A DNA stretch of 64,000 nt from Eledone cirrhosa (Eukaryota): assembly GCA_964016885.1 (NCBI GenBank), contig OZ024742.1, positions 337,652,001 to 337,716,000 on the forward strand, read 5' to 3'. Positions 1 through 64,000 of this stretch are shown here, one piece after another; within the stretch, counting starts at the first letter, position 1, and each line of letters begins with the position of its first letter. The position numbers and the translations under genes were made by a program. The notes under the pieces were generated by a model. It was not told where the DNA came from and ran no database searches. It saw nothing but the letters and a program-made list of their open reading frames with translations.

Positions 1-294
1 CCTCTCTCTCTCTCTCTCTCTCTCTCTAAATCGCACCTTGAATTTCTCACCGACTTATCTATCTCCTCTATCTCTCTCTAACCTTTCCTCCCACTCTTCC
101 CGCTATCTCTCTCGCTCCTCTCTTCTGTCTCTCTCCCCTTTCTTTTCTTCTGTTTCTTTTTCTCTCTCTCTCTTTTCTCCTCTAAATCGCTCTTTCAATA
201 TCTCACTGGACTTATATCTCCCTCCTCTCCCTCTGTCCCTCTCTACCCTCTACCCTACACTTCCCACTATCTCTCTCTTCTCCCTCCACACAGC

Positions 295-3200
295 GAAATG
301 GACTGCATACAGGAAAAAGGTGAAATTAGAAGTCAGCGAAACTGGTCAAAAGATGGAACTAGCGTTTTTGATCAACGGGTGGACCATGGTTGATGGGTCT
401 CCACCAAGCAAAAAGATGGCGGAGAATCTGAAAAGCCATGGGTTTCTGAGGACCCTGGCACAGATAGAGAGAAAGAGAAAAGAAATTGAGAAGGTGTATG
501 TCCTCATAGCGCCACATATGACGATGCTAAGCCGTGTCCTCAGGGAGGAGAAAACCGAAGAGAGAGATGAGGAGAAAGAGAGAGAAAAAGAAAAGGAGGA
601 GAGCACAAGCACGGACCTGAAAGAAAATGAGATACCCTCTGCCACACAGTCAGGGAGGGCAGGCCGGGCAACCAAACAAGCAAAGGGCAAAGGTGAAAAG
701 CGAAATCACCTTCTGAAAGAGAACCAAGCGCAGAGGGACCAGTAGACAACTGTTCAAAGGAAGAACAGAAAGCACCGAGACACTGCGGAGCAAAAAAACC
801 CAAGTAATGTGCAAGTTTTTCAAGAACGGGACATGCTGGCATGGAGAGACAGGGATGGGCTGCAGATTCGCCCACCCTAGGTCTCAAACGAACTATGCCC
901 ATCCTACTCGCGCAACATGCCCCAGCCAAAGCCGAAATAAGCCAGCTCCAGAAGTATGCTGATGTCGCGCGTGCCGCACCAACAAGGAGAAGGCACGCAC
1001 ATGCCGACGTGATACAGATGGCAGCAGCAGAGCAGAAAAATTTTTTAGTGATGGCAGAGAAGATTGTGGACAGCTGACCTGGCTGCATCATCTCCAGAGC
1101 CAGGGTCATCCACACCAGCACTCGAGACCAACCACAGTTTAAAGGACCCAGAGTGGCCGCCACTGACACCAGACCAGGTGTCATACCGACAAGCCATTAC
1201 TGGCCACCACCCAAAAGTCACACCAATGCTGCTGCTGAATGTCAGAGGCCTGGTGAAACTCAGTAACATGAGTAAAATTTTCTACCTGGGAGACTTAGCC
1301 ATAAGCAATCAAGCACTATGCATGGCACTAACCGAAACGCACCTGACACAGCAATATAGCAGATGCAGAAATACATATACCGAAATATACTGTATTTCGT
1401 TCGGACAGGAAGGAGAGAACTCATGGTGGGGTTGCTCTGTATATCCGTGAAGATGTCACACCAATTGTACTGTTGACACATTCAAACTCAGTCTGTGACA
1501 CACTGATAGTACATATGAAGCAACTACAGACAGTAATATGTGTCACATATATCGGCCGCCCGATGCCCCCAGTCATGAGGGTAAATTTGAGGATAGCCTA
1601 AGTAGGATAGAAGAAGTCCTTGACAAACTGGACCAGGGTCTCAACATTCTACTGCTGGGAGAACTTCAACCTACCAAAGGTCAAATGGCCTGAGGGCCAC
1701 CTCCTCCCTGGAAATGATGTCAATAGAACAGAGACAGACGGAATCCCTGCTGGCCTTCACACACACAGGCTGTTCATGGAGCAAGCAATACTCCTCCCCA
1801 ACAAGAGGCGAAAATGTCCTGGACCTCTGTTTTACAAACAACGAAGTGCTCATCCACAATGTAAAGATGACACACCAACAATTCTCTCGGATCATAACTT
1901 AGTAGAGCTAATGATATATGGTCCAAGAGAACCAACAGAGACAAAACCACCAAGAAGCTCCGGGACGCTATCCAGCCTTAACTTCTAACAAGGCTAACTG
2001 GAAAAAGATTAAGAGAGAAATCCAGAAGCAAACATGGAGTGAAAACACCGCCCACACAAGACACTAACACACAATTTCAACACTTCATGACAACGATACA
2101 CACTATATGCAAAAAGTTTGTCCCGGAGAAAGAGGCAAACAGACACAAAAATCTTATTCCCAGAGATAGGAAAATCCTTATGAGACGTAGAACCAAACTC
2201 TCAAACCAGTTGAATAGTCAACAAAACAAAAACAAGAAGGAATCCTATTTGAAATGTGCATTACTTGGCACCGAGATTGCACTCAAGCTTTCCCATGAGA
2301 ATGAGAGGGCAAAGAAAGAGAGAATAGGGCCATACATTAAAACAAACCCTAAGGCCCTCTTTAAATTTGCAAAAGAAACTGCTTCAGTACACTGCAAGAT
2401 TGGGCCACTCTTCCATACAGACGGTTCATTAACCGAAAACCCCCCAAGAGATATGTGAAATACTGAACGAACAGTACAAAAGTGTGTTCACATGTCCACT
2501 GAGGCACATGCAAATAACGAAGCCAGAGGAGTTCTTTGATGCCACAACACTACATGAAGAAATGGCAACCATCAACCACATAGACATAACGGAGGAGGAT
2601 GTGGTGTACGCCATTGATGAAATTAGAACAGACTCGGCTGCTGGACCTGATGGATTCCCAGCAGTTCTCTTAAAAATACTGTAAGCGGGCCTTAGCAACT
2701 CCACTGAAGATGCTCTTCAGAAGCTCCTTGGCTAGCGGTGTACTACCCCAGGGAGCTGAAAGAAGGCACAATATGCCCTATCCATAAAGGAGGTAGCAGA
2801 GCGGAGGCCAAAAAACTATAGGCCAGTCTCCCTGACGTCACATATCAGTAAGGTCATGGAGTGAGTCGTCAGAAAGAAACTGATCACTTTCCTCGAGGAA
2901 AAATGACCGCCTGACTAGCACGCAACATGGCTTTCCGCCCAGGAAGAAGCTGCCTTACACAGCTGCTACATCACTACGACTGGGTACTGAGACAACTACT
3001 AGACAGCTCACATGTGGACGTGATATATCTTGACTTTGCGAAGACCTTTGACAAGGTCGACCACGGAATGATATGTCACAAAACTACACGGACTCGGCAT
3101 AACTGGAAAAGTAGGTGAGTGGCTGCATGGCTTTCCTAAGGGACAGAAGCCAGGCAGTCGCAGCAAATGGGGCCCTCTCAAAGGAAAACACCAATAACAA

Positions 3201-4314
3201 GTGGGGTGCCCCACGGGGACAGTCCTGGGACCACTACTGTTTTTGGCGTGGCTCTCTCAGACATGCTCTCTGTAGTACATACAACAACATCACCTCACTA
3301 GCTATGCTGATGACACTAAGGTAGCACAGGCAATCAAAAACCCGGCTGACGCTGCCCTTTTACAGCAGGATCTGGATGCCATATACAAATGGGCGGAAGA
3401 AAACAACATGCAGTTTAATGCTGGCAAATTCCAAGCCCTACAATATAAACCTCCAAAAGAAACCTGCAAACACAAATATAGTGGAACACAACTACACAGG
3501 ACCAGGAGGGACCGATATCCCCGTGTCGAAATCGATACGAGACCTGGGCATAGACATGAGCGATGATGCATCTTTTTCTTCACACATCATGAAAGTGGTG
3601 ACAATGTGCAGACCCACTCGCTGGCTGGATCTTGAGGACTTTCCGGACAAGAGATCGAGACACCATGTTGACACTATGGAGGACATTTGTCCTAAGCCAC
3701 CTGGACTACTGCTCCCAGTTGTGGTCACCCCATAGTGTCAAACTAACCACGGAGCTTGAGGCAATCCAGCGAAGCTACACCAAGAGGGATTGCCAAGATG
3801 AGGGAGACAAGCTACTGGGAGAGGCTAAAGGAACTGAACCTCTACTCCTTGGAGCGAAGACGGGAGAGATATGCAGTGATCTACATGTCGAAAAATCCTG
3901 GAGGAACTAGTACCAAACTTTGGCATTGGGAGCTGGACCAACCGTCGCGAACAGGACGTCAGTGTGTGGCGCCAAAGGTCCTGTCCTTCCACATCTAGAA
4001 TAAGGAGCAGGTATTGCCAATAGCCTGGGATTCAAGGGCCCTCAACTCTTCAACAAGACTGCCGAGGGATCTGAGAGATTTGCATGACGTGGAGGTGGAT
4101 GTCTTCAAGAAACATCTCGACACCTTGTTATCCAGGATCCCGCCGGATTAGCCCACAGCAAGACACAAGGGAAACCTAAGGGCAGCAGCAACAAACTCCC
4201 TCTTACACCAGTGGCCAACCTATACAGGCTGGAGATAAAATGTGTAGCAACAAGGGCGGTGCCCCAGCATGGCCTCAGCCGGATGGCTGAAACAGGTAAA
4301 AGAGTAAAAGAGTA
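295..4314 (+). mobile_element. CR1-group non-LTR retrotransposon (ORF1 + APE/RT ORF2), near full length, heavily frameshifted
   Basis: Ordered APE motifs across frames (LLLNVRGL, LTETHL, YRPP, NFNLP, LDL, SDHN), then RT motifs (GPDGFPA, NYRPVSLTS, FRPGRSCLTQLL, YLDFAKTFDKVDH, YADDT, DLGI, LDYCSQLWSP). 3' stem-loop CAGCC..GGCTG and short (GTAAAAGA)n tail running into (TA)n. Confidence 0.9.
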
Positions 4315-4394
4315 TATATATAATATATAATATATATATAATATATATATATATAAATATATATAATATATATATATATATGATATATATATAA

Positions 4395-4998
4395 TATAGT
4401 AATAATAATAAATACCTATGGTAAGGTTTTTGCGTATGCTTGTGTATGTACGTATCTGTTTGCGTGTATGTATTTTATTTGTTCCTATTACTTCTGTATT
4501 GTATTTATTTACTTTGTTCTTAACTCTGTAGCGGAGATTCTCATTCGGTCTCCTAGTTAGAATTTTAGTCTACGACTTCTGCTATACCATTTACGTGGTT
4601 TTGTCTTTGCACGCTATTGTTCTCCACGGCTCCACATATGACTTATTATCTTCGTTTTTTCGTTCATTGCCAGAGAACGTCTCTATGCACCACTTAGAGA
4701 ACATTAGTCTACGACCTCTTTTATACCATAAACGTGGTTCTGTCCCTTGCACGTAATTGTTTTTCAACCGCTCCTATTGATGACGTATTATTCGTTTTTT
4801 CCCGTTCTTTGCCAGCGAACGTCACCATGAACCAAAGTATCGTCTTCCTGTCTTCCCTCCGGTTGCAACGTTTTTTGAAATATCCAGTTCTGCGTTTACA
4901 GATTGACTTACAGATTGACTTTGTTAGTTTCAGAAGATCCCGTTAAGGGTGAAAGCAGCAGCGATTCTTTGCTTAAACTTTAATCTGTTATTTTAATA

Positions 4999-5000
<2 letters not shown>
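4395..5000 (+). mobile_element. (TA)n-embedded insert, probable Penelope-like pLTR remnant
   Basis: Flanked by TA tracts. Internal diverged duplication (4565-4685 vs 4704-4822). Degenerate hammerhead-like motif at 4926-4979, ends in AATAAA. Confidence 0.45.
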
Positions 5001-5029
<29 letters not shown>

Positions 5030-5052
5030 TATATATATATATATATATATAT

Positions 5053-5498
5053 GGAACAGTTATATTTAAATTGTTGGGTTACAACTAGTAAAATATTTAT
5101 AACTGATATAAAAGCACTCGACAAATATTTGGAGTATATTTACAATATTAAATAAATGGAAACTATATTTATAAAACCATATTTATTTCATTAATATATT
5201 TCCAGGGATATCATATTAACAATATGCTATGCCTTCCTCAGACAGAAATACAATATAAACAGTTTTATAGATAAATAGATTCGACATACCGTAACACCAT
5301 CGACTTGTATTTGAAATCAAATCAACCTTTTCAAATACAAGTCGATGTTGTTACGGTATGTCGAATCTATTTATCTATAAAACTGTTTATATTGTATTTT
5401 GTCTGAGGAAGGCATAGCATATTGTTAATATGATATCCCTTGAAATATATATAATGAAATAAATATGGTTTTATAAATATAGTTTCCATTTATTTAAT

Positions 5499-5504
<6 letters not shown>
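5053..5504. mobile_element. Penelope-like inverted pLTR (176-bp arms, 12-nt loop, one-sided 88-nt tail)
   Basis: 5141-5316 is a near-perfect reverse complement of 5329-5504. Sits inside (TA)n. Each arm has a CTGAGGA...GAAA hammerhead motif. Confidence 0.75.
5395..5461 (+). ncRNA. Type I hammerhead ribozyme motif (imperfect stem II)
   Basis: TATTTTGT-CTGAGGA-[AGGCATAGCATATT gtt AATATGATATCCCTT]-GAAA-TATATA-TA-ATGAAATA. Stem I has 8 bp with two G-U pairs; stem III is palindromic. A more degenerate mirror copy lies at 5184-5250 (-). Confidence 0.6.
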
Positions 5505-5539
<35 letters not shown>

Positions 5540-5770
5540 ATATTAATATATATATACATATAGTATATATATATATATATATAGTATAATATATATATAT
5601 ATATAATATAATATATAAATAATATATATATATATATATATAATATATATAATTATATATATATATATATATTATATATATATATATACTAATATATAAG
5701 ATATATATATATATATAATATATATAATATATATATATATAATATATATTATATATATATAATATACTAT

Positions 5771-5829
<59 letters not shown>

Positions 5830-5857
5830 ATATATATAATATATATATATATAGTAT

Positions 5858-5889
<32 letters not shown>

Positions 5890-5963
5890 ATATATATATA
5901 TATAATATATATAATATATATATATATAATATAATATATATATAGATTATATATATAATATAT

Positions 5964-5995
<32 letters not shown>

Positions 5996-6154
5996 ATATA
6001 TATAGTATATATATATATATAATATATATAATAATATATATATATATATATATAATATATATATATATAATATATATATATTAATATATATATATATATA
6101 ATATATATATATATATTAATATATATTATATAATATATATATATATATATAGAT
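5505..6154. repeat. (TA)n microsatellite
   Basis: Direct reading. Confidence 0.98.
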
Positions 6155-6281
6155 ATGTAGGAGGTGAGTTTTTATTGTAGTACAATAAAGCAATGCAGAT
6201 ATCGGATAAGAAGCACTCTACAGTTTGTAGGACTGGAGTATGCATAATATAAGATCAAAAGATGGTTAAAGGAGTTCCATG

Positions 6282-6352
6282 TATTTTATTATGCGCATTT
6301 CAAAAACAAACATCATCATGCAATAATATTTGTGTTTTCATCAGATAAGACA
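6282..6352 (-). ncRNA. Type I hammerhead ribozyme
   Basis: Minus strand reads TGTCTTAT-CTGATGA-16-bp stem II-GAAA-TGCGCA-TA-ATAAAATA. Confidence 0.8.
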
Positions 6353-8462
6353 GGAGAACATGATATGAAGACTAAAAAACACTTGTGGATAGTGCAGTTT
6401 TAAATCAACATATGAAAAAGTGGTTTTAGATTGAATGTGTGATATTGGGAAAAAATATTTTATTTAGAGAGGGGGGGGTGGAAAGGATGAAAAGGGAAGG
6501 AGATGAGAGGGAGAGATGGGTGATAGAGAGAAAGAGATAGTTTTTTATAACTGAGAGGAGATATATTTTTTACATAGAAAGGTTGAAAACCGTTTGGAAG
6601 ATACTGTATAAATTAAAAATTTTGAAAATTAACGAAGGGAGGATATGTGCGAGGAAAAAATATTTTATTTAGGGAGGGGGGGATGAAAGAAAGGGGGAGG
6701 AGATGAGAGTGAAGGTGGAGAGGTGAGAGATGGGTGATAGAGAGAAAGAGATAGTTTTTATAACTGAGAAAAAGATATATTGTTTTAACATAGAGAGGTT
6801 GGGAACCGTTGGAAGATAATGTATAAATTAAAGGAATTTGAAAATTAACGAAGGGAAATTATGTATGAAGATAGAGAGAAAAAAATAATAATTGTGGATG
6901 AATATTCTAACGTCAAAAAAAGAAATGTTATATATTGTGGCAATTTCAAAATTAACGAAGAGAAAAAATTATTAAGGTTTGTGTGTAGAAGGATTTGAGA
7001 AAAATAATGTGAAGTTAAAGTTTGTATATTGGTTGAATTGATAATATATGCGAATAAAGAGTTAATATGTATTAATAATGAGTTCGTTGATGGGGAGAGA
7101 AAAAAATAATAATAAATTAAGGATGAAATTGAGATTTAAAAAGATTTATGATAGAGAGAAAAAAATAATAATGATTGCGGATGAATATTGTATATGTTAT
7201 GATTTTACAAGGTGAAGATAGAATGAGGGTAATGAGTAAACAAGTATTATAGAGTGTATAATGCCCTTTAAAGTAAGGTAGATGGGTATATTTTAAAGAG
7301 GTGTATGTATATGTGCCTTTGAGAAAAGATTCTAAATTGATGAAATGAAAAATTTTACCATTATCTCTAACCTAGATTCTATAATAAATAGACGCACAGA
7401 TTTGTTTTCTATCTGCCTGCATAAATTCCATAGAACTTTTCACAAAGTATACAGTTAATATTCAATTCTTTATCAATTTAGAATCTTTTCTCAAAGGCAC
7501 ATATACATACACCTCTTTTAAAAATATACCGCATCTACGCTTACTTTAAAGGGCATTATACACTCTATAATACTTGTTTACTCATTACCCTCATTCTATC
7601 TTCACCTTGTAAAATCATAACATATACAATATTCATCCGCAATCATTATTATTTTTTCTCTCTATCATAAATTCTTTTTAATCTCAATTTCATCCTTAAT
7701 TTATTATTTTTTTTCTCCCCATCAACGAACTCATTATTAATACATATTAACTCTTTATTCGCATATATTATCAATTTCAACCAATATACAAACTTTAACT
7801 TCACATTATTTTTTCTCAAATCCTTCTACACACAAACCTTAATAATTTTTCTCTTCGTTAATTTTGAAATTGCCACAATATATACATTTCTTTTTTTTGA
7901 CGTTAGAATATTCATCCACAATTATTATTTTTTTCTCTCTATCTTCATACATAATTTCTCCTTCGTTAATTTTTCAAATTCCTTTAATTTATACATTATC
8001 TTCCAACGGTTCCCAACCTCTCTATGTTAAAACAATATATCTTTTTCTCAGTTATAAAAACTATCTCTTTCTCTCTATCACCCATCTCTCCCTCTCCACC
8101 TTCACTCTCATCTCCTCCCCCTTTTTTTCATCCCCCACCTCCCTAAATAAAATATTTTTTCCTCGCACATATCCTCCCTTCGTTAATTTTCAAAATTTTT
8201 GATTTATACAGTATCTTCCAACGGTTTTCAACCTCTCTATGTAAAAAATATATCTCCTCTCAGTTATAAAAACTATCTCTTTCTCTCTATCACCCATCTC
8301 TCCCTCTCATCTCCTTTCCCTTTTCATCCTTTCCACCCCCCCCCCTCTCTAAATAAAATATTTTTTCCCCAATATCACACATCAATCTAAAACCACTTTT
8401 CATATGTTGATTTAAAACTGCACTATCCACAAGTGTTTTTTAGTCTTCATATCATGTTCTCC

Positions 8463-8534
8463 TGTCTTATCTGATGAAAACACAAATATTATTGCATGAT
8501 GATGTTTTGTTTTTGAAATGCGCATAATAAAATA
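8463..8534 (+). ncRNA. Type I hammerhead ribozyme
   Basis: CTGATGA 8471-8477, long stem II, GAAA 8515-8518, palindromic stem III ATGCGCAT. Predicted cleavage after A8526. Confidence 0.78.
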
Positions 8535-8571
8535 CATGGAACTCCTTTAACCATCTTTTGATCTTATATTA

Positions 8572-12465
<3,894 letters not shown>

Positions 12466-12687
12466 ACGTGTATTCAATACGAAGCAGCTTTTTAAGATGT
12501 CCGTTGTACAAGAATTGTTAGGATTTTTCTTCGTTTGCTCTTTTCATTTGGAAACAGAACGAAAGTTAGATAAAAGTAAGAGAGGGGCAGAAAAAATAAG
12601 AATATAAAAAATGTGTATTTGCAATTGATAATGTTTTACTACAATGCACCATTAAGAATTAACCAATTTAACTTGATACTATCGTTG

Positions 12688-12742
<55 letters not shown>

Positions 12743-12898
12743 ATACATACATACACACACACACATTATCAACTATATACTGAGATTTGAACTTGGTACG
12801 CAAGATATTATTTATGACGCTCTACTGATCCTGCTATTGATCACTTCATATGATCACTTCATAACTAAATATGTAAATGTTTATGTTAGATCACACAA

Positions 12899-12931
<33 letters not shown>

Positions 12932-13094
12932 GCAGAGGTTATATTTTATTTGTTGGGATTCAACAAGCTTAAAAATTTGACTATCCAGACTATCCTGACT
13001 ATCCAAGAAGCTCCAACCGTTAAGGTTGTCTTTTTTCCGGGTATGTCAATATTTATTTATAAAACAAATCTATAGTTTCCATTTATTAATATAT

Positions 13095-13127
<33 letters not shown>

Positions 13128-13586
13128 TACAGATTACTCTGTTGTTACTCTGGTTTTTGCGTGATCAGCGGAAATTCGCGAAGTCGATGTAGCAACAGAG
13201 TAATCTCAGTAATGTAGTATTTTCCTAGTGTTCATAAACCCAAACCTCCGGGTATATAATTTGGATGCTGCTATATATATATATAGCAGCACCGAAAAAA
13301 AAAATACAACCGAAAAGATTCTTTGAAATAAAATAAGATATAAAATGGACTTCACTCCACTGGGAATTGTCATTGTTATCATATTATAATTAACGTAATA
13401 TGTCATTTAAATAACAAATAAATAAAAATCAAGTGTTAAAAGGTTTCTAAATTTAAATTCTTCATTAATGCCAGCTTCACCTCCACCGCATCACCATGTT
13501 TGAAACCGAAAGAGAAACTACTTCGAAATGGTCACAGCATGTCGGCAATTACAATTATTGTCATTATATATAACACACACACACAC

Positions 13587-13628
<42 letters not shown>

Positions 13629-13740
13629 TACACACACACACAGTATTGACGGTCGCGTGAATGAGTGCTCAATAGAATTTAATATATTCACTAAAAAATA
13701 ACCAGACTTAAGCTTAGCGTTCAATAAGGATATATATATA

Positions 13741-13920
13741 TAAGAAAATGTTTAACCCCGACGGCAGAGCTCAAGCCGTTTCGACAGAAATAGCCGTCGA
13801 AACGGCTTGAGCTCTGCCGTCGGGGTTAAACATTTTCTTATTACCCACTCTACTACCCTAAGTATTCAGTACTCTTGTGCGTTATGATCCATCTGGTTCC
13901 TTACTACACTTCCTTCGTTA
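13741..13920 (+). mobile_element. Minimal Penelope-like hairpin insert (perfect 45-bp arms + 80-nt tail) with the 3' half of a hammerhead
   Basis: 13741-13785 is the exact reverse complement of 13796-13840. GAA-ACGGC-ttgagctct-GCCGT-C gives stem III plus a GUC site. TA flanks. Confidence 0.7.
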
Positions 13921-14739
13921 TATATATATATATATCGGTATGCGGTTGCCGGCTGAGAGAAAAGAATACTCAATACCGAAGTAGTTTTAATATTTTGGCT
14001 AAAAAGTGAATCTTGATACTCTTGAGTAACAATACTCACTATTGAGCTTTAATAAAAATGATCATATAGATACACGCACACTTTTACCTCATTCGATATG
14101 TACCCCCTCCTCCCCACACTAGTGTTTGTAATGTACCCCTCACCCGGTGCCCTTGTGGCTCATATAAGAAACCATCATTTATCAATCATCATCATAGCTA
14201 AAATGAATCCCAGTGCTATATATATTGGAGTGGATTCAGTCGATGATACTGTGTTTAAAAAATCGCGGTATAGTGGCAGTAAGTTCTTGGCAACTCGGTT
14301 TCGTATCACCTTCCCAACGATAATAGTATGAAACCTATGTGATTTTATTTCTTTCAAATGAGCGATAAACTATTCAGATTGTCTAGGTTTTAAATTGAAT
14401 TTTATACTAGCTTATTTAATAAAGTATAATTTTTTTTAAATAGTGACAAAAAATATAATTGTTGCTTATGTAAAAAGAATTCTTGAGCTCCGGAGGATGA
14501 GAAGTTGTGATAACCATGGTTTTCTCTAAGACGTTAACACAATTATAATAACTAGCTAAATAATTATTTCTTAAGCTCAAAGGTCTAGGTGTGTTAGAGT
14601 GAATACACTGAAAGAGGTGTTTAATGTACAAGCGTCCATAATACATTCAAACATTAACTGAATGAACACTCAATACATGTAAGCAATATAAGATATATTT
14701 TCTGAAGAACAAAATTAGTGACTTCGAAGTTTCAACGTT

Positions 14740-14785
<46 letters not shown>

Positions 14786-14819
14786 TACACACACATATAT
14801 ACATATATGTAGTCCTTAC

Positions 14820-14949
14820 CTGATTCCTGAGTTGGGGTATCCTCGCGAACAGACATGCACATCATCGTATAATGTGCTATGTCGAAATACGGGTACATTT
14901 TCAGTTTGGTGACCGTTTGGGCGATGTTCAAGAACGTCTGAGGATCCAT
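14820..14949 (-). CDS. TMEM38: Trimeric intracellular cation channel (TRIC/TMEM38 family), first coding exon
   Basis: MDPQTFLNIAQTVTKLKMYPYFDIAHYTMMCMSVREDTPTQES(G) matches the invertebrate TRIC N-terminus (MDPxxFLDxAxxVxKLKMxPYFDxAH). CAG|GTAAG donor, phase 1. Downstream exons were not found in the window. Confidence 0.9.
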
Positions 14950-15400
14950 GATGTTGGTTAACGTTGAGAGATCCGTGGTGGCTTAAGGGGGGAGAAAAAA
15001 AGTAATACGAAGACGGAGAAGAAGCAAAGAACTAAGAACCTGCAGATGTTTCGTGCGTGGAAGACAGGGGTGCTTTATTTCGTTTTTGACAGGTGATGAC
15101 GGCTAGATGTTCATCCGTTATTCCCCACTCGTCACCAAACGCAGCTACTACTACTACTACTTCTGTTTTCAATGCTGCTGGTATGTTCTGTTCTTATTGG
15201 TAGGAGGAGGTAGATAACACAGTGGCGGGGGTTTCGGTTTAATTTACGGGCATGTGTTGCGAAGTGATTGTATGGAAGATATTTGACCGTTATTAATCAA
15301 TGTTGCTATTAGCACGGAAAGGAAGGGGACGAAATAATATTTATTTATTTACGGGCACGTGAGAGCTGCAGAAGCAGGGAAGTAGTTTACAGTAATATCG
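14950..15400 (-). promoter_or_regulatory. Probable 5'UTR/promoter of the TRIC gene
   Basis: Non-repetitive, CpG-enriched stretch directly upstream of the ATG. Twin motif ATTTACGGGCA(T/C)GTG at 15242 and 15347. Confidence 0.5.
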
Positions 15401-15899
15401 TTCCCCCCCCCCCCCTTTATCATTTCTAGCTTTGTTAATAGATCTGAGAGTAAATCTACTTTAACTGCTAGTACTACAGCTAATTACACTAGTGGTAAAG
15501 ATTTATTAATACTACTACCAATACTGTAGTCACTAGTACCACAGCAAATTACGAGATTAATATAATATTATTAATACTACCACAGCTAATCACTGTGGTG
15601 ATATATATTTATTAATACTACCACCAATACTGTAGTCTCTTGTACCACAGCTAATTACGACAGTGGTAAGGTAGTATTCAGTAATATAACTATCCCGTTC
15701 AGCTTTGATAAACACTATACAAAAGCGCCCTCTTTTAGTATAACTCACTTAGATTTTCCAAGGAAAGATAACTCTTCGCAGACTTATTAACTTTTTTTGT
15801 TCTTAATTTGAATTCTCCTTCGCCATCTTTCCCGTTACAATTCATTCACCATTCTGTGTGCTAAGACTTTGATGTAGTATCTATTTGATGTTTTGCAAA

Positions 15900-16900
15900 C
15901 GAAACGCCATGGTAGTGTTATTTGTTAATGTTTTTTTTTAATAAATATGATTTACAAAAGAAAGAAATCGACGAAGACACACTTTCAGTTTGGGAATGAT
16001 GGTGTTTCCCCGAAAAAAAATTCAGGCAAGCCAATACATTCACTACATTACTGCAGGTGATAGCGAGGCTGAAGCACTGGAATAGCCAAACATGTATAAC
16101 CTGATACTTCAATAAGGCAAGATGCCAACGATAACAAAAACTATTTTGGGTGATAGATGCAATCCATCACACTGTGTAACACTAACATCTGATCCTTGGG
16201 TCCCTTTAATTGATTCCATTCTGTTGCAAGCATTCAGGTCAGATCTCCCACAAGTCTCAAAAAATAACATGAGTCTTTCCTCTTCTAACTGAATCATAAA
16301 AAAACTCCCTAATGATGTTGAAGGAACCACTGCATTAGCTTGATTGACCTGCTAGAAAACATTGCTGTATCTCCTTTCAATCATATATTAGGAGATATAG
16401 TATTAGGTGTACTGTGCATCAGAAAAAGATGGGGCTATCATAGATGGAATTATATTGAACATAAATGTTCTTTTTTTATGGCCTGGAGGACTATGATAAG
16501 TGAATGTAGACAAAGGACTGAACCTTGGTGGACCCTATATCATATTAAATTCGCCATTGCACTTGCTGCTAACTATCATCTTGCTGACTGCACCTCTGCA
16601 CATGGCTTGCATAGTCTTCAGAAGCCATTCCTCTACTACTAATTTCCTTATCAATGACCAAACAATAGAGTGTAAAACACTGTCAAAGACCTTCAGGTCA
16701 AAGAATGCTTGATGCAGAAGTTTATTTCTAGCTATGTACTTCTGAAGATGATATCAATAGTATAACTTCCTAACATAAAAGCAAACTGCATCTCAACTAT
16801 AATTGTGTTACTAATCAGTTGCGCTGTAACTCTTTCAATAACATTTATGAGCTGATCCATCAACTTAATGCCTCTAAATTTTCCTCACTCTAGTACATCT
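15900..16900 (-). mobile_element. Old, decayed non-LTR RT fragment (possibly CRE-type)
   Basis: Eroded RT-like motifs on the minus strand (AFFDLKVFD, VHQGSVL-like), many stops. Confidence 0.35.
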
Positions 16901-19769
16901 GTTTGCTCTTGAAGCTGTTGATGATGATGCTTGTTACACCAATCAGGGGTATAACACCATCTCTACTACCTGATTGACAATCACATGATATAGTAGTTGT
17001 GTAGGCATCACAACAAAAAGCACCCAGCCCACACTGTAAAGCGGTTGTGTAGGAGTCATGAGAAAAAGCACCCAGTACTCACTGTAAATGAGGTTGGTGC
17101 TAGGGAGGGCATCCAGCTGTAAAAACCAAGCCAAAATCAGTTCTGTATGAGCAAGACATGGTCACCTAACTTGGCATTGCTCACAACAGAATAACTCGTC
17201 CAACCCATGCCGGCAGATAATGGAGCGGGGGACACTGTAAATGTGGTTGGCGTTAGGAAGGGCATCCAGCCGTAGGAAACCAGCCAGAATGTCCTATATG
17301 AGTGAGACATGGTCACCCGACCCAACTTGCCTCAAACGGGACAAACCCGTCTAACCTATACTAGCATGGAAGATAGATGTTAAAGGATGATGATGATTTA
17401 TATATATAATGTTAAACAATGAAAGAAGAAAAATCAGTGAAATTATAATTAATACAAGTTTTTGCAATCGTTTCAGTGAACAAAGTTATTGATGTGCAGA
17501 CTAATTAATGGTTATGCAACTCCATACAAAACTATCATCCTCAAAAAACCCATCTATTTTGATGTCTATCCTTATTATCTTCATTGCTTAACATCTATTT
17601 GCGTGCATGGGTTAGACGGGTTGTCACATTTTGAAGCTAAACCAGTGAAATGACCACGGCTTGCTTATACCTTTTGTATTTGACTTGATTTCTATGGTTA
17701 TATGCCCTTCGTAATACTAACCACTTACATGTACTGGATACATTTTTGTCATTGCACTAGTGCTACCATCTTACAGAGTGGACAGTGATTTTTATCACGG
17801 AATTAATATGACGACCTAACAGAGTTAACTGGGTGTTTTTCTCATGGCACCAATACTACCTGTCACCTTGCAGGGTGGACTGGGTGCTTATCATGGCACC
17901 AATACTACCACTTTCTGTGTTGGCTGGGTACATTTTATTATGTCACTAGCACTGCCTAATTATGACACTAGTGTGTCCGTTGTGTCCTTGACCAGTGCAG
18001 GGAGGCAGTAATGGAAGTGGGGATGTAAAATAAGAGTGGAGGGTAAGCTACATGGTGTTTGTTGAGTGGGGCAGGAAATCCCAGCATGGGAGAGCAAGAA
18101 TCAGGTCATGAAGGTGGCCTTGAAGAGAGTAAGTTGCATCTGGAAGTATATTGTGGAGTAGGCCCAGCTTTCCAAGCTGACAAAGGTTGCACAAGGAAGG
18201 GGGTGAAGGATACAATTGGAGTGAGAACATATTGAAGGGAATAGTTGGGGGAGAGGGGATTGAGGTCGGGGAAGACGGGTGAAGAAGTGGGAAGCATGTT
18301 AACAGGCACTACTCTACATGTTTCACTACTCTACTGTCCCCATGCTCATTTAATTCCACTTATGTGAGGAGGTGAATCGTCATATGGTATATTACCAGTC
18401 AACTCAATCCTGTGTCATCTCCTTCACAAGGTCAGCCTTCATCACATCCCAACTTTTACTATGTCTATCTCTTCTGCAGTTTCCATCAACTTTGAGTTCC
18501 CTGAATCTTTTAATGCAGCTGTCATACTCATGCAGTCTTCTCTCTTGTACACTGCATTTAATCCTGTTAAGTATGACACGTAAAAGAGGGTTTTATAAAA
18601 GCCTTTATTAACGGTATATTACACAATTCATTCCTTGTACTGTTTTCCTCTGCTGACCGGTGGTGCCCTTTCTTGATGGCTGCCTCATCATTTTTGCTCA
18701 CCTCGTGATCTCCTTGTGACTGCACAAGACTTAACCCCAAGAGTTACTTAATACGAAGCACAACAGCTACGACTAGCAGATGACACCAAAATACTAATTA
18801 GCAACTATCACAAATCCCTCTTATGCATAGTTTTTCTTTCAATTCATTAATACTTCATGCAGACTACTATTACAGATTCATTGAAGCATGCTTGCTTCGT
18901 TTCTTTCCAATCTTTGCAGATCCCTTGTTTTCAAGACCAATATCTCACTTCCATGCAGCATTGCCTTTCATCCTGAAAGCGAAACCCTTTGTAGCCAGCA
19001 GAGGTAGTAGCTTTCTGAATATTTTCCACCTGGTTCTCATTCTAGCTTTTGTGCTTTCAGAACATCTCAAAGCTGTTTAAGTCACCTAGACAATGGAAGC
19101 TGTCAACTATTTCTGGAGAGCCATCTAAGCATTTGATAGAGCCTGCTTCATATGAGCTCTTGTTGCTTACTGCTCCTGAGTATCTACGATATACAAAGTT
19201 TACATTTTTTGATAACCTTCCTGATATCCCACTGCACTTTGTGCACCCATAGTGTACATTTTTGTATACTTTATATAATTTCATTCAACTCCTTTTCTGT
19301 ATATTGATCATGGCCATTTCTCTGGTGGAGTCAGAGTGCTAACTTTCCTACTTACCAGGTCTACAGTCTTTGCTAAGTTAACTTTGAGGCCTTTTGATTC
19401 CAGATTTTGCTTCCATAGCTAGAATCTCTTTGCTAGTTCCTCTACAGATTCAACTATGTGAACCATGGCATCTCCATATCGTTCCTATGGTCAGAGTTTT
19501 AAACTCCTCTATTAAGGCCTGGAGGACTATAATAAACAGAAGGGAGCTGAGGACAAAGCCTTGGTGGACCCGGTGGCGTAACTAACCCCCCCGGCTTTCC
19601 TGTCGGTCTAGGTGGGCCCCCTAGGCTATAATTCTAAACACATAGCTTATTACACATGTAATTACGAATCCTTAACTACAACAACGTAAAGAAAACGCTT
19701 AATCTCTAATAAGACTAGAAGTTAAGACCAATCTCTTGTTTATTTAAAAAATATAATATTTCGGATAAA

Positions 19770-20016
19770 ATGGCAACTGCATCTAAAAAAAAGTGTAGAC
19801 AATATTCCATCGAATAAAAACGTTAAATTTTTTTTACTTGCTTTCCCCACATCTTATTTAGTTGAGTCAGGTTTCAGTCAGGTGATGCATCTGCTTTCAA
19901 AAAGTGAAAATCGCCTTGATATAGAAAGAAGAGTTGATTTACGACTCTCTCTAACGGCTTTCACACCAAACATTGACAAATTAGTAGCCTTGCATCAATC
20001 ACAGGGATCTCGTTAA
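19770..20016 (+). pseudogene. Internally deleted Buster/Charlie-type hAT transposase remnant
   Basis: MATASKKKCRQYSIE (Buster-type N-terminus) joined to LLAFPTSYLVESGFSQVMHLLSKSENRLDIERRVDLRLSLTAFTPNIDKLVALHQSQGSR* (Buster-type C-terminus). Confidence 0.75.
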
Positions 20017-20769
20017 AAACCGATTATTATATTCTTTGATTTGTAAATATAAATAAATGATTTGATATCTAAATTCTATATTATTCTATTTGCTTGAAAT
20101 GTTGTAATACATGGTTTTTAACCTAATATTTAATTAAAAGTATAATTATGCATGAGTATATACACACAAATATATATATCTATATATTGTGTGTATATAT
20201 AGAAAAAATATATATATTTTTATTTATGTTGTTACTTTTTATCATTAGTCACATTTTAGAACAATTTGGTATTTGCGACATTTCCTGGACTTTTGCTCTA
20301 TGTTTTGTTTTTCGTTGATTATTTGACGTGTTTTACATTCTTCGGTGTTGAATATCAAATAAAGCAAATTGCATTATTCCAAGTATGTCAATATAGTGCT
20401 CATTGTGGGTATGGTGTGGTGTGTAGTGGCCGGAGGCTGGGCGTGCTTGACCGGAAGTGTGCTCGACCGGAAGGGCGAGCAGATGTGACGTCAGCTTGAG
20501 AGGCCCTTTTCTCTTCTACGGCGGTCATTGGAGTGAGACAGACGTGCAATTTGAGGCTGCGATCGGCGAGTTGGATTGTACACACGTGGAAGAGAGGAAA
20601 ACCAGCCAACGACTTTGCCAGGACCAGAGAAATGCGGTAAGTGAAGTGGCTTTCTAATCACAAGCTATTTCGGCACTTTTAAAAACTTATAGAAGAAAAA
20701 AAATGAAAAAGGAAGAATTTTTTTTAAGACAAAGCCACTGGAAAACTGTCAATATAGTGCTCATTAACA

Positions 20770-23484
20770 ATGCTGCCTAAAAAAAACTTACAAAACTGGA
20801 GCAACAAAGAGGAGAGAAGCTAGACAAGCTACCACGGAAGAATCTGCAAAGAAATGTCATTCATCTAATCACAAGTTTTCTGAAAAGTCAACAGTCTTCG
20901 TCAACAAGTAGTGACGCATCCCAAAGCAACGTAACTGCCGGAATTTCCGGCGAGTCGGTCTGGTCAGATGAACTGGAGAAACAGAAAAGCACTGGAGAGT
21001 CGCGAGAACCTGACGTCGAAGATGCCTCAGGTCCATCGACTATCTCAACAACCATCACTGAAGATGTAGTTCCAACTGGGGATCCGAACTCAATAGAGGG
21101 AAAAATGGCTGTATCGGAATCTGAAAATGAAAATGATTCAGAGGAAACTACATTGGCAAAACAAATCCCAGAGTATGAGCCTGTAGAATGCATGTTGAAT
21201 TTACAAGAGAAGTATCCAAGCGACCCGAAACATTTCGAAGACAGACCATTGACGACACCTCTAATTCGTGCCCTCATGGCCGTTGGTCCTTGTCAGCCAG
21301 GATTGAAAGATAATTTTGCTGATTTCCCTCTCGACTCGAACCACAGAAAATTCAACATCAGTTGGTACAAGAGAAAGTGTGCTGGAATCCATAAAGTTAA
21401 CCGACACTGGTTAGCATACTCTCCTGAATCCAACAGATTATATTGCTTTTGTTGTTGGCTGTTTGCTGATAAAAATGCCGAATCTTACTCGAAGACTTGG
21501 GGTAATCCAGAGTGGTGGATGGCAAACTTCAAAAAGGGAATCGAAAAAATTGCCAAGCATGAGAAAAGTGCCATTCACATCAATGCACAAAAGCAATACT
21601 TCATGACAAAATATCGTTTGGACGCAGATAAAACAGTGATCGATAACCTCATCCATGAAGAGAAGAAGCGAATTGAACAAAATCGCCAGATATTGAGGCT
21701 ATTGCTTGATTGTACGTTATTTCTCACAAAACAAGGCCTGGCCTTCAGAGGTCACAGGGAATATGCTGGACTTGGCGCCAAATCAGAAAATGAAGGAAAC
21801 TTTATTGAATTTAAATTGATGGCCAAGTATGATACGATCTTGGAAATCCATTTATTCTCGCCTGGGCGCACTAAAAGACAGTCTATGTACTTAAGTCCAA
21901 AATTACAAAACGGATTTATAGAATACCTGGCAAACGAATGTACTCAACAAATAATCACGGAAGTGAAAGCGGCAAAATACTATTCAGTCATCGTCGATTC
22001 CACAATAGACATTTCGCATCAGGATCAATGCTCTGTGTCACTGCGATATGTATCGAAAAGTGGCCACACACAGGAGCATTTCCTGTCGTTTTGTGAACTA
22101 GAATCAGCAGCCACTGAATCATTTTACGATACGCTTGTGAAAGTTCTTTTCCAGGATCTATCCTTGGATGCTCAATATATTAGGGGACAAGCTTACGACG
22201 GAGCGTCGAATATGTCCGGCCATATTACTGGGCTTCAGGCTAGAGTTAAAGAGGGATGCTCTTCGAAAGCTGTTTACGTCCATTGTTGCACTCATAACCT
22301 GAACCTGGTGTTAATCGATGCTAGCCAATCGTCAGTGGATGGTAAATTATTTTTTGGTATATTGGAGAGCCTGTATGTTTTCTTAACATCAAGCTTGCCA
22401 AGGCTGAAAATCCTCGAAGAAGAACAAGAAAACTATTGGCTTCAACGGTATTAACATTAAAAAGACTCTCAGATACCCGCTGGTTTAATCACATTCAGGC
22501 CGTAGAGGCTACCATTAACAACTTACCGGCAGTAATAAGTGCACTAGAGAGGATAATAAGTGGGGATGTTCACAACACTGCTCCGAAAGTATTAGCCAAG
22601 GCCAGAGGTTCGCTACTAAATGTGAACAAGTTTGAATTCATTTTCATGTTGAAGTTTTTTCAGAATTTACTTAAAAAGCTGCATTCTGTTTCACGATATT
22701 TGCAGAAGGAGGCTATCGACTTATATTCCGCGGACGTCATGATTAAAAATGTAGTAAAAGAAATTGAAGACATCCGCTCAAATGAATATTTTGACCGAAC
22801 ATTATCAGACGCTAAAAATATCGCCAAGCAATGTCAAGTTGAACCAGAGTTTACAACAGAAAAATGGAAAAGAAAAAAGAAGCATTTTCATGACGAAAAT
22901 GCCAGTGATGAACCTCATGAGATGATGAGTCAGCATTTTAAACGGGGCGTTTATTTCACTATCTTAGATAGAATCATTAGTAGCTTTAACAAACGTTTTG
23001 CCGACTTGCACGATCTAGTGAAGGATTTTTCGTGCTTGATACCGGCGCACTTCAACGACGACGACACATGCAATAGAGAGAGAATCGATAATCTTATGAA
23101 ATTCTACGAGGGTGACATCGAAAATGACACTATCTTCGACGAGTATTTTCATTCAAAGATTTTTACAAGGAAGTGTGTTTAGATAAATCCATATCGAGTT
23201 CTGAGATTGTTCCGTTTATGATTTCTAATGACTTAGATAGAGCCTATCCGAACGTGTTTGCCTTATACAAAATGTTCATAACTATTCCGGTTAGCTCGGC
23301 GCAGGCTGAGCGAACCTTCAGCAGGCTCAAACTGATAAAGTATTATTTGCGTAGTACCATGAGTGAAGAGTGGTTGAATGCTCTGGCAATGATGTACATA
23401 GAGCGAGAACTGGCTGAAAAAATTGACTTCAGCATCGTGATTGAAAAATTTTCTAAAGTAAAACATCGCAAATTAGGTCTGTAG
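20770..23484 (+). pseudogene. ZMYM1/P52rIPK-like hAT transposase (TTF-type zinc finger, DUF4371, C-terminal dimerisation domain), frameshifted
   Basis: Motifs WLAYS..LYCFCC, QGLAFRGH, EGNF, VDSTIDIS, GQAYDGASNMSG, VHCCTHNLNL, LSDTRW, PVSSAQAERTFSRLKLIKYYLRSTM, over three consecutive ORFs (21105-22454, 22436-23182, 23173-23484). The start at 20770 is inferred. Confidence 0.9.
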
Positions 23485-24491
23485 AACAAGTGATGTGCTC
23501 GAATGTGAAAGTAAAGTTTTAGATGGACGATTTGTTGTACATACGAATTTTTGTTGGTGAATAATCGATTGCAAAACTAGTTTTATTGGATGTTGTTTTT
23601 TTTCTGAAGATAGACCACCGTCTTCGCAGTTAATAAAGTTTTCATGGAACATGCTAACTCTGTAATCTATGATGCTGTCTACTCTATTATAAATTATTAT
23701 CTATTCTATATGCGTGTATGAACATATTTCCTTGCAGCCGATGGAAATGAGCGTATGGAATAGGTGGGCCCCCTTTAGATCGAATTTGCCTCCCTGGCTT
23801 TAAAAGCTAGTTACGCCACTGGGTGGACCCCCACCTGCATGACCAACTCATCACTATACTCATTAATTCTAATCTTGCTGACTGCTTGTACAGTGCACAC
23901 CAGCCACTCATCTTCACCTAGTTTCCTAAGAATCTACCAAGGTAGCATAAGCTATCAACTACTTCTATGGAACTTTCCTGAGAATGGAAAACGTTTTTCA
24001 TTTTACTGATGCTCTTACTACTAACTATCCCTGTATATCTGCTACATACAAAGTTTACCTTTTCTGTTAGTCTACCTGCTATCCCACTACACCTCACATG
24101 TACCCAAAATTTACATTCTGTACTTTGTATTGAGTTACTACCTACTCTTTTTCTACGTATTGAGCAGGAATTTCTTCTTTAGAACCAGATCATCAGCATA
24201 CAGAAGTTCCCATGGACAACCTGTCTTAAACGTTTATTTTAAGTGGTACCATTCCTACAATAATTTTCTTTAGACATTAAATAACATTATACATAACAAA
24301 AAAAATATATTACTAGAAATCCCTGGTTTTAAAAAAAATCAATGAAGACAACTTAGAAAAATTACCGACCACACTGCTTATTCCAGCCCACCCTATTATG
24401 ATTTACAAAAAAAAAAACAAAAAAAAACTAATCAATAAAAATTATCCAGAGAAAAAACAAATGAGAGAAAAGAGAATTAATACTAGTTTAA

Positions 24492-24686
24492 CCCTTTAGC
24501 ATTTACATTACTCTATATATACTATTGTATTTTCGCCATAAAGGCTTTACTTCACATAATATCGAATCTATGAGATTTTGATATTTATTTTGAGAATAAT
24601 ACCTTAACATAAGTTTGAGCAGCCAGTTATTGCTGGTTTGAACAGAAAGAAGTGAGAGAATTCTGGCATGTTTAAATGCTAAAGAG
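24492..24686. mobile_element. piggyBac-like MITE
   Basis: TIR CCCTTTAGCATTTA / TAAATGCTAAAGAG with TTAA on both sides. Confidence 0.75.
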
Positions 24687-25486
24687 TTAAGGCACAGAAT
24701 ACTATCACAAAGCAACTAGACCTCCTACATGTTATAATGAGGTGATTCACACTCACTACTCTTTTACTGGTTTCAGTCATTAAACTGCAATCATGCTGGG
24801 ACACTACCACTATGAAGGGATTTAGTGGATTATATCAACTCCAGTACCTTTTTTTTTTTCAAGTCTAATACTTATTTTATCAATCTCCCTTTGTTGACCT
24901 GGCAAATCATGGGACATACAAACACATATCTCAACAGCATGAAATGTAAAGTGGATTGTAGTGGCTTTGAACTTAGAACATAAAAGGACATAAACGGTAC
25001 AACACAACCAATGCTATAGAAACAACAGAACAACTCTTAAAAAGTAAACAACACAAGGTTCTACTTCCAACACCCAATATTACAAATATATGTGTTGGCC
25101 TCGTGCCTAAATCAGAAACCAATGTTACAAGTATATGTATCACCGTTATTTCTTAAGTTAACAGTGTATTGGCAGAATAAGTAGAGTGTCGGACAAAATT
25201 CTTTGAGGTATAGTTATGACTTTCCATATTCTACTTTCTAGTCCTATTTCTAACATTGGAACAAGGGAAAATTAATTGTATCACCCCCAGTATTTATTTT
25301 AGTACTTTATTTTATTGATCTCAGAAATTAACTTCGGCAGGATTTGAATTCAGAATGTAAAGAGTCGGAACAAATGCTGCTAAGCATTTGTTCCACGCTC
25401 TAACGACCCTGCCTTTATGGTACTCAGTAATAAAAGCACAGGAAAATATGGTACAACAAAATAAAAATAATTGAAAACAAAATAAT

Positions 25487-25676
25487 AATTGTTTCTACTT
25501 TTTGGCACAAGGCCAGCAATTACACAGTGCATTACTGGTACTTTATTTTATCGACCCCGTAAGGATGAAAGGCAAAGTTAACCTCGGCGGGATTTGAACT
25601 CAGATCATAAAGGGACGTAACTCTATGCTTCAAAGCATGGTGTTCGACTCTCTACCGATACTGCCAATCCACCGAT
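25487..25676 (-). mobile_element. tRNA-derived SINE (Meta/MESC-like core)
   Basis: A-box and B-box (GAGTTCAAATCC) head; core CTTTGCCTTTCATCCTTACGGGGTCGATAAAATAAAGTACCAG shared with other copies in the window. Confidence 0.8.
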
Positions 25677-25769
25677 GAAAGTTATTGTGTACAGAGCTCA
25701 GCTTATTTTAACCAAAGTAATGCAATGAAAGCATTTTGTATTGAGATTAATATTAAACGGTATTATAAT

Positions 25770-26060
25770 TGAATACATATCTGTGGAGACATCCGGCGTT
25801 CTTGGGTCCCGGACCATATCCCTACCCACTGCTATCGGAGCGGAGCTGGTCATCTGCAGGTGCGAGACCCATGAGGTGGAGTGGCTGTTCCAGCGCATCT
25901 CCCTCGCTATCCTCCAGGGTGATGTATTCTCTACTCTGTCGGCCAGGATCCAGAAGTGCAGGATAAGTTAATAGGAGGTGGAGGATACTCGTTCGGGCGT
26001 CACCTTCTCTCTATTTCTATATGTAAGCATAGTTTGAATCAATTGTTTAATAAACTCATT
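25770..26060 (+). mobile_element. 3' end of a CRE-type (RLE) non-LTR element
   Basis: ISVETSGVLG...WLFQRISLAILQG, similar to the end of the 32910-33423 ORF. AATAAA follows. Confidence 0.65.
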
Positions 26061-27112
26061 TGTGATAATTTTAAAAAAAATTAACTACATTATGTCTGAT
26101 CAATGTTATAATATGATGGATTTTTCATTCGATATTTTATTTTTAATAAACTGATATTTTAGTTGTGTTATTGTCATTACCTAAAAAATATATCTATATG
26201 TACCTTATCAGCGCATATTCTTAAAGTTCCGTCGGCCTTCCTAATCTATACAACTGGGAGAAACTTTCGTCACTCATCAATGGATCTTCGACGAAATAAA
26301 CATGTAAATGACTAAGCATTCCAAAGACACGTGTACCCTTGTCATAATTGTTAGGGATGTAACGGAATATTATGTGTGGTTGTAACGACAAGTGGATGGA
26401 TGGATGTAACTGTTGGTATGGTGGTTTCGGTGTAGAGAAAAATACCAGGAGTGTTGTTACAAAGTTTATTTTATTACAACAATATTCAATTTGAATATTG
26501 AATGATAAAATAATTGACACAAAATATTCATACAATAATTTGGTGGCTCTTCGAGCCACGTAAATTCAAATATCACAGAATACGATTATAATACATATTA
26601 TAATCATATGTGTAAACAGAAATGAATGGTGCGTGTACAAATGCTGGACTCACTATGAATGCGTGTGTGCGGCGTATCAGTATATTTACTTATTTGTATT
26701 GCAGGAGTCAGCGATCAGCCAGGAAGGTGAGAATAAATGGTAGACTGGTTTTTCGTGACGAGAGCCTGTAAAAACGTCCCGTCTTGTCTGTATCCACTTC
26801 TTTTCCGGTTTTTGGCGTAAACAATCCCTGTCTTTATAAGAGTTGAAGTTAGAAGGATAGATATATCCTCTGAACTTTGGTTAGTCTCCCAAGGGATTAG
26901 TTTGCCAAGCGTAAACAAGTCAGAAAGATGGATATATCCTCTGACCTATTTTCTGTCAGGCGTAAACACCTCTGACCTGTGTTTAGCCTCTCCCAAGGGG
27001 TTAGTCTCCTGAGCGTAAACAAGTTACCACGGCTTGTCCCAGAGGCGGGAAAGCTCAGATTCGGTTTCGAATCTTCGCCGCCGTTATAGAGAGAATAATG
27101 GCCTTTTGAGTT

Positions 27113-29263
27113 ACAAGGCCCTTAGCGCTTCACTTTTCTTCTTGCATGCATTCTTTTGTTCAATTTTTTCATTGATGTGCTCTCTTTAAGCGTTTTCTTG
27201 CTAATTCAATATTATGTATCGCTTTCCAGGCTAAATAGGGGGTATTGTAGTGACCTACATTCTGAGGACTCATGGATACATTCTCCATGCGTTGTTTGGC
27301 TCAGTTCAGCCAATCGCTACCAGCGTAGGGAGATGTATCTCAACTTCCGCCCAGAGGGAAAAATTCCCGCTTCTTTTCGAAAAACTCTCTGGTGCATCTC
27401 GACACCAGAAGGTAAACATCTCTTGATTTTGTTCCTCAACAAACATTCCTAAATGTAGCTACCAGAATTCTCCGCGGCCTTGGTCTCTTATTTCAGCCAC
27501 TTAACCGCGTCTAAATTTACAGCATCTTAATTTGTTTTATTTCGTTTCTTATGACATGTCCTCACAGCTAACTCAACTCATCTTTGTAAATAAATTATAT
27601 ATAAAAAAATGTTGTAATGCCTTATGATGATATTTGCCACAACATTCCTTTGGACTGCTTCTTTGGTGACTTCTGTGATACAATATTCTGTGATCAACAC
27701 AACATATATCCATCTACCTATTAACTATCCTCTTAAACAATTTCTAAATTGGTGACCCAGCTGCGGGAACTAAATGTTGCCCTAAAAAAAAAAAAGTAGT
27801 AGTATTATTAAAAAGAGAACACGCAAGCTTTCTTGTATTGTATCAACACCATGTAAAAACTGTTTTGTTGATAACAGCACAACACGTGGTTTAACTTCAA
27901 TGAACCCGCCTGAGAAAACATTATTTGAGAAAAAATTTAGCTGTATTTTAAAAAGTCACAGTACAAGGAAATTTTTTTTTTAAATATGGCTACCATCAAC
28001 TATCAACAGAATCAGCAGCAGCAACATATGGTTAACCACTAACCAACAGGGAATAACGATGTTGTAGCTTTATAGCCTCTCCAACGCAACCACCACACCT
28101 TCTGACCATCAATTATTTACTGTGACTTCGCTTCGAAGCATAACAACCTCAATCTTGTTACTTTACCCGACTCACTGGGAAAGCATTCATAGAACTGGAC
28201 CTGTCAGCAGTTCCCACCATTTCTCTGATGGACTCGCCAGAACTTACAGGATTACAGCTTCAACTACTACACTCCTACAGATTCAACTTGCTTTCTTTTT
28301 CAAAGCAACTTTAGCCATTTTTTCTGGCTGTCAAGCACTTTCGGCAATTCATCTGGAAGGCTGACAATTTCTCGCCTACCCATCATCTCCTGCCATAACA
28401 ACTGTACAGCTCTGGTAAAGCATGAACAGCACCAACATTGACAACAGCTACTGGTAAACTACCATAACAACTTCATCCACAGCTCTGGTACAACACTTAC
28501 CATAACAGCTACACAGCTCTACATTTAATGCAAGAACAGCAACTTTGCCCATGTCAGACTTTATCCGTTTTCTGTTAGACTCCGGGTAGTCACGTTTAAA
28601 TACCAAAACAGCTAGTCATTTGACACAGCGGCTCAACAAGGCCCTTAGCGCTTCACTTTTCTTCTTGCATGAATTCTTTTGTTCAATTTTTTCATTGATG
28701 TGCTCTCTTTCAGCGTTTTCCTGCTAATTCAATATTATGTATCGCTTTCCAGGCTAAATAGGGGGTATTGTAGTAACCTACATTCTGAGGGCTCATGGAT
28801 ACATTCTCCATGCGTTGTTTGGCTCAGTTCAGCCAATCGCTACCAGCGTAGGGAGATATATCTCAACTTCCGCTCAGAGGGAAAAATTCCCGCTTCTTTT
28901 CGAAAAACTCTCTCTTGCATCTCGACACCAGAAGGTAAACATCTCTTGATTTTGTTCCTCAACAAACATTCCAAAATGTAGCTACCAGAATTCTCCGCGG
29001 CCTTGGTCTCTTATTTCAGCCACTTGACCGCGTCTAAATATATAGCATCTTAATTTGTTTTATTTCGTTTCTTATGACATGTCCTCACAGCTAACTCAAC
29101 TTCTCATCTTTGTAAATAAATTATATATCAAAAAATGCTGTAATGCCTTATGATGATATTTGCTACAACATTCCTTTGGTCTACTTCTGTGATACAAGAC
29201 ATACATTCTCAACACAACATATATCCATCTACCTATTAACTATCCTCTTAAACTTCTTCTAAA
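27113..29263 (+). mobile_element. Non-autonomous LTR-like element (~630-bp direct repeats 27113-27748 and 28636-29263)
   Basis: Near-identical direct repeats. PBS TGGTGACCC at 27750. Non-coding interior whose leader resembles 29889-29980. Confidence 0.7.
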
Positions 29264-29493
29264 GGATCGAACCTAGGACCTTATGATTGCGAAGCGAACT
29301 CCTTAACCAATCGACTGCTTCATCCATCCGTGCCCATAAATTCTAGCCAAGTTAATTCAATATTTACATGTTTTAAGATTAATTGGAATAGACGTGACAG
29401 GGTACAACAGTCTGTGTCTCGTCTCTAGATGGCAATGAAGCACTGTGATTTTTAAAAAATAATTTCGAAAATAATCAAGAATTTAGAAAGATT

Positions 29494-31417
29494 TGTAGCA
29501 AAATCTGTCCACGCCTTGAACCCTGGGTGACACCTTTTCAGCGTAAACAAGTTCATGCGTGGGCGATCCCTCGAGGCGAGAAACAGAAAACGACAGGTAT
29601 AAAAAGTCTGTATCATCCCACGTCTAACACACAGAAAGATCGGAGTAGTACACTAGAGAATAGCTATGTAAAAGATTCACCACAGACCATTACTCTCTCT
29701 CTCTCCTAGTCTCAGACTACACCAGCCTCATGAAGCAACACCAAAAACACTTTCAACCGTTGTAACTCTTTATAACCTGTTCGTTGTGAAAATATGAAGT
29801 GAAGTGAAGTAAACCTTTTCATATATAAAGTAAATCAGCTATTCTTGTTATTTCATCTAACGACCACTATTAATACCCTTCGGTACATTGGTGACCCCGC
29901 CGCGGGAACGAACAGATTCCTCTAAAAAAAAAAATAAGAAGTGGTATTTTAAAAAAGAAAACAACACGCAACCTTTCTTCACATGGCTTCCATTGACAAC
30001 ATCAACAACTTTCTCAACAGCAGCTTCCTCAGCAATCTATAATTACCAAGCTTCTCGTCTATATGGTACGATATGATAAAACTTCACTTCAAATTATTCA
30101 CCAAACTTTGATTCTACGGAATATTTACAGTGATTTCGCTTCGATGTTTCGATTCATTACCAAACATTTCACCACGTGCTTCGTAATCTCCAACAACAAC
30201 AGACAATACTACTAGCTTCCTAGCAAGAAAACGATAACATTCTTAAACCCCAAAAAAAAAAAAAAAGAACTCAGACACATAAAGAAGAGAAAAACTTAAC
30301 TTTTTGTAAAGAACAATTATATAAATATTTTTTTTCACAGGTTATATATAAACGTTCATTTTTTTTTACTGTATTATATGCCTGTGTGCACATACACGTT
30401 TTGCTTGAAACACACATCATTTTCTTTTTGCACACAATCAGTTTGTTACTTGTAATGTATGTTCTTGATTCGGTTGGGATTCTGCGAGATCACTTTTCAC
30501 CTGATCGAGGTACGGCAACAGCTATAAAACACATGAAACTCACCCACACTGGGACTACTCGCCTGGATTCACTCAGGCACGCAACTCAAAATTGCACATA
30601 CTCATGTCATAGCGTAAACCTCGACTCACTGGAAAAGCATCTTATGTATACATCGAGAGAAATAGTCCTCTGTATTTTCATATCATAATCCGATACTGCA
30701 TCCCCAAACATTCAGCCAGCCATACACAACAGTTCGAAATACACGATCACAACTCTGCATATTTACAGTTTCTTCTAAATGTTACACACACACATGCATA
30801 CACAGTTATACGATTTTTTTTTCTCTCCAAATTTCTCTGCACTCGAAATACGGGCGCAGTACCCTCATTTTGTGTGTTTTGGGACACGCTTCTGGAATCA
30901 GATTTCGCTACCCCTTTTGTAATCAATCACTGCTCCTGCATCGAGCTGGGTAGGGAACTAATGTAGCAAAATCTGTCCACACCTTGAACCCTGGGTGACA
31001 CCTAAAAGTCAAATTCTAGGTCACCATCCTTTTCGGAGTAAACAAGTTCATGCGTGGGCGATCCCTCGAGGCCGGAAAGCGAAAACGACAGGTATAAAAA
31101 GCCTGTATCATCCCACGTCTAACACACAGAAAGATTGGAGCAGTACGCTAGAGAATAGCTATGTAAAATATTCACTGCTACCTACAGGCTGCTGAGGTCT
31201 ACAGACAACCACAGACCATTACTCTCTCTCTCTCCTAGTCTTAGACTACACCAGCCTCATGAAGCAACACCAAAAACACTTTCAACCGTTGTAACTCTTT
31301 ATAAACCTGTTCTTTGTGAAAATATGAAGTGAAGTGAAGTAAACCTTTTCATATATAAAGTAAATCAGCTATTCTTGTTATTTCATCTAACGACCACTAT
31401 TAATACCCTTCGTTACA
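29494..31417 (+). mobile_element. Complete non-autonomous LTR retrotransposon (TRIM-like)
   Basis: LTRs 29494-29887 and 30962-31417, both TG..CA. PBS TGGTGACCCCG (tRNA-Trp) at 29889. Purine tract GGGTAGGGAA before the 3' LTR. 4-bp TSD GATT. Confidence 0.93.
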
Positions 31418-31437
31418 GATTTACTAATATAATTTAA

Positions 31438-31980
31438 CTGGTGGATTTGTAGTATCGGTAGAGCGTCAGACACCATGTTTCATAGCATAGAGTTACGACC
31501 TTTACGCAAAGTACCATTTACGCACTGGGGTCTATTTAATCGATTTTACGCTCCACAAAACTTTTTGCCTGGTGCCTAAATCAGAAACCATTATTCTTTT
31601 GCAGCAAATTGAGGGCGGTGGAGGGTCGGACGCCATGCTTTGCAGCACGGTTACGTCCCTTTACGGACTGAGTTCAAATCCCGCCAAGGTTAACTTTGCC
31701 TTTCATCCTTACGGGGTCGATAAAATAAAGTACCAGTAATACACTGAGATAATTGCTGGCCTTGTGCCAAATGTAGAAACAATTATCATTTATCTAAAGG
31801 CGGTGGATTGGCAGTATCGGTAGAGGCTTTGACGCATAGTTACGGCCCTTGCCATTCTGAGTTCAAATCCCGCCAAGGTTAACTTTGCCTTTTATCCTTA
31901 CGGGGTCGATAAAATGAAGTACCAGTAATACACTGGGATAATTGCTGGCCTTGTGCCAAAAGTAGAAACAATTATCATTT
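31438..31980 (+). mobile_element. Three head-to-tail tRNA-derived SINEs
   Basis: Units start near 31438, 31612 and 31798 with GGCGGTGGA...; the last two have the B-box and core. Confidence 0.8.
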
Positions 31981-32344
31981 ATCTTATGTTTGGAATATAA
32001 CCTAACGTTTCCTATATAAAATTCTGGTGAAAGGTTTTTAGATAAATTTAAATACTTTATAATATATAGCTTTCTGTAGCATAGTATCAAAAGAGTAGAA
32101 GGAACATCAATCGGTATGTCTTTAATTCAGCAGCACGTGTGACTCACATATATATTCCACAAGACAGAAATAAAATATATTTTGTTACATACGTATTTCC
32201 TATGTAAAGCGTTCTTGGTAGACATTGTAGTGTCCTTTTTAAAAGTTTTATTTTCTTCTTCGTATCAACAGATCTTTGAAAACTTTAAAGAAAAGAAGGA
32301 ACATGGTCGTTTGTTGATTTGGTTATAACACTTAATCAAAACTA

Positions 32345-32395
<51 letters not shown>

Positions 32396-32409
32396 GTAAT
32401 AATAGAGCA

Positions 32410-32562
32410 ATGGACAGAATGGCAGATCCGTCATCCAAAAAAATGCAACTGCTTAGGAGGTTTTCTACTCTTTGTGACAGTAAATATAAACCTGTAAATG
32501 CATTGCGTGTGACCACCTTCTCCGTGAAACCCGAGCCTCAAGAGAATGAACCGAAACCTCAG
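32410..32562 (+). CDS. Tctex-1 family dynein light chain, coding exon 1
   Basis: ATG-initiated open frame MDRMADPSSKK...EPKPQ (51 codons) ending CAG|GTAAAT, phase 0, compatible with exon 2. Confidence 0.65.
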
Positions 32563-32728
32563 GTAAATGTTCTTACTTCAGGCTGACTTACTTATCAGAA
32601 TAGGTTGTTTGTTGTTCTTTCGTTTTTAAGTTGACATTGCTGGGTTTTGGCAATCTTCAAATAAAGGCAATAGGATGATATATATCATTATAACATTAAT
32701 ATATAAATGTGTGTACCCGAGTATATAT

Positions 32729-32891
32729 CAGACCTGTCAACTTTCTCCGTGGGACTGGGAGATCTCCCACACACTTTGGGGTGAGTGAGAAATGTCTTCT
32801 TTTGTGAAAATGGGAATAGCTTTCATTATGTAAAGTCTCCCCATTTTGTCTCATTTCTCCCCGTTTGGCTTTTTAGAGGTTGGCAAGTCTG
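32729..32891. mobile_element. MITE (hAT-like)
   Basis: TIR CAGACCTGTCAAC / GTTGGCAAGTCTG. Flanks GTATATAT and CTATATAT suggest an 8-bp TSD. Confidence 0.6.
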
Positions 32892-32909
32892 CTATATATA
32901 TATATATGC

Positions 32910-33560
32910 GCGTCACACGGAGCTAAACCTCATTCTCAAGAGAACTTTGGCCTGGGCGAACATCCCTTCAATCTTGGAACCATCTGGGTTGTCCAGGAGT
33001 AATGGGAAAAGACCAGACGGCCTTACTCTGTGCCCCTGGTCGAGAGGCAGGTGCCTTGTCTGGGATATCACAGTTAGTAACTCTTTTGCTTGTTCCCACA
33101 TACTGGATGCAGCGGTTAGGGCGAGAGCCACAGCTTCCGCAGCCGAATGGAGCAAAATCCTAAAATACCGTGATCTGTCGGCTAACTACATTTTCCAGCC
33201 TGTGGCGTTCGGGGGAATCGGGCTACTGACTGCGAAATTCTTATCTTCACTGGCGGCTCGCCTAACAAAGGTAACTGGTGAATCTCGCGAGGGCGCTTGG
33301 TTGTTCCAACGCACCAGCCTGGTCATAAACGAGGTAACGCTGCGAGCGGGCTGGCTTGCCTCAAAAATCATTAAAGAGGTTTCCCAGTGCTCCTCGCGAC
33401 ACTGCTATCTTTTGCTCTGGTAGTCCTTTATATTATATTCGTTTGTCTTTTGTTCTGTAAGCATTGTATTATTATATCTCTATTTTTCATTTTATTTATA
33501 ATGTTGTTATTATTATTTTTTATTTTATTTTATTTATTTATTTTTGTAATTTGAATAAAA
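32910..33560 (+). mobile_element. 5'-truncated CRE-type non-LTR element, restriction-like endonuclease domain
   Basis: RH.ELN...EPSGLSRSNGKRPDGLTLCPWSRGRCLVWDITV...K..KY is the RLE signature. Begins at a (TA)n tract; AT-rich 3'UTR with AATAAA. Confidence 0.85.
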
Positions 33561-33680
33561 TATATGTGTCCATATTTACATGAAGGTGTGTCGAGGAACA
33601 AGTTATAAAACTGTCAATTGAAATTCACAAATCATATTTCTTGCTTCAATGAAATCTATAGTTGCAACAAACTACATGTA

Positions 33681-33870
33681 CAAGGAGGTGCTGAAAAGTT
33701 CCTGGCTTTGGGTAAAAGAAAATACTTGAGGATCACTTGATTATGATTTTATTCAACATATTCCCCTCTCAGATTCACACTTATTGTAGCGGTCCTACTT
33801 CCCCTGTAAAGGTAACAGCTTAACCCTTTCACGATATGCTTAAAACCAGAAACTTTTTAGCACCCCCTTG
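33681..33870. mobile_element. Tc1/mariner-derived MITE
   Basis: About 28-bp imperfect TIRs CAAGGAGGTGCTGAAAAGTTCCTGGCTT / AAACCAGAAACTTTTTAGCACCCCCTTG with TA flanks. Confidence 0.75.
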
Positions 33871-34224
33871 TATATATATTATATTTATTTCACAGCCATT
33901 AAATTACATGTATGATGTATATAATTTCATTTTTTTTTGTATATTTATTTATTTTATATTCACTTCTTTCGTAATATCGTTACGTCACATCCGTCTTTTA
34001 GTTTTCATTTTCATTGTATTTTTACTTTCACTTTGTTATACAGGAATTTGCTGCTTGAAGTGCTCTTGCCATTTATGCCGACTGCCAGGTCGTTTAAAAT
34101 GCTACTTGGTCGAAAAAGATATTTAATCAACAAATTTCAATTAAATTATATAATGATTGTAATTAAAAAAAAAGAAGAAACATTAAATCGCGAAAGCAAA
34201 AGAAAGGAGGAGGGAGTGACAGAA

Positions 34225-34610
34225 TTTACACCCCAGTCTAGGCGGTATCTCTTAGCTGTGTCCCGCGGACAAAATGTCGGAGTTATTGCCGCTCCCAACA
34301 GCCAGCGACGCCCACCGCATCTGTGACGAGATTGGAGGTGGAGAACGTGTTGCAAAAAAGTGGCATCCCAGATTAGAAATTTACTTCCCTTGAATGAGAA
34401 GGTTATCCCGTCTGGGAGCTTTACCATTGCCATGGTCGAGGCCGACAGGCTCCAGCTGTGACGAGAAACTGGCCGCATTAAGCCTCCTTCTGATGATGTT
34501 CTAGCCAGTGTGCTGAGGGAACCTACCTGCGACAAGAAAACGGATGTAGTTTGAAATCATCGACCTTGGCAACACAACGCCATTCCGATGCACTCAGGAG
34601 TATTTGGTTG
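34225..34610 (-). mobile_element. CRE-type RLE fragment
   Basis: PDGITFSFKGSKFLIWDAT motif on the minus strand. Confidence 0.65.
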
Positions 34611-37082
34611 TGCACAAAATGCCTTGTGCTATTTAGTTGTGTCCCTTTACGTTCTAAAGATATAAATGTTCTTACACGAACTATTTTATTAAGGCTATCA
34701 TATACAAAAATAGACAACTGCTTCAATTAAATATATAAGTGTTATGATTTACAAAAGAATTAAAGGTTCAGAAAGAAAAAAATTGGAGAAGACATGCGCA
34801 CTCAATTACACACTACAGCAGAGAATGTTGGTGTTGCTCTCTAACAATTTTTGAGGCAAACCAAAGACATTGCATTAGTACAGGTAATAGCATGACTAAA
34901 ACACTGGAATAGTCAAGCACCCTCACGAACATCAACTGATACTTCACTAAGATCGGATAATAGCGAGGCTAAGATGCTGGAATAGTCAAACACCACTTTG
35001 AGCATCACCTGATACTGGAGTCGATTTAATCGAACCCCCCCCCCCCCCCCCCCCAATTACTGGCCTTGTGCCTAAATCAGAAAAGATTATTATATAGCTT
35101 GTTGGAATATAGAAATGTAAGATTGTATGTATTGAATAAATGAGAGAACCGATATACACACTGTAAATGAGGTTGGTATTAAGAAGAGCATCCAGACATA
35201 GAAACATAGCGAGGAACAGTTCTGTATGAACAAGACATGGCCATTTCATCTGGCTTGTCTCACAATGGCACAACTTGTCTAACCCATGCTAACTTGGAAA
35301 AATTGACGTTAAATGGTGGTGATGATGATGATGATGATAATGATGTGGAGGACTTGGTTGATATTTGGTTCAAGCATAGTTGAAGTTAATTTAGATAAAT
35401 TGAGTTATGTCCAATAACATGTGCGTAGCATGCATAAGAGTCCTCAACAAAGTTTCATTTCACATCTATACTCACTTAATTTACATTTTGATAAAAAGAA
35501 AACACAAAATGGACAGAGATAACAAAAGTGTCTGTTTTATAAAATAGAGTTATTTTATTGTCAAACATCAGAGTTGAAACTTCAGTCAAATCTTTGGTTG
35601 ATTTGTTGAAATCATGAGATTAAGAGAAGAATAATCCTAAAGCAAAGATTGTGAATTACTTTTTGTGTAGATGAATGGTATGAAATGTTAAGATAATATA
35701 TTGTGTATATTGTGATAGCATATATTGATAGCCATGTAAAGATTAAAGGGAGAGAGAAAGACAGGCTAACTATGTGAGTGAAGAGATGTGAGAGAGTAAA
35801 AGATGCAGCTTGGCAGGTAGTCCTGCTTCACTGGCTGAAGGGAGTCAGGGAAGATAGCAGTCTCCTAACTTACCACCTATGTAAGTCACAGTGGATTTTG
35901 AAGTCTTCTTATTTGTCTACTTATTCCTGAGAGGGACATGGGGGAAGAATCCTCAAACACTCCTTCCAGCGAGTCCTGTCAGAAGCAACCATCTCCAACT
36001 GATCTGGTTGGATCCCCAAGCGAAACTAGCCAATCTCATGGATGTTATCCAACCAACTTGCTCAGGGTCTACCCCTGAGTTTCCTGCCATTTGGTTTTGT
36101 CTGTAAAATCTGTCCTCTCAATTCAGGGAGATTTTGAAGTCAGAGTACAAAAAAAAAAGAAAAATCAGTAAAAATTACGTCTAATGCTCTTATTTACCAT
36201 TACAGTGGTGGAGCAAGAACTGAGAGAGTGAGAGCTGGCAGTATAATCAATTATACAAAAAAAATACCTCCTTTAGTGCCTGGTCATTTGCTTCTTTGCC
36301 TGCTCCTCCAAACACCCTCTTTGGTGTTCACCTAGATAACCTCCTAGTGTACACAGACATTAAGTATAGAAACTTCTCTGATCGTTTCAAGCCAACCAGC
36401 TGTCTATTCCTGTTCATGCTGCTTCTATCACTCCCTACCAGTATGCTTCCAAGCTTGCTTCTATCTTCATTAAAACTCTTCAATTCTCCTCCCTCCCTTC
36501 CTCTAGGTATTTATAGAAACCCTTTACAGTATGTTCCATTTATAGAGAAACAACTATTTTGTTCCCCCTAATACCCAATGTTTCACCTTCACTTCCATCA
36601 TCTTTAAAATGATGAAGATAACTGTAGACAACCTTGTGTCTGTCTTCCTACTTAGTGCCTACCAAAACAGTTTTCATAGTACCAGATCTGTTGTCCTGCA
36701 CTAAACACCAGTCTCCTCTCACTCGTGAGAAAGTAAAAGCAATGTTTTTATCCTTGATATCAGAAAACTTTCTGATTGTGACTAACACAAGAACTTTCAA
36801 GTAAAGTTACCCAGCTATAAACTCTACCCACTTTTTACAACCAACATTAATTTATTATATATATCTTGTATATTTATGGTGGTCAGTTTGGCAGTCATTG
36901 GAGTGTTGGGTATTTGTTCCAGCTCCCTGTGTTCTGAGTTCAAATCCCAATAAGGTCCACTTTCCTATATTCAATATCAATAAAGAAAGTACCAGTCCAG
37001 TGCTAGTGCTGCCTTCTCTCCTTCCTAGATGTTCTGTTGGATCAAGGATGGGAAAATTAAAATAATGTCTATATCTACTTAT

Positions 37083-37283
37083 CCCTTTAGCATTTACATT
37101 ACTCTATATTTACTATTGTATTTTCATAGAAAAGGCTTTACCTCACATAATATTGAATCTAAGAGATTTTGATATTATTTATTTTGAGAACAATACTTTA
37201 ATGTGGGAATGAGTTATGACCGGTTAGAACAGAAAGAGGTGAGAGAATTCTGGCCAGTTACAGCTGGTTTAAATGCTAAAGGG
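37083..37283. mobile_element. piggyBac-like MITE (TTAT TSD)
   Basis: Perfect TIR CCCTTTAGCATTTA; same family as 24492-24686. Confidence 0.75.
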
Positions 37284-37428
37284 TTATGACTACATAGGCA
37301 CCTAAAGACTTTAGTGAAAGCATACTACATACTACCAAGTCATACTCGATTGTCAGTAATGGCTATTTTTTTTTTGTATTTGTATATTTATACTAATGTT
37401 CTGTCACTTGTCTTCTTTATATTCTCAG

Positions 37429-37522
37429 TATGACCCATTCCATCTAATGCTCCCTGACGTTCCATTTAAACCAGAGAAAGCTCGAAATATTATTAAAAAA
37501 TGCATGCACAAGAGTTTAGATG
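37429..37522 (+). CDS. Tctex-1 family dynein light chain, coding exon 2
   Basis: Polypyrimidine-CAG acceptor, YDPFHLMLPDVPFKPEKARNIIKKCMHKSLD(G), GTAAGT donor, phase 1. Confidence 0.85.
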
Positions 37523-38336
37523 GTAAGTTTTAGACTTTTCATAAGACAGACCAGAAACCTTCTGATGTTACTTAGTCAAAGTGATACACTGAATAGTATA
37601 AGGGTGGAGGATAGTGATTTAGTGAGTAGTAAAGAGGGTGATATATTATATAAGCAAAAATATGATTAGCCATGAAGATTTGATTGGTTGGCAAAAATTA
37701 AAAAAAAGCTTTGGAAAATGTTACACTTAGAAAGATGTATATATCTATATTTCCTAGTAACAAATGTGAAGCTATTTCTGCTTCCCACAGTACATATCAT
37801 ACACTCTCTCCCATTGCTGCCTTGTTTTACCTTTCTAGTGTTGATGCCATGATAAAACATACCAAGGACACTCTGAAAAGTGGTCGTGCTGGTGTAAATG
37901 ATAAAATGCACTGAGTATAATCTGTAAAGTGGTTCACAATAGGAAGGGTATCCAGCAGCAGACTGTATGAGCATGCCTTGTTTCTCAGATGCATCTAGTA
38001 TCAGAACATGACAGCTTGTCAAACCCATGCCAGCATTGAAAACACATAAAATGATATATATTATGGCTTGTGTATCTTGGTTTGTAGAAAAGGTACACAA
38101 TATCTTTTGCATGCTGTAAGAGGCAATGAAAAGGGTTGGCATCCAGCTGTAAAACATTGTCTCAAAACATCCCATCCAACCCATGCCAGCATGGAAAAGT
38201 CAACATAAATGATGATGTTACATATATCATATCATGTATTTGTGTTTATATATATATATATGTCTGAGTGTAACTTTTTATAAACATTATACATGTTGAT
38301 ATGGAGTTGGCAGTTTTTCAGATATTTATTATGCAG

Positions 38337-38427
38337 GAACAGTATATGATGCATCTTCAGCTAAGCAGAAGGCGATTGACCTGGCCAACACCATCAAAAT
38401 ACAAATTAAACAAAGACATTTTTCACG
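38337..38427 (+). CDS. Tctex-1 family dynein light chain, coding exon 3
   Basis: TGCAG acceptor, TVYDASSAKQKAIDLANTIKIQIKQRHFS(R), GTAAGA donor, phase 2. Confidence 0.87.
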
Positions 38428-39969
38428 GTAAGAAAAACCTCTAAGTAAACCTACTGTGTCACTATTTTGATTCTGTTTAACCCTTTTATTGTATGTATAG
38501 ACCCGTAATGATGACGATGATGATGATATATATATATATATATACATTCCTGATGATTTCATATGAATGAAATAGTTTTAGTCCTGTAGAAGTCATTTCT
38601 ATCATCGTTATCACCATTTAACGTCTTGTTTTCCATGCTTGTATAAATTACACAGGTTGTCCACATTATGAGGCAAATTTAGCCAGTTGGCCATGCCCTT
38701 GCCTAAACAGAAGTGTATTTTAGCTGGGGGTTTTTACAGCTGGATGCCCTTCTTAACACCAACTACATTTACAATGTTGAATGGGGTGGTCCCTTAATGA
38801 GAAGAGTCTGGCCAGTTGGTCATGCTGTACCCTGCTCATAGTGGGTTCGTATTTGGGAGCTGCCACATTCATAACCAAAATGGGTTTTAAAACTATTAAT
38901 TACAGACGAAAAGAGCCATTTATATATATATACACGATGATGATCTGCTCTGATTGAAAGCGAGACTACTTTTTATCAGATATGCACATAAGTAGTTCTT
39001 GAGCCACAATAGCTGATTGTCTTGTCTGGTTTGTGGATATTTAAAAGCTTTTTTAGACCAGCACAAGATTTACATATCTTACTACAAATGTAGCATATGA
39101 GTGTGTCTGTTAGAATGAAGTTTGTGTAATTTGGACCAACTGTGAGAAGATGAGTTCTGAGATGTAATCCAGCCTTAGAAAAGAAAGTGTTACCACTTGT
39201 TGAGCAGCTGAAGGGTGAATCTATTAGTGTGTTAAGCAAAGTGATTATATATATATATATATAAACACACAACAGGCTTTTCAGTGTCTTTCTTCCAAAT
39301 GAACTCATGAGGCATTAGTTTCAGCTTCAATTCCACTGTGTGGCACTTTGAGCAACTATCATCTATTATAGCTAGGCTGATTAATGCCTTATCAGTAAAA
39401 ATTGGTACCAGAAACTACAGGCTGGTTAATGTAAAATTTGGTAGGCAGAAACTATGTGGAAGCCCCAGTGTATATATATACAAATGTTTGTTTCTTCATA
39501 TATCTTCACACTGACACAATATCAAAATTTTCTATTTTTGTGTTGGACCATCAGACCATGTTAATACTTATTCAGAGTTACTGCCCTCCTAGATTGACCA
39601 AGAGACTATGTCTCACTCAATAAATCGCTATGAGTAAAGATGATATATATGTGTGTGTGTGTTGCGAATGGATGAGGAATGCTGGGTGAAGTGCTAGATG
39701 TAAGCGGAAGGAAGCTACAGTAGAGGAAGACCGAGTAAATCCTGAGCAGAGGTGGTTAGAGCTGATCTTAAAATACTGACTCTCACAGTGATGATGAAGT
39801 GAAATAAGACTATATTGGAGAGGAGCTATCCAAGCGATGCAAGCATGGAAATGCAGATGTGAAATGATGATGAGGATGATGATATATTGGAAAAAATTTG
39901 ATCCATGAAAATACTGTTACATAACACCATTAATGACCTATATCTGAGATGTCTGTTTTTTCCTTTCAG

Positions 39970-40135
39970 ATACAAGTATGTGGTATCAGCTCTAATAGTT
40001 GAGAAAAAACATCAAGATTTAACACTGAGTAGGAAGGTGTTACAATCAGTTGAAAATGATGGTTATGCTGAATATGTGTTTGAAAACAACTCTTTAATTG
40101 CTCATTGTGTTGTAGTGGCTTTTTATTGTGAATAA
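39970..40135 (+). CDS. Tctex-1 family dynein light chain, last coding exon
   Basis: TTTCAG acceptor; (R)YKYVV..IVEKKHQ...NDGYAEYVFENNSLIAHCVVVAFYCE* is the Tctex-1 C-terminal signature. Confidence 0.9.
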
Positions 40136-40239
40136 TACAGATGAAATGCAGAGGACAGCTTCTTAAACACAATTTATAGTGGAATATGGAATTAAATGTT
40201 TTGAGATGAATTTTTTGTTAAGATTATAATTTATAATAA

Positions 40240-40810
40240 TGAGACTGAGCATAAGAGGAATCAAATGCTGTGTGCAGGAGAGGCGGTTGCGCTGGTATGG
40301 ACATGTGATGCGTATGAAGGATGACAGCTGCATAAAAAGGTGCAGAGCACTAGAAGTTGATGGAAACCGCGGAGTGGGGAGACCCAAGATGACCTGGGAT
40401 GAGGTGATAAAAGCCGACCTTACCCAATTACACCTCTCAAAGACAATGACACACGACCGTGACTTCTGGCGTCACGCAGTAATTCAGAGTACCCGACCTC
40501 CCATGGGTACAAGCTGAAGCATATAGACAATATGCCCCCACAGCAAGGTGGTCGTGGAGGTGCCACGGCAAAAAAGCACCCAGCCCACACTGTAAAGTGG
40601 ATGTGTAGGCGCCACGAAAAAGCACCCAGCACTCACTGTAAATGAGGTTGGTGTTAGGAAGGGCATCCAGCTGTAGAAATCAAGCCAAATCAGTTCCTGT
40701 ATGAGCAAGGCATGGTCAGCCGACCAGACACTGCCCACAACAGGACAACCCGTCTAACCCATGCTAGCGTGGAAGAACGGACGTAAAACGGTGATGATGA
40801 TGATGATGAT
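40240..40810 (+). mobile_element. RTE LINE 3' fragment
   Basis: RRLRWYGHVMRM..GRPKMTW ORF end, 3'UTR with the GGGCATCCAGC box, (GAT)n tail. Confidence 0.85.
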
Positions 40811-40835
40811 GGTAGGTTTTTAGATAAATATCGAA

Positions 40836-41050
40836 AGGGTTAAAACAAATAGCTTTGCATCATAGAACCAGGGTGGTTTGGTACTAAAGGTATAAAACAA
40901 ACAGCTTTGCATTATAGAACCAGGGTGGTTTGGTACCAAAGGTTTAAAACAAACAGCTTTCCATTATAGAACCAGGGTGGTTTGGTACCAAAGGGGTTAA
41001 AACAAATAGCTTTGCATTATAGAACCAAGGTGGTTAGATATCAAATGAGT
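40836..41050. repeat. ~52-bp minisatellite, 4 copies
   Basis: Unit AAAACAAAYAGCTTTGCATTATAGAACCAGGGTGGTTTGGTACCAAAGG. Confidence 0.9.
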
Positions 41051-41258
41051 TAGAAGAAATTGCCATATAGTTTATAAGATATACAGATTTAGCTCCCAGG
41101 TGATTTCCTGAGATGCTACAGAACACCTCTGGGTAAACCACAACCCTTTCCATGCTTCTAATGAAATACACTGTACTTCATTTAATTAAGAATTTAGAGG
41201 GATTTACTTAAATTAATAATGTTTCATTATTAAGATGGTATCTATGACATCACTTAGG

Positions 41259-41498
41259 CAATGTTTAAAAAAAAATCGTCTGATAGCACCCAAAGCTGGT
41301 ATCAATCCCAAGAGAATTTAGGAAGTTAATCTGTCCAAAACTAACTCTGGGTTCTATGAAATAAAGAGAAAATAATGAGAAACTTTTTTACTTTGATGGT
41401 TTTGTTTCATAGATTCCAGAGGTAGATTTGGACAGATTAAATTCTCTTGGGGCTGATATCACATTTGGGTACTACTAAACAGTTTTTTTAAACATTGC
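41259..41498. repeat. Imperfect foldback (MITE-like), ~100-bp arms
   Basis: GCAATGTTTAAAAAA..CCCAAGAGAATTTA..TAATCTGTCCAAA..CTATGAAA is mirrored by TTTCATAG..TTTGGACAGATTA..TTCTCTTGGG..TTTTAAACATTGC. Confidence 0.7.
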
Positions 41499-41925
41499 AA
41501 TACTGCTAGTAGGTGAAACACAGCCACCCCACCCTGTTCTAGCCTATTCCATCACCTCCAGCCAGTTAAACAACTTCAGTCCATTCTGTTATGTCACCCC
41601 CCACCATCTCAACTGAACAATTAGCTCAGCTTTCATGTAAATTCCTCTTTAATGTGTTTCTTTGTAAAATCCATATCAATAATGTTTAGTGTTTGTTCCA
41701 GTTCAGCATGTATGGACCAGTTTTACAGTAGAGATTGTTCAAAGGAAAGCATTCAGTATTTCACTGAATAATGGGAAGACATTTTGAAATGTTCACAATA
41801 CACAACACATAAATACACATAGTACACTCTATAAACACATACATACATATAGCACACACTATAAACACATACAAAAAACACATAGTACACACCATAAACA
41901 CATGTATACATATAGCACACACCAT

Positions 41926-41966
<41 letters not shown>

Positions 41967-42639
41967 TGAAATATCAGCCTGCTTTTCAACTCACCATTAA
42001 CTCAACAGATATAATTCTAATAATAGATAAATCATTAAAACCGTCACAATGACCACAATAACCACCAGTACCATCGCAACAACAACCACTACCACAACAA
42101 CCAGTACCATCACAACCACCACAACTAAACAACTGGAATGGAATGAACCTGTCAGTTTTGTCGATGAGTATTCCAGTTTTTTAATCAACAGAGGAGACTT
42201 CTCTTGAAATTAATGTGTAAGTGGCCAAGCATTCCATAGATATGTGTACCATTAAGGTAATTCAACATGACAGTGTGTGTGTGACAAGATTAGCCCTTTC
42301 AATAACAGGTTCAGTTCATCCAATAGGCTTACACTTTCCAATCATCTAATTTCACTTACAAAGCTTGGGTCAACCAGAGACTATATTAAATGACAATAGC
42401 CCAAAATGTCACGCAGGACCTTGTGTGAAGCGAACTTCTTAACCATTTAGCCATGTTACAACAACAACAACCAGTAAACATTTAAGAACATTGTTTTATT
42501 TCATTTAACCATTTAAAAGATATTTTTTTTATTTTCTTTTAAGTTTTAATATTTAAACTCTAAACAGTTTAATATGAAAAAGAAACTAGGAAAAAAATGT
42601 AAAATTGCAATGACAGATTAAGTAAAGAAATAATAGTAA

Positions 42640-43147
42640 TAATTTAGGCACAAGGCCAGCAATTTATGGGAAGGGAAAAGTCTATTACATCAACCCCAGT
42701 ACTTGACTGGTACTTTATTTCATCAAGCCCAGGAAGGATGAAAGGCAAAGTTGACCTTGGTGAGATTTGAAAACAGAACGTAAAGAGCTGGAACTAAATA
42801 CTGCAAAGTAATTTGTTCAGCACTTTAATGCCTCTGCCAAATTTACCACCACCGTTAAACACAAACCTTGGTTTACAAAACCAATGCTCTAACCTCTGAG
42901 CCATGAAGAACTGGATTTATAATAAATAATGGTTTCTGATTTAGGCACAAGGCCAACAATTTTGAGAGAGGGGAAAGTCAATTAAATTGACCCCAGTGTA
43001 TTACTGTACTTTATTTTATCGACCCCATAAGGATGAAAGGCAAAGCTGACCGTGGCGGGATTTGAACTCAGAGCGTAGAAATTTGTAAATAAATACCACA
43101 AAGCATTTTGTTTAACACCCTACCAATACTGCCAAATCTACCGCCCT
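42640..43147 (-). mobile_element. Two tRNA-derived SINEs
   Basis: Reverse complement of the 31612-31980 family (about 42640-42850 and 42930-43147). Confidence 0.75.
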
Positions 43148-43503
43148 AATAATAATAATAATAATAATAATAGAAATTGTAACAATAATAAATTTTTAAA
43201 AAGACTTCTGAGAAAGGAAATTATTGAGTGCAGACATCATTTGAAGAATTGGTGAAAGACAAGAGACTTGAATTCAATCTTCTGAAGTGAGTCTGAAAGA
43301 TATGGTCCCTTTCTTCTTCATCTGTAATCTTAAAAAAAAAACCCTTGTGCTATTCTCCACTTTGGACATGCCTAAGTTGATCAACTGACAAGGTCACTTG
43401 TGTCTGCTCTCCGCCACATTAGAGAAGCACAGACACACACACAACTAGCCACTCACCCATCCACCCACTAAACAGTCAAGTTGTGTGGCTTGTAATAATC
43501 TGT

Positions 43504-43688
43504 TTAAGCCTCATCCTGTTGTGGTTCATCATCAGACTCTTTGCTGTCCTTAGACTCTTCTGTCTTCTCTTCCTCCTCCTTTTCCACACCATCACCAAAC
43601 TGTTCTTTGTCAATGCTATCTGATGTGTGGTGATCCTCAGTCATTCCACATAAGTCAGTTAACCCGACACTGTTCTCAGTGATGCAAT
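43504..43688 (-). CDS. Terminal coding exon of an unidentified gene (acidic C-terminus)
   Basis: Acceptor TGTTCTCTTTACAG; (D)CITENSVGLTDLCGMTED...ESDDEPQQDEA*. Phase 1 matches the 44784-44837 exon. Confidence 0.7.
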
Positions 43689-43874
43689 CTGTAAAGAGAA
43701 CAAAACAATGAAAGTATATTATTCTTTTACCGGTTTCAGTTATAAGATAGTGATCATGCTGGAGCACCCTCCTTGAGATTTAGTAAATGATAATATAAAC
43801 CTCAGTACTCATATTTTTGTATTTATTTTATCAATCTCATATATATCTATATGTACGTGAGTATGTGTATATAA

Positions 43875-43914
<40 letters not shown>

Positions 43915-44783
43915 GAGAGTCCCGGGTTCAATCGGGGGTAACCACAGTAAGTAAGGTACTCAATACATTAGCAAAGTACATACAAAGTTTAATATAGAAA
44001 TGGCTTCTACAAGACTAGAACTGTTTAATTAAAAGGAAATCATATGCACAGACACACACACACAACAGGCTTTTTTACAAAGCATTTGTTTACCCATGGT
44101 TCATGCAGTGGGCCTGGGACACTTGTCCAAGGTGCCAGCTGCCAGCCATGCAGTGGAACTGAACCTGAAACTACAGTGCACTGAAGCAAACACCTCAATC
44201 ACAGCCATGTCTGCACCTATACATGTACTGGGTAGTTTTTATCATAGCACCAAAACGACCACTTTACAGTGTGGACTGGGTGCTTTTTGTCAGAACACCA
44301 GGACACCAACACTTTACAATGTGGGGTGGGCACTTTTTAGCATACCTCCAACACGATCACTTTACAGTGTAAACTGGATGCTATTTGTCGTAGCATCAAA
44401 ACAACCAAAACTTTTAACCATAATTTTATATATAAGAGCCTTTTTTATACCCCAAACACCAACCTAATAACAAGAAACCAAGTTATTTTACTAAATGCCT
44501 CCAAATTTTTTATTATTTTCAAAATTATTTGAAAATCAGAAGCAGTGTTTCATCAGAAATATGGTAGCACCAGGTTCAAACATCATAGAAGTTAAATTAG
44601 CTTATTTTCTTAATAAAACTTCTTAATACTAAATTAAGACAGGTGTCATGTGACATAGTATTAAGCTTTAAGGCTGAAGCAATGATCCAGTATGGCCTGA
44701 ACCACAGTAGTGCCATAGAACTAATTCGTTTTGAGATGGAACATAAAGACATCAACCACACACACATTGAAAGTGTAACTTAC

Positions 44784-44837
44784 CTTTAATTTCAGAAAGA
44801 GACATGGAGTCAGCTTCCTCTGGGTTGTCATCAGAAT
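44784..44837 (-). CDS. Penultimate exon of the same unidentified gene
   Basis: TTTCTGTAG|...AAAG|GTAAGT, 54 nt, (D)SDDNPEEADSMSLSEIK(D). Confidence 0.7.
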
Positions 44838-46393
44838 CTACAGAAATTAGGAAAAGTAAAAGACCACATTAACACAGGTGAATAACTTGTGTGTGTATCT
44901 GTATGAACATATGTACACACATGTGCATGTGGTAGTATCATTCACAATTAGTATATATGTACACACATATGTCCATATGCAAGCAGGGAAAAGCGGACGT
45001 AAAATGATGATGATGATGATGATGATGATATATGTCCATGGATAAACACATTTCCATATCTTCACACATCCATGTGTACACAAGATCAAATGCACATACA
45101 AATCTCTAACTGTACACACAAACATGCCCATCTGTACACACATGTTCACTTGTACACGCCCATGTCCACACACACACTTACACACACACACACACAATAT
45201 ATATGTCCATATGTTTATCTGATTAACAATGTGTGTGTGAAATTACTGATGTGTAAAAAGCATTGCAGAAACTAATTTATATTAATTACAGTAAAGTCTT
45301 TTTTATTTGTCTTTTTACATTTTTTAAAACCCTTTTGATACCAAATGTTTCCAATACCATCATAAAAATGAAACAATAATTTTTGTAAATCCCTATAAAT
45401 TTGTCATTAACACTGCCTGTTATTTAAAGCTTTCATATTTATCGAATGCTTTACAGATCACAGTTCCGATACTATGAGCATGTGGTTAGAATGTCTCAGG
45501 AAAGAATTGCTGGATAGATTTTGAGAAAAACCAACTGGCAAGAGACCCTGAGGTAGACCCCAAGCAAAATGGTTAGTCTCGCTTGGGCATCCTGCAGGAT
45601 CAGTTGGAGACAGTTGCTTCTGACAGGACCCGCTGAAAGGATTTTTTGAGGACCCTGCCCCTACAACCCTCTCAGGAATAAGTGGGCGAAGAAATTTATC
45701 TAAAAACCTATTGTAATTTTTTTGTAAGAACCTTTCTTAGGTTATGTTTCATTACTAAACCCTCCAAATTCTTGATTATGTTCAAAATGATTTGAAAACC
45801 ATGAGCAATTTTCTTCATTAAAAACATTGTAACAAAAGGGCTAAAAAAAAAAGCATAGCCATAAATTTAAGGGGAAGAAAATTGAGGCTGTGTAAAGTTT
45901 GTCATACTTATGAAGAAAAGTGATGAATTGTGTTGAAATAGTTTAGTCAACAACAAAAGCTAATTTCTAGATTTAGTTTATAGAACTTGTCTCTAAAGAG
46001 AAAACTGAACACCAAGCCAGCAAATGGTTTGTAATTTCCAGTGTTGTTGGTGTATACAGCAATGCGCTATGCCAGCTACACAGACTAATTATAGCTCAAA
46101 TCACTTGGTCAATGAAAAGTTTAGAATTTATCTCTAGAAAGTTAAGTTTCTAACTTATCTTAACCCTTTCGTTACCATATTTCTAATGAAAGACACTGCT
46201 TATAATTTTTATAAATCATTTTGAAAATGTTTTCTTTCTCATTATTAAGCTGGTATTTGGAATATAAATTAACAAAGGGTTTTACAAAAAATTATGATGG
46301 AATGTTTTTAGATAAATATTTACATTTTAAAATAAACCATTATGTATGTATGGTAGAACCAAAAGGGTTAATAAAATATGTCATGGACCTTAA

Positions 46394-46622
46394 CCCTTTA
46401 ACATTAAAGTCAGCTGTATCCGACCAAAATTCTCTCACCTCTTTCTGTTCAAACCAGCCATAACCGGCTGCTCAAACCAGCCATAACCAGCTGCTCAAAC
46501 TTATGTTAAGATATTGTTCTCAAAATAAATAATACCAAAATCTTGTAGATTTGATATTATGTGAGAAAGTGTTTACCATGAAAATACAATAGTAAATATA
46601 GAATAATGTAAATGCTAAAGGG
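46394..46622. mobile_element. piggyBac-like MITE
   Basis: TTAA-CCCTTTA...TAAATGCTAAAGGG-TTAA; same family as 37083 in the opposite orientation. Confidence 0.7.
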
Positions 46623-47074
46623 TTAATTGACAGAGACAGAAAAAAGAAGAAGGAGCACAAAGCAAAACCATCAAACTGAGATCAGCTGGTTACCTAATCT
46701 AGTTCTATTGCCTCTCACTTTCATTTTTCATCATTATCATCATGTCCGTTTTTACAAGTTTCCATGCTGGCATGGGTTTGACAGAGTTTGAGACAGAATT
46801 TTACAGCCCAATGCCCTTCCAGACATTAAATCTCCACTTTTTTTCTCCTCTTTGAAACACGTCTGCTAAGCCACAGAACTAAAATAAACATGAAAACAAA
46901 CACAAAGTGAAGAGGCAAACGAACACACACACACAATATATATATATATATGTACAGGGTGAGTTTTATTGTAGCACAATAAAGCAATGCAAATATCATA
47001 TAAGTAGCACTCAACAGTTTATAGGACTGGAGTATAAATAATAAAGATCAAAAGATGGTTAAAAGAGTTCCATG

Positions 47075-47145
47075 TATTTTATTATGCGCATTTCAAAAAC
47101 AAATATCATCATGGGATGATACTTGCGTTCTCCTCAGATAAAATA
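47075..47145 (-). ncRNA. Type I hammerhead ribozyme
   Basis: Minus strand reads TATTTTAT-CTGAGGA-GAACGCAAGTATCATC ccat GATGATATTTGTTTTT-GAAA-TGCGCA-TA-ATAAAATA. Perfect 8-bp stem I. Confidence 0.85.
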
Positions 47146-47697
47146 GGGAGACATGATATGAAGTTTAAAAAACACTTGCGAGCAGTGAAGTGTTAAATCT
47201 ACATATGAAAAATAAAATAAGATGAATATATGAGATTGGGAAAAAAAAGAAGGAAGGGGGAAGGAAAAGGTAAGGAAGAAAGAAAATAAAGGATGACGGG
47301 GTAGGAGTATAAGAAGGAAGGATGAGAGAGGAGGAGAAATGAGTGGGAGAGAGAGATAGACTTCAATACTGAGAAACACTGGCTCACAGAGAGAAATAAA
47401 AAAAAACCGTTGTAAGATAATACATAATTTTAAAAAAATAATAAAAATTTTGAAATTAAAAGTTAATGAGGTTTATGAATGGTGATGTTTATGATTAAAG
47501 AAAAAGGAATTAAGAATAGTATTTATTTAAGGTTTATATATTGAAGGGTTTAATATGTGCGAAAAGGAATTTATTAATATGTATTATTAAAATAAAAATA
47601 TTAAGGATATGAGGTGAATGAAGAAGAGATTAAATGAATTATGAACTTAGAGGAATTAGTTAGGGTCTAAGTTTTTCTATGTATTGTAATATGAAAA

Positions 47698-48218
47698 CTT
47701 TGGCACCTATCGTAAATAACTTCTCCAATCCAATTCCTTCTATAAATAATACTAGGTCACTTGTTAATAACTCTGGTAATTTCTCTAATCGTAATCGCCC
47801 TGTTAGAACTAATTGTCCTCTTAATAACCAATGTCTTGATAAAAATTTAGTGTATGAATGTAAGGTTATAACTGGTAATAATTCTTTTACCTATTTTGGT
47901 TCCACTTCCACTTCCTTTAAAGCAAGAATTTATAATCACAATTCGTCTTTTAAATACCAACTTAAAAGAACTAACACGGCACTCTCAGAACTTATATGGT
48001 CCTTAAAAGACAAAAATATTAACTACAGCATTTCTTGGAGGAAGGTTTGCAACGCCTCTCCTTACCGTAATTCTTCCCTATCCAGAACATGTAATCTCTG
48101 CCTAGCCGAGAAATTTACCATTATCTTTAATTTTAATTCTATAATAAATAGACGTACGGATTTATTTTCGCTCTGCTTGCATAAATCCCATAGAACTTTC
48201 CATAAAGTATACAGCTAA
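47698..48218 (+). pseudogene. C-terminal GIY-YIG endonuclease of a Penelope-like element (open frame, 5'-truncated)
   Basis: CPLNNQCL..LVYECKV..YFGSTSTSFKARIYNH..SF..T.LS..IW.LK..CNLCLAEK..NRR..CLH. The ATG at 47679 in the ORF track is supplied by the inverted arm. Confidence 0.88.
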
Positions 48219-49183
48219 TATCTCACTACCTAATTAGCTTAAAATCTTCTTTTCTCAAAGGCTTTTATCTTTTACAAATATACCCATCTTTCTACCTTAT
48301 TTCAGTATATTATATTATACAATTTACTCATTCTATGTCGTTAGCGGTCCCCTATTTTTCTTCTTTTTTTATCCTTTTTTCCTTTCTTCTTTTTTAATTT
48401 CTAATCTTTAATCTGTAACTTTTACTTCTCAATTACTTCTTAATTCATATTATTACTCACTATAGCATTTTCCTTATATTCTTGGCCATACAAACTATAT
48501 TTTTAATATATACTAATATTACCATTAGTAAATTTTGTAAACATGTATTTTTTTTTTTTGATGTTATATATTTTTTCTACCTTAAATTTTATTCTTTCTT
48601 CTCTCCTTCCGTGCTCGTATTAAACCTATTATTTACTTTTTCATATTACAATACATAGAGGAATTAGTTAGGGTCTAAGTTTGTTTCTAAGTTCATAATT
48701 CATTTAATCTCTTCTTCATTCACCTTATATCCTTAATATTTTTATTTTAATAATACATATTAATAAATTCCTTTTCGTACATATTAAACCCTTCAATATA
48801 TAAACCTTAAATAAATACTATTCTTAATTCCTTTTTCTTTAATCATAAACATCACCATTCATAAACCTCATTAACTTTTAATTTTTAAATTTTTTTTATT
48901 TTTTTTAAATTATGTATTATCTTACGTTTTTTTTTTTATTTCTCTCTGTGAGACAGTGTTTCTCAGTATTGAAGTCTATCTCTCTCTCTCTCCCCCACTC
49001 ATTTCTACTCCTCTCTCATCCTTCCTTCTTATACTCCTCCCCCGTCATCCTTTATTTTCTTTCTTCCTTACCTTTTCCTTCTTTTTTTCCCAATCTCATA
49101 TATCCATCTTATTTTATTTTTCATATGTAGATTTAACACTTCACTGCTCATAAGTGTTTTTTAAACTTCATATCATGTCTCCC

Positions 49184-49254
49184 TGTTTTATCTGATGAGA
49201 ACGCAAGTATCATCCCATGATGATATTTGTTTTTGAAATGCGCATAATAAAATA
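49184..49254 (+). ncRNA. Type I hammerhead ribozyme
   Basis: CTGATGA 49192-49198, 15/16-paired stem II, GAAA 49235-49238, palindromic stem III. Predicted cleavage after A49246. Confidence 0.85.
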
Positions 49255-49508
49255 CATGGAACTCTTTTAACCATCTTTTGATCTTATATTATATATGTAT
49301 ATAACTTTGATAAGTTTTGGCCAGTATTGACCCAGGTCATGTCTAACTTAATAGCACCACCTGGTGCTATTTGAAATATATATTTCAAATAAGGAACATA
49401 TGAGAAAGACATGCTTATCTGGCTAGTTTAGTCTTGTATTGTGACAATGCATCCTACACGTGACAATGTATCCTACACATGCCAGCACGAAAAGTGGACA
49501 TATTATGT

Positions 49509-49539
<31 letters not shown>

Positions 49540-52039
49540 CATCATCATTTTTACGTCCGCTTTTCCCTGCTTGCAAGGGTGGGACCGGAACTGGTTCTGG
49601 CTTGATTTTCTACAGCTGGATGCCCTTCCTAACGCCAACTTCATTTACAGTGAGTGCTGGGTGCTTTTTTGCCGTGGCACCTCCACGACTACTTAGCAGT
49701 GGAATTATAGGGACTGGGGTTCCTATCATCTCATTTCTACTGCTGAGTAAACTCGAGCAATGTGAAATAAAGTGTCTTGCTCAAGGAAACAACACATCAC
49801 CCAGTCTGAGAATTGAACTCACAATCTTTCGATTGCAAGGCCAATGCTCTAATCACTAAGCCATGTGCCTCCAAAAAGGGCTCTAAAATATACTAGCACA
49901 AGACCTGCCCTGTCTTCCTTAGCTAGATGCACAATTCTTATATCTATACTGATATCATTATCTTTAACCTACTACTGTAAGAAATCAAGGCACAGAGTCT
50001 AGTGGTCAGAATGTTGGGCTTACAATCAAAGTGTTGCAGTTTCAGTTTCTGGACACTGTTCTTGAGCAAAACACTTCATTTCACATTGCTCTAGTACACC
50101 CAGCTAAAAAGGAATACCAGTAGCAACAGCTGGGTATTAACCCTGTGATGGACTGGTGTCATGTCCAGGGGGAAAGTCTTCTACTCTCATTCAATGCCAA
50201 TGAAACCAGGATAAGCTCTAGCTGATGAGCCTCTGGTTGGGATAGACTAACTTTTTTAACCAGTGAAATGTTCTGCGCTCTTCCCTCACCATGGATACAA
50301 TTTTTTAAAGGAAATTCTACAAATCCAATAAAATATTAATATCACACACACACACACACACACACATGATAACACGTAAACCCAAAGAAAAAAAAGCCAA
50401 ATGTATTGATCCAGAGACAGAGTAAATGAGAAGCAAGTGAGGAAAATCAATAAAGCTGTGAAAATGGAGGAAATAAAAATGTTGAAACAATAGCTGGTAA
50501 CCTGAAGACTGACTAGGATATAGCAATATCATTGTTTTGTTTCCACATTGACATGGGTTGGATGGGAACTTTTGAGGCAATGTTTTGCAGCTGGATGCCT
50601 TTACTAACACCAACCCCTTTTAGTTGCCTGTTGTGACATGCAGGGACATGGGTATCTATTCTATAAATCAAGATACACACAGCCAAGAAATATTTTATTT
50701 TACTTCATTATATTTGTTTGTCATTCAATATTACAAAGACAATGGTGTCCTTGCAACATCTGATAATGAAATGAAAGGCTGTGGGTGGAGGTTTATCTCA
50801 ACTACCAAGTCATAATTTTCTCAGGAAGATCAAACTCACACAAGCAGATAGCATCTCTTTAGTACTTATATATAAACAAACACAAAGAGTTACAGAATTC
50901 AAATAAAAACCCATCTGAATATTTTTAAAATTCTTTTACCAGCTTCAGTCATTAAACTATTATCATGCTGGAGTACAGCCATAAAGGAATTTAATATATT
51001 TTGATTACAATATTTGTTTTCCAGGTCTGGTACTTATTTTATCGATCTCTAATAAAATATTTCCAGTACACAAAGTGGTTGGAAGAAAGGGTATCCAGCA
51101 GTAGAAACCAAGATGGGGTCACCTGACCAGCCTAGCTTATGTGTATGAGTCTATTAAACCCATGAAAGCATGGAAAATAGACATTAAATGATGATATATA
51201 TTATACATATGGTGGCTGCCAACTCGTTTTCGAGTACGGCCACTACTTTATATCCATGTAGGAGAACTCCTACCGATGCGCTGAACGAGTGTGACTTTTT
51301 AGTCCAGCCAGTGACTTGAAAACTCTGGTACAAACACTACACTTGTGACAATTATTGACACATAGTGCTGGGCTCATGGTACCATGTGACGACAAGTGCA
51401 GAGAGATCTCCAGATATAAAGCAATACCTGTGCCGTGAAGCTTTTATAGTGAGCAAAGGCACTGCACAAAGCCAGTCCCACTCTCTTAACCAAGATGATA
51501 TTTACCAAAAAGAAGAGCAAGTCAACATCATTGGATACCATCAGAGTTGCAGGTGTTATATCAGAGTTTTCCTTCTCCTAGAATTCTGCCTTGACAAAGG
51601 CTAAGGGGTCATCTCTCCCATTATACATATATAAACACACATACACACACATATATATATATTCATTCATTCATTTCATTTTACGTCCGCTTTTTCCCTG
51701 CTTGCTAGGGTGGGACGGGAACTGATTTTGGCTTGATTTCTACAGCTGGATGCCCTTCCGAACACCAACCTCATTTACAGTGAGTGCTGGGTGCTTTTTT
51801 GCCGTGGCACCTCCATGACCACTTTGCAGTGGAATGATATGGACACTAGGTCCCTATCATCTCATTTCTACAGCTGAGTAAACTGGAGCAATGTGAAATA
51901 AAGTGTCTTGCTCAAGGAAACAACACATCACCCGGTCTGAGAATTGAACTCACAACCTTTCGATTGCAAGGCCAATGCTCTAACCACTAAGCCATGTGCC
52001 TCCATTAAGGTGTATATATATATATATATCATATATATA

Positions 52040-54280
52040 TCATCATCATCATCATCGTTTAACGTCCTTCCACGCTTGCATGGGTTTGGACGGGAGTTTT
52101 CCCACTTGAGGCAAGATTTGTTGTCCTGCTCGTATAGGACTGTCTGGCGGGTTTTCTACGGCTGGATGCCCTTCCTAACCCCAACCACGTTTACAGTGTG
52201 GACTGGGAGGTTTTTACCCTGTTACCTACACGGTCACATTACAGCGTGGACTGTGTTTTTTTGTCGTGACACCAACACAACCTCATTTGTTTCGGACTGG
52301 ATGTTGTGGTACCAACATAACTTCACATTTAAGGGGGTGGTGTGGTGTGGATGGGGTGTGGGTAGTGGGACGAGGGTGTATTTTGTTAGAGGTGCCTACT
52401 GACTAGGTTTCGCTTTGTACTTAGGCAAGGCGGTTCTTTCGTATGACTGTGTAGCGCCAAAGATCTCGGTCCAGTGACATTATCTTGGAGAGGTGCAAGT
52501 GTGTGAGGTCGGAATTTATCAAGTCGTCCCAGGTTTTTCTGGGTCTGCCTACTCTGTGGCTACCGTCTATTTTTATCGCCCTGCACTTTTTTTATACAGC
52601 TGTCGTCTTTCATGCGCATCACGTGACTGTACCAACGTAGTCTTCTCTCGAGTAAACAACATCTGATCCCTCTTATTCCTAATTTCTCCCTTAGTTCGTT
52701 TATGCTTTTCCGGACACGTATATTACTATTACACATCCAGCGGAGCATGCAAGCTTCGTTTCTCTCTAGTCTGCGTATATCATCTGCACACAATGCCCAG
52801 GTCTCACTGCCATGTAACATTGCTGTTCGTATGCAGGCATCATACAGTCTGCTTTTCATTTTTAGAGAGAACCCTTTAGCGGCCATCCCGTTCTGACTCT
52901 AGCTACTGTACTTTCAGAGCACCCACCCCCACTGCTGATTTTGTCACCCAGGTAACGGAAGGTGTCCACTATTTCTATAGACCCATCTGTGCAATGGAAT
53001 GAGCTAGTATTCTGTGGGCACTTGCTGCTACTTATTGCACCAGAGCACCGGCCACATATAAAATCTATATTCTTAGTTAGCTTACCCAAGATCACACTAC
53101 ATCTTTTATGCACGCATACTTGGCATTTGGGACATAAAAATGGAGTTTCTGCCTACTCCTTTCCTACACACTGAGCATGGCCATTTCCCAGATGGGACCG
53201 GTGCCCTATTTTCCTTCCTACAAACTAGAACTTTAGTCTTAGACAAGTTAACTTTAAGGCCTTTTGATACTAGGCCATGCTTCCATGTTTGGAATTTCTT
53301 CTCTAGTTTGGCCATTGATTCAGCTATGAGCGTTAGATCATCTGCATATAGGAGTTCCCATGGGTAGCCGGTCTTGAACTCCTCTGTTATAGCCTGAAGG
53401 GCAATAATAAATAGTAGGGGGTTAAGAACGGAGCCCTGATGGACACCAACTTTTACGCTAAACTCTTCACTATATTCGCTGTTAATTCTAACCTTGCTCA
53501 TTGTTTCTTTATACATGGCTTGTATAGCTCTCACAAGCCATTCATCAACACCTAGTTTTCTAAGGGCCCACCAGATAATGGAGCGGGGGACTCTGTCAAA
53601 GGCTTTCTCCAAGTCGACAAAAGCTAAGTATAGGGGTTTTCTTTTAGCTAGGTACTTCTGTAGTTGTCGTACAATGAAAAGAACGTCTGTGGTACTTTTA
53701 CCTGACACAAACCCGAACTGCATTTCATCTAGATCAATTCGTTCTCTGATTGGTTGTACTATTACTTTTTCTGTGACCTTCATGACCTGGTCGATTAATT
53801 TAATGCCTCTATAGTTACCCCTATCAAGAGCATCTCCTTTACCCTTGTAGCAGTTAATGATGATGCTGCTACGCCAGTCCTTCCGAACGGCCCCATTCTG
53901 TATGACTTGGTTTACTATCTGGGTGACCATAGTGTGTCCCACCGTTCCAGATGCTTTCAGCATTTCAGCAACTATTTCCGAAGGCCCGGCCGCCTTACCC
54001 GTCTTCATATCTTTGATTGCCTTACTTATTATAATACTACCTTCAACTAGCACTGCTGGTCCCTCTATTGGATCGATGTGGGGGAGACTGTCTTTCTCCC
54101 ATTTAGTAGCTTTTCGTAGTGACACTTCCAAGCTACCTTCTTATCAGCGTCAGTGATGGCAAGTGCACCATCATCATTAAGGACACACTTCTCCCCGACA
54201 ATATCACGATTTTCCTTGACACATTTCCTAGCAATCCTGAACACCTCACGTTTTTGGTCCTCGCGTTGTAGAACATGCTT
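52040..54280 (-). mobile_element. 5'-truncated RTE LINE (RT region, frameshifted)
   Basis: ORFs 53106-54131, 52862-53113 and 52560-52886 closely match the 999-aa ORF. (TGA)n tail, TA flanks. Confidence 0.93.
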
Positions 54281-55405
54281 ATATATATATCTATCATCAT
54301 CATCATCATCGTTTAACGTCCATTTTCCACGCTAGCATGGGTCTGGATATATATATATACTTATGCCAAAAACTCAATTTATTCAATGAGATGTCTAAAT
54401 ATTAGAGACAAATAACTTTTTAATATATATATAATCCATAACATAACTTTGTTAAATCTCAGTGAAGGAATTAAATATAACTTATTCCATACATAACAAA
54501 AATGGGTTATAAAACCTACTCATATATTTATATAATTATACATACATACACATCCAGGACATAATTCTTTGCACTGATATATGCATAGGACAGGTTTCTG
54601 CAGTTTCTGTCTATCAAATTTCATTTACTTGGTATGAGTCAACCCAAAGTGCCACACACTAAGATTGAAACATGACATGTAGTGGCATAGTGAACTATTT
54701 AGCCACATGGTGATGCTTACACCTTTCCCCCAAAGTTTCTTCCTCAAAATTACCCAGTGTAACCATTATCATCATCATTTTATGTCCATTTTCCCATATT
54801 GTCATGCATTGGAAAGCCGTGTTTTGCTCATATGTTCCATTTTTTATATGATTTCTACAGCTGAATGCTCTTCCAATTGCTAACCATTTTACAGAGTACA
54901 TGGTGCATCTTAACAGGGGCAAAGTATAAACTAAATAGGCAAGTAAAAGTAACAAAAAGCCATTTATGCCAGAGAAAATTTTGTCAGTTATATATTCAAA
55001 TCTGTTCTGTTCTAGATTTAGGAAAGTAACTCCAACCTTCTCGATAGACAACCACCCTCCCATACATGACATACAATGAAGAAATACTACTTTATGTTGA
55101 CCCACCATTAACATACATATTGGTTACAAATTTTTAACAGTTCACACAATAAGTTAACTGCACCTTCACCTACATTTTAGAAACACATTACTTTAATATT
55201 ATTCAAATATTCAACCAGAGATCACACATTCTATGTAAGGCTACCCTGCACCACCACACCACCCCACTCCTATCACTATCTTCCTAACCTGGTCAAGGAC
55301 ACTCAAGTCTACTTCTCTCTCATCCCTCCCGCAGCAAACAACACCTAGCTTACCTCCCACTCCTTCCCATCATTGAAGACAATACAGCAAGTGCCCTAGT
55401 TTTGA

Positions 55406-55595
55406 AAAGTGGTAGTGCTGGTGTCACAATAAAATTCACTTAGCCCACACTATCAAGTAGCAGTGTTGGTGCCACAATAAAATACACCCTGTACACTCTG
55501 TAAAGTAGAGGAACTGGTGCCACAATAAAATACACCCTGTACACGCTGTAAAGTGGTAGCACTGGTGCCACAATAAAATACACTCAGCTTACTCT
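55406..55595. repeat. ~47-bp tandem repeat, 4 copies
   Basis: Unit AAAGTGGTAGYRCTGGTGCCACAATAAAATACACCCTGTACACTCTGT; resembles RTE 3'UTR repeat units. Confidence 0.75.
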
Positions 55596-56382
55596 AAAAC
55601 GTGGGCGTGATGATGTCACAATGTAAAGCATTCAATCCATTGCATTGGGTGGTAGTTGTGGTACTCAGCATGATGTGGTTGGCATTAAGAAGGGCATCCA
55701 GCCACAGATACCATACCAAAATGGAATGTATTGTCAAGACACACTCATCTGACTTATCTAACCTCAGAACGTGACAACCCATCTAACCCATGAAAGCATG
55801 GAAAATAGTTGTAAAATGAATGATGTTCATCTGAAATCAGTTCAGTCAACTTATATTCTATGACCACTAATAAAATATTTGAAACTACTAATAAGGATAT
55901 ATATATATATGTCTTCAAAGAGCAATTGGAGAAGAGTTGTTGTTTGTCTTTTCCTTACATTTAAATTAAATTAAATCTGCCAGCCAAACAACTATTTGAA
56001 GACCTACACATAGATCCTCTCTTGATAATGAGTTTTTAAACCCGAAAATATTTGAGATAATTAAATTTGCTAAGATAAAATTTTATCGGCCTCATTCTTT
56101 CCTCTATAACACCTATTACGTTGGCACTTTTAATCTTCCTTTAGAGTCCAATACCCTGATCACTAGCCCAGGCATCTTGAGAGAGAGAGAGAGAAAGAGA
56201 GAAAGAGAGAGAGAGAGAGACCGTGTGCGTGTGTGTGTGTGTGTGTGCAAACATATAAGCCAGAAATTGCTCTGTATGAGCAAGATATGGTCATCTAACT
56301 GGATTTTTCTCACAATGGGACAACTCATCTAACCCATGTTAACGTAGAAAAATGGTCGTTAAACAATGATCATAAATGCACT

Positions 56383-56419
<37 letters not shown>

Positions 56420-56421
56420 CT

Positions 56422-59400
56422 ATCATCATCATCAAGGTTTAGCGTCCGTGTTCCACGCTTGCATGGGTTTGGGCGGGGGTTTTCCCACTTGAGGCAAGAG
56501 TGGTTGTCTTGCTCGCATAGGACTGTCTGGCGGGTTTGCTACAGCTGGATGCCCTTCCTAACACCAACCACATTTACAGTGTGGGTCTGGGAGGTTTTTA
56601 CCGTGTTGCCTACACGGCCACATTACAGCGTGGACTGTCTGGCGGGTTTGCTACAGCTGGATGCCCTTCCTAACACCAACCACATTTACAGTGTGGGGCT
56701 GGGAGGTTTTTACCGTGTTGCCTACACGGCCACATTTACAGCGTGGACTGTGTTTTTTTTTGACGCGACACCTACACGATCTCATTTGTTTCGGCCTGGA
56801 TGTTGTGGCACCAACATAACTTTACATTGAAAGGGGCGGTGTGGATGGGGTGGGACGGGGGTGTGTTTTGATAGAGATGCCTACTGACTGTAGTAGGTTT
56901 TACTTTGTATTTAGGTAAGGCGGGTCTTCTCTATTACTGAGTACCGCCAAAGGTCTCGGTCCAGTGACATTGTCTTGGAGAGGTGTAATCGTGTGAGGTC
57001 GGAATTTATCATGTCGTCCCAGGTTTTTCTGGGTCTGCCTACTCCGTGGCTACCGTCTATCTTTATTGCCCTGCACTTTGTTATACAGCTGTCGTCTTTC
57101 ATGCGCATCACGTGACCATACCAACGTAGCCTTCTCTCGAGTAAACAACATCTGATCCCTCTTATTTCTAATTTTTTCCTTAGTTCGTTTATGCTTAGCC
57201 GTTCACGTATATTACTATTGCACATCCAGCGGAGCATGCAAGCTTCGTTCCTCTCTAGTCTGCGTATATCCTCTGCACACAATGCCCAGGTCTCACTGCC
57301 ATGCAGCATTGCTGGTCGTATGCAGGCATCATATAACCTGCCTTTCATTTTTAGGGAGAACCCTTTAGGGGCTAATAGTGGTATAAGCTCTCTGAACTTT
57401 TTCCATCCAGTTCTGACTCTAGCTACTGTACTTTCAGAGCACCCTCCCCCACTGCTGATTTTGTCACCCAGGTAACGGAAGCTGTCCACTATTTCTATAG
57501 AACCCTCTGCGCAATTGAAAGAGCTAGCATTTTGTGGGCACTTGCTGCTACTTATTGCACCAGAGCACCGGCCACATGTAAAACCTGTGATCCCACTACA
57601 TCTTTTATGCACCCATACTTTGCATTTGGGACATAAAATGGAGTTTCTACCTACGCCTTTCCTACACACTGAGCATGGCCATTTCCCGGAAGGGACCGCC
57701 GCCTTATTTTCTTTCCTACAAACTAGAACTTTAGTCTTAGCCAGGTTAATTTTAAGGCCTTTTGATTCTAGGCCGTGCTTCCATGTTTGGAATTTCTTCT
57801 CTAGTTCGGTCATTGATTCAGCTATGAGCGTTAGATCATCTGCGTATAGGAGTTCCCATGGGCAGCCGGTCTTGAACTCCTCTGTTATAGCCTGAAGGGC
57901 AATAATAAATAGTAGGGGGCTAAGAACAGAGCCCTGATGAACACCAACTTTTACGCTAAACTCTTCACTATATTCGTTGTTAATTCTAACCTTACTGACT
58001 GTTTCTTTATACATGGCTTGTATAACTCTCACAAGCCATTCGTCAACACCTAGTTTTCTAAGAGCCCACCAGATAATGGAGCGGGGGACGCTGTCGAAGG
58101 CTTTCTCCAAGTCAACAAAAGCTAAGTATAGGGGTTTACTTTTAGCTAGGTACTTCTCCTGTAGTTGTCGTACAATGAAAAGAGCGTCTGTGGTACTTTT
58201 GCTTGACACAAACCCGAACTGCATTTCATCTAGATCAATTCTCTCTCTGATTAGTTGCGCTATTACTTTTTCCGTGACCTTCATGACCTGGTCGATTAAT
58301 TTAATGCCTCTATAGTTACACCTATCTAGGGCATCTCCTTTACCCTTGTAACAGTTAATGATGATGCTGCTATGCCAGTCCTTCGGAACAACCCCATTCT
58401 GTATGACTTGGTTTACTATCTGGGTGACCATGGTGTGTCCCACCGTTCCAGAGGCTTTCAGCATCTCAGCAACTATTTCCGAAGGCCCAGCCGCCTTACC
58501 CGTCTTCATATCTTTGATTGCCTTACTTATTATACTACCTTCGACTAACACTTCTGGTCCCTCTATTGGGTCGATGTGGGGGAGACTGTCTTTCTCCCAT
58601 TTGTTCTCCTCATTTAGAAGCCTTTCGTAGTGACACTTCCAAGCTACCTTCTTATCAGCGTCAGTGATGGCAAGTATGCCATCATCATTAAGTACACACT
58701 TCTCCCCGACAATATCACGGTTTTCCTTGACACATTGCCTAGCAATCCTGAACACCTCACGTTTTTGGTCCTCACGTTGTAGAACATGCTTGAACTTTCT
58801 TTCCTCTGCTTCCCTGCTTGCGAAGTACACTTGTCTCCTAGCTTCCCTCCTGACCACTTGATAGTCTTCTCTACTTCCCCCATCCCGCCATACTTTCCAA
58901 GCCTGCTTTTTGGCCTTAATTGACTCCTCCACCTTACTGTTCCACCACCATGTTACTCTCCTCCTACCTACAGGCCTGCCCCAGCCACAGACTTCGTCTG
59001 CCGCCGTCAGCAGGTTTGCTTTCAGGAATTCCCACTGTTCCTCTATATTATACGACTCTAATTGCTCTTCCTTACTGTCGAAAGCATCAAGTAATATGCT
59101 TTGAAATTTATTTCTGGCTATGGGGTCCTTTAGCTTCCATATTTTTCTCCTAAGGATAGTCCTCTTCTGCTGTCTAGTACGTCTCGTCCTGACTATGAGG
59201 TCGCTAATTATCAGTCTATGTTGGGAGGTGCATTCTTCATGGGGGAGGGATTTAGTGTTAACAACAGACACACTGTCACGTCTTCTGGTAAGGATATAAT
59301 CTACCTGGCTTGTGTGTTCCCCCGATCTATATGTGATCAAGTGATTGTCTCGTTTTTTGAAGTTAGTGTTACAGATAGTTAGGTTATTTGCGTCACAGAA

Positions 59401-61050
59401 TTCCAGGATTCTGGAGCCTACCTCATTTCTAGTACCGAACCCATAGCCTCCATGGATTCCGTCATAGCCGTCACAATGTTGTCCAACGTGACCATTTAGG
59501 TCGCCTGCAATAATTATATAGTCACTGTCGGTTATTTGGGAGGTAGCGAGCATCAGTGTCTCATAGAATCTGTCTTTTATAGCGCCGGGCAGTCCGGATT
59601 GGGGTGCGTACGCAGATATTACTGTCACCGTAGTTTTATTGAGGACAAGTCTTATTTTAATTATTCTGTCGTTCACTCTATTTACGTCTATTATCTTATC
59701 TGCCCACTTTTCTGCTACCATGATTCCTACTCCACCCAGCCCATTGTCATTTCCCACCCAGAAAAGCTTATAGCATCGTTCTTTACCCACGATGAATCTA
59801 GCAGACCCTCCCCTCCACCTGGTCTCTTGAATACAACAAACATCGACCTCCTTACGTTCAAGCATTTCTACAACCTCGTTAGAGCGGCCCTTTAAGGTGC
59901 CTACATTCATGGTACCAACTCTGAAATTTTGGATTGCGTTTGGAGGGTGGGAGCGGTGGGGCGGGGAGATGGGTTATGTTAGCCATCCTCGGCCGAAACA
60001 AGGAGTGCTTGCATTCTCGTCCACGAGGTGAATTTGTCTTTATCTTTGGCATTGTCGCTGAGCGTCCAGATTTTTCTCTCTTCAACTCTCCAGAATTCCG
60101 TAGTCCATCCATCATATCGAAAAGCAACCAGTTAAGCGATAGTATGGGCCTCTGACTTATGATTGGTCCACGTAATAATGGTGGTGCGTGGGGGCGGGTT
60201 ATGATTGGTCCACGTAATAATGGTGGTGCGTGGGGGCGGGTGGGAGGGATGATGGGTTGTTAGCGAGAATGTAAGGTTTAAGATAAGATCGCCGTATTTT
60301 GGGCATAATTTAACAATAAACGAAAATACAAGATTTGTTTTGTTTAAGAAAATACGATAGAGAAAATGCGATGATAGAGAAAATACGATTTTAGAGAAAA
60401 AATATGATATAGAATGGTGAAAATATGATATAGAATGGTGAATGAATGAATGACTAATGGATTTGAATGGAGAGAAGAATCGAGAAAAATATTTGAACGT
60501 TACTTTATACCGAGGGAACAGCCATACCAGAATAGCGAGTTGGCGATTCTGATTAATTTTGGTAGGGTTTATCTTATATGTATAGGGGGGGGGGGGGGGG
60601 GGGGCAGGAACCAGCATGGTGTATGGGGGGGGGGGGGGGGGGGTAGAAGATGGGATGGACCAGAGAGGTTAAGAGTTTAAATAAGCACTCGAAGTTTTGC
60701 GTAAAACTTAGCAAGTTTAACAAAATATATTTAAAAGAATATATAAGAGTGATTTGTTTTATGAAAATACGACAGAATTAAGAGAATGTAAGGTTTAAGA
60801 TAAGATCCCCGTATTTTGGGCATAATTTAACAATAAACGAAAATACAAGATTTGTTTTGTTTAAGAAAATACGATAGAGAAAATGCGATGATAGAGAAAA
60901 TACGATTTTAGAGAAAAAATATGATATAGAATGGTGAATGAATGAATGACTAATGGATTAGAATGGAGAGAAGAATCGAGAAAAATATTTGAACGTTACT
61001 TTATACCGAGGAAACAGCCATACCAGAATAGCGAGTAAAAACAAAGAAAC
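56422..61050 (-). mobile_element. Full-length RTE-clade LINE
   Basis: About 1.1-kb 5' region, intact ORF, ~490-nt 3'UTR ending in (TGA)n, embedded in (TA)n. The 5' boundary is approximate. Confidence 0.9.
56911..59910 (-). CDS. RTE LINE APE endonuclease-reverse transcriptase, 999 aa, uninterrupted
   Basis: NVGTL, IQETRW, SAYAPQ, GDLNGH, VDY, SQHR (APE); NYRGIKL, QFGF, FVDLEKAFD, GVHQGSVLSP, LYADD (RT); Cys-rich finger; RLRWYGHV..GRPRKTW. Confidence 0.95.
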   Translation of the reverse strand: MNVGTLKGRSNEVVEMLERKEVDVCCIQETRWRGGSARFIVGKERCYKLFWVGNDNGLGGVGIMVAEKWADKIIDVNRVNDRIIKIRLVLNKTTVTVISAYAPQSGLPGAIKDRFYETLMLATSQITDSDYIIIAGDLNGHVGQHCDGYDGIHGGYGFGTRNEVGSRILEFCDANNLTICNTNFKKRDNHLITYRSGEHTSQVDYILTRRRDSVSVVNTKSLPHEECTSQHRLIISDLIVRTRRTRQQKRTILRRKIWKLKDPIARNKFQSILLDAFDSKEEQLESYNIEEQWEFLKANLLTAADEVCGWGRPVGRRRVTWWWNSKVEESIKAKKQAWKVWRDGGSREDYQVVRREARRQVYFASREAEERKFKHVLQREDQKREVFRIARQCVKENRDIVGEKCVLNDDGILAITDADKKVAWKCHYERLLNEENKWEKDSLPHIDPIEGPEVLVEGSIISKAIKDMKTGKAAGPSEIVAEMLKASGTVGHTMVTQIVNQVIQNGVVPKDWHSSIIINCYKGKGDALDRCNYRGIKLIDQVMKVTEKVIAQLIRERIDLDEMQFGFVSSKSTTDALFIVRQLQEKYLAKSKPLYLAFVDLEKAFDSVPRSIIWWALRKLGVDEWLVRVIQAMYKETVSKVRINNEYSEEFSVKVGVHQGSVLSPLLFIIALQAITEEFKTGCPWELLYADDLTLIAESMTELEKKFQTWKHGLESKGLKINLAKTKVLVCRKENKAAVPSGKWPCSVCRKGVGRNSILCPKCKVWVHKRCSGITGFTCGRCSGAISSSKCPQNASSFNCAEGSIEIVDSFRYLGDKISSGGGCSESTVARVRTGWKKFRELIPLLAPKGFSLKMKGRLYDACIRPAMLHGSETWALCAEDIRRLERNEACMLRWMCNSNIRERLSINELRKKLEIRGIRCCLLERRLRWYGHVMRMKDDSCITKCRAIKIDGSHGVGRPRKTWDDMINSDLTRLHLSKTMSLDRDLWRYSVIEKTRLT

Positions 61051-63171
61051 AATACCTGTTGATTTATCTACATATATATATATATATATATATATATAGT
61101 AGTAGTAGTTCCACAACAGTTAGTTCACCATTACCGAGAACAATTGTTTCACCTTATTCGGATCATCAGCTCGATTTAAATGAGGTTGTACGGAAAAAAA
61201 CTAAAGCAATTGTTCTTGGTAATGGTGAACTAACTGTTGCGGAACTACTTTTACCAAACTCGTCCCATGGACTGAGTGCACTACTACTACGGGTATAACC
61301 CATCAGTGTTCTACTATTATATATATATATATAACAAATACAACTATCACATATATGTTGTTATCGCATTAGTAAAATGTTTGCTGTCTTTTATATATCT
61401 ATAAATTGACAATCTAACATTAAAAATCTTTCTCTCTCTCTCTCTCTCTCATACACACACACACATAATTTTACACACTTTTCTATGCCAGCGTGAGTTA
61501 AATGGTTCGTCGCAGTCAGACGTGTGTGTATTTATTGAGTGAGCACTCAGCACATGTGAGCAAAATGTATTTGCATGTAAATAAATGCAATAGTCCTGTT
61601 AAAATGAAGGTATGCAGTAGTAAAAAGCACAGCTGAAAGAAAGCATTAATTGAAGTAGGCAAGAAGCAAGCAAAATGTCTTGTGAGACTCAAGAGAAACA
61701 CAAGCTTTCTTAGAGAAACTAGAAAAAAGAAAAAAGAAAAAATGAAAAGAAAAGTTTCATGCATAAAAATGTGTGTAGTGTAATGACCAACAAGTGGTGA
61801 AAGAGCTTTATATTAATAGAACTGTATAGTTGATAATAACGATAGACAACATTATACAGGTTACCAAATGGTTTAATACTGGAACATAATTTTATTTGAT
61901 ATAATAGAGCTCTACATGATCATATCATCATCGTTTAACGTCCATTTTCCACGCTAGCATGGGTTTGGACATATATTTGGTATTCCTGAGGTCTTACAAA
62001 TAGCCGATAATGTTGTGTAATATCGTTATTATGTAAATGTGTATTATATATATATATATCAAAGCAGAACTACAATAGTATCAACATGTCAATAAGAAAG
62101 AAACCTTGTGATTAACAGCCCAAAATAGTAAAATGTCTATATCAGATAAAAGTGAACTATTTGATTCTTTGAAGACTGGTAAAATAAAAATAAAAGTAAA
62201 CAGCCATTGCTCCTAGAAGCCAAGCAAAAGAAATGTATTTTACAACTATACACACACACATTTTGAAAGTACGGCTGAAAAGTTTGTCAAGTAAGATACT
62301 CCGAGAATTGATTTCATAGATGGGATGACAGAATTGTTAGAGATTAAGGCAATGAAGAAACAAGACATTAAAACATCAATGATCTATGTATATGTGGATA
62401 GGAAGTGGGCAGCATTTATTCCAGGTGTATTTTATTAAGTCCCTTGATACCAAATCACCCCTGGTTCTATGATACAAGACTGTATATTTTAAAATATATT
62501 TATCTAAAAACCTTCTATTGTAATTTTACCAAAGAGCCTTTGGTAAGACTAGTTGGATCAACCCTTTTGTTAGCATATTACTAATTAAAGACTGCTTTTA
62601 TTTTTCAAATGATTTCGAAAATAATCAAGTATTGAGGGATTTAGTAATATAACTAACTTTGTCATTATTAAGTTGGTGTGTGGAACATAGCTTAAAAGTT
62701 CCTATATAAAATTATGACAAAAGGTTTTTAGATAAATATAAACACTTTAACCCCTTTGTTACATTATTTTTAGTGAAAGACACTGACTATGGATCAATCA
62801 ATGGAAGATGGAGAAAGGCTAATATTGATATCACAATACACTTCAAAATACAAAAACAACAACAACAAATAGATAATACAATTCCCTTTCCATTGAAAAC
62901 TAACCAATCCTTCTACTCCTGACAAAAGCCAATAGGAACACAGAATATATATAAAATCCAAGTCAGTCTGAGGTTGAATGTATTGATGATAAGGTCATAA
63001 TCCTCACCCTCATCTTATGCCCACTCTCCATGCTGGCATGGGTTGGACAGCCAGTATAGCCAGAGTCAGCTCCAATTTCGAGTTTCTGCCCTTCATTTTT
63101 CTTTCTTTCTGCAAGTTATTAACAACTTTATGCTCTTTCTAACACCAACAATTGAAATACACCCAGTTTAC

Positions 63172-63216
63172 CTGGTGTATTTCATTGAGACACCAACATT
63201 AGAGAGGTTAGCCAGT
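63172..63216 (-). CDS. Candidate internal exon of the minus-strand gene
   Basis: TGTTGTTACAG|ACTGG...CCAG|GTAAAC, 45 nt, phase 2-2, LANLSNVGVSMKYT. No homology recognised. Confidence 0.4.
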
Positions 63217-63498
63217 CTGTAACAACACTAAAGAGTTCTCTTTATGTTGTGTGTTTGATTGACATTCCCCACTCACAATAACAAAAAACAAGCAAACAAA
63301 AACCAGCATATATCTACATCTTGATGACAAAAGTCTATGACAAAAGCGAAAACAAAATATGCAAACACAGAATAAAGTTTTATGAAATAAAGAGTTATTA
63401 AACATACACATAGACATGGGTGTATATAAACTGCTGCATGCTGACATCAAAGTTGTGAACTGTACAACAATCCTTGTTATGTTTGTAGGGAAAAACAC

Positions 63499-63535
<37 letters not shown>

Positions 63536-64000
63536 GCACACACAACCAATCCACTAATTACTAAGTCCACTACTTATTAAATTCAGCTGTGATTAGCTTG
63601 ACAACAGAAAACAATGAGTCAATATGGAAGTGAGATCCCAAGAGTTGTAACAATTTAAACATTAACCATTTCCTTACCATATTTCTAATAAAACACACTG
63701 CCTATGGTTTTCAAATATTTTGAAAATAATCAAGAATTTAGAGGGATTTAGTAATATAACTTTCTCATTATTAAGTTGGTGTTTGTAACACAAAATTATG
63801 ATAGATGGTTTTTTTAAAGATAAAAAGTATCATAGAACTAGGTGCAGTTTCAGAGTAAAATAATAAAACCATTTACACAAAGCAACAATGATGAAAAGGT
63901 GAGTAAAAATAAAAATATCCAATTTAGAGAACCACCACCTTATTGGTAAACACCTCTGTCCCAAAGTTGTGGAGATGAGAATATTCAATTTATAAAGAAG

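What the first reader, a model, noticed from the sequence alone, without database searches (positions are those of the whole stretch)
46952..49291. Second, diverged subfamily with intact GIY-YIG frame; the ribozyme is the best-conserved pLTR segment
Compared with the 6155 copy, most of the pLTR has diverged, yet the hammerhead block is retained. Its changes preserve structure: stem II AAACACAAATATTATT/GATGATGTTTGTTTTT vs GAACGCAAGTATCATC/GATGATATTTGTTTTT swaps Watson-Crick and G-U pairs, and the core varies only at the free N7 position (CTGATGA vs CTGAGGA). This is within-window evidence of selection on the RNA fold. The endonuclease ends in CxxC..EK..N.R..C.H; the clade (Hydra, Nematis, Neptune or new) cannot be assigned by eye.
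Basis: partly seen in the sequence, partly recalled or inferred. Interest (0 to 1): 0.75.

Follow-up and report, generated by a model that had tools for sequence, protein, structure and literature searches.

The report
Broken Hydra-clade Penelope copy with hammerheads
This is a broken copy of a very abundant animal jumping gene (a Hydra-clade Penelope-like element) whose ends carry a predicted self-cutting RNA fold that active lineages have kept intact; this is a known kind of element, but its sister copies suggest both ends of an insertion are likely copied from one uncut RNA, starting at two fixed points.

Summary
The feature is real and of a known kind. 46952-49291 is a 5'-truncated, head-to-head insertion in (TA)n of a Hydra-clade Penelope-like element; all published Hydra motifs are met except the short length, and an intact 798-aa sister copy exists. 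The endonuclease frame is open but not intact: there is no RT, no own start codon, and two linker cysteines are lost.

The hammerhead pattern occurs 22,290 times in the genome. Selection on its fold holds family-wide: 8 of 8 lineage changes keep helix II paired against 6 of 39 private ones, and two-sided changes appear between sibling families. The window pair alone does not show it. All its changes are one-sided, the N7 change is private to one arm, and the ribozyme (86%) is no better conserved than the DNA just 3' of it (93%) or the tail (88%).

More interesting: 90 of 99 insertions end at two different fixed sites about 88 nt apart, one per end. Arms pile up at -69, never start at the cleavage site, and their lengths are coupled. 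This suggests two RTs copy one uncut RNA. The scan already reported this system several times elsewhere in this genome.

The parts
46950..46953 (-). Left end = RT start site 2 (end of tail), abutting (TA)n
   Evidence: 97 site-2 ends sampled, 86 followed by TA-rich DNA; tandem copies read on past it into the 5' UTR
46952..47033 (-). Tail of about 82-88 nt between the two start sites, present at this end only; two predicted hairpins, 47009-47033 and 46965-46983
   Evidence: the ACTC..GAGTGC stem recurs in sibling families
47034..47697 (-). Inverted pLTR arm (copy of the 3' end)
   Evidence: 92% to 48638-49296 with gaps; 561 matches, 17 mismatches
47075..47145 (-). Type I hammerhead motif of the inverted arm (CUGAGGA; private N7 change)
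47693..47697 (.). Head-to-head junction of the two arms, 3-4 nt microhomology (GAAA)
   Evidence: read by eye from the sequence
47698..48218 (+). C-terminal remnant of the ORF: linker with CxC lost, plus GIY-YIG endonuclease with Tyr/Arg/Glu/Asn, CxxC and CxH kept
   Evidence: 81% (139/172) to the intact 798-aa ORF of L151; model matches I-TevI, Z 9.2; lesion shown
48219..49122 (+). 3' UTR / upstream pLTR, AT-rich, poorly conserved between subfamilies; small internal inversion at about 48653-48692
49122..49127 (+). Position -69 (CATATG): where arms of sister copies pile up; inferred RNA 5' end / transcription start
   Evidence: 56 of 150 site-1 arms and 22 of 144 tail arms begin at -70..-61
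49184..49254 (+). Type I hammerhead motif: helix I 8 bp; core at 49192; helix II 15 bp plus a C.U mismatch (49199-49234); palindromic helix III ATGCGCAT (49238-49245); predicted cleavage after A49246
   Evidence: not detected by Rfam at gathering score
49284..49292 (+). Right end = RT start site 1, merging into (TA)n
   Evidence: 133 site-1 ends sampled, 126 followed by TA-rich DNA

Best explanation
This is a dead, 5'-truncated insertion of a high-copy Hydra-clade Penelope-like retrotransposon in a (TA)n tract, likely made when two reverse transcriptases primed on opposite target strands and copied the same uncut RNA from two fixed start sites, the two cDNAs then being joined head to head. SHOWN: clade motifs, architecture, copy number, two fixed ends, lineage-level conservation of the hammerhead fold, neutral decay of inserted copies. 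INFERRED: a transcript starts at -69 in a pLTR and runs through hammerhead, site 1, tail, site 2, ORF and the next pLTR (unit 3.67-3.71 kb). The protein, likely a dimer as predicted for Anolis Poseidon, nicks both strands of (TA)n; one RT starts at site 1 and the other about 88 nt behind it at site 2. The hammerhead can likely close helix III only as a dimer, so it would cut only tandem or paired RNAs. It is kept by selection on source elements but is not a step in making the template.
For: CLADE: RW(I/R), DKT, CxCx5C, CxxC-E-N-CxH, no CCHH, (TA)n target and a hammerhead match the Hydra definition. By eye the protein is colinear with Hydra-1_Obim.

ENDS: 87 of 90 and, with more loci and duplicates collapsed, 90 of 99 two-ended insertions pair a site-1 end with a tail end.

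ONE TEMPLATE: when the site-1 arm stops at -69 the tail arm runs beyond it in 1 of 43; when the site-1 arm is long the tail arm does so in 21 of 40 (p=1e-7). Arms agree at 12 lineage sites in 42 of 53 pairs against 8% of random pairs. 16 of 90 tail arms do not overlap the other arm at all, so one arm cannot be a fold-back copy of the other.

UNCUT: 0 of 294 arms begin at the cleavage site (+53..+57). This agrees with PMC11167929 (two start sites, both strands extended, uncleaved RNA the main substrate).

FOLD SELECTION: 8 of 8 lineage changes keep pairing vs 6 of 39 private changes (neutral expectation about 26%). Between families, pair 6 is C-G (233) or U-A (77) of 327, and helix III is nearly always a palindrome (TGCGCA 178, TATGTA 63, TATATA 48, TACGTA 5). 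In 11 flank-defined clusters 65 of 66 cells pair vs 26-40 when slid. Helix III costs +3.5 kcal/mol as a monomer; the palindrome duplex gives -10.5.
Against: No cleavage, RNA or protein data.

The first pair of helix II is A-U (175) or G-U (130), G-C in only 10 of 327, whereas PMC4209133 calls G10.1-C11.1 highly conserved. The 101-nt folds are not more stable than shuffles (z -1.8 to +0.6) and the minimum-energy folds lack the catalytic core.

Pair-breaking variants are shared by many copies: helix I C.A in 13 of 218, and A>U at +64 in a possible distal helix I in 40 of 218. Non-palindromic helix III occurs in 3 haplotypes of 4-7 copies. The 6-of-39 count leaves out 19 changes to states found in other major haplotypes (18 keep pairing, 1 breaks); with them it is 24 of 58.

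11 of 53 arm pairs differ at lineage sites, two of them at two neighbouring lineage sites. The -69 pile-up sits on a palindrome (CATATG) that could itself join cDNAs. A predicted stall of the trailing RT at site 1 was not significant (8 of 45, p=0.08). Loci were chosen by hits, mostly from one contig, not at random. Clade placement is by motifs; no tree was built.
Confidence: 0.7

Rival explanations
1. The two arms come from two separate priming modules: two RNAs, or the 5' and 3' pLTR of one tandem RNA, held together by the palindromic helix III (double hammerhead as a dimerisation device).
For: Palindrome conserved with two-sided changes; cofold of two copies forms the 8-bp duplex; some arm pairs differ at lineage sites.
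Against: It predicts many insertions with one arm stopped at -69 and the other long; seen in 3 of 42. Independent modules would give same-site ends about half the time; seen in 9 of 99.
Confidence: 0.15
2. The hammerhead cuts tandem transcripts to unit length and the monomer is ligated to a circle, which is the RT template (model of PMC4209133).
For: The fold is under selection; tandem units of 3669-3709 nt exist; a re-ligated circle would also let RT cross the cleavage site.
Against: A circle has no 5' end, yet 78 of 294 arms begin at -70..-61, and no arm starts at the cut site. Cleavage was not needed in vitro for Anolis Poseidon.
Confidence: 0.1
3. The G-U-rich helix reflects A-to-I editing of a hairpin RNA fixed by reverse transcription, or shared ancestry of a promoter/priming block, rather than selection on a ribozyme.
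For: 6 of the 8 lineage changes are A/G; the block 3' of the ribozyme is at least as conserved; an earlier scan note reports hyper-edited copies in this genome.
Against: No A>G excess on the sense strand: singletons A>G 73/706 vs T>C 72/642 in the ORF and 38/243 vs 89/458 in the 3' UTR. Editing cannot give C-G/U-A swaps or keep palindromes across families.
Confidence: 0.05

Closest known systems
Hydra clade of C-terminal EN+ Penelope-like elements, incl. Hydra-1_Obim (Craig et al. 2021, PMC8557442; passages, section 11 and supplement parts read)
   Same: Single ORF with RT then GIY-YIG; RW-, DKT, CxCx5C, CxxC/CxH motifs; no CCHH; (TA)n target; hammerhead in the pLTR; inverted 5'-truncated arm; tail at one end only.
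   Different: A different family from Hydra-1_Obim (other hammerhead sequence). Unit 3.7 kb rather than under 3 kb. Helix II has 15 bp with a conserved C.Y mismatch, against 3-7 bp in the listed Hydra hammerheads. Helix III is a perfect 8-nt palindrome. Tail about 85-90 nt rather than 30-40. Tens of thousands of motif copies.
Anolis Poseidon (PAc) in vitro (Frangieh et al. 2024, PMC11167929; parts 1-2 of 4 read)
   Same: Two internal RT start sites bounding the tail; AT-rich target; both strands nicked and extended; uncleaved RNA as template.
   Different: Other clade. Here both sites lie in non-coding RNA upstream of the ATG and match the target by AT microhomology. In the parts read, the paper does not say whether one insertion uses one site per end or one RNA for both.
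[quoted passage not shown]
   Same: Palindromic helix III, longer than usual helix II, thousands of copies, pairs on opposite strands 100-700 bp apart.
   Different: No extra base between A9 and 10.1; first helix II pair is A-U or G-U; helix II about twice as long, with a fixed mismatch at pair 4.

Membership tests
Hydra-clade PLE | Single ORF, RT with C-terminal GIY-YIG EN | tested here: met
   798-aa ORF in L151; EN model matches I-TevI Z 9.2, rmsd 2.4 over 89, then EndoII and UvrC. The RT is identified by colinearity with Hydra-1_Obim by eye; Pfam and PDB sequence searches gave no RT hit. The window copy holds only the EN.
Hydra-clade PLE | RWK motif in place of GxKF/Y | tested here: met
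   RRLRWI in this family, RRLRWR in a sibling family; the third residue differs from K
Hydra-clade PLE | DKG changed to DKT | tested here: met
   HSDKTNN
Hydra-clade PLE | Linker CxCx5C | tested here: met
   45 of 55 sampled copies; lost in the window copy
Hydra-clade PLE | CxxC and CxH around the conserved E and N; CCHH absent | tested here: met
   C109, C112, E115, N128, C137, H139 conserved in 90% or more of 117 sequences; H58 is the only other conserved His
Hydra-clade PLE | No insertion-in-fingers domain | tested here: met
   Spacing from FDI to GASDS is close to that in Hydra-1_Obim, judged by eye
Hydra-clade PLE | (TA)n target and hammerhead in the pLTR | tested here: met
Hydra-clade PLE | Generally under 3 kb (descriptive, not defining) | tested here: not met
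   tandem units 3669-3709 nt
Hydra-clade PLE | Falls inside Hydra in an RT tree | not testable with these tools
   Published reference sequences could be read but not loaded into a tree
Neptune / Nematis / Penelope-Poseidon | CCHH in the EN; DKG; CX2-5CxxC linker (Neptune, Nematis) | tested here: not met
Naiad / Chlamys | EN N-terminal to RT | tested here: not met
   EN is C-terminal
Type I hammerhead ribozyme | CUGANGA / GAAA / UH core with helices I-III | tested here: met
   helix III favourable only as a dimer
Type I hammerhead ribozyme | G10.1-C11.1 first pair of helix II (usual, not universal) | tested here: not met
   G-C in 10 of 327; A-U or G-U in 305
Type I hammerhead ribozyme | Self-cleavage | not testable with these tools
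   needs an in vitro assay or RNA end mapping

The most novel reading that the evidence does not exclude
Penelope-like elements integrate by tandem double priming: a protein dimer loads two RTs about 88 nt apart on one capped, uncut RNA, each primed by one target strand. This would explain the tail at only one end, the inverted arm and the short palindromes that stop at the RNA's 5' end. The hammerhead, with its fixed C.Y mismatch and palindromic helix III, would then be kept mainly as a dimer-sensing switch or protein-binding fold rather than to make the template.
Probability: 0.5. Interest if true: 0.65.

Novelty: new member of a known kind. Interest (0 to 1): 0.42.

Why it matters
The copy itself is ordinary debris. 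The family is useful because how Penelope-like elements finish integration, and what their hammerheads do, are stated as open in the papers read. Thousands of copies give a statistical record that narrows the models: one site per end, coupled arm lengths, no arms from the cut site. An intact 798-aa copy in tandem form makes the model testable in the existing in vitro assay. It also suggests that Hydra-type elements can be a large repeat class in this genome; the 2021 paper described only a small number of families.

Tried and rejected
Searches that gave nothing: Rfam found no hammerhead in the window. Pfam found nothing on the window EN or two long ORFs; only 15 of 117 relatives hit GIY-YIG. 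The word-based homologue search scored none of 344 candidates. PDB sequence searches were blank or irrelevant. Foldseek gave no match at E<=0.001, although its top six rows were GIY-YIG enzymes by my recall of those proteins. The protein atlas gave no result.

Ideas rejected: (1) A fold-back origin of the inverted arm: 16 of 90 tail arms do not overlap the other arm. (2) The GTGAGT at 46959 as a splice donor: it is the reverse complement of the tail end, which reads on into the 5' UTR in tandem copies; not tested on RNA. (3) The 6155 subfamily as non-autonomous: L151 has a full ORF. (4) A family-wide ADAR bias. (5) Stalling of the trailing RT at site 1: not significant.

Counts not used: the genome-wide site-1 count counts some places several times, so only the tail count of 7,606 is clean. 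Helix I pairing rates are inflated by my own filter.

Literature: searches showed no description of this family or of the one-template rule. PMC13282606 passages mention Penelope counts but not ribozymes or Hydra. bioRxiv 10.64898/2026.07.22.740005: part 1 of 5 read; its supplements could not be seen and might list such motifs. Subscription papers and Repbase/Dfam were not searched.

Full report
ANATOMY. The element lies between TA runs and is built head to head. From the left: an 82-nt tail and a 664-nt inverted copy of the 3' end (46952-47697, minus strand), a 3-4 nt microhomology junction, the last 172 codons of the ORF (to 48218), about 1.07 kb of 3' UTR/pLTR, and a right end at about 49290 without the tail. 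The two arms differ at 17 of 578 aligned bases. The 6155 element has the same ends but is almost wholly palindromic. The genome is an unnamed 3.0-Gb animal assembly.

PROTEIN. The frame is open but truncated. It has no RT, its early ATG comes from the inverted arm, and it has lost the CxC of the linker kept by 45 of 55 copies. A genome search found 60,103 first-look candidates; the 150 scored were 87-95% identical apart from the window copy itself, most without stops, so an open EN frame is unremarkable. A tandem copy, L151, has a complete 798-aa ORF that is 81% identical over the shared part. An AlphaFold model (pLDDT 89.6) matches I-TevI (Z 9.2, rmsd 2.4, 89 residues), EndoII and UvrC. Every sequence motif that Craig et al. 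give for Hydra is present, and by eye the protein is colinear with Hydra-1_Obim, whose hammerhead is different. So this is another family in that clade. No tree was built.

HAMMERHEAD. The core pattern with this family's helix III occurs 22,290 times, and the reversed control 0 times. A pattern for other helix III sequences gives 19,834 more, mostly sibling families plus some decayed copies of this one. At least one sibling family has a full Hydra ORF between tandem hammerheads (L214). Helix II has 15 pairs and a mismatch at pair 4 that is C.U or C.C in 313 of 327 motifs across families. Helix III is the palindrome AUGCGCAU, unfavourable as a monomer and stable as a duplex, the dimer type described in PMC4209133.

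IS THE FOLD SELECTED? Yes at lineage level. Among 184 copies with the 36-nt helix II, the eight haplotypes with five or more copies differ at 8 pairs, all still paired. Private changes keep pairing in 6 of 39, or 24 of 58 if reversions to other lineage states are counted, against about 26% expected. Fisher p is 1e-5 on the first count; a transitions-only null gives about 0.008. All eight changes are one-sided. Two-sided changes appear only between families: C-G/U-A at pair 6, A-U/G-C at pairs 2 and 3, and alternative palindromes. There is no A>G excess that would point to RNA editing. N7 differs between the two arms of this copy only; inserted copies lose essential core bases at about the flank rate (9 of 306 vs about 2%; core intact in 38 of 51); and a helix I mismatch was missed. 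The ribozyme is not the peak of conservation between the two subfamilies (86% vs 93% and 88% downstream). It is the peak only against distant siblings, together with a tail hairpin ACTC..GAGTGC.

HOW COPIES ARE MADE. Tandem copies show that the tail is the start of the next unit's 5' UTR, so both ends are internal RT start sites, as shown in vitro for Anolis Poseidon. One end at each site is the rule: 87 of 90, and 90 of 99 after adding loci and collapsing duplicates. The tail length of about 85-90 nt holds across sibling families. Arm 5' ends pile up at -69, where subfamily conservation also begins, often with a few extra bases at the junction. None of 294 starts at the cleavage site. Arm lengths are coupled: both stop at -69 (18) or both run beyond (21), and mixed cases are rare (3). 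The simplest reading is one uncut RNA copied twice. I designed this last test after reading an earlier scan note that proposed a single template. Caveats: hit-based sampling; reach values for long arms are capped by reference divergence; a palindrome at -69; 11 of 53 discordant arm pairs; no RNA data.

VERDICT. A real feature and a new family of a known clade. The mechanistic pattern is the valuable part. It extends published results, was not found in my seven literature searches, and has been noted by this scan in other windows of the same genome. Interest 0.42.

Noticed in passing
window 5043-5500: A short head-to-head palindrome of a third, sibling hammerhead family (helix II starting AGGCATAGC, helix III ATATATAT), with a tail at the left end only. 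The left arm's helix III has an insertion.
   Followed up: partly
window 6155-8575: The other subfamily's copy is a nearly complete 2.4-kb palindrome with about 120 nt of EN at its centre and internal 200-nt tandem repeats.
   Followed up: partly
window 48653-48692 vs 47645-47682: A segment of about 28 nt is inverted in one arm relative to the other, bounded by TAGA/TCTA.
   Followed up: no
window 56911-59973 (-): 1020-aa open frame of a LINE with AP endonuclease, RT and a weak PHD-like finger match after the RT.
   Followed up: no
window 20781-23182 (+): Two consecutive long frames; the first has DUF4371, likely a hAT-type transposase by my recall of that domain.
   Followed up: no
window 53106-54140 (-): RT fragment, 344 aa.
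   Followed up: no
window 42812-42910 (-): Weak tRNA match with a 41-nt insertion, possibly a SINE head.
   Followed up: no
window 8560-12500: About 4 kb of AT-rich satellite with 8/10/14-nt periods and inverted blocks, directly right of the 6155 element.
   Followed up: no
L062 and L064: The same long-ORF insertion is 100% identical on two contigs: a segmental duplicate or assembly redundancy. L086-L089 are likewise similar.
   Followed up: partly
several loci, e.g. L016, L061, L072, L143, L155, L166: Many unrelated hammerhead families with palindromic helix III and long helix II sit within 0.8 Mb of sampled DNA; one (GGTCAC../..GTCACC) also has a C.C mismatch at pair 4.
   Followed up: no
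L151:6450-7421 (-): 323-aa frame resembling a PIF1-type (Helitron) helicase by my recall, beside the intact element.
   Followed up: no
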